Part shown: positions 1 to 36,501 of the stretch, piece by piece
Numbering within the stretch: position 1 is the stretch's first letter
Layout of the letters: each line of letters opens with the position of its first letter
Virus record (IMG/VR): IMGVR_UViG_3300036446_000010
Coordinates: 1 to 36,501 of that record
Length of the DNA: 36,501 bases
Reading direction: 5' to 3' (one strand)
Source: a virus
Lineage: Duplodnaviria > Caudoviricetes
Notes under the pieces: model-generated
The model's database searches: none
What the model saw: the letters and a program-made list of their open reading frames with translations, nothing else
What the model was told of the DNA's origin: nothing
Translations under genes and position numbers: made by a program

Positions 1-1
1 C

Positions 2-997
2 GACACCGTCACGCCCCCCGACGCGCCGACGACCGGTATGGGCAGCCCAGTCCACGGCAGGGCCGACACCGTCACGCCCGCCGGCGCGCTGACGCCCGAT
101 AGGGGCAGCCCAGTCCACGGCACGCTCGGGGCCGGCGAGGTTCCCGCCGCGCCGACGACTGCCCCGGCCAACACGGCACCCGGCACGGTAGCGAACGCTC
201 CGCCCGCCGCGCCGACGACTGCCCCGGCCAACACGGCACCCGGCACGGCAGCGAACGCTCCGCCCGCCGCGCCGACGACTGCCCCGGCCAACACGGCACC
301 CGGCACGGCAGCGAACGCTCCGCCCGCCGCGCCGACGACTGCCCCGGCCAACACGGCACCCGGCACGGCAGCGAACGCTCCGCCCGCCGCGCCGACGACT
401 GCCCCGGCCAACACGGCGCCCACCCAGCAGCCGGCAGGAACGAGCACCGGTCACGGCGGCGCGACCGTCCCCGGCTCTGGCGACAGTCCCACCCAGACGG
501 CAACGGTCAGCACCGGCGGTTCCGCAGCCGGGGCTCCCGATCCGGCTCCTGCCCCCGGTGGTAGCGCTACTGCCGCCGTCCCCGCGCCAGGGCACGGAGC
601 AGGCGCTGCGGCTCCGGATCCCGGCTCACCCCCGAAAAATTCCTTCAAGGACGAATACAAGCGGATCGAGGCTGAGCTGAAAGCAAAAAACGGCTATACG
701 ACGATGGCCCTGGACAAGGACGTCGTGAAGTACATATCGGGCGAAGGCAACAAGGACATCGCCTATATGGGCCAGGCTGCAATGGTGCTGTCGGACGCGA
801 TCGGCCACATGGCCTCCGCTCACCTGCAATACGCGGCCGATGTCCAGCAGGCCGAAGCAGAACGGCTCCGGGCGATCATCAACAAGATGATCAACAATCA
901 GGCGACCATCGACAAGGCGACGAACGAATCCCTCAAGTCGACGGAAGACTTCATCGACAAGTACGAGGAAGGCAATCGCCGCATCATCCGGGGCTGA
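2..997 (+). CDS. Pro/Ala/Thr-rich tandem-repeat protein with helical C-terminal domain (probably 5'-truncated by window edge)
   Basis: Frame is open from the window start (ORF track 38..997). In-frame 63-bp and 60-bp repeats are followed by a ~120-aa charged/helical C-terminus and then terminator hairpins. Confidence 0.75.
   Translation, partial: DTVTPPDAPTTGMGSPVHGRADTVTPAGALTPDRGSPVHGTLGAGEVPAAPTTAPANTAPGTVANAPPAAPTTAPANTAPGTAANAPPAAPTTAPANTAPGTAANAPPAAPTTAPANTAPGTAANAPPAAPTTAPANTAPTQQPAGTSTGHGGATVPGSGDSPTQTATVSTGGSAAGAPDPAPAPGGSATAAVPAPGHGAGAAAPDPGSPPKNSFKDEYKRIEAELKAKNGYTTMALDKDVVKYISGEGNKDIAYMGQAAMVLSDAIGHMASAHLQYAADVQQAEAERLRAIINKMINNQATIDKATNESLKSTEDFIDKYEEGNRRIIRG
143..417 (+). repeat. 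In-frame 60-bp tandem repeat (~4.6 copies; PAAPTTAPANTAPGTAANAP)
   Basis: Lines 181, 241, 301 and 361 are almost identical 60-mers. A separate degenerate 63-bp duplication (GACACCGTCACGCCC...GGCAGCCCAGTCCACGGCA) lies at 2-122. Confidence 0.95.
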
Positions 998-1006
998 CGC
1001 ATTCCA

Positions 1007-1094
1007 GGCCAGCCGTCCCTTTCGAGGGCCGGCTGGCCGCGCCATCCGCTGCGCCGTCGCGACAGAGACCCGGGGGTCGACCCCGGGTCTTTTT
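1007..1094 (+). terminator. Two stem-loops; the second is a Rho-independent terminator
   Basis: GGCCAGCCG..TTCG..CGGCTGGCC (1007-1038) and AGACCCGGGG-GTCGA-CCCCGGGTCT-TTTT (1066-1094) lie between the convergent CDS and tRNA-Arg. Confidence 0.75.
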
Positions 1095-1130
1095 CCGTCC
1101 GGGGTCTGCCCGCCGGAAATCCACGACGCA

Positions 1131-1207
1131 TGGCGACCCCGGCAGGGCTCGAACCTGCGACCTGCCGCTTAGAAGGCGGCTGCTCTATCCAGCTGAGCTA
1201 CGGGGCC
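1131..1207 (-). tRNA. tRNA-Arg(TCT)
   Basis: Reverse complement GGCCCCGTAGCTCAGCTGGATAGAGCAGCCGCCTTCTAAGCGGCAGGTCGCAGGTTCGAGCCCTGCCGGGGTCGCCA forms a cloverleaf with anticodon TCT and a CCA end. Confidence 0.97.
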
Positions 1208-1238
1208 GGGAGCCCCGGTGACGTGTCACCGGGGTCCG

Positions 1239-1553
1239 TCAATGCGTCCAGGGCAGGACGCGGTTGAACTTGAAATTGTCGGAGTAGGCGATGGTCCGCC
1301 GCTTCGGGTCCTTGGGGTCCTCGACGCTGGCGGCGATGCCGTTACGCGCGGCATAGGCCAGCGCCTCTTCCTTGGTGTCGAACCAGAGCTTGACCTGTTG
1401 ACGCATGTCGCCCGAGCTAGTCCAGCCCATCAGGGGGTCGATCTCGCGCGGCTTCTCCTGCTCGAACTCCAGCAGCCAGCGCGTCGCCTTCGCCGTTCCA
1501 GACTGCATGGCCGTCTTGGCGGGTCGGTAGATCCGGGCTGTCATCCTCGTCAT
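1239..1553 (-). CDS. ETC complex I subunit (NDUFS4-like) protein
   Basis: Family motifs [25 protein letters not shown] and YSDNF are present. The start may be 1544. Confidence 0.93.
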
Positions 1554-1597
1554 CCCTGTCGAACGATTTTCCGGGCCCCGTGGCGTCCCGCGGAGAG

Positions 1598-1674
1598 TGG
1601 TCGGGGCAGCAGGATTCGAACCTGCGACCTGAAGTACCCAAAACTTCCGCGCTACCAGGCTGCGCTATACCCCG
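1598..1674 (-). tRNA. tRNA-Pro(TGG)
   Basis: Reverse complement CGGGGTATAGCGCAGCCTGGTAGCGCGGAAGTTTTGGGTACTTCAGGTCGCAGGTTCGAATCCTGCTGCCCCGACCA has anticodon TGG and a CCA end. Confidence 0.97.
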
Positions 1675-1695
1675 AACGGTCATTTTCCGTGGGCC

Positions 1696-1724
1696 TGCCT
1701 ACGATTTCTAGACCGGCTCCGCAA
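1696..1724 (-). promoter_or_regulatory. Putative sigma70 promoter of tRNA-Pro
   Basis: Minus strand reads TTGCGG-17 bp-TAGGCA, ending 21 nt upstream of the tRNA 5' end. Confidence 0.55.
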
Positions 1725-1782
1725 GTGGCTCTCTGGTCCGAACGGCACGGAGGGGAAACGAAACGCGACCGACGGAACAGAG

Positions 1783-1804
1783 AGTCCCGTAGAAAGTCCC
1801 GTAG
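1783..1804 (+). repeat. Direct repeat AGTCCCGTAG x2 (candidate integrase arm-type sites)
   Basis: Exact 10-mers at 1783-1792 and 1795-1804, about 110 bp from the tRNA on the phage side. Confidence 0.55.
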
Positions 1805-1901
1805 GTGACGACGACCCCCCTCCCCACCTCATCATCCTGCTGATCATCATGTGGCTGGCGGTCGCTCTGGCCATCATCTTCAAACCGATTGGAGGCACTC
1901 C

Positions 1902-2177
1902 ATGACGCACGCATCGACGTTCGATAAGACCGGCGGCAAGCCCGACCACTTCCGCTTCACCGACGCGCTCGGGATCAAGTTCAAGGTGCCGGTGGGCAAC
2001 CTTGAGAAGACCCGCAAGGGCTGGAAGATCGACGGGATGTCGACGACCGAGGTCTACCACATCAGGCTGATCGAGCTCGTCGACGAGGCAGGCAAGGTGC
2101 TGCTGAGTGCCGACGGCGGCGACTCCAGCGTGAAGACCGGAGAGATCTTCGGGCTGTTCCTTGAGGAGGATGAGTGA
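1902..2177 (+). CDS. Hypothetical phage accessory protein
   Basis: GGAGG RBS at 1891, ATG at 1902, typical codon usage, and overlap with the next ORF. Confidence 0.75.
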   Translation: MTHASTFDKTGGKPDHFRFTDALGIKFKVPVGNLEKTRKGWKIDGMSTTEVYHIRLIELVDEAGKVLLSADGGDSSVKTGEIFGLFLEEDE

Positions 2178-2491
2178 TGGAAGACGAGCACGACCGTCGG
2201 AAGGACATCGAGGCGGAGGGCCAGCGGGCGGCGGTCTACCACGACAAGGCGCAGATGCACCCGGTCCGTGGCAGCGCGGCCGCCCAGGAGCGCGCCAGGG
2301 CCCTCGCAGAGACCGTCGGGCCCATCGTGGCCCGGCAGGGTCTGGTGCCGGTGGAGGAGGCTGCCAGGGCCCTGGAGGAGATCGCCAAGCTGTCCGCCCA
2401 GGCATGGGGCACGGAGGACGAGGGCAAGGCGCTCCGTCAGATCAACGAGGTTGCCCTCCTCGCTTGGGCGAACTTGCGCCGGCGCCCCTGA
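2174..2491 (+). CDS. Hypothetical phage accessory protein
   Basis: GAGGAGG RBS and a start overlapping the upstream stop; helical-looking sequence. Confidence 0.7.
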   Translation: MMEDEHDRRKDIEAEGQRAAVYHDKAQMHPVRGSAAAQERARALAETVGPIVARQGLVPVEEAARALEEIAKLSAQAWGTEDEGKALRQINEVALLAWANLRRRP

Positions 2492-2528
2492 TTTGGGCAA
2501 AACGTCGTTTTAATATGCGCCTAGGAAA

Positions 2529-2951
2529 TTGCGACATTCGTGCGAATGCCTATTGCATGAGCCTAGGCCTGCGGTATTAGATCGCATTCATAGCAACCAC
2601 ACCGCGCGAATGCGGGAAGTGAGGCCCCCGGTGACCTGCATTCCGACGTCTAGTCTGGTTAACGTTTTCTTAAACGACTCCGAGGACATAGTAGACAATC
2701 AGGAGGCTGTTGCGCGCTTCCTCGACCGCCTTGCCGACGCAACATCAAACAGGTCTGGCGAGGGTCGCGACAACGTGTTGCCGTGTAAAGGTTGCGGCAC
2801 AAGCAGCGCGTTGAGGCGAGCAGCCTTGATCCTTCGTAACCTCGCCTGCGTCGCCATATTGGCCCTCGGAACGGCAGTTGTCCTGGAAGGGGGCACTGAC
2901 GCCGAGGCACGCGATTGTCCGGGGTACGAGCTCATCGACGTGATGCCCTGA
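2529..2951 (+). CDS. Hypothetical protein with CxxC and a hydrophobic segment (true start uncertain, likely downstream of 2600)
   Basis: The C-terminal half looks protein-like (CKGC, LACVAILALGTAVVL) and ends just before a terminator hairpin. The 5' part overlaps AT-rich, regulatory-looking DNA. Confidence 0.45.
   Translation: MRHSCECLLHEPRPAVLDRIHSNHTARMREVRPPVTCIPTSSLVNVFLNDSEDIVDNQEAVARFLDRLADATSNRSGEGRDNVLPCKGCGTSSALRRAALILRNLACVAILALGTAVVLEGGTDAEARDCPGYELIDVMP
2658..2673 (-). promoter_or_regulatory. CtrA binding site (TTAA-N7-TTAAC)
   Basis: Plus strand GTTAACGTTTTCTTAA equals minus strand TTAA-GAAAACG-TTAAC, an exact consensus match. A GANTC lies at 2676. Confidence 0.7.
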
Positions 2952-2955
2952 ATCG

Positions 2956-2986
2956 AAAAAGCCCCGCCAGCGCGAGCCGGCGGGGC
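2956..2986 (-). terminator. Rho-independent terminator ending the late operon
   Basis: Minus strand GCCCCGCC-GGCTCGCGCT-GGCGGGGC-TTTTT. Confidence 0.8.
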
Positions 2987-3020
2987 CAAGTCTTCCTGGA
3001 GAGGAAACGCCCTCACGGGC

Positions 3021-3221
3021 CTAGGGGTCGGCCGGGATCCAGCCGACGATCTGTACGAGAGACGAGATTGGCAAGCCGCTGTCGCAGCTGATCCATGCCT
3101 TTCCGTTCCACTTCATCTTCGCAAGGCTCTTCCACTCACCCATCGCGTCGCTGAGGATGAGGTAGACCTTCGTCCCGTCCTTCGGTGCCAGCCAGACGTC
3201 CCGGCGGTCAGGGAAGGCCAT
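3021..3221 (-). CDS. Small phage protein with APKDGT motif (DUF551-like)
   Basis: Reads MAFPDRRDVWLAPKDGT...GWIPADP. The ATG overlaps the upstream stop and has a GGAGG RBS. Confidence 0.7.
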   Translation of the reverse strand: MAFPDRRDVWLAPKDGTKVYLILSDAMGEWKSLAKMKWNGKAWISCDSGLPISSLVQIVGWIPADP

Positions 3222-3661
3222 CAGACACCTCCGGGCGCGATGTAGGCGCAGAAGGTCCAGACGGTCGGGTCCGGCTGGTCGTCGCTCGTCTGCCAGCCAT
3301 ACCCGGCCATGGTCCGCGGCTTGCCGCACCAGTGGCCTGCCGTACCCGGCTTCTCACCCGGCACGCCGGAGAAGACGATCCTCCCGGTGCCCAGCAGAAC
3401 TGGCCGGCCCCATCGCTTCGAGTCGATCACGAAGGAGCCGTTGCGCTCGGAGATCTGGCTGAAGTCGAGCGCCTCGCAGTCGGCGTCCGGCCCGACCCCG
3501 CCGCAGCACTTGAACCCGGTGCCGGGCTGGCGGAGCTCGCTGTAGATGTCATGGGCCAACGCGCGGCCGGCACCGACGACCGCCGCGAGTGTGTAGGCCA
3601 GCAGGAAAAGAAGAAGGCCGGCGATGATGACGCCGGCCCACGTGATCAGGCTCTTAATCAT
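3221..3661 (-). CDS. Exported Cys-rich phage protein
   Basis: N-terminal hydrophobic signal ending ALA-H, with motifs CCGG..DC, HWC and FCAY. Confidence 0.75.
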   Translation of the reverse strand: MIKSLITWAGVIIAGLLLFLLAYTLAAVVGAGRALAHDIYSELRQPGTGFKCCGGVGPDADCEALDFSQISERNGSFVIDSKRWGRPVLLGTGRIVFSGVPGEKPGTAGHWCGKPRTMAGYGWQTSDDQPDPTVWTFCAYIAPGGV

Positions 3662-3665
3662 GGGT

Positions 3666-3977
3666 CTAGCCTCGAGGAGGGCTGTGCTTCTCCCAACGAT
3701 CGGCCAGGTGACGAGCGCGCTCCTCGACGCGCTTGTCCTCCTCTACCCGCTCAAGGAAGGTCTCGATGTGGTCGGCGATCCGCTTCAGCTGGGTCGCCAT
3801 GTCGTGGAAGGATTGGAAGTCGGCCACCGTCGCCCGCTTCAGGATGACCTGCTGGACGTCCGGTTCCGCCGTCTTCGATTTGCGGTAGCCGACGATCGTA
3901 GCGATGGCCGTCCCGACAAAGACGGCCAGAGCAGTGATGATCGCCGAGGTTTCTGACGAGAGCTCAAAGTTTGCCAC
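3666..3977 (-). CDS. Single-TM protein, holin/antiholin-like
   Basis: N-terminal TM (AIITALAVFVGTAIATIVGY) and a coiled-coil tail, located in the lysis cassette. Confidence 0.6.
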   Translation of the reverse strand: MANFELSSETSAIITALAVFVGTAIATIVGYRKSKTAEPDVQQVILKRATVADFQSFHDMATQLKRIADHIETFLERVEEDKRVEERARHLADRWEKHSPPRG

Positions 3978-4446
3978 GATCGGCTATCCCCGCATCGCGG
4001 GCGGCACGAAAGGCATTGACGCCGCAGATCATGGCCAGGCCGGAATAGACCGGGATGCCCGTGGAGTTGTACCCCGTGGCGACGATCCCGACGACGACCT
4101 GCATCCAGAACTGGCAGGATATGGCCGAGGTGATCGCCCGGATGTGCGGGCTGTACTTCGAGAACCAGTGGTCCTTGAAGGTGCCGTTGATGAAGAGCGC
4201 AGTGACCCGGAGCAACGATACGATCACAGCCGCCCACCCCCACGAATCTTCCCTCATCGTGGCAGCCATCACCGCCCAGACGGGCGACCGTGTGAAGATG
4301 TCTCCTTCCTGCAAGAGGGCCATGCCCCAGCCCAGCAGGACGAAGCTCATGATCCATTCGGTGATGCGAGGCACGAAGTGCGCGCCGACGCCCGTCATGA
4401 TGCGGAAGACGATCATCTTCGACTCCGTTCTCAGGGCGGCGATCAT
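3964..4446 (-). CDS. Multi-TM membrane protein, holin candidate
   Basis: About four hydrophobic segments; translationally coupled to the spanin genes. Confidence 0.6.
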   Translation of the reverse strand: MIAALRTESKMIVFRIMTGVGAHFVPRITEWIMSFVLLGWGMALLQEGDIFTRSPVWAVMAATMREDSWGWAAVIVSLLRVTALFINGTFKDHWFSKYSPHIRAITSAISCQFWMQVVVGIVATGYNSTGIPVYSGLAMICGVNAFRAARDAGIADRGKL

Positions 4447-4730
4447 GGCTGGACTTCGCTGGAGCAGGAGGGAAGATCTTTGCCGGCCGAGGCGAACTGA
4501 TCCCGCTGGCAGTCGTACCAGCGAGCCGATGCGTCGAGCCTGTCGTTGGCTTCCTGTCTGCCGGCGCGCTCCCGCGCAGCCACGATTTCCAGGTCATCGC
4601 CTACCTTGTGTTGCACCTCCACCTTTGCCCACCATCCCGGGCGCTGCGCCAGGTTCCGCTCCAGCGGGGCGGGGCCCGATGCGTTGCAGGCGGTTAAGGC
4701 CGTCGAGAGTGAGAACGCAGCGACGAGCAT
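4443..4730 (-). CDS. o-spanin (Rz1-like lipoprotein)
   Basis: MLVAAFSLSTALTA-C lipobox; overlaps the 3' end of the Rz-like gene in another frame. Confidence 0.7.
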   Translation of the reverse strand: MLVAAFSLSTALTACNASGPAPLERNLAQRPGWWAKVEVQHKVGDDLEIVAARERAGRQEANDRLDASARWYDCQRDQFASAGKDLPSCSSEVQP

Positions 4731-5127
4731 TAGGGCTCCGCGCGACGGGTGCAGGCTCTGCGGCAGAGACGGGTGCGGGGACCACCTCCGGCGACGGAGG
4801 CTCCTCTTCAGCACGCGCGCGGGCTTGATCGAGCTCATCCTGGATCCTCCTGACTTCTTCTTGATATCCGGAGGCCCTGGCCTCGATTTGGATTCCGCGG
4901 ATGGACGCGTCGATCTCGGCGTTGCGCGCGATGGTAATGTCCCGCTGGAGGGCCTCGATCTTCGACTCCAGCTTCGAGGTGTCGCACTTGGCCCGCTCCT
5001 GCTGACGGGCGCTGCTGTCGACCCACCAGAGGACCAGGACGACACCGGCGCCGATCATCACGATCTTGCCGAGGCCGGAGGTGAGGAGCTTCACGAACTC
5101 CGGGATCAGGGCGAGAAGGGCCGTCAC
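4594..5127 (-). CDS. i-spanin (Rz-like)
   Basis: N-terminal TM, coiled coil, Pro-rich linker and C-terminal Cys; follows the endolysin. Confidence 0.75.
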   Translation of the reverse strand: MTALLALIPEFVKLLTSGLGKIVMIGAGVVLVLWWVDSSARQQERAKCDTSKLESKIEALQRDITIARNAEIDASIRGIQIEARASGYQEEVRRIQDELDQARARAEEEPPSPEVVPAPVSAAEPAPVARSPNARRCVLTLDGLNRLQRIGPRPAGAEPGAAPGMVGKGGGATQGRR

Positions 5128-6329
5128 ATGAGCCTCCCTTCACGAGCGCCCTGCACGCGCTCCTGGATCACCTTCGTCTGGCCCTTCCAGATCACGAATG
5201 CCAGGCCAACGCCGCCGGCGGCCCATGCCCATGGCGGCACGTCCGTCAGGATCGTCTTGAGCGGCCCGAGGTGATCTATGGCGTCGGAGATGTTGTCCTT
5301 GATCCCGTAGGCCATGGCGGCGAGGCTGGCGAAGGCGCCCTGCACCACCGACCAGATCCGGCCCTGCTGCGCCGCCTTGACGATCGTGCTCTCCTTGGCG
5401 ACGTCCTTCGTCGTCAGGTTCGCTCGGACCGGATCGATCTTCCTGGGCGGTGCTGTCGCCAGCGCGCGATAGGTCGGATCGTCGAGCTCCGCATCAATCG
5501 GCAAGCCATTGTCGTGCTTGAAGGCCGTCAGGGCTGCGACAGTCCTCGATCCCCAGCAGCCGTCGATGATGCCGACCTCGTGGTAGCCCAGCGACTGGAG
5601 CCGTTCCTGGAGCGACCGGATCTCCCGCTCGGGCAGGGCCTGCTCGTCGATCGCGTCGTCGTCGCTGTCAGGGTCGATAATTTCCGCGGCTTCATTTGAG
5701 GCGTCGTCGTCCATGGCGAGGAGCCCGAGGGACTGCCTCTCGGCCATCCAGATGGACTTCGCCTTGGCCAGGTAGCGGCGGGCATCCTCAAGCCCGTGGG
5801 TGCCGCCATTCACCCGCCGGCGGATCTCGACCAGGTCGTCCCGGTCCGCGAGCGTGCTGAGGCCCTTCTGCTTCCAGTAGGCCACCGCTGCCGAGAAGCC
5901 TGGGCCAGGCTCGCGCAGCTGGTCTGGATCATCGGCATAGCCGACTGCTGCGAAGTTGGACTTGCCAGTCGTCTGGATGAAACCGGAGCCGCGGTAGTCC
6001 CATGCGTCCTGCGGCGTCTTGTTCCCGAGCCGGCCGCCATAGACCTTCGCAGCAAGCGCTTGCGGGTTGTTCGCGTAGGGCTTGGCAGAGGCGACCGTCG
6101 GGAACCTTTTCGGCCACACCTTGTTGAGACGTTGAGCGGAATAGGTGAGGTTCTCTTCGATGGACCGAAAGCCGCCGGTCTCCACACAGATCTGAGCCAG
6201 GAAGTGGCACGCCCGCAGCGGCGTGTTGATGCCCGCCGCGTCCATCTCGCGCCAACCGTCCGCGACAGCCTGGATGAGGTCGGGCGCCGCGCTCGGCGCC
6301 AGCCTCTTCAGCTTCTCGACGGTGATCAC
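5124..6329 (-). CDS. Endolysin: GH19 domain + peptidoglycan-binding domain + C-terminal hydrophobic segments
   Basis: GH19 motifs HFLAQICVETGGF..EENL, YRGSGFIQTTGKSNF and RRVNGG. PG-binding motif LQERLQSLGY..IDGCWGSRT..FKHDNGL. Confidence 0.9.
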   Translation of the reverse strand: MITVEKLKRLAPSAAPDLIQAVADGWREMDAAGINTPLRACHFLAQICVETGGFRSIEENLTYSAQRLNKVWPKRFPTVASAKPYANNPQALAAKVYGGRLGNKTPQDAWDYRGSGFIQTTGKSNFAAVGYADDPDQLREPGPGFSAAVAYWKQKGLSTLADRDDLVEIRRRVNGGTHGLEDARRYLAKAKSIWMAERQSLGLLAMDDDASNEAAEIIDPDSDDDAIDEQALPEREIRSLQERLQSLGYHEVGIIDGCWGSRTVAALTAFKHDNGLPIDAELDDPTYRALATAPPRKIDPVRANLTTKDVAKESTIVKAAQQGRIWSVVQGAFASLAAMAYGIKDNISDAIDHLGPLKTILTDVPPWAWAAGGVGLAFVIWKGQTKVIQERVQGAREGRLM

Positions 6330-6784
6330 GCCGCCTTCTCCTGCGGAGGCTTAAAGTCCATCAGGCAGTCGGGCCAGACCTTCAGGAGCTCGTCGATCGT
6401 CTGCGCGGCCTCGATGTCGGGATGCGTCGTGACGTCCCGCAGCGCCTCCTTCTGGGCCTTCACCGCATTGATCAGCGCGGTGTTGCCGGACTCGAAGGCG
6501 CGCATGAACGCGATGTCGAGCGCGGCCATCAGCGGCCCGCGGGTATGGCGCATCCGGTTCCGGTGGATCTCCCGAGCGGTCGGCATGTCGATCACGACCC
6601 GGTTGTTCTTCAGGCGCCAGGACATGAAGTACCCGCCGTCATAAGGAAGGAGCCCTTCCTCGATGATCACCGAGCCGGGCGGGCAGTCCTTTTCCAGCAC
6701 GTCGCGGAGAGGAACCTCGCCGGTCGGGCGGCAGACACAGACGTTCCCGAACTCGGCGTTCGTATAGACAATGACCTTTGCCAT
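6326..6784 (-). CDS. Tail fibre assembly-like protein
   Basis: AREIHRNRMRHTRGPLMAALD..KEALRDVT..VWP pattern; follows the fibre gene. Confidence 0.7.
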   Translation of the reverse strand: MAKVIVYTNAEFGNVCVCRPTGEVPLRDVLEKDCPPGSVIIEEGLLPYDGGYFMSWRLKNNRVVIDMPTAREIHRNRMRHTRGPLMAALDIAFMRAFESGNTALINAVKAQKEALRDVTTHPDIEAAQTIDELLKVWPDCLMDFKPPQEKAA

Positions 6785-6787
6785 GGA

Positions 6788-7726
6788 TCAGCCCACCGCC
6801 ATGAATGAAGTGGTTGCGTAGTCGAAAGACACCCAGTCGGTGACGCCCGAAGATGACGTGCCGCCGGTTGCCACCGTCGCCCCCGTCGTCGACTTGGTAA
6901 GGACGACCAAGCCGTAGATGGCTGCACCGACTGAGGCGACGTTGACGCCATGCGCCCAAGCCCAATTCGCATCAGCGAACGTGACCGAGAAGGCCAGCGT
7001 GTAGCGGCCGGCAGCGGTGCGGGTGACGGAGGTCATGCCCGACGACGAGAGGATTGCGCCGGTCGAGCCGGTCCAAGTGGCGCGCACTCGAATCGGGTTC
7101 GCTACCGTGAGAGTGACGCCACCCGACGTGCCGCCACCCGTAAGGCCCGTGCCGGCCGTGACGCCCGTGATGGTGCCGACGGCCGAGGCGATCGAGTAGC
7201 GGTCGATGCAGCGCCAGTTGGTGCCGTCAGGCGTGTACCAGGTGAGGACGTCACCAGCGACTGTCGTGTAGTTCGCCGCGCCCGGTGTGATCAGGCTCGT
7301 GGCATTGTACGTGTATTGCTGCGCCGCGGTGTGCCAGATCTCGCGCCGCGTGCCAGCCGGCGCGGTGCCCAGCCCGGTGATCGTCGTCGTGCCCGACGAC
7401 TGGAGCATGTCGGCATAGACGGTGCCGATCGGCATGACGCCGGACGTGATCGTCGGCGTCGCAAGGTGGATCTTCGCCGGAGAGACGAAGATGTCGTTCG
7501 TCGTGTTGAAGTAGCCAAGGCAGACGTCGTTCGTGCCGTCGTAAATCCAGAGCGTCCAGATCGCCGCGGACGGTGCGTCGTCCTCAACCCAAAGCTGGCC
7601 CGTCTGCACGCCCGTCGGGCGGGATGCCCCCTTGGACATGGAGGCGAGCGCCTTGAGGGCGGAGTTCGCGTCTGCCCGGAAACTGGATCCGGACTGGTTC
7701 GCGAGGTCGAGGTCGTGCTGGGACAC
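6788..7726 (-). CDS. Tail fibre / receptor-binding protein
   Basis: Fibre-type N-terminus MSQHDLDLANQSGSSFRADANSAL, a VTAGTGLTGGGTSG repeat, and a SVTRTAAGRYTL C-terminal domain. Confidence 0.75.
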   Translation of the reverse strand: MSQHDLDLANQSGSSFRADANSALKALASMSKGASRPTGVQTGQLWVEDDAPSAAIWTLWIYDGTNDVCLGYFNTTNDIFVSPAKIHLATPTITSGVMPIGTVYADMLQSSGTTTITGLGTAPAGTRREIWHTAAQQYTYNATSLITPGAANYTTVAGDVLTWYTPDGTNWRCIDRYSIASAVGTITGVTAGTGLTGGGTSGGVTLTVANPIRVRATWTGSTGAILSSSGMTSVTRTAAGRYTLAFSVTFADANWAWAHGVNVASVGAAIYGLVVLTKSTTGATVATGGTSSSGVTDWVSFDYATTSFMAVG

Positions 7727-10335
7727 TAGGCCGGCTCCTCAGCTTTCGCAGACAGGGTGAGGACGCGGACGTTCCAGGTGGGATCGTCAGCCGCGAACTC
7801 GAGCTTGAATTGAAAGGCGCGGGCCTTGATGTCGGTGGCGGTGATCCGGAACCACGCGCCCCAGGTCGGAGAGCTCGCAGGGTTGTCGTTCGTAGCCCGG
7901 GCCCAGACCACGGCGTCGATACCACCCCCGGTCGCGCCGTCGATCTCGGTCCAGGTATCGATGTTGCCGGTGCGTGAATCCCAGAGGTCCGACGAGGAGA
8001 AGGAGATCACCTCGCAGACCGTGGTCAGGCGGGCCGTTCGGATCGACCCCAGGTCCAGATAGGTCGAGAACAGGTAGGTCGCAGGGCTGCTCGTGGTCGT
8101 GATGCTCAGCCCGGTCCCGTCGGTAGCGCAGTTCGTCTTGGTGCCCGTGAACGTCGGGCTCTCCGTCAAGCTGGCGATCGAGACGTAGGGCACCGCGGTG
8201 GACTGGTCCGCCGCGACCGTCGCGAAGCCCGTGGACAGCACGCCCGAGGAGTCCCGGAAGCGGACGATGTAGGTGCCTGCCTGGGCCGGCAGGGTTTCGC
8301 TGGTAGCGTCGCCCGGAAGGTCGGCGACCTGCACCGAGTTGGCCCATGCGATAGAGCTCGTCTGCGGCGTGTGGTTGATGAGCACCGAGCCGCCGATCTT
8401 CACGTCGAGGCTGACGGTGCGATCCCATGTGAGCCGGGCGATGCCGCCGATGACCTCGACACGCACGCCCGTAGGATCCGCCGGTGGCGCCGACAGGCCG
8501 GTGATGACCTGCGTCGTCTGCACATAGGCCGACTTGGCCTTCAGAACGTTCACCGAGCGGACCCGGAAATTGTACGTGCCGGCCGCGAGATCAGGCAGCA
8601 CCGACGAGGTTGACGTAGCGTTTGGCAGGTTGAGCCAGGTGGAGGAGCTCGAGAGCTTGTATTGAAGCTCATAGGTGTCGACGAAGCCGTCGGCGGAGGG
8701 ATCCCAGAACAGCGTCGCCCGCGACTTCACGCCGGCCGATCCGGAGGTCTCGTAGAGCTCTTCCAGGACCGAGAGGTTGCTGGGAGCGCCAGGGTTGTTC
8801 CAGTCGGGCAGGTTCGTGGCCGGAGCCGCTTCCAGCAGATCTTCTTCCGTCGCCGTCCATGAGTAGGCCGCGGCCGACGACTCCCGCAGGGTAAGGGTCA
8901 CACCCAGAGCCTGGCTCTGATCCTTGTCGTCGATGGACCATTTCCAGCCGGTGACCTCAAAGGTCTTGTTGTCCCAGCCGTAGCGATCGAGCGTGACGCC
9001 TATGACGTCGCCGACAGCGACCTCATAGGCCAGCATGTTGCAGGGCAGGGTGACCTCGATGGGCTCCCTCGCGCGGTAGAGCTCCATCTTCGCGAGCCTC
9101 TGAGCCGTCGCGTTGTCGACCACGAAGTTGAAGGTGAGATCCCGGTAGACCCGGTCGCCGCCATCCTCAGCCTCGAAGGTCGCCGACGTGATCGCCTTGA
9201 AGTCGGTGGTCTCGTAGCGCGCGTCGACGCTCCGGTACGTGCCCTTCACCGCGTTAAACTGGCTGGCCATCGACTGCCGTGTGGTGATCGACGGCGCGTC
9301 GACGATCATGTCGGCGGTGATCTCGAAGGTGCTCGCCCGCCAGGCCCCGACGAAGAGCCGCATCTGGCCGGAGGTCCAGGCTATACGGCCCTGGCAGGCG
9401 GACAGCATCTCGTCCAGGACGTCGCCCGGGCTGGTGCTTTCGTCGAGCTCGATGATCCCATTGATCGTGTAACGGAAGACCGAGCCGCCGTTGGTGTTGA
9501 CCACCTCGTCGCAGATGTTCGCTTGCGCAATGAAATTCGCATCGTCAATCTCGGCCGTGTCCAGCCCGACGCCGCCGAGCTCCTTCGGACGCAGCAGGTA
9601 GTCGCGGATGATCAGGGCCGCGTTCTGCGTGAAAGCGGTCAGGCCCGAACGCGGATCGTAGACCTTCAGACCCTTAACCAAGGCCGACACGTTCGGCAGG
9701 CCGTCCTTGTAGGTGCCATCCGAGTCCCACTCGAAGGCGCAGAAGAGCGCAGCAACGCCTTGCAGCTTGTGGTCGTCTGTCCAGAGCCCGTCGGTGCGCG
9801 TCGTGAAGAACGAGGGAGGCACGTCAGTGCCGGCGATCCCGGTCTGCCTGTAGGCGCGGCCGAAGCCGGCATACCCGCCGTTCAAAAAGTCGTTGCCAGA
9901 CCACTGCGGCCTGTCGTCGTTGAGATAGATACCCTCGACGTCCTCAACGGGCCCTTCGCATAGCGCGATCGTGAAGTAGAGCCAGCTGTTCGACTGGTGC
10001 GAGGACAGGAAGACGATCGTGCCGCCAAGCCGGGTCTTGCCGTAGACGAGCCGCCGAGGCGATACGCTCTCCTTCTGCGAGATGTTCGTGCCAGGCCGTT
10101 CGATGCCCTGGTTGCCGGGCTTGGGCTTCTTTTTGCCCGAGAGCAGCTGCATGCCAAAGGACAGCGCCACCGACAGGGCGAGCTTCACCGCGAAGCTCAG
10201 AATGGCAGAGCCGCTCAAGGCGCTGCCCAGCGCGGCCCCCAGCGCGATCAGCCCCGAGACGGGATCGGCGTAGGCCGGAGCAGCCGTCAGCAGCGCGGCG
10301 CAGAGCGCCACGACGAACGTCATGTGCTTGCGCAT
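7726..10335 (-). CDS. Tail tip / host-specificity protein (TipJ-like, FN3 domains)
   Basis: RRLVYGKTRLGG, KGLKVYDPR, NAALIIRDYL motifs and an FN3-like YNFRVRSVN. Confidence 0.9.
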   Translation of the reverse strand: MRKHMTFVVALCAALLTAAPAYADPVSGLIALGAALGSALSGSAILSFAVKLALSVALSFGMQLLSGKKKPKPGNQGIERPGTNISQKESVSPRRLVYGKTRLGGTIVFLSSHQSNSWLYFTIALCEGPVEDVEGIYLNDDRPQWSGNDFLNGGYAGFGRAYRQTGIAGTDVPPSFFTTRTDGLWTDDHKLQGVAALFCAFEWDSDGTYKDGLPNVSALVKGLKVYDPRSGLTAFTQNAALIIRDYLLRPKELGGVGLDTAEIDDANFIAQANICDEVVNTNGGSVFRYTINGIIELDESTSPGDVLDEMLSACQGRIAWTSGQMRLFVGAWRASTFEITADMIVDAPSITTRQSMASQFNAVKGTYRSVDARYETTDFKAITSATFEAEDGGDRVYRDLTFNFVVDNATAQRLAKMELYRAREPIEVTLPCNMLAYEVAVGDVIGVTLDRYGWDNKTFEVTGWKWSIDDKDQSQALGVTLTLRESSAAAYSWTATEEDLLEAAPATNLPDWNNPGAPSNLSVLEELYETSGSAGVKSRATLFWDPSADGFVDTYELQYKLSSSSTWLNLPNATSTSSVLPDLAAGTYNFRVRSVNVLKAKSAYVQTTQVITGLSAPPADPTGVRVEVIGGIARLTWDRTVSLDVKIGGSVLINHTPQTSSIAWANSVQVADLPGDATSETLPAQAGTYIVRFRDSSGVLSTGFATVAADQSTAVPYVSIASLTESPTFTGTKTNCATDGTGLSITTTSSPATYLFSTYLDLGSIRTARLTTVCEVISFSSSDLWDSRTGNIDTWTEIDGATGGGIDAVVWARATNDNPASSPTWGAWFRITATDIKARAFQFKLEFAADDPTWNVRVLTLSAKAEEPA

Positions 10336-10337
10336 GA

Positions 10338-10748
10338 TCAGCCTACGGTGAAGGCCATATCGGCATCGAGGACCGGGATCCGCAGGAAGCCCTGCGTCTC
10401 GTCCAGCCCCAGCGCGAACTCGCCGGAGAGATCGACCACGGCGGATGTGAAGTCGCCGAACGTGACGAGGTCGCCCCGCTGAGCGAACGCGACCGGCTTG
10501 GACGGCCCGACCAGGGCAGCGAAGGCCTCCGGCAGGCTCGCGTAACCCGCGGCCGAGAGAGCCGCCAGAGCCCCGATGCGCGTGCTGTACGTGCCGATCA
10601 GGTCGTGCGCCGGGTTCACTCCCGTGATCGCCTCGACCGCCCTGCCAGAGAAGAGCACACAGTCATGCACGCCCCACTCGAACGGCAGGTCGCGGGTCTC
10701 CATCAGGAGATCGCCGAGACGGATGTCCCATCTTTCGAGCCTGGCCAT
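10338..10748 (-). CDS. NlpC/P60-like tail tip protein (DUF6950-like)
   Basis: PFEWGVHDCVLF...AQRGDLV motifs. ATG at 10748 overlaps the upstream stop. Confidence 0.8.
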   Translation of the reverse strand: MARLERWDIRLGDLLMETRDLPFEWGVHDCVLFSGRAVEAITGVNPAHDLIGTYSTRIGALAALSAAGYASLPEAFAALVGPSKPVAFAQRGDLVTFGDFTSAVVDLSGEFALGLDETQGFLRIPVLDADMAFTVG

Positions 10749-11314
10749 CAGTTCCTCGATGTCCACTTGACGTTGCGATCCTGCATCGTCGGTACGAAGT
10801 CGAAGCCCTTGTCGTTCGGGTAGTAGAGCTTCTGGTCCTCCGGCTCGTAGCGCCGGGTGCGCGCCCGCTTCAGGTCGATGAGCCGGCTCTCGACAGCCAG
10901 CGAGACCGAGCACGTAGGGCCCGAGTCTGTGATCGTCATGACGTCAGCGCGGCCGCTGAAGAGGATGTCAGGGTTGGCCACGAGGGCGCCCGTCGATGTG
11001 TCCGTGAGCGCCAGGTAGATGTTCACCACGCGGCCCTGATAACGCTCCGATAGAGCCATGGAGATGATCGCACCGTCGACACCAGACAGCGTGATCTTCG
11101 TGCCGTTGGATTGCGTCTCCAGCGTCTCCTCGACCGGCTCGAAACCGATCACGCCGGCGCCACCTGTCCATGTGAAGCCGTTCCAGGAGAGATCTCCGAT
11201 CCCGGTCCAGAGCCGCAGGGCGCCGGTATCGAAGAGGCCCTCGAAAAGAGCAAGCGGCTCCAGGGTCTTCGCCTTGGCGGCATTCTTGAACGCTGTCGTT
11301 ACCGCACGCGGCAT
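10748..11314 (-). CDS. Minor tail (hub/baseplate) protein
   Basis: LRLWTGIGDL and DQKLYYPNDKGFDFV motifs, plus position in the tail tip module. Confidence 0.8.
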   Translation of the reverse strand: MPRAVTTAFKNAAKAKTLEPLALFEGLFDTGALRLWTGIGDLSWNGFTWTGGAGVIGFEPVEETLETQSNGTKITLSGVDGAIISMALSERYQGRVVNIYLALTDTSTGALVANPDILFSGRADVMTITDSGPTCSVSLAVESRLIDLKRARTRRYEPEDQKLYYPNDKGFDFVPTMQDRNVKWTSRN

Positions 11315-11940
11315 CAGAGCGGCTCCACGCACTGGATGTTGAGACTGTCGTAGACAAAGCCCGGCGAGATCGATGGACCGATCGCGTTCATGCCCAGGCG
11401 CCAGACGCCCTTGGGCTGGTTCGTCACCACCGACGCGCCCGACGAGGCGTTCGCCCGCAGCGCCGGCTCGATCGACACCGTGCCCGCACCACCTGAGTTC
11501 GACGTGATGTCCTCGGTGAGGATGTAGAGGCGGGAGTCGACTCCGGTTCCGATCTGGATGAAGTCGCCTCGCAGGAGGGTCTTGGTGTTGCCCATGCCCG
11601 CCAGCGTCAGCGTCCTGGCGCCCTTGGTAGCGCTGGCCCCCAGGGTGACGCCCGACAGGCTCACCGTGCCACGCGGGACAAGCGCGTGTAACGGGCTCAT
11701 GAGGAAGGTGCCGTACTGCCCGCGCAGGGAGGCGATAAAGCCCTCCACCACGCCGCCCTTGTCCCGAAGCGACGGCGCGATGTCCATGTCGACTTCCCAG
11801 CGCTGGCCGGGCCAGAGGAAGCGCTGTTCCGCGAAGGTGAAGATCGATGGCGACACCGCCGCATTGGTGTTGAGCCGCGGCGAGAAGCGCTGCGCCCGCG
11901 CGAACTCGGCCGGCGCCGTCAGAGGATAGACGATTGCCAT
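11314..11940 (-). CDS. Distal tail protein
   Basis: SPSIFTFAEQ..GQRW, FIASLRG and IEPALR motifs; immediately after the TMP. Confidence 0.75.
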   Translation of the reverse strand: MAIVYPLTAPAEFARAQRFSPRLNTNAAVSPSIFTFAEQRFLWPGQRWEVDMDIAPSLRDKGGVVEGFIASLRGQYGTFLMSPLHALVPRGTVSLSGVTLGASATKGARTLTLAGMGNTKTLLRGDFIQIGTGVDSRLYILTEDITSNSGGAGTVSIEPALRANASSGASVVTNQPKGVWRLGMNAIGPSISPGFVYDSLNIQCVEPL

Positions 11941-11943
11941 GGG

Positions 11944-14900
11944 TCAGAGCTTCCTGCGGACGGTGGCCTCTGCCACGGCCTGGACCGCGACCTGCTTCAT
12001 GGTCGGCAGCATCTTGGCGATGTTCGCCGCGTCGCTGCCGGCCTGGAAGGTGTTCTGCTGGACGACGGTCACACCGCCTCCGCCGCCGGCTGAATCCGAC
12101 AGCCCGCTGATCATGTTGATCTGCTGGGCCCTTTGCTTGCGCGACAGCACCTCCTCGCCGCGCTGGAGAACAGCGGCCATCTCGTCAGACCGCAGACCGG
12201 AGTGGAACCGCGGCGCGCTCGAGATCAAAGCGCTCGACATCCGGATCGGCCGGCCCCCTGAGCCCACCGTGCCGCCCTCGTGGAAGAGCCCGCCCACGTT
12301 GCCCGTGAAAGGCACCGTTGCGCCGCCACCGCCGGTGAAGAGCCCGAAGATGCCGCCGCCACCACCGCCCACGAGGCCGGAGAAGAAGTTCGTCAGCTGC
12401 TGCTTCAGAGGCTGCACGAGCAGCTGCTGGACAGCGATCCGGAGGAGATCCTTCAGCAGGTTCTTGAACGCATCCTTGATCGAGGCCGAGCCGGTCGCGA
12501 CGCTCTCGACGAAGTTGCCGAAGGCGTCCGCCGTCTGGTTGATCCACTCGTTCTGCTTGAACGAGGTCACGTAGTCGCCATAGGCAGTCGCGGCCTGCTC
12601 GGCCGAGATCTTGCCCTCCTGGACAGCGATGTTGAGGATGCGCTGCTGCTGCGCAAACCGCGGCGCAAGCTGCTCCAGGGTGCCGTACTTGGTGATGATG
12701 CCGTCATAGGCCTTGGCGGCTGCCTCGAGCTCCAGGGCGTTGCGAACCTTCAGCGCCTCGTCGGGCAGCTGGCCACCGTTCTGGATCGCCTCGCGGGTGC
12801 GCTTGATCAGGTCCGGAGCCGCCTTCAGGCTCTCCAGCTTCTCCAGCACGTCCTTGTCCTGCTGGTCGAAGAACGCGCCCTGCGCGGACTCGATAAAGCG
12901 GCCGAGTGCGTCGTTGAACTTCTGGGCGGTGTTGCCACCCTTGCCGCCTCCGCCGCCCTTCCGGCGGCCACCACCCCCGCCTGCCTTGATCGACTGCTCG
13001 AGGCCGGCGAGCTCTTGCGCGACCGAGAGGTCGATGAGCCCGCCCGTCTTGTCCTGGAGTTCAATCGCACGCTTCTTGGCCGACAGCGCACTCTGCGTCT
13101 TGGTCTTCTTGCCAGTGATCTCCGAGCGCAGCTGGTCGGCAACCTGCTTTTGGACGATGTCAGGCGTGAAGTTCTCAGGCACACCGACCATGTCCTGGAT
13201 CTTCTTCTCGACGTCCGCCGAGCCAGCAGCACCCAGGGCAGCGTTAAGCGCGTTCACTTGGCCGCGCGCGGTCAGAGCCGCCTTGGCCAGCGCCAGCATC
13301 TCGCTGATAGGACCAGCGAGGCTCGGGTTGGCCGAGCCCAGCGCGATCAGCGACTGTATGAGAGACTGAAGCTCATCGTCGCTCGCTGTGCCCTGCTTCG
13401 CCAGCTGGTCGACCTGGTCGATGATGGCCTGGATTGCCGGCTGCACGTCCGCGCTGGCACCCGCGAAGGCGTTGCGCAGCTGCTCGCCGAGGTTCGCCAG
13501 GGTCACGCCGGCCGACTCGTTGAGACGCGAGATCAGCATCTCGGTCTCGGCGATCGACTGCGTCAGCCCAGGCGAGATCCCGCCCGCACCAGCCGACTGG
13601 AGCGCCTGGATCGCGGTCGTCGTCACGTCGATCGCGTCGGCGAGATCGAGGTACTGTTTCGACTGCGCAGCAATGATCTGCCGTGCGGCGTTCTCCGCCT
13701 CGCCCATCGTCGTCGAGCCGCCGCCCTCGTTCACGGCGTCGAATATCTTCTGGGTGAGATCCTTGACCTTCTGCGCGGTCTGGTTGGCCTCGGCCTCCGC
13801 CACCTGGCGCTGGAGCATGCCGCGGCCGCGGAGCTCCCGGATCGTCGGGTCGTTCTGCCCGAGATCCTTGAAGTTGACGTCGGAACCCGTGTTGAGGTTC
13901 TTCAGCGCGTCCTGCATGAAGCGCTCGGACGCGGCGTTGCGCAGGTCTCTCGGATCCTGGATCGTGCGTCCGATGGCGACCCGGAGATCGTCGAGCGCCG
14001 GCTTCGCATCGAACAGCTGCTGGATGAAGCCGCGCAAGTCCGCGGTCTTCTGGGCGAAGCCGGGATCCGCGGCCGCCATCCGGTCCAGCGAGTCCGCCAG
14101 CTTCCGGAGTTTCTCGTCGGCAACGATCGACCCATCCTTCAGGACGGTGAGGTTGTCGATGAGGCCCCGCATCTCCGCCGCCCGGCCATCGACGAGGCGC
14201 GCCGAACGGCTGCCGGCTCCGGTGCCAAAGCCCGCGATGACGCCGTTGAGCTCCGAGCGAATGTTCGTAGCGAGCCCAGAGCGGGCTTCCGACAGGCGCT
14301 TCACGAACGCCGCGGACTGTGCCTCGCCGGCACGACCGAGACCGCCACCCGCCAGCGCCTGCTCGATCCGCTTGATCTCCAGCGGCACCTGCTCGAGCGT
14401 CTTCTTGAAGTCCTCGGTGCGCTGCTTCGCCCGCAGCTGCATGACCTCGAAGATGCCCAGCGCGGCGCCGGCGGCCGTGAACGCGACGCCCCACGGTCCA
14501 CCGAGAAAGCCCACCAGGCTCGACGTCGCCGTCATCAGCCCGCGCGCGGCCACACCGAGAGCGATCATGCCCGGACGTGCTGCGTTGCGGGCGACGCTGG
14601 CGGCGTTCTGGGCGATCGACTCCCTGTTGAGCGCGTCGGCATAGGCCGTCGACGACCGGGCCTCCTCGTCCTTGAACTTCGCGACCTGCTGGCTGGCCGA
14701 GACCGGGATCTGCGTATCAATCTGCTTCAGCTGCCCGGACGCCGTGTCTGCATTGGCCTGGGCCTTCACGCGAGCGACGCGCGCAGCAAGAGCCTCGCTC
14801 TCCAGCTTGGCGACCTGCTGCTGGCGCTGCTGCGCCGACTTGACCACGGACTCGTTGACGGTCGTCTCGGCCCGGGCCAGGCGCTCTGTGGCAGCGACCG

Positions 14901-16746
14901 TCTTCTCCCGGGCTGCCTGTTCGGCCGCAGCCGCGCGCGCCACCGTGATGGAGGCCTTCTCCTTCTCGCTGGCCTGACGAGACAGGATCCCAGCCTCCGC
15001 GTCCGCCGTGGCTTTCTCGGCCTGGAGCAGCTTGTTGCCAGCCAGGATCCGCTCGTTCACCAGCTGCTGGGATCGCTGCTTCTCTTCAGCGATGCGTGCC
15101 GACAGAGCCTGCCCACCCTCGAAGTCCTTCTTCGACCGGGCGATGGTCTGGGCTCGCTCCAGCGCGGCGATGTTCGAGCGATTGAGAACCTCGGCCGCCT
15201 TGGCGTCCTCGAGCGCGTTCTTGGCGTCCACCTCGACGGCGAGCGCCTTGTAGAACTTCGCAAGCTCCGTGCGGCGGACGCCACCACCAGCGGATTCGAG
15301 GGCCTGCTCCGCAGCAAGCCGCCGCTCCGTGGCAGCGCGCATGTCCTCCTGCGCCTTGACCAGCGCCTGCTCCGCCGCCGAGCGCTGCTTCACGGCAGCG
15401 GTCGATGCGGTGGCCGACACGTTCTGCGCGTCGTTGAGCTTCAGGAGTGCGGCGGCTTCCTTGTCGACGGCGTTCGACAGCTTCTGCGAGGTCTCGTCGA
15501 CGACGCGGGCGGCTGCCTGGCGCGCGGCCTGAAGCTGCTTCGATGCCTGGAGGAGACGCGGCTGCGCCTCAAACTCCTTGCGGGCCTCCGAAGCGATAAT
15601 CGAGTTCTCGCGGGCCTGCGCAGCCTGCTCCCGGGCAACCGTCAACTGATCTTGGGCCGCCTTCGCCGCTTCCTTGCGAGCGTTGATCTCCTCCCGGATC
15701 CCGGCGGCGATCTTGCCCTGCCCGCCACCCACCAGACCGCCGAGACCACGACCGAGGAAGCCGCCACCGATTGCCGCCGCGGCGAACAGAGCGGCGTTGC
15801 CGACCTGGTCGAAGTTGTCGGCCAACGCGATCAGCCCATTGGCGATCGCGGCCGTCGTACCCGTCGACTGGTCCAGCCGACCGACGAAGAACGTGATGGC
15901 GTTGTTGAGCGCCTGGAAGCCGTCATTGACGCGCGGCGTGGTACGCCCGAACGCGGCGTCGATGTCATCGGCGCCCTTGATGATCGCCTTGATGACACGA
16001 TCGGAGGTCAGCAGACCCTCAGAACCGAGCCCTTTGAGCTCGCCACGGGCCACGCCGAACTCCTTGGCGATGAGGCTCGCCAGAGGGATGTTGTTCTCGA
16101 GGATGGAGCGAAGCTCGTCGCCCTGGAGGCGACCCGACCCAAGCGCCTGGGCCAGCTGGAGAGCAGAGGACTGTGCCTCTTGGGTGGACGCTCCGCCCAC
16201 CACAAACGACTTCTGCACGGTCTCGATCAGGCGCAGCAGCGATGCGCTGTCCTTCGCAAGGGCCGGCGAAGTGGCCTTGATGCGCCCGTAGAGTGCGAAG
16301 GTCGACTCGAGGGTCGAACGGCTCCGCTGGGCGATCTGGAAGAGATCCTGCTGGGCCTTGGCCTGGTCGGCCGTGCCCTCCGTCACCGCCTTCACGCGGT
16401 TCGTCAGGTTCGTGTAGGTGTCGGCGTAGTCCTTCAGCGTCCGGGCCGCCGCGGTCCCGAGGAAGCCGCCACCCAGAGCCGCGCCGACCGCGAAGGCCGT
16501 CAACTCCAGCCTCTTCAGAGAGCTTTCCGTGCGCAGCGCCGAGATGGCGAGGGCACGGAAGCCGTCCAGCTGGAAGTTGCCGGCCTTGCGGCCCAACTCC
16601 TCGGCGGACTTCGCGGCCCCGCCGAGGGCCTTCGTCATACGCTGCGACTGCTGCTCGACGAGGGAGGCGTTGTTGCGGAGCGACGATTGGAAGCGACTGG
16701 TGTCATCTTCCAAATACACAGTGAGGCCGCCGACAACAGTTGCCAT
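11944..16746 (-). CDS. Tail tape measure protein
   Basis: 1600 aa, Ala-rich and helical, with the tape-measure motif QLAQALGSGRLQGDELRSILEN and C-terminal FHEGG..APRFHSG..VLQRGEEVL. Confidence 0.95.
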   Translation of the reverse strand: MATVVGGLTVYLEDDTSRFQSSLRNNASLVEQQSQRMTKALGGAAKSAEELGRKAGNFQLDGFRALAISALRTESSLKRLELTAFAVGAALGGGFLGTAAARTLKDYADTYTNLTNRVKAVTEGTADQAKAQQDLFQIAQRSRSTLESTFALYGRIKATSPALAKDSASLLRLIETVQKSFVVGGASTQEAQSSALQLAQALGSGRLQGDELRSILENNIPLASLIAKEFGVARGELKGLGSEGLLTSDRVIKAIIKGADDIDAAFGRTTPRVNDGFQALNNAITFFVGRLDQSTGTTAAIANGLIALADNFDQVGNAALFAAAAIGGGFLGRGLGGLVGGGQGKIAAGIREEINARKEAAKAAQDQLTVAREQAAQARENSIIASEARKEFEAQPRLLQASKQLQAARQAAARVVDETSQKLSNAVDKEAAALLKLNDAQNVSATASTAAVKQRSAAEQALVKAQEDMRAATERRLAAEQALESAGGGVRRTELAKFYKALAVEVDAKNALEDAKAAEVLNRSNIAALERAQTIARSKKDFEGGQALSARIAEEKQRSQQLVNERILAGNKLLQAEKATADAEAGILSRQASEKEKASITVARAAAAEQAAREKTVAATERLARAETTVNESVVKSAQQRQQQVAKLESEALAARVARVKAQANADTASGQLKQIDTQIPVSASQQVAKFKDEEARSSTAYADALNRESIAQNAASVARNAARPGMIALGVAARGLMTATSSLVGFLGGPWGVAFTAAGAALGIFEVMQLRAKQRTEDFKKTLEQVPLEIKRIEQALAGGGLGRAGEAQSAAFVKRLSEARSGLATNIRSELNGVIAGFGTGAGSRSARLVDGRAAEMRGLIDNLTVLKDGSIVADEKLRKLADSLDRMAAADPGFAQKTADLRGFIQQLFDAKPALDDLRVAIGRTIQDPRDLRNAASERFMQDALKNLNTGSDVNFKDLGQNDPTIRELRGRGMLQRQVAEAEANQTAQKVKDLTQKIFDAVNEGGGSTTMGEAENAARQIIAAQSKQYLDLADAIDVTTTAIQALQSAGAGGISPGLTQSIAETEMLISRLNESAGVTLANLGEQLRNAFAGASADVQPAIQAIIDQVDQLAKQGTASDDELQSLIQSLIALGSANPSLAGPISEMLALAKAALTARGQVNALNAALGAAGSADVEKKIQDMVGVPENFTPDIVQKQVADQLRSEITGKKTKTQSALSAKKRAIELQDKTGGLIDLSVAQELAGLEQSIKAGGGGGRRKGGGGGKGGNTAQKFNDALGRFIESAQGAFFDQQDKDVLEKLESLKAAPDLIKRTREAIQNGGQLPDEALKVRNALELEAAAKAYDGIITKYGTLEQLAPRFAQQQRILNIAVQEGKISAEQAATAYGDYVTSFKQNEWINQTADAFGNFVESVATGSASIKDAFKNLLKDLLRIAVQQLLVQPLKQQLTNFFSGLVGGGGGGIFGLFTGGGGATVPFTGNVGGLFHEGGTVGSGGRPIRMSSALISSAPRFHSGLRSDEMAAVLQRGEEVLSRKQRAQQINMISGLSDSAGGGGGVTVVQQNTFQAGSDAANIAKMLPTMKQVAVQAVAEATVRRKL

Positions 16747-16747
16747 G

Positions 16748-17077
16748 TCAGCCTCTCTCCACTACCGCGCCGCCACGTTGGAAGACCGACACGAGGCCGG
16801 CGATACTCTGGACACGTTGCACCGGCCGGGCTGCGGCCTTGCGCGCGTCCTTCTCCTTCAGCAGCTTCGACAGCTGCTTCGGGTCGTTGAAACCGCATCC
16901 GATGAGGTTGGCCGCGACCAGACGCTCATCATCGCGATAGTCAAAGATCTCTTCAGCAAACCGGGCGATCTCTGCGGGAGTGAGCCCCCACATCTCGTCC
17001 GGCTTCAGGCCGGCTCGGTATCCAGCCCGGAGGAGTCGGTCGAACTCGTCTCGTCCATCTCCGGGCTCGCCAGAGGG
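16748..17077 (-). CDS. Tail assembly chaperone gpT part (reached by -1 frameshift)
   Basis: The -1 frame is open across the end of gpG and reads ..FDRLLRAGYRAGLKPDEMWGLTPAEI.., a typical gpT motif. The ORF track shows only 16748..16993. Confidence 0.7.
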   Translation of the reverse strand, partial: PSGEPGDGRDEFDRLLRAGYRAGLKPDEMWGLTPAEIARFAEEIFDYRDDERLVAANLIGCGFNDPKQLSKLLKEKDARKAAARPVQRVQSIAGLVSVFQRGGAVVERG

Positions 17078-17487
17078 TCCGCGTTCTCGGCCGCCTCCTC
17101 GGCAGCCTTGCGCATGTCCTCGGCCAACTGTGACGCGGACTTGCCCCAGCGCGCCAGGAACAGCGCGTCGAGGAGCTCCGCCTCAGCCGCTTGCAGCGGG
17201 AATGGGAGGTCTTCCCAATCGAGCTCCAGCGGCGTCTTGCCGTCGGCCTGCTTCAGCCCGATCCGCAAGCAGTCGGTGACGACCGCAGGATCCTGGCTTT
17301 CGACGCCGACGATGATGACCTGCCAGAAGAAGTCGATCCTCCGGCCGCGGTCGTCGTACTTCGGAGGCTCGTTGAGCGGAGCCCCGTACTTGCCGCGCAG
17401 CCGGACCAGATCGCCCGTCCGGAAACGCAGAACAGCGCCCTCCCCCGCGAGGGGGAAGGGCACCTCGTTCGCCATGGGATTGTGCAT
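17005..17487 (-). CDS. Tail assembly chaperone gpG
   Basis: Lies between the major tail gene and the TMP; acidic tail. Confidence 0.75.
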   Translation of the reverse strand: MHNPMANEVPFPLAGEGAVLRFRTGDLVRLRGKYGAPLNEPPKYDDRGRRIDFFWQVIIVGVESQDPAVVTDCLRIGLKQADGKTPLELDWEDLPFPLQAAEAELLDALFLARWGKSASQLAEDMRKAAEEAAENADPLASPEMDETSSTDSSGLDTEPA

Positions 17488-17494
17488 GGCTGGA

Positions 17495-17917
17495 TCAGAC
17501 CACCGTGATGGAGCCGGTCACCTTGAACCGGATCTTCATCCGCTTCGTCTGCTCGAGCTCGAAGGGCCCGTAAGTGTGGGCCTTCACGAACGCCTGGAAC
17601 TGGAGGTACTTCGTCTCGTTCACAGGCCGCAGACGGAAGTTGCGGGTGATGCCGTTGTTGAAGAGATACGTCAGACCCGTCAGATGATCGTGGGTCGCGT
17701 TCTCCAGCAGCATGTGGCACTCGATGTCGAACTCCGGCGGCACCGTCAGACCAGCGACATACTCGCGCGAGGTCGAAGACAGGTTCGTCGCGTCGACCTC
17801 CGGACGCTCACGGGTGAGCTCGCCGATCGACACGATCTCCGCGATCGCGGTGTAGGTGCCGAGACCATCATCCATCTGGAGGAGGGTGCCGGCGCCAATG
17901 GACTTCACACTTGCCAT
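17495..17917 (-). CDS. Major tail tube protein
   Basis: GAGTLLQ..AIAEIVSI..VDATNLSSTSREYVAGL..FKVTG. Confidence 0.88.
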   Translation of the reverse strand: MASVKSIGAGTLLQMDDGLGTYTAIAEIVSIGELTRERPEVDATNLSSTSREYVAGLTVPPEFDIECHMLLENATHDHLTGLTYLFNNGITRNFRLRPVNETKYLQFQAFVKAHTYGPFELEQTKRMKIRFKVTGSITVV

Positions 17918-17944
17918 GATGGTTCTCCTAAGCCTTGGGCAGCG

Positions 17945-18220
17945 TTACGAGTTCAGCGACGGCCGGCGGGCGGTCGCCTCATCCCTCGAGAAGGTCGAAA
18001 AGCCGCACTTCTCGCAGGCCCAATGGTCCTTGCGGGCCCAGGGCTTGGAGACGAGCTCGCACTCGTCGGGATTGCAGCGGGTGGACGTGGCCGGTGCGGC
18101 GAGCGCAGCAGCGGAGGCGCGCTTGCCCCACTCGTCATTCGAGACCGCGTCGGGCTGTGCCGCGAGCGTCTTAGCGTCGGCCAAGGTCTTCTCGGCCTCC
18201 GGCGTCTCTTTCTTCGCCAT
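17945..18220 (-). CDS. Small hypothetical protein with C-terminal Cys cluster (zinc-ribbon-like)
   Basis: GAGG RBS; MAKKETPEAEK...CNPDEC...WACEKCGF. Confidence 0.6.
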   Translation of the reverse strand: MAKKETPEAEKTLADAKTLAAQPDAVSNDEWGKRASAAALAAPATSTRCNPDECELVSKPWARKDHWACEKCGFSTFSRDEATARRPSLNS

Positions 18221-18231
18221 GTCGGGTTGCC

Positions 18232-18621
18232 TCACGAGTAGTGGACGCGGAAGTCGATAGCCCGGCTGTGGACGCCGCTGGTGTCCTCGAACAGGGCCAC
18301 GTCGCTGACCGGGATGATCGCGGTGAAGAGCAGCGACTCGTAGGTGCCGCGGAACGGTTCCAGCCGTTGCAGGACGAGCTCGCCGATGTTCTCGGCCACG
18401 AGATAGGTCGGTGCCCTGCACTCGATTGACACGCGCCGCGCGGACGGCCCGCGGGTGCTGTCCAGCGTCGGCGTCAGACTGTTGGCGATGTCCTTCAGGA
18501 CGATGTGCGGGTACTCGGCGTTCTGGAGCGCCTGCTGCCAGTAGATCCGGTTGCCGACCAGAGCCTTCAGCGGCGTGTAGGTGGCCAGCATCGACCGCAG
18601 GACAGGGCTGCAAGACTTCAT
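18232..18621 (-). CDS. Tail completion/terminator protein (DUF3168-like)
   Basis: ALVGNRIY..YPHIV..RVSIEC..DFRVHY and synteny. Confidence 0.85.
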   Translation of the reverse strand: MKSCSPVLRSMLATYTPLKALVGNRIYWQQALQNAEYPHIVLKDIANSLTPTLDSTRGPSARRVSIECRAPTYLVAENIGELVLQRLEPFRGTYESLLFTAIIPVSDVALFEDTSGVHSRAIDFRVHYS

Positions 18622-19106
18622 CGCGCACGCCTCCGCCCGCCACCGCCGCTGCGAGCAGCGGATGCCATGATCACCTGGCCGATCATCGTGAAGTAGACCT
18701 TCGCGGCCTCGTCCTTGGCGTCCTCGAGAGCGGGCCGCATGAACGGGTAGCCGGGATGGCCGGGATGCATGATCCCGCCGAAGCGCCGCGGCTGCCAGTG
18801 TGCCCGCACGCTGTATTCGACGAGGTGGGCGTACTTGGACGGGAAGTAGCCCCGCACCTTGCCCGTGGTCTGACCCAGGATCGAAGCCTCGCGCCGGTCC
18901 GGGCTCTCGCCGATGGCCAGAGACTGCATCAGCGCGCCCGTCACCACCGAGCCATTCAGCTGGAGGTAGGTCTTCGCCGCTTCCTTGATCGGCTCCAGCG
19001 CGGCCTGCCGGGCCTTGCGCCTGGCCGCCGGCGTGATGGATGCCGCAGCCTGCCGGAAGGCCATGGCGAGCTCCGCCGAGCCTCGTACGCCGTACCGGGC
19101 AGCCAT
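18618..19106 (-). CDS. HK97 gp10-like neck protein
   Basis: VRGSAEL, TGALMQSL, YAHLVEY and PFMRPAL motifs. Confidence 0.85.
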   Translation of the reverse strand: MAARYGVRGSAELAMAFRQAAASITPAARRKARQAALEPIKEAAKTYLQLNGSVVTGALMQSLAIGESPDRREASILGQTTGKVRGYFPSKYAHLVEYSVRAHWQPRRFGGIMHPGHPGYPFMRPALEDAKDEAAKVYFTMIGQVIMASAARSGGGGRRRAR

Positions 19107-19459
19107 CAGACGCCGAGGCGCTTCTGGACGCCGATGCAACGGACCTGCGAGCGCTGGTTGCGATCGGCGTGGATCACGTCGATGTCGAACAGGAGCCCGT
19201 CGACCCGGAAGAGCATGGCGGTGGTCAGGACCGAGCCGCCGCTGTCCGGCTCCATCACATCCCACCAGTCGAAGCGGAAGTTCGCGGTGGGCTGGCTCAG
19301 CACCTCGGAGCCCTCGCGGGTCTCTCCACCACGAAGCGGTGTGAACTCCGCCCAGATCTGGCGCCACACCACGAACTCGGTGGATGGCTGGCCGATCGCG
19401 TCGACCGTGTCCATCCGGACGAGGATCTCGACCGGCGTGTTGCGCTTGCCCGCACGCAT
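19106..19459 (-). CDS. Head closure / head-tail adaptor
   Basis: MRAGKRN..DAIGQP..WAEFTPLRGGE. Confidence 0.88.
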   Translation of the reverse strand: MRAGKRNTPVEILVRMDTVDAIGQPSTEFVVWRQIWAEFTPLRGGETREGSEVLSQPTANFRFDWWDVMEPDSGGSVLTTAMLFRVDGLLFDIDVIHADRNQRSQVRCIGVQKRLGV

Positions 19460-20073
19460 CAGGCCGGATCCACGGAGTCGTTGAGCACCCGGTAACGGCC
19501 GGCGAAGCGCTCCATGCCGTACTCGATCTTGCGGCTCACATAGGAGACGCGCTGGTCCTCGAAGTCGGCCTCGCGGTGATCGTAGAGAGAGCCCGCCAGG
19601 AGGCGGATGGCCGCCCGGACGCCACGCGGCACGTCGGCGAGCGCCCAGCCCGCCGTGAATTGGATCTGGGCCGCCTGAGGATGATCCTCGAGCGAGGGCC
19701 AGGACTGCCCAGGGATGAGCGAGACGGTCGGCACGTGACCATTCACCGTCAGGTAGACCGTGCTCGCGACCGTCGTGTAGGCGGTCTGTGCGCTGTTGAG
19801 CGCGGAGATGCTGCCGACAGCGACCAGCGGGCCGATCGGAAGCTCGAAGGACTCAGGGAGCGTGGCGCGCTTCAGCACGTAGGTGCGCGGCAGGATGCTG
19901 CGCCGCAGCCATCCGTCGATCCCGTCGAAGTAGGCGTAAGCCGTGAGAATGCAGTCCTCGAGGAAGTCGTCTTCCATCGAGTGCGAGATGCGCTTGGACT
20001 TCTTGAGCTCCTCGACCGTGAGCAGACTGAGGATCTGCCCGTCATCGACGGTGCTGGTCGCCTGAAGGTCCAT
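19459..20073 (-). CDS. Head-tail connector (gp6-like)
   Basis: LTVEELK..DDFLEDCI and VPRGVRAAIRLLAGSLYDHRE. Confidence 0.88.
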   Translation of the reverse strand: MDLQATSTVDDGQILSLLTVEELKKSKRISHSMEDDFLEDCILTAYAYFDGIDGWLRRSILPRTYVLKRATLPESFELPIGPLVAVGSISALNSAQTAYTTVASTVYLTVNGHVPTVSLIPGQSWPSLEDHPQAAQIQFTAGWALADVPRGVRAAIRLLAGSLYDHREADFEDQRVSYVSRKIEYGMERFAGRYRVLNDSVDPA

Positions 20074-20094
20074 GGCGCTCTCCGGATGATCTGG

Positions 20095-20129
20095 GGACCG
20101 CGGCGGGGACGAGAAACCCGCCGCGGTCC
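20095..20129. other. 13-bp perfect stem-loop after the head genes (mRNA stabiliser or weak terminator)
   Basis: GGACCGCGGCGGG-9nt-CCCGCCGCGGTCC, with no U-tract on the minus strand. Confidence 0.55.
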
Positions 20130-20145
20130 TTGCTCACAAGGCCGC

Positions 20146-20637
20146 TCAGACGAGCGACTTGGAGACGGGCTGGCGCTCGGGGCCAAAGAAGACCCACGAA
20201 GCCTGCCAGACCACCGTGTCGGTGGCGGAGCGCGACAGGTCCGGCGTGATCTGGCAGCCGATGAACTCGCGGCAGGTCTCCAGATTGAAGTCGAACTCGA
20301 TCGACGACTTCGTTGCCGCACCGGAAGCCACGATCGTCGCCGGGTAGGCCACGTTCGGGTTGATGTGCGTGGCCGCGACGTCAGCCGCGCCGGCACCGCC
20401 GGACGAGGTGGCATCGCGCAGCTTCACCGCGAAGGAGAGGGATTCCGCCGCGTTGATGGCCGCGTCGAAGGTGATGACCAGCTTGGCGCTCTTGTAGACG
20501 CCGCTCGCACCCTTGCGGGACACCCATGCACCGTTGACGACGGTGTTGTCACCAGCACCGGCGGCGGTGGCAGAGCCGTTCGCCGCGTACTCAGAGCGCG
20601 CGTAGGCGCCGCCGTTCCGCTTTCCAGAGATCGACAT
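20146..20637 (-). CDS. Probable capsid decoration / structural protein
   Basis: Strong AAGGAG RBS, beta-rich small-residue sequence, two genes downstream of the capsid gene. Confidence 0.6.
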   Translation of the reverse strand: MSISGKRNGGAYARSEYAANGSATAAGAGDNTVVNGAWVSRKGASGVYKSAKLVITFDAAINAAESLSFAVKLRDATSSGGAGAADVAATHINPNVAYPATIVASGAATKSSIEFDFNLETCREFIGCQITPDLSRSATDTVVWQASWVFFGPERQPVSKSLV

Positions 20638-20648
20638 CGTGTTCTCCT

Positions 20649-21074
20649 TCAGGCCGCCGCGCGGCGCTGGATTTCAGCCTCGATGATCTCGTTCGCTTCC
20701 TCGCTGGTCGTGACGGCACGGCCCGCGATCTTCGACGCGATCATCTTGCGCTTGGTGTGGTGGAGCTCCTCCCAGCCGTCGGGGATCTCGACGGTCTGGT
20801 CGGAATCGGAGGCGTCGTCGTCGCCATCGCCGGCATCGGCATCAGCGTCGTCTTCACCAGCGGCGGCGTCATGGTCGCCGTCGCCATCATGTGCCGGGAT
20901 CGGCTCTTCTCCCGCGGGCTTGGCGGGGACGTCGTCAGGGTCGACGTATTCGGCGGCCCCCGACTCCACGATGGTCTGGGCCTGCTCAGCAGTGAACCCA
21001 GCCACGTCGTGGGTGTAGTATGCCCGCCAGGTCCGCAAGAACCTGACGGGCACGAGCCCGATTTCGGACGGCAT
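20649..21074 (-). CDS. Hypothetical head-module protein with acidic linker
   Basis: N-terminal VRFLRTW..DVAGF..GAAEY domain, D-rich linker and a small helical C-terminal domain. Confidence 0.7.
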   Translation of the reverse strand: MPSEIGLVPVRFLRTWRAYYTHDVAGFTAEQAQTIVESGAAEYVDPDDVPAKPAGEEPIPAHDGDGDHDAAAGEDDADADAGDGDDDASDSDQTVEIPDGWEELHHTKRKMIASKIAGRAVTTSEEANEIIEAEIQRRAAA

Positions 21075-21081
21075 CGCGCGC

Positions 21082-22389
21082 TTACCAGCGAACTGCGGTC
21101 AGCACGGAAACGGCCTTGAGCTGACGCAGGCCGATGTCGTGCTGGGCAGTCGCGAGGATCGCGGTCATGCCACGCTGGAAGAGCGAGATCGGCGAGGAGC
21201 CGTTCTCGATCATGCCCTCCGAGGAGGACGCCAGAGTGATCGGGCCAGCCTCGCCGAACAGGACGTGCTGGAAGCCGATGAACGCGATGAAGGTCTCGTC
21301 CGTGCCGCCTCCCAGGTTGGTCGGCAGGTTGGTCGTGACCAGGACCGGGAAGCCCTTGAACGTCGGGTTGGCACCCTGGAGCGAGGGATAGGCCAGGTTG
21401 CCGTTGCCGTCGCGAATGTCCTGCAAGTAGCCGAACGAGCGCTGCGACATGACCCACTTCGCCGAATTGGCCGGGACGTAGTTGAGCAGCAGGCCGTTCA
21501 TGCACTTGCGGGCATCGGAGTCGATGTTCGCGATGGTCGGCGTGGTCGAGTTGACCGCGGGATTGGACGTGATGCCGGCCACGTTGAACAGGCCGAGCGG
21601 GTTGCCCTGGAGACCGTCACCGCGGAACATCGCGGTGTCCATCTTCTCGGACATGGCCGCCACCAGGTCGCTCGTGACGAACGACTGTGCAGAGGCCAGC
21701 GACCAGTTGAGGAAGTCGTTCGTGACCGGGACGATCGCCTTGAGGGTCTTGGCGGTCATCTCGATCGAACCGAACGTCGGCTCGGTGCGGGCGGCAGGCT
21801 CGGCCTCGGACGAGTACGAGGCGGAGGAGCCGGAGACCGCGCGCGGCATCTTGAAGGAGCCGTTCGGCATCTCGATGCGCGTCGGGCCGCCCTGGAGAAA
21901 GACCGTATTCGGCCGCAGGAGCTCGACGAGCTCGGACGACACCGGCGTCGGCACAACGATGCCGCCGGCGGCCGCGTTCGAGACGTTGAGCGTCTTGCGG
22001 AAGGTCGAGATCTCCTTGGCGAGATCGCCGTAGCCCATCTCTTCCATATAGTGGAGGGCGTTGCCGCCACCTTCCGACTTGGCCTTCAGGAGGCTGAGGC
22101 ACATGATGCCCAGCTTCTCGGTGGCCTTGAGATCCTTCTTGACCTCGGCGTGCAGGACAGTCGCCTCCTGCGTAGCCGTGGCAGGCACCGCGGCCGCAGC
22201 CTTGGAAACGGCAACGCGCTCCAGGGCCTTGATCTCGCGCTCGATGGTCTCGACCTCCTTGGCGGTCGCCTCGAGGCCGTCGAGCTCCTCCACGGTCAGG
22301 CGGCGGCTTTCCGCCGATGCCTTGGACACGATCTGCTCACTCGCCCCGGTGAGTTCCTTCAGGCGAGCGCGAAGCTGCTCCAGCGTCAT
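21082..22389 (-). CDS. Major capsid protein, HK97 family
   Basis: N-terminal coiled-coil delta domain; GGIVVP, GDG..NPLGL, DGNGN and GFPV motifs. Confidence 0.96.
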   Translation of the reverse strand: MTLEQLRARLKELTGASEQIVSKASAESRRLTVEELDGLEATAKEVETIEREIKALERVAVSKAAAAVPATATQEATVLHAEVKKDLKATEKLGIMCLSLLKAKSEGGGNALHYMEEMGYGDLAKEISTFRKTLNVSNAAAGGIVVPTPVSSELVELLRPNTVFLQGGPTRIEMPNGSFKMPRAVSGSSASYSSEAEPAARTEPTFGSIEMTAKTLKAIVPVTNDFLNWSLASAQSFVTSDLVAAMSEKMDTAMFRGDGLQGNPLGLFNVAGITSNPAVNSTTPTIANIDSDARKCMNGLLLNYVPANSAKWVMSQRSFGYLQDIRDGNGNLAYPSLQGANPTFKGFPVLVTTNLPTNLGGGTDETFIAFIGFQHVLFGEAGPITLASSSEGMIENGSSPISLFQRGMTAILATAQHDIGLRQLKAVSVLTAVRW

Positions 22390-22497
22390 TTTAATCTCCG
22401 ATGCTGCTGGGGTTGCGCTAAAGCGAAAGGGCCCCCGACATGGGAGCCCCAGGCTTCGCCCCTCGCGGGGCGGTTCATCCCTTGCGGGAATTGGTTG

Positions 22498-23367
22498 TCA
22501 GGCGGCGCGCGCCTTGACCGCGGCGATCTTCGCCATGGCCTTGGCGGCCCGGTCATCGATCTCCTCGTCGGAGATGGCCGGAGCCTTCTCCTCGACCTTC
22601 TCGACCGACTTCTCCTCGGTCTTCTTGATGCCGAAGGCCGCCTTGATCCGCTCGACCAGCGAGGCCTCGCGGCGCTCGACGATCTCCTCGACGATCTCCT
22701 CGGTGGTCTTCGGAGCGATGCGCTCCACCACCGTCTTGTAGGTGCGCTCGTACTCGGCGCGCGGGACCAGCAGGCCATCGGGCGTCTTCGCCCAGGTGTC
22801 GAGCACCTCCTCGAGGAGCTCCTTGGCCAGCCGCATGTCGCCGTCGGCTGACTTCACCAGCGCGCCAGGATTCGACGGGATCGGCACCACCGAGCACTCG
22901 ACCAATTCACATGCCCGGATCTCGTAGGACCAGGTCGGCGTCCCGTCTTCCATGGTCCGGATCGCGATGTCCTTCGGGATGAACCCGATGGAGCAGGCGC
23001 GCATGACGCCCGACTTCACCATCGCCGCCATCTTGTCGGCCGTCTCGTCGACGCCCGCATCCAGGAAGGTCAGCACCCCGTCCAGCTGCGCCGGGCCCTT
23101 GGTCAGGTCGCCCCACGTGCCGATCGGGAAGTCGCGGCTCTTGTGGAAGGGAAGCGCCACCGGGTTCTTCATGAACTCGGTGATGTCGATGCCGGCCGTG
23201 AAGACGATGTCGCCGTCCCGGTCCTCCTGCTGCGTCGACATGGTGAACGTCGCCGACCGGTTGTTGTCCGACCAGCTGGCAGGTGCCTTGGACGCCTTGT
23301 GGAAGCGGCCGTCCGGCGACCCGCGCTTGGACAGGAACTCGTCGACGGAGATGGTGCGCTCGGGCAT
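22498..23367 (-). CDS. HK97-family prohead protease
   Basis: DRDGDIV, NPVALPFH, CSIGF and ECSVVPIPSNPGA motifs. Confidence 0.94.
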   Translation of the reverse strand: MPERTISVDEFLSKRGSPDGRFHKASKAPASWSDNNRSATFTMSTQQEDRDGDIVFTAGIDITEFMKNPVALPFHKSRDFPIGTWGDLTKGPAQLDGVLTFLDAGVDETADKMAAMVKSGVMRACSIGFIPKDIAIRTMEDGTPTWSYEIRACELVECSVVPIPSNPGALVKSADGDMRLAKELLEEVLDTWAKTPDGLLVPRAEYERTYKTVVERIAPKTTEEIVEEIVERREASLVERIKAAFGIKKTEEKSVEKVEEKAPAISDEEIDDRAAKAMAKIAAVKARAA

Positions 23368-23374
23368 CGGTGCC

Positions 23375-24793
23375 TCACTTCTTGAGCAGGAGGAGCTTCG
23401 CGGGCTCCTTCGGCGGGGTGGCAGGCTGCTGCCCCGGATCGGCGCTCTGGCCGCCGCCGGCGTTGTCTTCCGGCGCTCCGGCCTGGCCTTCCATGACGGG
23501 ATCGTTCTTCTCGTCGACGAGGGTGATGTTGACCGGGATCGCGCGGACCTTGCCGGAGTCGTTCGGAAGCGGGTCGTAGTCGCCGAGCTCCCGGCGGGCC
23601 TCGTCCAGCGTCAGGGCCCCCGCCTGGACGCCGATCTTCGCGATCTCGGCGCGGGTCTTGACGTCCACCGCCGCCATCTCGCTGCGATCGAACTCGAAGC
23701 AGTATTCCAGCCGCTCGTCCTCGGTCAGGAGCGCGCGGGCGAAGGCCGCCTCGATGCGCTTGGCCGTCGGGACCAGGCTGTCGGACACGTAGGTCCGCTC
23801 GGCCGCGTCCATGTTCTCGTACTTCACCGCGTCGAAGTGCATCAGCTTGTGCGGCGGCATCCGGAAGAGCCGGGACACCTCGCTGATGGCGTTCTTGGCA
23901 GCGACCGCGACTTCGCTGTCCTTGGCCGTCATGGACAGGGTCTGCACGGTGGTGCCGTTCTCGAGCACCAGCGGCGACTCGCCCGACAACGCCTTGTTGA
24001 GCATCTCACGGAACTGCGAGCGCAGCCGGGCGAACTGAGGCTCGGAGAGCTCAGCGTCCTCCGAGAGCGAGAAAGCCACCGACTGACGCGCGCCCTGCTG
24101 GAAGAGGTTCCGCTGGTAGTCAGAGATCGCCTTGGCGGCGTCGAGCGAGTCCGCGCCGGCAGCCAGGGTCGAGTAGCCGTTCACGCCGTCCAGGAGCCTG
24201 CCGCGGATGTGCAGCATCTGCTCCGAACGCAGCCGCGGCCCGAAGTCGGAGAGGATCGCCTCCTCGAAGGAGTTCGACCGTGCCACGTCGTAGAAGAGCT
24301 CGCCGGTCTGCTTGTAGACGAGCGTGGTCACGCGCGACGGAATGATCGGGATCAGCGCCCGCAGGTCGCCGCGGTATGTGATCCGCTTGGCCACGAAGGC
24401 ATTCTGGGTGGCCGCGAAGTAGCGGATCGTCATGTCCCAGAAGTCCGCCCACGTGTGATAGGCGTTCGGGTCGAGGGCCAGCATCCGAGAGATCGGGTGG
24501 TCCTTCGGCTTCACCTCTTCCCGGCGGTCGTCATCGACCTTCTTGAACATCCGGAAGGTGGCCTTCCCAATGTCCTGGGCGATGACATCGCAGGCGAGGA
24601 GGAAGGCGCTGTTGCGCAGCGCCTCCTGCATCGTCGCAGGCCGCGACAGGCCGGACTTGCCCAGCAGATCCGCAAGGGTCTGCCAGGAGCCGCCAGGGCC
24701 GGACCACGTCGAGATGACGGTGTCCTTGGCCCGGGCGGGGACCGAAGCCTCGGGAGCACCCGAGACCTTATGCCTGCTGCGGCGGCGGCTCAT
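23375..24793 (-). CDS. Portal protein, HK97 family
   Basis: ACDVIAQDIG, DPNAYHT, MLHIRG, FRMPPHKL and TLDEARRELG motifs. Confidence 0.95.
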   Translation of the reverse strand: MSRRRSRHKVSGAPEASVPARAKDTVISTWSGPGGSWQTLADLLGKSGLSRPATMQEALRNSAFLLACDVIAQDIGKATFRMFKKVDDDRREEVKPKDHPISRMLALDPNAYHTWADFWDMTIRYFAATQNAFVAKRITYRGDLRALIPIIPSRVTTLVYKQTGELFYDVARSNSFEEAILSDFGPRLRSEQMLHIRGRLLDGVNGYSTLAAGADSLDAAKAISDYQRNLFQQGARQSVAFSLSEDAELSEPQFARLRSQFREMLNKALSGESPLVLENGTTVQTLSMTAKDSEVAVAAKNAISEVSRLFRMPPHKLMHFDAVKYENMDAAERTYVSDSLVPTAKRIEAAFARALLTEDERLEYCFEFDRSEMAAVDVKTRAEIAKIGVQAGALTLDEARRELGDYDPLPNDSGKVRAIPVNITLVDEKNDPVMEGQAGAPEDNAGGGQSADPGQQPATPPKEPAKLLLLKK

Positions 24794-24803
24794 CGGACCG
24801 ACC

Positions 24804-25181
24804 TCAGAGGACGATCTTGATGGGCACCATCAGCAGCGCCACGTTGTGCGAAGTGTAGGTGAACTGGAGCTTGCCGTTCGCGTCCATGTACGCCGAAAGC
24901 TCGTCCTTATCGAGCTTGAAGAAGCCCCAGCCGCCGTTGGCCGCGACCGTGATTGACTGGTTCGGCTTGGTCATCTTGCCGAAGCCGGGAATGACCTGCG
25001 TGCCAGCCTGCCCGACCAGCGTCACCGGGATGGCGACGGTGTGGCCGTTGCGGAAGGCGATCAGGTAGGCCGAGCCGTCGTTGAGGACGGGCACGGCGTC
25101 GCCGCCGGCAGCCGTCGCCGTGGAGCCAGCAGCGGCAAGGAGGCCCGACTCGTCGGGAAGAAGGGCGGTTATGTCAGCCAT
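24804..25181 (-). CDS. Hypothetical (probable virion) protein between terL and portal
   Basis: GAGG RBS, beta-rich, co-oriented and tightly packed. Confidence 0.7.
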   Translation of the reverse strand: MADITALLPDESGLLAAAGSTATAAGGDAVPVLNDGSAYLIAFRNGHTVAIPVTLVGQAGTQVIPGFGKMTKPNQSITVAANGGWGFFKLDKDELSAYMDANGKLQFTYTSHNVALLMVPIKIVL

Positions 25182-25185
25182 GGGG

Positions 25186-27030
25186 TCAACCTCTCTGCTG
25201 GGGCTCGGAGGCGCCGTGGACGCCTCGTTGGGTGTAGACGTGCAGCCGCTCTTTCTTCTTGTCCGGCTTCTTGCCCTGGAGGCGGCAGCCGTTCGCGAAG
25301 ACGAGGGCGTGGATCCCGTCGATTTTGTGCTTCGAGTTCGGCGCGTCCTTCTTCGGCAGCACGTTGCCCTTCTGGTCGCGGTAGGCGACCACGTTCATGG
25401 CGTGCCACTCGAGGACAGGGTTGCCGTCGTGCCGGAGCGTCTCGGTCGACACCCGCGCCACGAAGTCGTCGGTCGGCTCGGTCATGTTCCGCGCCGAGTT
25501 GGCGAAGAGCACCACGTTGATGCCCGTTTTCGCCAGGTTCTGAGCCAGCTGCTGCGCCTGGTAGGGATCGAAGGCCACCACCTCGACGTCGAAGAACTTC
25601 GCGTCCTCCCGGATGTCAGCCTCGATCACGTCGAAGTCGATCATCCCGGGCCCGGTCTCGATCACGTGCCCGGCCTTCATCCAGGCCTGATACATGCCGG
25701 TCAAATCCGGATCCAGGAGCGCAGGGCAATCGCTTGGGATGTAGAAGCGCGGGAAGACGCAGATGTCCTCGCCGTCCTCCACGATCACCACCGTCGCCGC
25801 CATGTCCCGCCGGCTGGCCAGGTCGACGCCGATCCAGACCTTGCGGCCGCGGAAGGCATCGATGTCCAGTTTCGGGTCGACGCAGGCCGCCCAGCTGCCC
25901 GGCTCGACCAGCCGCGCACCCGCATTCGACCAAACGTTGAGGCGCGTGCGGAGGAACTCCGCCTGCGCGCTCGGGTTGTTCAGCGCCTTCGAGACGTCCT
26001 CCCGGACCTTCTCAGGCGAGACCGAGACGCCCCACATCGGGTTGGCCTTGATCCAGGTCTTCTCGACCCAGAGGTCGTCGTCCTTGTCGACCGTGTAGAT
26101 GATGGCGAAGAGGTCGTCCTGGCGATGCAGGCCCTCCAGCACCCTCTCCGCAGCCTTGATCTGGTCCCAGCAGATCCCGGCAGCCACACGGCCGGCCGTC
26201 GTGATCTTGAACAGCAACGGGTTCTCACGCGCGGCCTGCGAAGAGCTCATCACATGGAAGAGGCCCTCCTCCTGCGCATGGAGCTCCTCGAGGATGACCA
26301 TGTGCGGGTTGTGGCCGTCCTGCGTCTCCGCAACCTGTGTGATCAGCTGCACCTCGCCGAGCGTGGCCGAGCAGCGGATCTTCTTCGTCAGATCCTTGAG
26401 ACCGAAGGCCTCCGCCAGCAGCGGCTCCTTCTTGATCATCTTCACCATCGGATCGAAGACCTTGCGGGCCTGATCCACGGTGCGGGCGCCGATATAGATC
26501 GACGGGCCGTCCTCACCCTCGCACGTCAGCGCGTAGTGCCCGAGACCCGCCGTCAGCAGGCTCTTGCCGCTCTTGCGCGGGATGACGACCAGGACGTCGC
26601 GGACCAGCCGGACACCCGAGCCGTTGCGCCGGAACCCGTAGATCGCCGACACCACGAAGCACTGCCAAGGCTCGAGCCGGACCGGACCGGACCTCGTCCA
26701 CTGCGAGCCCTCGACGTGCGGCAGCTTCTCCAGGAAGGAGCACACGTCGACCACATGGGCCGGCGACCAGTGGAAGCTCGCCGCCGCGGTGCCCGCGATC
26801 CGGCGCATCTCCAGGTATCGCTCTGCCGCCAGCTTCACCCACCGGCAGGCAGGCTCCAGCCCGTCCACCAGCCGCTTGGCATGGTCGAGCGCGATGCCGC
26901 AGAAGTCGGTGAACTCCTCGGTGACGCCCGGCGAGACCTCGATGGGAACCCGCGGCCAGAACTCGTAGTCCGCCCGGCTCGTCCGCCCCTTCGTCCCGGG
27001 CGTCTTGCCCAACGTCCTCTTGCGAGCCAT
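25186..27030 (-). CDS. terL: Terminase large subunit
   Basis: LEPWQ, Walker A IPRKSGKS, Walker B-like ILEELH, ITTAG, GVDLAS, FDPY and KIDG motifs. Confidence 0.96.
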   Translation of the reverse strand: MARKRTLGKTPGTKGRTSRADYEFWPRVPIEVSPGVTEEFTDFCGIALDHAKRLVDGLEPACRWVKLAAERYLEMRRIAGTAAASFHWSPAHVVDVCSFLEKLPHVEGSQWTRSGPVRLEPWQCFVVSAIYGFRRNGSGVRLVRDVLVVIPRKSGKSLLTAGLGHYALTCEGEDGPSIYIGARTVDQARKVFDPMVKMIKKEPLLAEAFGLKDLTKKIRCSATLGEVQLITQVAETQDGHNPHMVILEELHAQEEGLFHVMSSSQAARENPLLFKITTAGRVAAGICWDQIKAAERVLEGLHRQDDLFAIIYTVDKDDDLWVEKTWIKANPMWGVSVSPEKVREDVSKALNNPSAQAEFLRTRLNVWSNAGARLVEPGSWAACVDPKLDIDAFRGRKVWIGVDLASRRDMAATVVIVEDGEDICVFPRFYIPSDCPALLDPDLTGMYQAWMKAGHVIETGPGMIDFDVIEADIREDAKFFDVEVVAFDPYQAQQLAQNLAKTGINVVLFANSARNMTEPTDDFVARVSTETLRHDGNPVLEWHAMNVVAYRDQKGNVLPKKDAPNSKHKIDGIHALVFANGCRLQGKKPDKKKERLHVYTQRGVHGASEPQQRG

Positions 27031-27473
27031 CAGCGGCGCCGGGCGGCGAACCCGTTGGACAGAAACTTGTTCTCCTGGCCCTTGACCGACGAGCCGTTGA
27101 AGGCCCGGTCGACGCTTTCGCGCTCGAGCTCGGCAATCGACGTCATCAGCCGCGAAGGCAGACCAGCCGGCACCCGCATGCCGCTCGCCATCTTGTTGCG
27201 GAGATCCTCCATCCCAGCAGCAAGGATTTCCACTTTCATGTGGGTCAGCATCGTCAGCCGACCCTGCTCATGAAGCGTGCGGATCAAGCGATCGTAGGTC
27301 TGTTGTCCGATACCGCCGGGCTCCAGCGGAAACCGGCACTCCGGGATCTCTTGCAGAGTCGGAAACGCGACAACCGTCTGCCCGGAACGCTCCGCGCGCG
27401 CCTCTTCGGAATAGCGCGGATCGAATGTGCCCTTGGCGAGCTTCGCAGCGTCTGTGAGTGCAGGACGGCCCAT
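27030..27473 (-). CDS. terS: Terminase small subunit
   Basis: P27-type N-terminus MGRPALTDAAKLAKGT; coupled to terL. Confidence 0.8.
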   Translation of the reverse strand: MGRPALTDAAKLAKGTFDPRYSEEARAERSGQTVVAFPTLQEIPECRFPLEPGGIGQQTYDRLIRTLHEQGRLTMLTHMKVEILAAGMEDLRNKMASGMRVPAGLPSRLMTSIAELERESVDRAFNGSSVKGQENKFLSNGFAARRR

Positions 27474-27482
27474 AACGCAACC

Positions 27483-27833
27483 TCAGACGATGAGCGTCGG
27501 CTCGATGGTCAGCGAGCCGCGCGCGAGCGTGTCGACGTTGCCACCCGTGTCGATGGCCTCGAGCTCGTGATAGTAGGTGCCCGGCGGCAGGCTGACCGTA
27601 TCCGCCGGCGCGATCGCCACGAGCACACGGCTGGCGCTTGCCAATGAGATGCCGCTGCTCGTGGTCTTCTTCAACAGGACGCTGGTGCCGCGGGCCTTCG
27701 GGTTACGGCCCACCCACCAGCGCAGCGTGCAGCCCGCCAGGTTCGCCGCGGATCCATCCGCCTCGAGGCAGCTGAAGGCGAGCGTCTTGCTGTCGCCCGC
27801 CACCATCTGCGCGTTCTGGTTGGTCGCCGGCAT
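27483..27833 (-). CDS. Ig-like / BppU-like virion protein
   Basis: GDSKTL..ANLAGCT..IAPADT..YYHELE..RGSLTI pattern. Confidence 0.7.
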   Translation of the reverse strand: MPATNQNAQMVAGDSKTLAFSCLEADGSAANLAGCTLRWWVGRNPKARGTSVLLKKTTSSGISLASASRVLVAIAPADTVSLPPGTYYHELEAIDTGGNVDTLARGSLTIEPTLIV

Positions 27834-29110
27834 CACACGATCCCCTTCAACTCGATGATCCGTGCGTCCCGCTGACCTTTGAGCTCCGTCACACCATCAC
27901 GACGTCCGACGAGCTCGATGGGCGTTCCCAGCACGGCCGCCGAGCCATCCCCCGTGGCGATGCCCTGGAGGAACACCGCAACGACTTGCTGGACGATACC
28001 GGAGACTACCGCTCCACCCGAGCGCACGCCCGGGATCAGGCTCGCCGTGACCGTGATCGTCGCGCCAGGCGCCGCCGTCCCGCTGAATGCGGAACCAGGC
28101 AGGATCGACGCCGTTACAGGGAGCGTCGCGCCGGAAACCGACGCACCACCAGAGCGCGCGCCAGCCGTGAGGCTTGCCGTGACCGGGAGGAGTACGCCCG
28201 TCGCCGTGGCAGAGACCGTGCCCGAGCCCGCGAGCAGCGACGCCGTCGCCGTCAGGGTCGTGCCGGCCTGTGCCGCGCCACCAGAGGCCGTGCCCGGGAT
28301 CAGCGACGCCGTCGTGCCGAGCGTCTGCCCGACCGCCGTGCCGCCTCCCGCGCCCGCCGCGCCGCCCGGAAGCAGGCTCGCCGTGACCGGCAGGGTCTGA
28401 CCCGCCGTCGATGCGCCGCCCGTACCCGTGCCCGCGACCGCGACGCTGGCCGTGGCTGTCAGGGTCGCCCCTGCCCGGCTCGCACCACCCGTCGCGCCAC
28501 CAGAGCTTGCCACGGAAGCCGTGGCCGTCAGCGTGGTCCCAGAAGCCGCCGCGCCGCCGGTCGCCGTCCCTGCGATCAGCGAGGCAGTGGCCGTCAGCGT
28601 TGCGCCAGAAGCGTTACCTGGGCTGGCACCGCCCGCCGAGCCCGCAATGAGGCTCGCCGTGGCCGAAAGCGTCTGGCCTGCGGTAGACGCACCACCCGTC
28701 GCGGAACCCGCGGTCGGGATAGACGCAGTCGCCGACAGCACCTGGCCCGTGGCAGACCCGTTGCCCGTCGCCGTGCCGCCGATCAGCGATGCGGTCACGC
28801 CTAGGAGGATCCCGGCCGCCAGAGCGCCGCCGATGGCAGCGCCAGCAGTCGCGATCGACGCGGTCGCCGAGAGAGTCGATCCCGCCTGCGAGGAGTTCCC
28901 AGACGCCGTGCCGGCGATCAGGCTCGCCGTAACCGAAAGCGTGGATCCCGCCTGCGACGCACCGCCAGACGCTGCGCCAGCCGTCGCGATGGACGCGGTG
29001 GCGGAGAGTACCTGACCTGACGCGTTGCCGCCGGTGGCCGCAACCGCACTTGGCGGCAGAAACCTCTTGCCTTTGCGGGGGCGCCTACCTCGCCGGAGCC
29101 AGATCGCCAC
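27833..29110 (-). CDS. Gly/Ala/Thr/Ser-rich repetitive fibre-like protein
   Basis: About 15 degenerate ~22-25-aa repeats GxTLxxTAS(L/I/V)xxGxAxGG, with almost no charged residues in the core. Confidence 0.8.
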   Translation of the reverse strand: MAIWLRRGRRPRKGKRFLPPSAVAATGGNASGQVLSATASIATAGAASGGASQAGSTLSVTASLIAGTASGNSSQAGSTLSATASIATAGAAIGGALAAGILLGVTASLIGGTATGNGSATGQVLSATASIPTAGSATGGASTAGQTLSATASLIAGSAGGASPGNASGATLTATASLIAGTATGGAAASGTTLTATASVASSGGATGGASRAGATLTATASVAVAGTGTGGASTAGQTLPVTASLLPGGAAGAGGGTAVGQTLGTTASLIPGTASGGAAQAGTTLTATASLLAGSGTVSATATGVLLPVTASLTAGARSGGASVSGATLPVTASILPGSAFSGTAAPGATITVTASLIPGVRSGGAVVSGIVQQVVAVFLQGIATGDGSAAVLGTPIELVGRRDGVTELKGQRDARIIELKGIV

Positions 29111-29119
29111 CGCTCAAAC

Positions 29120-29605
29120 TCACAACTCTTCGATATAGAAGGTGATGGCGACCGTCATGTCATCTGCAAGCGTCGTCTGAAGCCGCACGATGAGACCGGA
29201 GCCGTTGATGCACACCGGGCAATAATCCGCATCCGGATACCAAAACTCCCACGGGCTGCCGCGCTCGTTCCATCCGTGCTCGCCGAGGAACACCGCCGTG
29301 CCCGAGGTGGTGGCGACGGTCGTGTCATTGCAGCGCACCGTGGCGCCGCAGGCGGCATCGGCCACGTTCATCGGAACAGGTGTCACCGCGCCGCCGCCGG
29401 TGCCGACCGTGAAGGTGGCGGGCAGGCGGATGATGGAGATGCGCACGCCCTCTTCGGCCGCATCGCCCACCTCGGAAATCTGGCCGATCGACCAGCCGCG
29501 CAGGCGAATGGGCTTGTTGGAGGCAGGCTGGACCGAGAGGAGGTCGGTATCCGTGCCCGCTGCGGTGATCGTGCCCGTGTACGGCACGGCATAGATGCGG
29601 CTCAT
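29120..29605 (-). CDS. Hypothetical beta-rich virion protein
   Basis: MSRIYAVPYTGTITAAG...TFYIEEL. The ATG overlaps the upstream stop and has a GGAG RBS. Confidence 0.75.
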   Translation of the reverse strand: MSRIYAVPYTGTITAAGTDTDLLSVQPASNKPIRLRGWSIGQISEVGDAAEEGVRISIIRLPATFTVGTGGGAVTPVPMNVADAACGATVRCNDTTVATTSGTAVFLGEHGWNERGSPWEFWYPDADYCPVCINGSGLIVRLQTTLADDMTVAITFYIEEL

Positions 29606-30249
29606 CAGAATCTCCGGGTGAATGTGCGAAGGGCGCGGCGGGGCAACAGGATGGCTTTCGTCGCAGCAGCGGCCCCGAGTTCCGAAAAACCCGAGGGGGC
29701 CGAATACGTCCACGATGTCGAGGCAAACTGGCCCGTCCACACGTCGCCGTTCGAACAGGCGACTGCGGCGTAATAGGTCGACGACCCCGAACTTGACATG
29801 CCCTGGCCGTTGCTGGCCGTGGCGGGGTCGGCACTGAGCGTCGAGCCGGCCCAGGTTCCTCCGTTCTTGCGAAACCATATCGTGCGGGTCGAGGCATCAA
29901 ATGCGATGCCGATGTGATCCCCTTGCCCGAAACTCTGGCGCGCGCCCGTGTACCCAGCAGGCTCATAGTACCATTGACTGTCGGACCAATAGGCGCCGAT
30001 GCTGTTGGTGCCGTTTTCGCCGAAATAGCCGGTATCTAGGTTGAACCCCGCTCCCGGCGCCACGACGCCGACGCCGAACCCGCCGCTGCTGCGCGTGGTG
30101 GCGACGACCTCGAAATAGAACTTTCCCGACGACGACCCATCGACAGTCAGGACGAACTTGTCAGGCGAACCCGAACCGGTGGCAATGAGGTTGCCACCGG
30201 ACAGTGTGATCGTTGACGATTTTTTAGAGGCGTCCCAAGTCGTCGCCAT
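29605..30249 (-). CDS. SPRY / concanavalin-A-like domain protein
   Basis: ITLSGGNL, SSGKFYFEV, GDHIGIAFD..IWFRKNG and YSAPSGF motifs. Confidence 0.85.
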   Translation of the reverse strand: MATTWDASKKSSTITLSGGNLIATGSGSPDKFVLTVDGSSSGKFYFEVVATTRSSGGFGVGVVAPGAGFNLDTGYFGENGTNSIGAYWSDSQWYYEPAGYTGARQSFGQGDHIGIAFDASTRTIWFRKNGGTWAGSTLSADPATASNGQGMSSSGSSTYYAAVACSNGDVWTGQFASTSWTYSAPSGFSELGAAAATKAILLPRRALRTFTRRF

Positions 30250-30252
30250 GGA

Positions 30253-30798
30253 TCAGGGCCAGTCCCACCCGTCGACTTCAGCGCGGCTCTTCACGGCGCC
30301 CGCCGCGATGGCGTCAAGGCACTCCTTCTCCGCGGCGAAGCACGCCTGCACATAGGCCGCCACCGCCTGGGCGATGCCGGTCATGGCGGCGAGGTCGAGC
30401 GTGGCCCAGCCGGACACCGCCTTGAACGAAATCGACGACACCCACCCCCGTTCAAGGATCAGCAGCGCCGCCGTGATCTTGTCCTGCGAGGCGTCGGAGG
30501 TATCGACCCTGACGCCGTTGGGCAGGGTCAGCCCGCCGGACGCGCGCTGCCACCTCACCTCAGCCGCATAGGCCTTGAGTTCCATCGCCTGCCAGGCGGA
30601 ATCGGCACTGCCGCCGGGCCACACCAGGTTGACCTGCGAGCCGTCGCCGTTGACCGTGAGCGCCGGGCCGCGCCCGCTGGGGCGCACTTCCTGCACGTCG
30701 CGCCAGTTGGCGCGCTCGACCTCGGCGATGTCGGCAAGCGAGCCCTGCCGGATTTCGATGACGGTCAGACCGCCATCGGTGCGCGCGATGTAGGGCAT
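30253..30798 (-). CDS. DUF4376-like fibre-associated protein
   Basis: LKAYAAEVRW..GG..DTSDASQ..VQACFAAE. Confidence 0.82.
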   Translation of the reverse strand: MPYIARTDGGLTVIEIRQGSLADIAEVERANWRDVQEVRPSGRGPALTVNGDGSQVNLVWPGGSADSAWQAMELKAYAAEVRWQRASGGLTLPNGVRVDTSDASQDKITAALLILERGWVSSISFKAVSGWATLDLAAMTGIAQAVAAYVQACFAAEKECLDAIAAGAVKSRAEVDGWDWP

Positions 30799-30804
30799 GG
30801 CGCG

Positions 30805-31002
30805 TCAGGCTTGACCGGAAGCGCCGGACGCAGCAAGCGCGCGCTCGGCGCCCTCGGCCTCGCGAATCTGCTGGTCGATCTCGACGATCTCCTGGGCAAC
30901 CGCGCCCATCTCGACCCGGATCTTGTCCTTCTTCGCAGCGAGCTTCTGATGCTCGGCGATCTTGGCATCGCGCAGGGCGATGAGTTCCGCACTGGAAGCC
31001 AT
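30805..31002 (-). CDS. Small coiled-coil protein
   Basis: AGGAG RBS; MASSAELIALRDAKI..., heptad-like. Confidence 0.7.
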   Translation of the reverse strand: MASSAELIALRDAKIAEHQKLAAKKDKIRVEMGAVAQEIVEIDQQIREAEGAERALAASGASGQA

Positions 31003-31031
31003 TGTGGTGTCTCCTGAGAAGTGCGGCGGGA

Positions 31032-31448
31032 TCAGTTCTGGACGCGCAGCGTCGAGGCGGACAGCGACCAGGTGCCGCCGGACGAGACCACGTCCGAACC
31101 AAAGTCGATGACGGCCACGAGCTCGTCCGCCGACGAAGCGCCGCCGCGGGACTTGTAGATGACCGCCTTGCGCGCGGTGATCGTCGCAGTCGACCAGGAG
31201 GCCGCGCCGATCGTCACGTCGAGGCGATCGTTGGCCGTGTCCTTGGTGACCGTCACCGTCGTCGAGGCGCCGCCGGCGGTGTAGCCGGTGCCCGTCACCT
31301 CGTTGGTCACGGACGAGCGCTTGAGGTGCGAGTCCTTGTCCTCGGTGTAGGTGCTCGTGGTGAGCATCACCTTGAAGGTGTCGGTGTCCAGGTCGATCGC
31401 GCCGCGAGCGAGATCCTCCCAGAACGAGTTGTAGATCAGCGAAGCCAT
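31032..31448 (-). CDS. Conserved phage structural protein
   Basis: IDLDTDTFKVML..NEVTGTGYTAGG..LVAVIDFG, a pattern common in phage virion proteins. Confidence 0.8.
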   Translation of the reverse strand: MASLIYNSFWEDLARGAIDLDTDTFKVMLTTSTYTEDKDSHLKRSSVTNEVTGTGYTAGGASTTVTVTKDTANDRLDVTIGAASWSTATITARKAVIYKSRGGASSADELVAVIDFGSDVVSSGGTWSLSASTLRVQN

Positions 31449-31472
31449 GGTGAGGGTCTCCGGCCGGGAGGG

Positions 31473-31571
31473 TCAGGTGAGGAAGACGAAAAGGGAGAAG
31501 ACGAGGGAGATGCCGGCGAACACGCCGCACACGGCAACCGCCTCGGGAGCGACGCGGGCGAAGGCCTTCAT
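31473..31571 (-). CDS. 32-aa hydrophobic peptide
   Basis: MKAFARVAPEAVAVCGVFAGISLVFSLFVFLT, with an ATGA overlap on the upstream gene and a GAGAGGG RBS. Confidence 0.5.
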   Translation of the reverse strand: MKAFARVAPEAVAVCGVFAGISLVFSLFVFLT

Positions 31572-31915
31572 GGCGCCCTCTCGTCGATAAACCGGGCCCA
31601 GAAGCCTTGCTGCCGGACGATGAGCCGGAGACAGGAGATCTTCCGGTTCAATTTGTGGCAGAGCGCGCCGACCGCCGTGACCGTGTCGTCGGGACCGCCG
31701 TTCGGGTCGTCGCCATAGAGCGTGTCGACGATCTCAGTCCGCGGCACCACCCGGCCCGGTCGGGCTGCGAGCAGGAGGAAGAGGTCGTACTCGAGCGGGC
31801 CCAGGCTCCGAGACCACGTCGTCCCGCGGAAGATCACCCGCCACGGCACGACGATCTGGAGCCGGCCCAGCGGCAGCGCGCGCGGCCGCACCGTCAGGAC
31901 AGGCGGTTGCAGCAT
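31568..31915 (-). CDS. Orphan OmpR/PhoB-type winged-helix DNA-binding protein
   Basis: LGPLEYDLFLLLAARPGRVVPRTEIVDTLYG..KLNRKI..QQGF; no receiver domain. Confidence 0.75.
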   Translation of the reverse strand: MLQPPVLTVRPRALPLGRLQIVVPWRVIFRGTTWSRSLGPLEYDLFLLLAARPGRVVPRTEIVDTLYGDDPNGGPDDTVTAVGALCHKLNRKISCLRLIVRQQGFWARFIDERAP

Positions 31916-32327
31916 GCGTGTGAGCCAGGAGGCGCTGGAATTGCCTGGGGCGCGATCTCTCGTCAGCCGACCAGGTCTCGAGGAGATGAAGCTCGCCGCG
32001 CTCGCGGGCGTAAGCCTCCATCTTGCCCTTCAGTCCGTGGCACTCACGGCAGAGGACTTGGACGTTCGGTCTGTGCAGCCGGAGGGCAGGAAAGTCCCGC
32101 AATGGCAGGATGTGGTCCACCACGTCGGCAAGCACGTCGCAATCCGCTGCCTGATGCCAGCGGCACAACGGATTTTCACGCAAGAACCGTGCAGCGAACC
32201 GAGCCCACCGCTGGTCATAGCCCCTTTCGTGTCGGCTGCCCCTGGTCTCTCTGTCTCGCTGCTTCCTCTGAAGCCGCGGCAGGGCCAGGCGCCTAAACGA
32301 CGGAACCAAGTCCATTGGTCGACGCAT
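31734..32327 (-). CDS. HNH endonuclease (HK97 gp74-like, packaging-associated)
   Basis: RGYDQRW..FLRENPLC..VVDHILP..NVQVLCRECH. The last ~60 codons overlap the wHTH gene. Confidence 0.88.
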   Translation of the reverse strand: MRRPMDLVPSFRRLALPRLQRKQRDRETRGSRHERGYDQRWARFAARFLRENPLCRWHQAADCDVLADVVDHILPLRDFPALRLHRPNVQVLCRECHGLKGKMEAYARERGELHLLETWSADERSRPRQFQRLLAHTHAATACPDGAAARAAAGPAPDRRAVAGDLPRDDVVSEPGPARVRPLPPARSPTGPGGAAD

Positions 32328-32399
32328 ACTCGCGCATAGCCAGAAGCGGTGCCGTAAATTGCAATCCCTGTCAAACGGCTGTTTCCCAGGCCGTATTCG

Positions 32400-32465
32400 T
32401 TTGACCGCCCCCGTCGGTCCTCTAGTTACGGCCCGTTTTTTTAAGTCGGAGGGGCCATCCCTTTA
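32400..32465. other. Candidate cos / packaging-site region
   Basis: Non-coding, lies between divergent operons next to HNH. Minus strand CCCCTCCGACTTAAAAAAACGGG..GACCGACGGGGCGGTC resembles HK97-type cos neighbourhoods. Composition shifts to the right of it. Confidence 0.4.
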
Positions 32466-32651
32466 GGTCTTTGGGCCTGGGCTCTGGGCTGCTGGCCGGG
32501 CAGTGCCACGCCTCTCTACTGCTATAGAGGTATGGCCGCATGAACACTTGACTATCTTTCGTTCTGTGAGCATGCGCGCGTGCCTGCTAATCCGCTTTGT
32601 GGCGTGGCATGGACTGCGGATGGATGCTGCACGAATGCTTGTGTAAGGGAC

Positions 32652-32680
32652 TTGTCGGCGGATGCGTATGCGCCTATATT
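32652..32680 (+). promoter_or_regulatory. Sigma70 promoter of the early operon
   Basis: TTGTCG-17 bp-TATATT. Confidence 0.75.
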
Positions 32681-32843
32681 CGCTTTGCGTCGTGAGACGC
32701 GGCGGCCCGGCATGGACGGGCGGCCCTCTCCCCGGCCCGGCATGGACGGGCTTACGGGGAGGGAGGGAGAGACAGGAAGCAGTGAGGAGAGGCGGCCCGG
32801 CGGAGTACGGGCTTAGCCTCAGAGCGAAAGAGGGAACGGAACG

Positions 32844-33566
32844 GTGCAAGCGATTGTCGCACGGATGGCGGAAGGAAGGGCGGCCCTCGCGGCTGGCCGG
32901 ACTTCCGACGCCGTGCGGCTTTTCGCTTCCGCCCTGTCGCTCGCCAACCGGCATTGCTGGAGCGCGCGCGGCCGCATTCTCGCGTGCCTCAGCTTCGCTC
33001 GCCGCGCGCTTGCGGCCGCAGCTGATGCGGCGGCCCGTGCGGTCCCCGCTCTTGTGGCGGCCGTGGCGGCCCGGGTTGCGGGTTCCGCTCCGGCCGCCTC
33101 TTCCGTTGATGCGGCTCCGGCCGCCTCCCGTGCGGCCCGGGTTCCGGCCGCTTCGCAGCATGAGGTTGCAGCATGTCTCTCGCAGAGCGTCGCGCCGTTT
33201 TCTTCTACTGGAACGCAGTCCGCCGGGAGGGCCGCCGCTCTTCCGATCCGGTCCGGATCGAACGCGGCGAGCGGATGGCACGATGGGCGCTCCGCCGCAT
33301 GGCATGGGCTGCGGGCCGCAGCTGAGGCGGCCCGGGAGGCGGCCCGTTCCGCCTCCCGCCTTCTCTCCCGGCTTTGCGCTGCGACGGTTGCCCGGTTCCG
33401 GGCGGCCCTCGGAACGCATGGCGCGTTCCCGCCCGGCATGACCGGGCGCGCACTCGGAGATGACTCCCATGACGACGATTCCGCAGGAAAATCGCAAGGT
33501 CCGCCGGTCCGTTCGCGAAGAACGGCGCCGCTTGACGCGGTCCGCCCGTCGCATCCGCATCGCTGA
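32844..33566 (+). CDS. Ala/Arg-rich hypothetical protein
   Basis: AGAGGG RBS and GTG start. The first ~60 aa look helical; the rest is low complexity and overlaps the 33469 ORF. Confidence 0.45.
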   Translation: MQAIVARMAEGRAALAAGRTSDAVRLFASALSLANRHCWSARGRILACLSFARRALAAAADAAARAVPALVAAVAARVAGSAPAASSVDAAPAASRAARVPAASQHEVAACLSQSVAPFSSTGTQSAGRAAALPIRSGSNAASGWHDGRSAAWHGLRAAAEAAREAARSASRLLSRLCAATVARFRAALGTHGAFPPGMTGRALGDDSHDDDSAGKSQGPPVRSRRTAPLDAVRPSHPHR

Positions 33567-33591
33567 AAAGCACGCGTTTTTGAACGCGTGA
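33469..33591 (+). CDS. 40-aa arginine-rich peptide (candidate ARM RNA-binding protein)
   Basis: MTTIPQENRKVRRSVREERRRLTRSARRIRIAEKHAFLNA. It is preceded by the same hairpin + GGAG + ATG layout as the two large downstream genes and is absent from the ORF track. Confidence 0.7.
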   Translation: MTTIPQENRKVRRSVREERRRLTRSARRIRIAEKHAFLNA

Positions 33592-33607
33592 CCGGGAGGG
33601 CTTGACC

Positions 33608-33823
33608 ATGAATCCGTCCGCTATCGCTCGACTCCAGGGCTTTGCCTTGCGTCGACTCCAGCTGGCCACGTGCGAGCACGAGTCCGTGCTTCTCCGCCAC
33701 GCGTTGCGCTGCATTCGCCTCGCAAGCACGGCCGTTCGCCATAGCGACTCCCGGGAGGCGGCCCGGCTTCTCGCCTGGGCTGTCGGCTCCGCCCGGGCCG
33801 CCAATGGGGAGTCCATGGCGTGA
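33608..33823 (+). CDS. Hypothetical helical protein
   Basis: GGGAGGG RBS and ATG at 33608. Confidence 0.65.
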   Translation: MNPSAIARLQGFALRRLQLATCEHESVLLRHALRCIRLASTAVRHSDSREAARLLAWAVGSARAANGESMA

Positions 33824-33918
33824 CCGCGCGTGACCTCTTCCGGGCCGCCTTCGATGCGGCGGCCCTCCTCCTCTTCCTCACGGCCGTGCTTGTCGCGGCC
33901 CTCGCACTCAACCCTTGA
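33820..33918 (+). CDS. 32-aa single-TM peptide
   Basis: GTGA overlap with the upstream stop, GGGGAG RBS; MTARDLFRAAFDAAALLLFLTAVLVAALALNP. Confidence 0.55.
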   Translation: MTARDLFRAAFDAAALLLFLTAVLVAALALNP

Positions 33919-33960
33919 ACCTTTGCCCGGCATGCCCGGGCGCAATCCTTGGAGTCCACC

Positions 33961-34857
33961 ATGTCAATGCATGTTCCCTCCCGGTCCGTTCTCGCCTCCC
34001 GTGCCATGCTTTGCGGCTTGACCATTCGCCAATGGTCCGCCCGTCGCCTTGACCGCAAGGTTACTGACGAGGTGAACGCCTCGCACGGCGCCGCAGCGGA
34101 TGCGGGCCGCTACAATAAGGCATTGGTCGCAAAGGACGCACTCGCGGGTATCGTCACGGCCGCCAACGCCGCCCGTTCGCTCCACTATGCCCGGACGTTG
34201 CCATGGCTTGACGAGGGCGCCCGCATCCTCCCGGCGGCGGGATTCGAGGCTTACAGTAACGCCATGCGCGACTTGCGCCACGCGTTCGAGGCGGCCGTCG
34301 CGGCGTTCGTTGCAGCCTATCCGTCATACGTGGACGACGCGCGACTCCGCCTCAATGGCATGTTCGATCCGGCGGACTATCCGGACGCGGCGGACATTGC
34401 GGACCGTTTCGCGTTCGGAGTCCGCATCCTCCCGGTTCCGGACGCGTCCGACTTCCGGGTTGACCTCGCGGACGCGCAAGCGGCGGAGATTCGGGCCGCC
34501 ATAGAGTCCGCCGCACGGGACGCACTCGCCAACGCCACGCGCGACGCATGGCAACGCGTGGCGGAGGTGACGGGCCGAATGGTGGAACGCCTCAACGCAT
34601 ACAAGCCCGGAGGCGCCACGGGCCGCGCGGAAAATGTGTTCCGCGACTCCCTAGTCGAAAACGTCCGGGAGTTGGCCAGCATCCTCCCGGGCTTGAACCT
34701 CACGAACGATCCGGCCCTTTCCCGCATCGCAGAGCGGATGGAGTCGGACCTTTGCCAGCATGACGCGGCGGACTTGCGAGACTCTGACGTGCTCCGCCGC
34801 GACACGGCGAAAGCGGCGGCCGCGATCCTTGCGGAGGTGTCCGACTTCCTCGCCTAG
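33961..34857 (+). CDS. DUF3150-like phage protein
   Basis: WSARRLDRK, TLPW..GARILP, FDPADYP, FRDSLVEN and LNLTNDP motifs; GGAG RBS. Confidence 0.8.
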   Translation: MSMHVPSRSVLASRAMLCGLTIRQWSARRLDRKVTDEVNASHGAAADAGRYNKALVAKDALAGIVTAANAARSLHYARTLPWLDEGARILPAAGFEAYSNAMRDLRHAFEAAVAAFVAAYPSYVDDARLRLNGMFDPADYPDAADIADRFAFGVRILPVPDASDFRVDLADAQAAEIRAAIESAARDALANATRDAWQRVAEVTGRMVERLNAYKPGGATGRAENVFRDSLVENVRELASILPGLNLTNDPALSRIAERMESDLCQHDAADLRDSDVLRRDTAKAAAAILAEVSDFLA

Positions 34858-34965
34858 GCGCGGCCCGCGTCCGCGTCACGTGCCACAAGCGCGCGTGACG
34901 CGTGGCGGACCGCTCCGCGTCCGATCCGGCCCGGCATGCCCGGGCAACCTTTGGAGACTGTCACC

Positions 34966-35958
34966 ATGGCCACGTTTCAGACCGTCCGCGCCGACATTGA
35001 GTGCGATATCGACTCCAACCTCCCCGTCATGCTTTGGGGCGCTCCCGGCATTGGCAAGTCGGACATGATGCGGGAAATCGCGGCGGCCCGTGGCGTGCCG
35101 CTTATCGACTGGCGCGCCAACCTCCGCGAGCCGATTGACGTGCGCGGACTCCCCACAATCGACATTGCGGCCCGGCGGACGGTTTGGCTCCAACCGGAAG
35201 ATTTGCCGGACGCGGACCGCGACGGGCCGGAGGGAATCCTCTTCATTGACGAGATAGTCAACGCCGCGCCGTCGATGCAAGCGGCCCTTTACGGACTCGT
35301 CCTAGACCGTCGCATCGGAGATTACGTGCTTCCGGCCGGTTGGCGCATCGTGGCGGCCGGTAATCGCATGGCGGATCGTTCCTCCGCCTCTCGCATGCCG
35401 CTCGCACTCGCAAATCGCTTTTCGCACTATGTGCTGGAGCCGGACGCGGACGCGTGGCGCGCGTGGGCGGAGGGCGCCGGAGTCCATCCGCTTGTCGTGG
35501 CCTTCATGGGTTTCCGCCCGAACCTGTTGCATGTCATGCCCGGGCCGGACGCCATGGCGTTCCCCTCTCCCCGTTCGTGGGCGGCCGTGTCGCGGATCGC
35601 GGATTCGCCGGACGGCGCCTTGTATCGTCGCGCGGCCGCAAAGGTTGGAGAGGGCGCAGCGGCGGAGTTTCAGGCTTTCGCCAAAGCGTGGCGCAACCTG
35701 CCGTCGCTCGCCACAATCCTTCGCGAGCCGGAAACGGCGCCCGTTCCCTCCGATCCGGCTGCGGTCTATGCCGTCGCCTCCCTTCTCTCGCGCAAGGCGG
35801 ACCGGATCAATCTCCCGGCAATTGTTCGCTATGCGGAACGCCTCGGAGGCGATTACGAGCGCTTCGTTGTGACGGATGCGGCCCGTCGCGACAACGGACT
35901 CAAGGCAACCGGCGCCTATGTGGCGTGGGCGGCCCGCAATGCCGACTCCATGATCTGA
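34966..35958 (+). CDS. MoxR-like AAA+ ATPase
   Basis: Walker A GAPGIGKS, Walker B ILFIDE, AAGNR, ALANRF and FPSPRSW motifs. Confidence 0.92.
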   Translation: MATFQTVRADIECDIDSNLPVMLWGAPGIGKSDMMREIAAARGVPLIDWRANLREPIDVRGLPTIDIAARRTVWLQPEDLPDADRDGPEGILFIDEIVNAAPSMQAALYGLVLDRRIGDYVLPAGWRIVAAGNRMADRSSASRMPLALANRFSHYVLEPDADAWRAWAEGAGVHPLVVAFMGFRPNLLHVMPGPDAMAFPSPRSWAAVSRIADSPDGALYRRAAAKVGEGAAAEFQAFAKAWRNLPSLATILREPETAPVPSDPAAVYAVASLLSRKADRINLPAIVRYAERLGGDYERFVVTDAARRDNGLKATGAYVAWAARNADSMI

Positions 35959-35972
35959 GGGGAGCCGCGACC

Positions 35973-36501
35973 ATGGCAAACGCTAAAGCCCTGCAACGCC
36001 TTAATCGGGCCCGGACCGCTCTAATCATGGACGTGCGCCATGGGTTCTATGGTGCACTCGCCATGCAAATGCCGTTCGTTGAGCGGCCCTCAATCGAAAC
36101 GATGGCAACGGACGGGCGGAGCCTCTTCTACAATCCGGAATTTGTGCTTTCGCTTTCGGAGCCGGTTCTATGCGGAGTCCTTGCGCACGAGGTTGAGCAC
36201 CCCGCGCGCGGTCACCATGTGAGGCGTGGCACGCGCGATCCGCGCGAGTGGAACGTTGCATGCGACTTGGCAATCAACCCGGACTTGCTAGCAGCCGGGT
36301 TCCGGCTCCCCGACGGCGCCTTGTACGACAAGGAATTTGTCGGCATGTCCGCCGAGTCCATCTATGCCGCGCGTGTCAAGCAACGGCAGAACGGACAGCA
36401 GCAGCAGCCCGGACAGCAGCAGCCCGGCAACGGGCCGCAGCAGCCCTCCGGAGGCGGACAGCAGCCGGGCGGCCCTCAGCAGCAGCAGCCCGGCGGACAG
36501 C
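35973..36501 (+). CDS. DUF2201-like putative metallopeptidase (VWA-associated), truncated by window edge
   Basis: Hand translation MANAKALQRL..TMATDG..YNPEF..VLAHEVEH..H..RR..WNVACDLAIN.., followed by a Q/G/P-rich linker. Absent from the ORF track because there is no stop in the window. Confidence 0.88.
   Translation, partial: MANAKALQRLNRARTALIMDVRHGFYGALAMQMPFVERPSIETMATDGRSLFYNPEFVLSLSEPVLCGVLAHEVEHPARGHHVRRGTRDPREWNVACDLAINPDLLAAGFRLPDGALYDKEFVGMSAESIYAARVKQRQNGQQQQPGQQQPGNGPQQPSGGGQQPGGPQQQQPGGQ

Follow-up and report, generated by a model that had tools for sequence, protein, structure and literature searches.

The early transcripts of phages lambda and P22 carry short hairpins with GC stems, boxB, and encode a helical arginine-rich peptide, N. 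In nutL of both phages boxA lies 8–10 nt before boxB, whose loops are GAAGA and GACAA, and there is one nut site per operon. N bears its arginine-rich motif (ARM) at the N-terminus and has a length of roughly 110 residues, and the parts that contact NusA and the polymerase follow the motif according to PMC8632103. ARM helices are described as binding the major groove of hairpins (PMC11480772) and lambda N as repressing its own translation through nutL (PMC5725501). The Aca proteins, as presented in PMC13551039, are HTH/RHH DNA binders with a promoter operator, and Aca2 also blocks ribosome binding via hairpins in the 5'-UTR of acr mRNA; the motifs of Aca1 and Aca2 are found between genes as well, and protein and motif vary by lineage. 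SAS and ESAS of cluster K mycobacteriophages are directional repeats at the starts of non-structural genes, after intergenic gaps, with a consensus specific to the phage group; SAS is a linear 13-bp consensus that contains the Shine-Dalgarno sequence (SD), and the account in PMC3203893 lends little support to mRNA hairpins at ESAS. These repeats have been without a mechanism since their description. In T4-type phages the PeSL, stem-loop modules repeated ahead of small early genes that are not essential, carry their own promoter and a terminator stem-loop, as described in PMC2839356.

The phage locus analysed here resembles each of these systems in part, and in the cases of nut, N, SAS and PeSL it lacks a defining feature. 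Its early transcript would likewise carry short GC-stem hairpins and encode an arginine-rich peptide predicted to be helical, but the hairpins occur in many copies tied to gene starts. The boxB-like identity proposed in an earlier note on this DNA did not hold up, as there is no adjacent boxA, the loop is not GNRA-like and no N homologue was found. The peptides concerned have 33–88 aa with the motif C-terminal and lack detectable homology to N. As with Aca1 and Aca2, a small phage protein may bind hairpins next to the ribosome-binding sites of early genes; here this protein is a candidate only, and a bare basic helix rather than an HTH or RHH protein. With SAS and ESAS the locus shares repeats of a single orientation at non-structural gene starts that follow intergenic gaps. 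In place of a linear consensus containing the SD there is a 17-nt inverted repeat 7–9 nt 5' of it, relatives show covarying stems where ESAS hairpins have little support, and unlike PeSL the copies have neither promoter nor U tract. The element is real and not a boxB; it is a version, distinct to this locus, of a phage gene-start hairpin design that is widespread and apparently undescribed. No description of these hairpin arrays or of the peptide family was found in the open-licence literature searched.

The window, that is the whole stretch of 36,501 nt analysed, is the entire available genome of the virus record. Head, portal, terminase and HNH genes lie on the minus strand, and a winged-helix Trans_reg_C gene is on this late strand. 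Genes for tRNA-Arg (1131–1207) and tRNA-Pro (1598–1674) flank a gene whose best matches (301 sampled genomes, order of Rhizobium lusitanum) are 72% identical, which points to a source that is probably a prophage of an alphaproteobacterium, with the right arm missing. Two promoter-like sites were found (shuffle mean 0.5). One of them, the only plus-strand site in 32200–36501, is the TTGTCG-17-TATATT promoter of the earlier note, which was recovered with two exact hairpin copies and the variant within about 130 nt. We infer that a plus-strand early operon is transcribed from it, running to the contig end with small ORFs and genes for a DUF3150-like protein, an AAA_5 ATPase and a DUF2201 protein. 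None of this early cargo was identified as an acr gene, and the early ORFs scanned (operon cut at 36501) included no HTH or RHH regulator. An AAA_5 protein is described as aiding restriction evasion in IncC plasmids (PMC7498323). DNA run X1 is identical to the leader over 32300–33334 and may be the source sample. The features of the early region are the following.

32652–32680, plus strand: promoter-like TTGTCG-17-TATATT, 9/12 consensus matches; probable early promoter, pointing away from the HNH/terminase late arm
32687–32700, plus strand: predicted 5'-terminal hairpin with a GNRA-type tetraloop (fold)
32705–32721, plus strand: core copy 1 in the leader, 5-bp stem and 7-nt loop (exact match, fold)
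32735–32751, plus strand: core copy 2 in the leader, 5-bp stem and 7-nt loop (exact match, fold)
32795–32812, plus strand: variant copy, stem unchanged, 8-nt loop; the GAGG of the uncertain ORF at 32844 follows 17 nt later
32844–33566, plus strand: uncertain Ala-rich ORF, 240 aa, overlapping core copy 3 and the peptide gene
33069–33083, plus strand: same-stem hairpin with another loop, the degenerate stem of the earlier note
33390–33403, plus strand: same-stem hairpin with a 4-nt loop, overlooked in the earlier note
33431–33447, plus strand: core copy 3, 6-bp stem and 5-nt loop, 8 nt before the GGAG of the peptide gene (ATG 33469)
33469–33591, plus strand: gene for an arginine-rich 40-aa peptide, candidate reader, with core copy 3 upstream
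33608–33823, plus strand: 71-aa ORF with no function assigned; an unrelated 8-bp hairpin (33571–33590) precedes its SD
33820–33918, plus strand: hydrophobic 32-aa ORF overlapping the preceding stop, without hairpin
33925–33941, plus strand: core copy 4, 6-bp stem and 5-nt loop, 9 nt before the GGAG of the DUF3150 gene (ATG 33961)
33961–34857, plus strand: DUF3150-like protein (E 1e-4, below the Pfam cut-off)
34872–34902, plus strand: long predicted hairpin after the DUF3150 stop, without U tract
34929–34945, plus strand: core copy 5, 6-bp stem and 5-nt loop, 7 nt before the GGAG of the ATPase gene (ATG 34966)
34966–35958, plus strand: AAA_5 ATPase (phrog_1297; domain match)
35973–36501, plus strand: DUF2201_N putative metallopeptidase, cut by the contig end; its SD overlaps the ATPase stop and it is without a hairpin copy

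Exact copies of GCCCGGCATGNNCGGGC were found at 32705, 32735, 33431, 33925 and 34929, all on the plus strand, against a mean of 0.00 in 100 shuffles of the window, and no further copies turned up in the window when 2 mismatches were allowed (shuffle mean 0.5, maximum 2). This confirmed the earlier count of five core copies and one variant, all in sense orientation, and the three copies said to end 7–9 nt before a GGAG do so with gaps of 8, 9 and 7 nt. The 5-bp stem with a 7-nt loop, as first drawn, is right for the two leader copies (loop GCAUGGA), whereas the three SD-linked copies fold with 6 bp and a 5-nt CAUGN loop. Taken alone the hairpins have predicted energies of -8.9 to -11.1 kcal/mol, and in predicted folds the SD next to them is mostly free or weakly paired. 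Four hairpins were predicted in the 152-nt leader (z = -3.66; 0/200 shuffles as stable), where core copy 2 sits on a predicted 9-bp basal stem (32726–32763) that pairs the purine tract behind it.

Four extra hairpins share the stem with other loops (33069, 33390, 34605 and 36422), and of the exact GCCCG-N3-12-CGGGC stems 9 fall within the final 3.8 kb and 3 within the first 32.6 kb. As the sequences flanking the five sense-only core copies are unrelated to one another, selection is confined to these 17 nt. No clear gene follows the two exact leader copies, and the gene starts that overlap or closely follow the previous stop (33820 and 35973) are without a copy. The Ala-rich ORF at 32844 showed no codon-position bias and has one relative, 71% identical with two in-frame indels. 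Rfam yielded no family at gathering score in the window, the 4 matches at E up to 10 all lying far below it. The boxA-like CGCTCTT at 33047, which the earlier note had allowed might be chance, is best taken as such: the heptamer occurs 8 times in the window (5 plus, 3 minus), never as CGCTCTTA and next to no core copy.

Gene starts in related phages were compared through searches for DUF3150, which gave 11 loci, then 80 viral and 26 genome loci. Among the first 11 loci not one had the window 17-mer at a gene start, and GCATG ahead of an SD had flanking pairing at 6/96 sense and 4/95 antisense sites, that is, without enrichment in relatives, so that the conserved GCAUG loop, which the earlier note named as possible support, was not borne out. 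Many relatives carry a short hairpin of their own before the SD of many early genes. Counting hairpins of at least 4 Watson-Crick pairs that end 2–16 nt before the SD, with identical upstream regions counted once and starts left out if they had no detectable SD or less than 100 nt upstream, a hairpin was present, among distinct orthologous starts, at 27 out of 66 for DUF3150 (expectation from shuffles 10.9), 36 out of 75 for the ATPase (14.1) and 13 out of 19 for the peptide gene (4.1), 6 of the latter being without one. Over 107 loci, with 14 duplicates left out and crude gene calls, 493 out of 1452 early-strand gene starts had a hairpin against 254 expected, as did 118 out of 512 other-strand starts against 99 expected. 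With an energy cut-off the counts next to the SD were 24/66, 28/75 and 8/19 for DUF3150, ATPase and peptide starts and those 50 nt further upstream 25/66, 31/75 and 10/19. This stricter cut-off gave no excess over the upstream position and hairpins as such are therefore common in these gaps.

The commonest class of hairpin, picked after the loci, which are kin, had been inspected, has the loop hexamer RAYYRT. When sites were chosen solely by this hexamer and SD distance, three flanking pairs were present at 109/348 distinct sense and 6/184 antisense sites, as opposed to 7/131, 7/155, 24/344 and 12/326 for control hexamers. All six pair types were present in the stems, and in each of five phages (L142, L143, L246, L258 and L021) one loop is found on several different stems. 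A loop that stays fixed while its weak stem of 3–4 bp drifts suggests recognition and not stability. Stems are constant and loops variable in L208 and L148, which fits structure-only selection. Judged from these patterns the element is selected as a structure, with loop selection shown for one class only. The stem covariation that the earlier note named as possible support was found in the relatives' own hairpin class, while the window's own five copies hold no compensatory stem changes; its sense-only orientation and fixed SD spacing were both observed, and position is conserved in relatives. Place and layout are kept in relatives and the GCAUG loop sequence is not. In relatives a pre-SD hairpin is once more the first to follow the promoter; other relatives have unrelated hairpins at the pre-SD position, and the genes lying between hairpins vary widely. 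A close relative of the window phage was represented by one protein only (P0120), and its DNA was not found in the viral contigs or in a sample of 201 genomes, searched twice; cultured phages gave 3 distant DUF3150 matches only.

The peptide encoded at 33469 has 40 residues, including 11 Arg and 2 Lys, and is predicted by AlphaFold as a single helix (pLDDT 92). Similar peptides are encoded just upstream of DUF3150 in 7 other loci and, weakly, in an eighth (L146, E 0.001); the most similar one, in L208, is 45% identical. A profile search expanded the family to 67 clusters at 50% identity including seeds (33–88 aa), and a further search returned 67 clusters at 90%, among which neither Pfam domains nor functional names occurred. 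The motif RRxxRR is present in 58/67 clusters, and in 64/67 clusters the protein ends a median of 3 and a maximum of 13 residues after the motif. All 15 matches of a degenerate DNA pattern in the viral contigs were family members, 2 of them on contigs already known. The family was found in 1 out of 401 sampled genomes, the previously known one, and an identical peptide is annotated in the cultured Methylorubrum populi BJ001 as Mpop_2695. Pfam, PHROG, PDB and Atlas gave no assignment for the peptide. Against the peptide profile the N tips of lambda and P22 reach 6 bits, a score exceeded by 3 and 5 of the 500 shuffles, and whole N proteins reach 2–4.5 bits; hhalign of the family with N gave a probability of 3.7%, the Pfam model N_peptide (PF25694) touched 1/59 members at E 0.42, and no N protein was among the PDB matches. 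As the peptide ends just after its motif it lacks the NusA- and polymerase-contacting parts of N, and its resemblance is in pattern and to the RNA-binding tip of N proteins only. Composition and predicted helix are what it shares with the arginine-rich helical motif of N and Nun.

Comparative support for this peptide as the reader of the hairpins, judged from gene and hairpin occurrence, is mixed. The peptide gene has its own hairpin in the 13 out of 19 cases given above, and L208, which encodes the closest peptide, has ten hairpins with GCCC/GGGC stems before SDs, the closest stems. Arrays were seen in 11/23 loci with the peptide (two weak members included, counted by eye) and 35/84 without, which is not above chance (p = 0.64). 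The peptide was encoded in 0/10 array-bearing records, 3 of them at least 90% complete, a check that had no internal positive control although the same alignment found a known gene in a separate run. Seven of these ten records belong in a quick tree to one clade marked by a phrog_1448 gene, and there are thus not as many negatives as it seems. The positive pairing of peptide and hairpin could likewise be due to kinship. The phrog_1448 protein, which never co-occurs with the peptide in these loci, was considered as an alternative reader in peptide-less phages and set aside, because its DUF3150 partners form essentially one clade in a quick tree and the exclusion pattern thus reflects kinship; the phrog_1448 model had matches among uncharacterised phage proteins only, with none in PDB up to E 0.001. 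No universal reader was found.

We estimate about an even chance that the copies are protein-read mRNA hairpins that co-regulate, and probably repress, translation of the early accessory genes. The inverted repeats before SDs and in the leader would form short mRNA hairpins in vivo, a protein would recognise them and translation of the early genes would be damped as a set. The 30S subunit lands where a hairpin ending 7–9 nt before the SD lies. As the hairpins do not cover the SD, repression would need a bound protein, which may crowd the 30S landing site; the leader copies would be extra binding sites. The reader in this phage would most plausibly be the 40-aa peptide, limiting its own synthesis, an assignment that is tentative and rather more apt to be wrong than right, and array-bearing phages without the peptide would need another phage or host protein. 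The phage RNA-binding factor postulated in the earlier note has a plausible candidate encoded in the operon, and the interpretation given there as a whole is partly supported. An extended form, a minimal N-like regulon in which RNA-binding arginine helices of 33–60 residues read a phage-specific hairpin code, is unlikely on present comparisons; a hairpin before each separately translated early gene, that of the peptide included, would then allow gene-by-gene translational control.

The rival that deserves most weight, a real possibility though on the unlikely side, is a passive module in which the hairpin occupies GC-rich upstream RNA and thereby keeps the SD open, or protects processed 5' ends against exonucleases. 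This would need no reader, and the copies would be alike through reuse of one start cassette. It is consistent with hairpins that are stable alone next to a mostly free SD, with the freely varying loops of L208 and L148, with the unrelated hairpins found at the equivalent position in other relatives and ahead of the ORF at 33608, and with the failure to find a universal reader. Against it stand the commonest class, in which the loop is fixed while weak stems covary, and two exact leader copies away from any clear gene, and the flanks of the window copies are unrelated, unlike those of a duplicated cassette. Antitermination, which the earlier note named among the possible roles, is improbable in the N/nut form, in which the peptide or another factor modifies RNA polymerase from the leader hairpins and is reloaded by downstream copies across untranslated, Rho-prone gaps. 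Three copies lying no further than about 130 nt from the promoter, a 5-bp GCCC stem as in lambda boxB and an ARM-like peptide, with a profile by which the N tips outscore 497 and 495 of the 500 shuffles, would suit it. However, the core copies have no boxA beside them and loops unlike GAAGA/GACAA, the peptide lacks the contacting parts of N and its 6-bit and 3.7% scores are low, the first hairpin after the promoter in relatives is a pre-SD hairpin, and no terminator-like site was found downstream of the promoter in 32200–36501, where the operon is cut by the contig end.

Two further readings place the repeat in DNA. The 17-bp quasi-palindromes could be operators or stoperator-like roadblocks bound by a prophage repressor in intergenic gaps, and invariant arms, a directional core and two copies that closely follow the promoter, 30 bp from one another, fit such sites; the regulator could lie in the missing arm, and stoperators are described as stopping elongation at many sites (PMC9283540). 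We nevertheless regard this as very improbable since no copy overlaps the promoter, the spacer length differs in the variant and equivalent sites in relatives keep pairing and not sequence; the variant keeps its stem around an 8-nt loop and would thus be tolerated better by a hairpin than by an operator. The copies might also be recombination handles for gene shuffling, like the PeSL cassettes of T4-type phages, a precedent described in PMC2839356 that goes with the widely differing gene content between hairpins. Here the probability is very slight, as 17 nt with unrelated flanks is presumably short for homologous recombination, there is no promoter per cassette and covariation is left unexplained.

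Compared to SAS and ESAS, the protein-read hairpin reading comes with covariation support in relatives and a testable candidate reader, and the added value lies in the latter, a family of arginine-rich peptides that is unannotated. If the peptide does pair with the hairpin, ARM-hairpin recognition would reach beyond antitermination to translation control that stands alone, and new pairs for tethering, comparable to lambda N/boxB, would become available; if the minimal N-like regulon is real as well, alphaproteobacterial phages would hold a natural library of orthogonal peptide-hairpin pairs. Should the two not pair, a widespread, undescribed translation-start design and an unannotated small-protein family would still stand.

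The exact 17-mer was also searched for elsewhere. In metagenome contigs it occurred at 120 loci from 10/64 parts, none of which matched DUF3150, the ATPase or the peptide; by eye, many lie within coding sequence reading MPGMxG, which we take to be a receiver domain. Viral contigs gave 121 loci from 30/64 parts, mostly single copies. These single-copy and coding-sequence occurrences rule out the 17-mer alone as a marker of the system. Among the viral contigs an SD lay downstream in 10 out of 104 distinct sense contexts compared to 2 antisense (p = 0.03), and a T tract was present in 22 sense and 16 antisense contexts. Two unrelated contigs (L037 and L048) repeat the 17-mer in cassettes of their own.

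Hairpins and repeats of other designs were found at phage gene starts. At L021:2540-3080, in a phage with a divergent form of the arginine-rich peptide, cassettes of two hairpins each were observed, in which a CAUGA-loop hairpin resembling that of the window is followed by a RATTGT-loop hairpin and then by the Shine-Dalgarno sequence (SD). These cassettes are a possible link between the CAUGA-type and RATTGT hairpin classes. Further phage-specific pre-SD hairpin codes, differing in their conserved loops, were seen at L163, L168, L180-L183 and L146; at the locus richest in them, 17 of the 29 gene starts have such a hairpin. In other peptide-encoding phages (L250, L251, L254, L256 and L257) the repeated motifs common to gene starts are mostly linear and not hairpins. 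The exact 17-mer of the core hairpin also occurs in two unrelated contigs (L037:2990-5320 and L048:2960-3400) within long repeated intergenic cassettes, which are similar to the PeSL cassettes of T4-type phages.

In one clade, the early operon begins with a gene for a phrog_1448 protein, and this gene carries a hairpin of its own.

phrog_1448 protein: L153:4957-5454 and a further 25 loci

The arginine-rich peptide and the phrog_1448 protein did not co-occur at any of these loci. Fold matches to the latter were restricted to uncharacterised proteins from other phages. Its companion is a helical-looking protein of 50–62 aa with an HPxF motif.

Within the window, the following additional features were recorded.

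33571-33590: 8-bp hairpin, 3' end 4 nt ahead of the SD of ORF 33608
32844-33566, plus strand: Ala-rich ORF, 240 aa
33173-33325: 50-codon ORF with its own SD, nested in another frame of the Ala-rich ORF
31568-31915, minus strand: stand-alone winged-helix Trans_reg_C gene at the late-strand start
38-997: Pro/Ala/Thr-rich repeat ORF, 60-nt periodicity, left end
36380-36501: Gln/Pro/Gly repeats, right end, at the assembly break

The 8-bp hairpin overlaps conserved C-terminal codons of the arginine-rich peptide. The Ala-rich ORF lacks codon-position bias, yet it is kept at the 71% level in one relative, whose version has two indels, both in-frame, and reads PGMPGR at the place of hairpin copy 3; the ORF may be a real gene with a lost stop or a shadow frame. 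The Trans_reg_C gene overlaps an HNH gene, and its product is a possible regulator. Strain variants in DNA sequencing run X1 were noted alongside the repeats at both window ends.

Follow-up and report, generated by a model that had tools for sequence, protein, structure and literature searches.

Lambda N is a protein of about 110 residues with the arginine-rich motif (ARM) at its N-terminus and a C-terminal part that contacts NusA and enters RNA polymerase (RNAP); the nut sites include boxA (PMC8632103). The ARM takes a helical fold on boxB (PMC11480772). The Nun protein of HK022 (110 residues) arrests RNAP on lambda DNA (PMC5386594), and the put RNA of the same phage is a promoter-proximal leader with several hairpins (PMC8632103). 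Phage proteins that act on translation include T4 RegA, with about 30 phage mRNAs as targets (PMC3014915), and Com of phage Mu, a small protein that binds the mom mRNA and alters its translation (PMC6483171). The PeSL cassettes of T4-type phages are stem-loop units repeated between small early genes that vary (PMC4122927).

The window analysed here is the whole 36,501-nucleotide stretch (IMG/VR record IMGVR_UViG_3300036446_000010), which is one viral contig. A sequence-only reading had pointed to an arginine-rich peptide of 40 residues encoded in it, had likened the peptide to lambda N and Nun and had proposed it as the binder of GCCCG hairpins nearby. The peptide is assigned here to an unnamed microprotein family encoded beside a hairpin system; a link between peptide and hairpins is plausible.

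Early operon

The head, tail and lysis genes of the contig lie on the minus strand. A plus-strand operon runs from a promoter-like site as far as the contig end and encodes, in order, ORFs of 240, 40, 71 and 32 residues, a DUF3150-like gene, an AAA ATPase and a DUF2201 gene. A sibling locus, L208, shows 88.5% nucleotide identity over the operon. The features are as follows.

32652–32680, plus strand: sigma-70-like promoter match heading the early operon (9/12, consensus match only)
32687–32830, plus strand: structured leader with four hairpins, three of GCCCG/CGGGC type (fold z = −3.12, 0/200 shuffles)
32844–33566, plus strand: 240-aa Ala-rich ORF, the first gene (60% identical to a 206-aa ORF of L208, frame kept)
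33456–33467, plus strand: Shine–Dalgarno sequence (SD) GGAG, pairable with CTCC in a 4-bp stem (sequence and folds; stem kept in L208)
33469–33591, plus strand: 40-aa Arg-rich microprotein gene (motif R-x2-RR-x5-K-x2-FL at 33538–33582)
33571–33590, plus strand: 8-bp hairpin within the last codons of the peptide gene, just before the SD of the next gene (fold)
33608–33823, plus strand: 71-aa ORF, function unassigned (versus L208, seven synonymous and two non-synonymous codon changes)
33820–33918, plus strand: 32-aa hydrophobic ORF (no family match in Pfam and PHROG scans)
33961–34857, plus strand: DUF3150-like gene (PF11348, E 1.1e-4, below the curated cut-off)
34966–35958, plus strand: AAA ATPase (phrog_1297, E 4e-80; PF07728)
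35973–36501, plus strand: DUF2201_N putative metallopeptidase gene, truncated by the contig end (PF13203, E 3.6e-30)

The closest named relatives of the DUF3150-like gene are found in Rhizobiales genomes, which points to an alphaproteobacterial host. In the one DNA sequencing run with matching reads, which may be the source sample, the early region was covered in pieces; no RNA data set was listed as containing it.

The leader of L208 has kept the stems and changed the loops, with a fold z of only −1.27. GGA is present in the loops of three leader hairpins of the window (32705–32812) and of two in L208 (4255–4411), and both phages have CAGGAAG in the leader linker; these elements presumably recall CsrA/RsmA sites.

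The 240-aa ORF, an orphan, begins with a short helical stretch and ends in an Ala-rich tail that is also open in L208; no shorter homolog was found for its residues 1–75. The tail overlies the hairpin and SD of the peptide gene, so that ribosomes translating this ORF would cross both.

Between the early region (32560–36501) and the rest of the contig, GANTC differs in frequency (6.85 versus 1.46 per kb), as do GATC (3.0 versus 9.8), CCWGG (0.5 versus 4.6) and CAG/CTG (17 versus 41), which suggests restriction-site avoidance together with CcrM-site enrichment. A stand-alone Trans_reg_C gene (OmpR-type winged helix; 31568–31915, minus strand) adjoins an HNH gene, and 60-nt tandem repeats and an Ala/Gly/Thr-rich repeat protein lie at 83–442 and 27833–29110.

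Repeated hairpins

The pattern GCCCGGCATGNNCGGGC has five matches in the window, all within 32705–34945 (shuffle mean 0.50, maximum 2). Together with a variant copy they make six hairpins, three in the leader and three that end 7–9 nt before GGAG and 19–21 nt before ATG.

32705–32721, plus strand: repeated hairpin, leader copy 1 (in L208 a G-C pair has become T-A, a compensatory change)
32735–32751, plus strand: repeated hairpin, leader copy 2 (pattern match)
32795–32812, plus strand: variant hairpin, leader copy 3 (variant of GCCCGGCATGNNCGGGC)
33431–33447, plus strand: repeated hairpin before the peptide gene, with 8 nt between stem and GGAG and 21 nt between stem and ATG (kept in L208, one C-G to U-G change)
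33925–33941, plus strand: repeated hairpin, 9 nt before GGAG and 19 nt before ATG (pattern match)
34929–34945, plus strand: repeated hairpin, 7 nt before GGAG and 20 nt before ATG (pattern match)

Covariation in the window lineage amounts to one compensatory pair (44/500 shuffles), with one G-U change besides, among nine copies. Relatives have a repeated hairpin of their own just before the SD of many early genes. For the covariation test, sites were picked by the loop only in 12 loci already known for AUNG hairpins. Three flanking Watson–Crick pairs were present at 72/97 of the loop-picked sense-strand sites before an SD, a number that none of 5000 flank shuffles reached, and at 4/145, 2/29 and 3/188 control sites (9/362 together). 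The second stem pair of the loop-picked sites was C-G in 42, T-A in 19 and G-C in 18. The sequence-only reading had treated the hairpins as RNA structures and this is upheld by the pairing of the flanks; to judge from their covariation in relatives, the hairpins are RNA-type stems.

Rfam gave nothing credible in the window; in 7 plus 5 relatives its matches were tRNAs only. A single AUNG spelling of hairpin plus SD was counted seven times in one prophage, on one strand, and once among 400 other host-family genomes; it is therefore no common host site. The hairpin spelling of the window was found at 22 other viral loci, mostly as a single copy, often before a T-run and at none with the peptide. 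It is reused in unrelated phages (L168–L189) as terminator-like stems before tail genes, and L171 (42% GC) has two copies directly before SDs.

A type III hammerhead ribozyme lies directly 5′ of a conserved hairpin and SD in L022 (8676–8738) and L095 (6840–6902). Stem I differs between the two yet is paired; the Rfam match (RF00008, E 0.0013) is below the gathering score. Five hammerhead-like cores were seen in the early region of L043 (at 8764, 13116, 13969, 14693 and 15335), and others at L084 9894 and L011 4626. A conserved ORF of eight codons, preceded by a strong SD and itself a hairpin, lies inside a larger conserved intergenic block in L004 (about 4040–4066), L005 (3701–3727) and L010 (about 3885–3911).

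Microprotein gene

The peptide gene is the second ORF downstream of the promoter-like site. It has, as claimed earlier, its own hairpin (33431–33447) and SD, with GGAG at 33456–33459, 9 nt upstream of the ATG; another ATG, at 33460, follows GGAG without any spacer. The description of the peptide as unannotated has to be corrected: the identical sequence is present, without a name, in a protein collection (P0001), so the ORF had already been called as a gene. The product contains 11 Arg, 2 Lys and 4 acidic residues and is predicted by AlphaFold to form one helix (residues 6–39, pLDDT 92).

The hairpin, the SD and the first 98 nt of the gene overlap the tail of the 240-aa ORF in a different frame. 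L208 keeps 38/40 peptide residues with the motif intact; the changes in the peptide frame are three synonymous and two non-synonymous (small numbers), and those in the other frame of the overlap are none and three, respectively. Three of the six base changes in the L208 peptide gene fall in the loop of the hairpin at 33571–33590 and none in its stem. The earlier claim of a conserved ORF is borne out by L208 and by a family of 77 proteins; judged by its sequence, the ORF is a conserved gene and a member of this family. It is an outlier there, without the N-terminal half of the motif and without F(−10) and G(−4), and scores 27.7 on the full core (family 33.3–74.4) and 33.6 on the C-terminal core (family 26.5–46.1).

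Microprotein family

A short ORF whose motif is spaced as in the peptide, R-x2-RR-x5-K-x2-[FW]-L, was present in two of the first 11 relatives. Over 82 sources the strict motif was found in 7/3175 short SD-led plus-strand ORFs and in 0/3084 on the minus strand. All seven lie within about 500 nt upstream of a DUF3150-like gene, and 4/7 had no part in deriving the motif. A profile search with the seven sequences gave 26 proteins and 57 cluster representatives (77 distinct sequences including that of the window). The proteins have 33–88 residues (median 43) and a median net charge of +8, and the motif sits just before the stop codon. Its register is fitted by 75/77 members and the chain ends 5–17 residues past the Lys. 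In these 75, Gly occupies −4 in 68, position −10 is Phe/Tyr in 67, and 73 have an aromatic residue at +13, the C-terminal columns having been selected by the profile used to collect the members. The members with an organism name, all hypothetical proteins, come from Rhizobium azibense, R. lusitanum and Methylorubrum populi (Mpop_2695); L095 is an R. lusitanum prophage.

A DNA-pattern scan yielded 16 members among 34 viral loci, after 18/34 had been dropped as chance frames; 13 members were new and only one of their loci has a DUF3150 gene nearby. A second pattern, with 7/14 dropped, added L201, L202, L208 and L209, and all 11 loci of one further scan were contigs already in the set. No match to the peptide or the 26 members was found in Pfam or PHROG (E up to 1), nor to the peptide and members in the PDB by sequence or by fold, and the ESM Atlas gave no usable match. 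A locus search with a three-sequence peptide alignment found nothing. The peptide profile returned only the known case in 301 host-order genomes (at most 24 candidates scored per genome) and no peptide in five further genomes, in a scan run without a positive control. The family is one of unnamed arginine-rich phage microproteins, with a single helix as the AlphaFold model for the window peptide.

Comparison with lambda N and Nun

Lambda N and P22 gp24 have in common with the peptide a short Arg-rich stretch, predicted to be helical here; a short Arg-rich segment able to form a helix is what characterizes the ARM class of RNA-binding proteins, and the predicted structure of the peptide has one. 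Their boxB sites are likewise small phage-specific hairpins of early transcripts with a variable stem and a fixed loop. N and gp24 have 100–107 residues versus 40 here, and the earlier remark that the peptide is much shorter than N is correct, also for the family as a whole (33–88 versus about 110). The motif is C-terminal with nothing behind it. The hairpin sites lie at many gene starts, and the peptide gene, second in the window and further down in relatives, is not the first of its operon. The hairpin loops of the window are CAUGN; a boxB loop is GNRA-like and made of purines, GAAGA/GAAAA in lambda. The boxA 7-mer occurs only twice, both times inside the 240-aa ORF, and not beside a hairpin.

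The N-family profiles (PF11438, PF25694 and the PHROG N families) matched neither the peptide nor the 26 members; as a control, lambda N and P22 gp24 matched their own families in the same kind of scan. On the full core of the family matrix lambda N scores −21.6 (557/2000 shuffles) and P22 gp24 −20.8 (595/2000); over the last 15 columns lambda N is reached by 22/2000 shuffles. The RRxRxAEKxA pattern that had suggested lambda N is indeed present in the peptide, but in only 2/77 members, and Glu at that column is found in 4/75. Kinship with lambda N was thus not confirmed. HK022 Nun shares the spacing R-x2-RR-x5-K with the family (1/2000 shuffles) and is the best of the three proteins on the matrix, at −5.3 versus 33–74 for members. 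Unlike Nun, the family has no residues for a counterpart of the C-terminal RNAP-arrest segment, since only 5–17 follow the Lys. The peptide was rejected as a member of N/Nun: it has no N-family match, lambda N scores like its own shuffles, there is no boxA, the chain is too short for a Nus- or RNAP-binding part and the gene is not the first.

A likeness to ribosomal protein bS21 was also rejected: there was no PF01165 match among the 26 members, and one extracted locus (1/8 fetched) scored −22.8 (567/1000 shuffles; hhalign 0.2%).

Co-occurrence of peptide and hairpins

An array was defined as three or more hairpins per locus; the loop classes AUNG and ANYA were set after looking. AUNG arrays are present at 8/24 peptide loci and 1/48 loci without the peptide (Fisher 4e-4; the lineages are not independent and 15/24 peptide loci were chosen by the peptide), and ANYA arrays at 0/24 and 14/48, respectively. 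Within the DUF3150-selected set only two of the peptide lineages, L022/L023/L095 and L026, have AUNG arrays and so carry the association. A hairpin-only search, made after the loop had been noticed, gave one new multi-copy locus, L192, which carries the peptide; the other seven new loci have neither array nor peptide. L201 and L202 were found by the peptide alone and both have AUNG arrays.

The AUNG array is absent at 16/24 peptide loci, the window included, and no clear repeated hairpin was seen at the peptide loci L132, L134 and L138. Only 7/50 DUF3150 phage records (of 65 intended) have the peptide at E below 1e-4, three weak matches (E 0.0035–0.0076) being left out of this count; its absence from the other 43 is limited by a loose first pass and a 41-position model. 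Further arrays in which no peptide was detected are those of L043, L048, L061 and L063. L015, L049 and L091 have ANYA arrays with no detectable peptide, and these three and L025, all four 92–96% complete, contain neither this family nor the second one described below.

The window has CAUGN loops and the nearest peptides (L201 and L202) go with AAUCGU loops; in L208 the peptide core is unchanged while the leader loops differ. No peptide-to-loop code emerges across the loci. As hairpins precede most early genes, the one before the peptide gene is not specific. The expected co-occurrence thus holds for AUNG arrays, but arrays are common without the peptide and the loop of the window is not AUNG. 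Hairpins kept by related phages without the peptide, named beforehand as an argument against the pairing of the two, are found in part, the ANYA arrays being an example.

A second unnamed microprotein family of about 60 residues, HP[HYG][FY]E[TS]...R[IV]L, was noticed in L016 (7689–7871) and 15 other loci. It is mostly SD-led, lies behind a hairpin in several loci and has no PHROG match better than E 0.017. All 16 loci are peptide-negative, and the second family, never found with the first, is absent from 18/18 peptide records. In a quick tree of 49 rows the 16 loci all belong to a single starred clade, and because of this confinement the mutual exclusion of the two families is not independent evidence. 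Homology of the second family (HPxFET...RIL) with the first was rejected (hhalign 0.7%).

Discussion

We propose, tentatively and at rather less than an even chance, that a stand-alone Arg-rich helix binds the hairpins and damps the translation of early genes, its own included. The ORF, its family, the hairpins, the covarying stems of relatives and the fixed hairpin–SD distance were seen directly. By analogy with the N peptides, binding to the hairpins repeated ahead of the ribosome-binding sites of early genes is likely: the peptide would be translated from its own SD-led ORF, and its helix would bind the groove beside the hairpin loop as N peptides do on boxB. The stems end 19–21 nt before AUG, roughly where a 30S subunit on the mRNA has its 5′ edge, so that initiation or mRNA protection would be the step affected by bound peptide; translation of early genes would be damped, and the peptide would limit its own synthesis via its own hairpin. 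Repression with self-feedback is somewhat preferred to activation or stabilization, given that one of the sites precedes the gene of the peptide itself. The lack of an effector segment, of boxA and of a terminator excess, and the location of the sites at the 5′ edge of the ribosome, make antitermination less likely than an effect on initiation or on mRNA protection. The sequence-only reading had also leaned towards translation or RNA stability, which fits better.

An only slightly smaller chance is given to hairpins that act in cis with host machinery, as mRNA protection, initiation aids, processing landmarks or PeSL-like gene-swapping joints, the peptide being one of many small early proteins with another acidic target (e.g. 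rRNA, host RNA, DNA or RNA polymerase). The frequent arrays without peptide and the absence of a peptide-to-loop code agree with this, and the peptide core hardly varies among phages whose loops differ greatly, as a fixed host target would lead one to expect. In L022 and L095 the hammerheads immediately 5′ of the hairpin point to RNA processing, and the spelling of the window serves elsewhere as terminator-like stems. Conserved loops on freely varying stems, however, suggest a partner that reads the loop, AUNG arrays accompany the peptide and the motif is no common host chromosomal site. It is unlikely that the peptide exerts N- or Nun-like control, tethering the hairpins to RNAP and Nus factors for read-through of Rho-dependent stops or arresting the transcription of a competing phage. 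Three hairpin copies are indeed no more than about 125 nt from the promoter-like site, a nut- or put-like position; the early operons are long, with hairpins of L022 recurring about 11 kb past a promoter match, and there is the weak Nun-like spacing. The chain nevertheless ends 5–17 residues past the Lys, where the C-terminal part of N serves NusA and RNAP (PMC8632103), no lambda-type boxA lies near the hairpins, the hairpin sites recur at gene starts and terminator-like sites are no commoner than in shuffles in the window and three relatives.

The repeats as DNA sites (phage-specific promoters or operators), with a DNA-binding or DNA-condensing basic peptide, seem very improbable to us. The repeats are inverted, positions 2 and 6 of many loops are A and T as in a −10 hexamer, and the peptide is very basic; but stem letters vary with pairing kept, G-U closing pairs included, on the sense strand before SDs only, and the peptide gene belongs to the early region, on the strand opposite to that of the head and tail genes. 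Least credible of all is an untranslated ORF that is a by-product of the overlapping 240-aa gene. The 98-nt overlap with a conserved ORF, the pairable SD and the missing F(−10) and G(−4) with the low full-core score would agree with it, against a C-terminal core score in the family range, SD-led stand-alone homologs in many phages and changes in L208 that favour the peptide frame.

RegA resembles the peptide as proposed here in being one small phage protein that damps initiation of many phage mRNAs. It differs as a 122-aa globular protein that binds unstructured AU-rich sites at AUG, and to our knowledge no sequence link to the peptide is to be expected. Com is a zinc-finger activator with one target, whereas the family here has no conserved Cys. 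By analogy, both may serve as functional precedents for the proposed role. PeSLs are promoter–terminator composites, whereas the window hairpins have no U-run, are not promoters by scan and keep a fixed SD distance; one promoter-like site was found for the whole region and no terminator-like site at the repeats. HK022 put RNA differs in that no Rfam match was found here and the same hairpin recurs at downstream gene starts.

No description of the microprotein family or of the hairpin-before-SD architecture was found in the literature, mostly open-access; the hairpins are not mentioned in the available part of PMC12429752, nor were such hairpins found in the main text of PMC5737381 as far as it was available. 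At the least, the early operons of phages from Rhizobiales and related bacteria gain an unnamed microprotein family and a recurring hairpin-before-SD architecture; the Pfam, PHROGs and Rfam scans run matched neither. Possibly, though we would sooner bet against it, they belong to an undescribed, widespread layer in alphaproteobacterial phages: a hairpin `barcode', particular to each phage, on early ribosome-binding sites would be read by an effector-less Arg-rich helix of 33–65 residues that sets early translation, with the second, unrelated family replacing the helix in one clade. If the proposed mechanism is true, an operon-wide translational switch can work with nothing but an arginine-rich motif, and new small peptide–RNA pairs would be at hand for tethering tools beside lambda N/boxB. 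If barcode reading is true, the pairs would be a natural library of orthogonal peptide–RNA switches.
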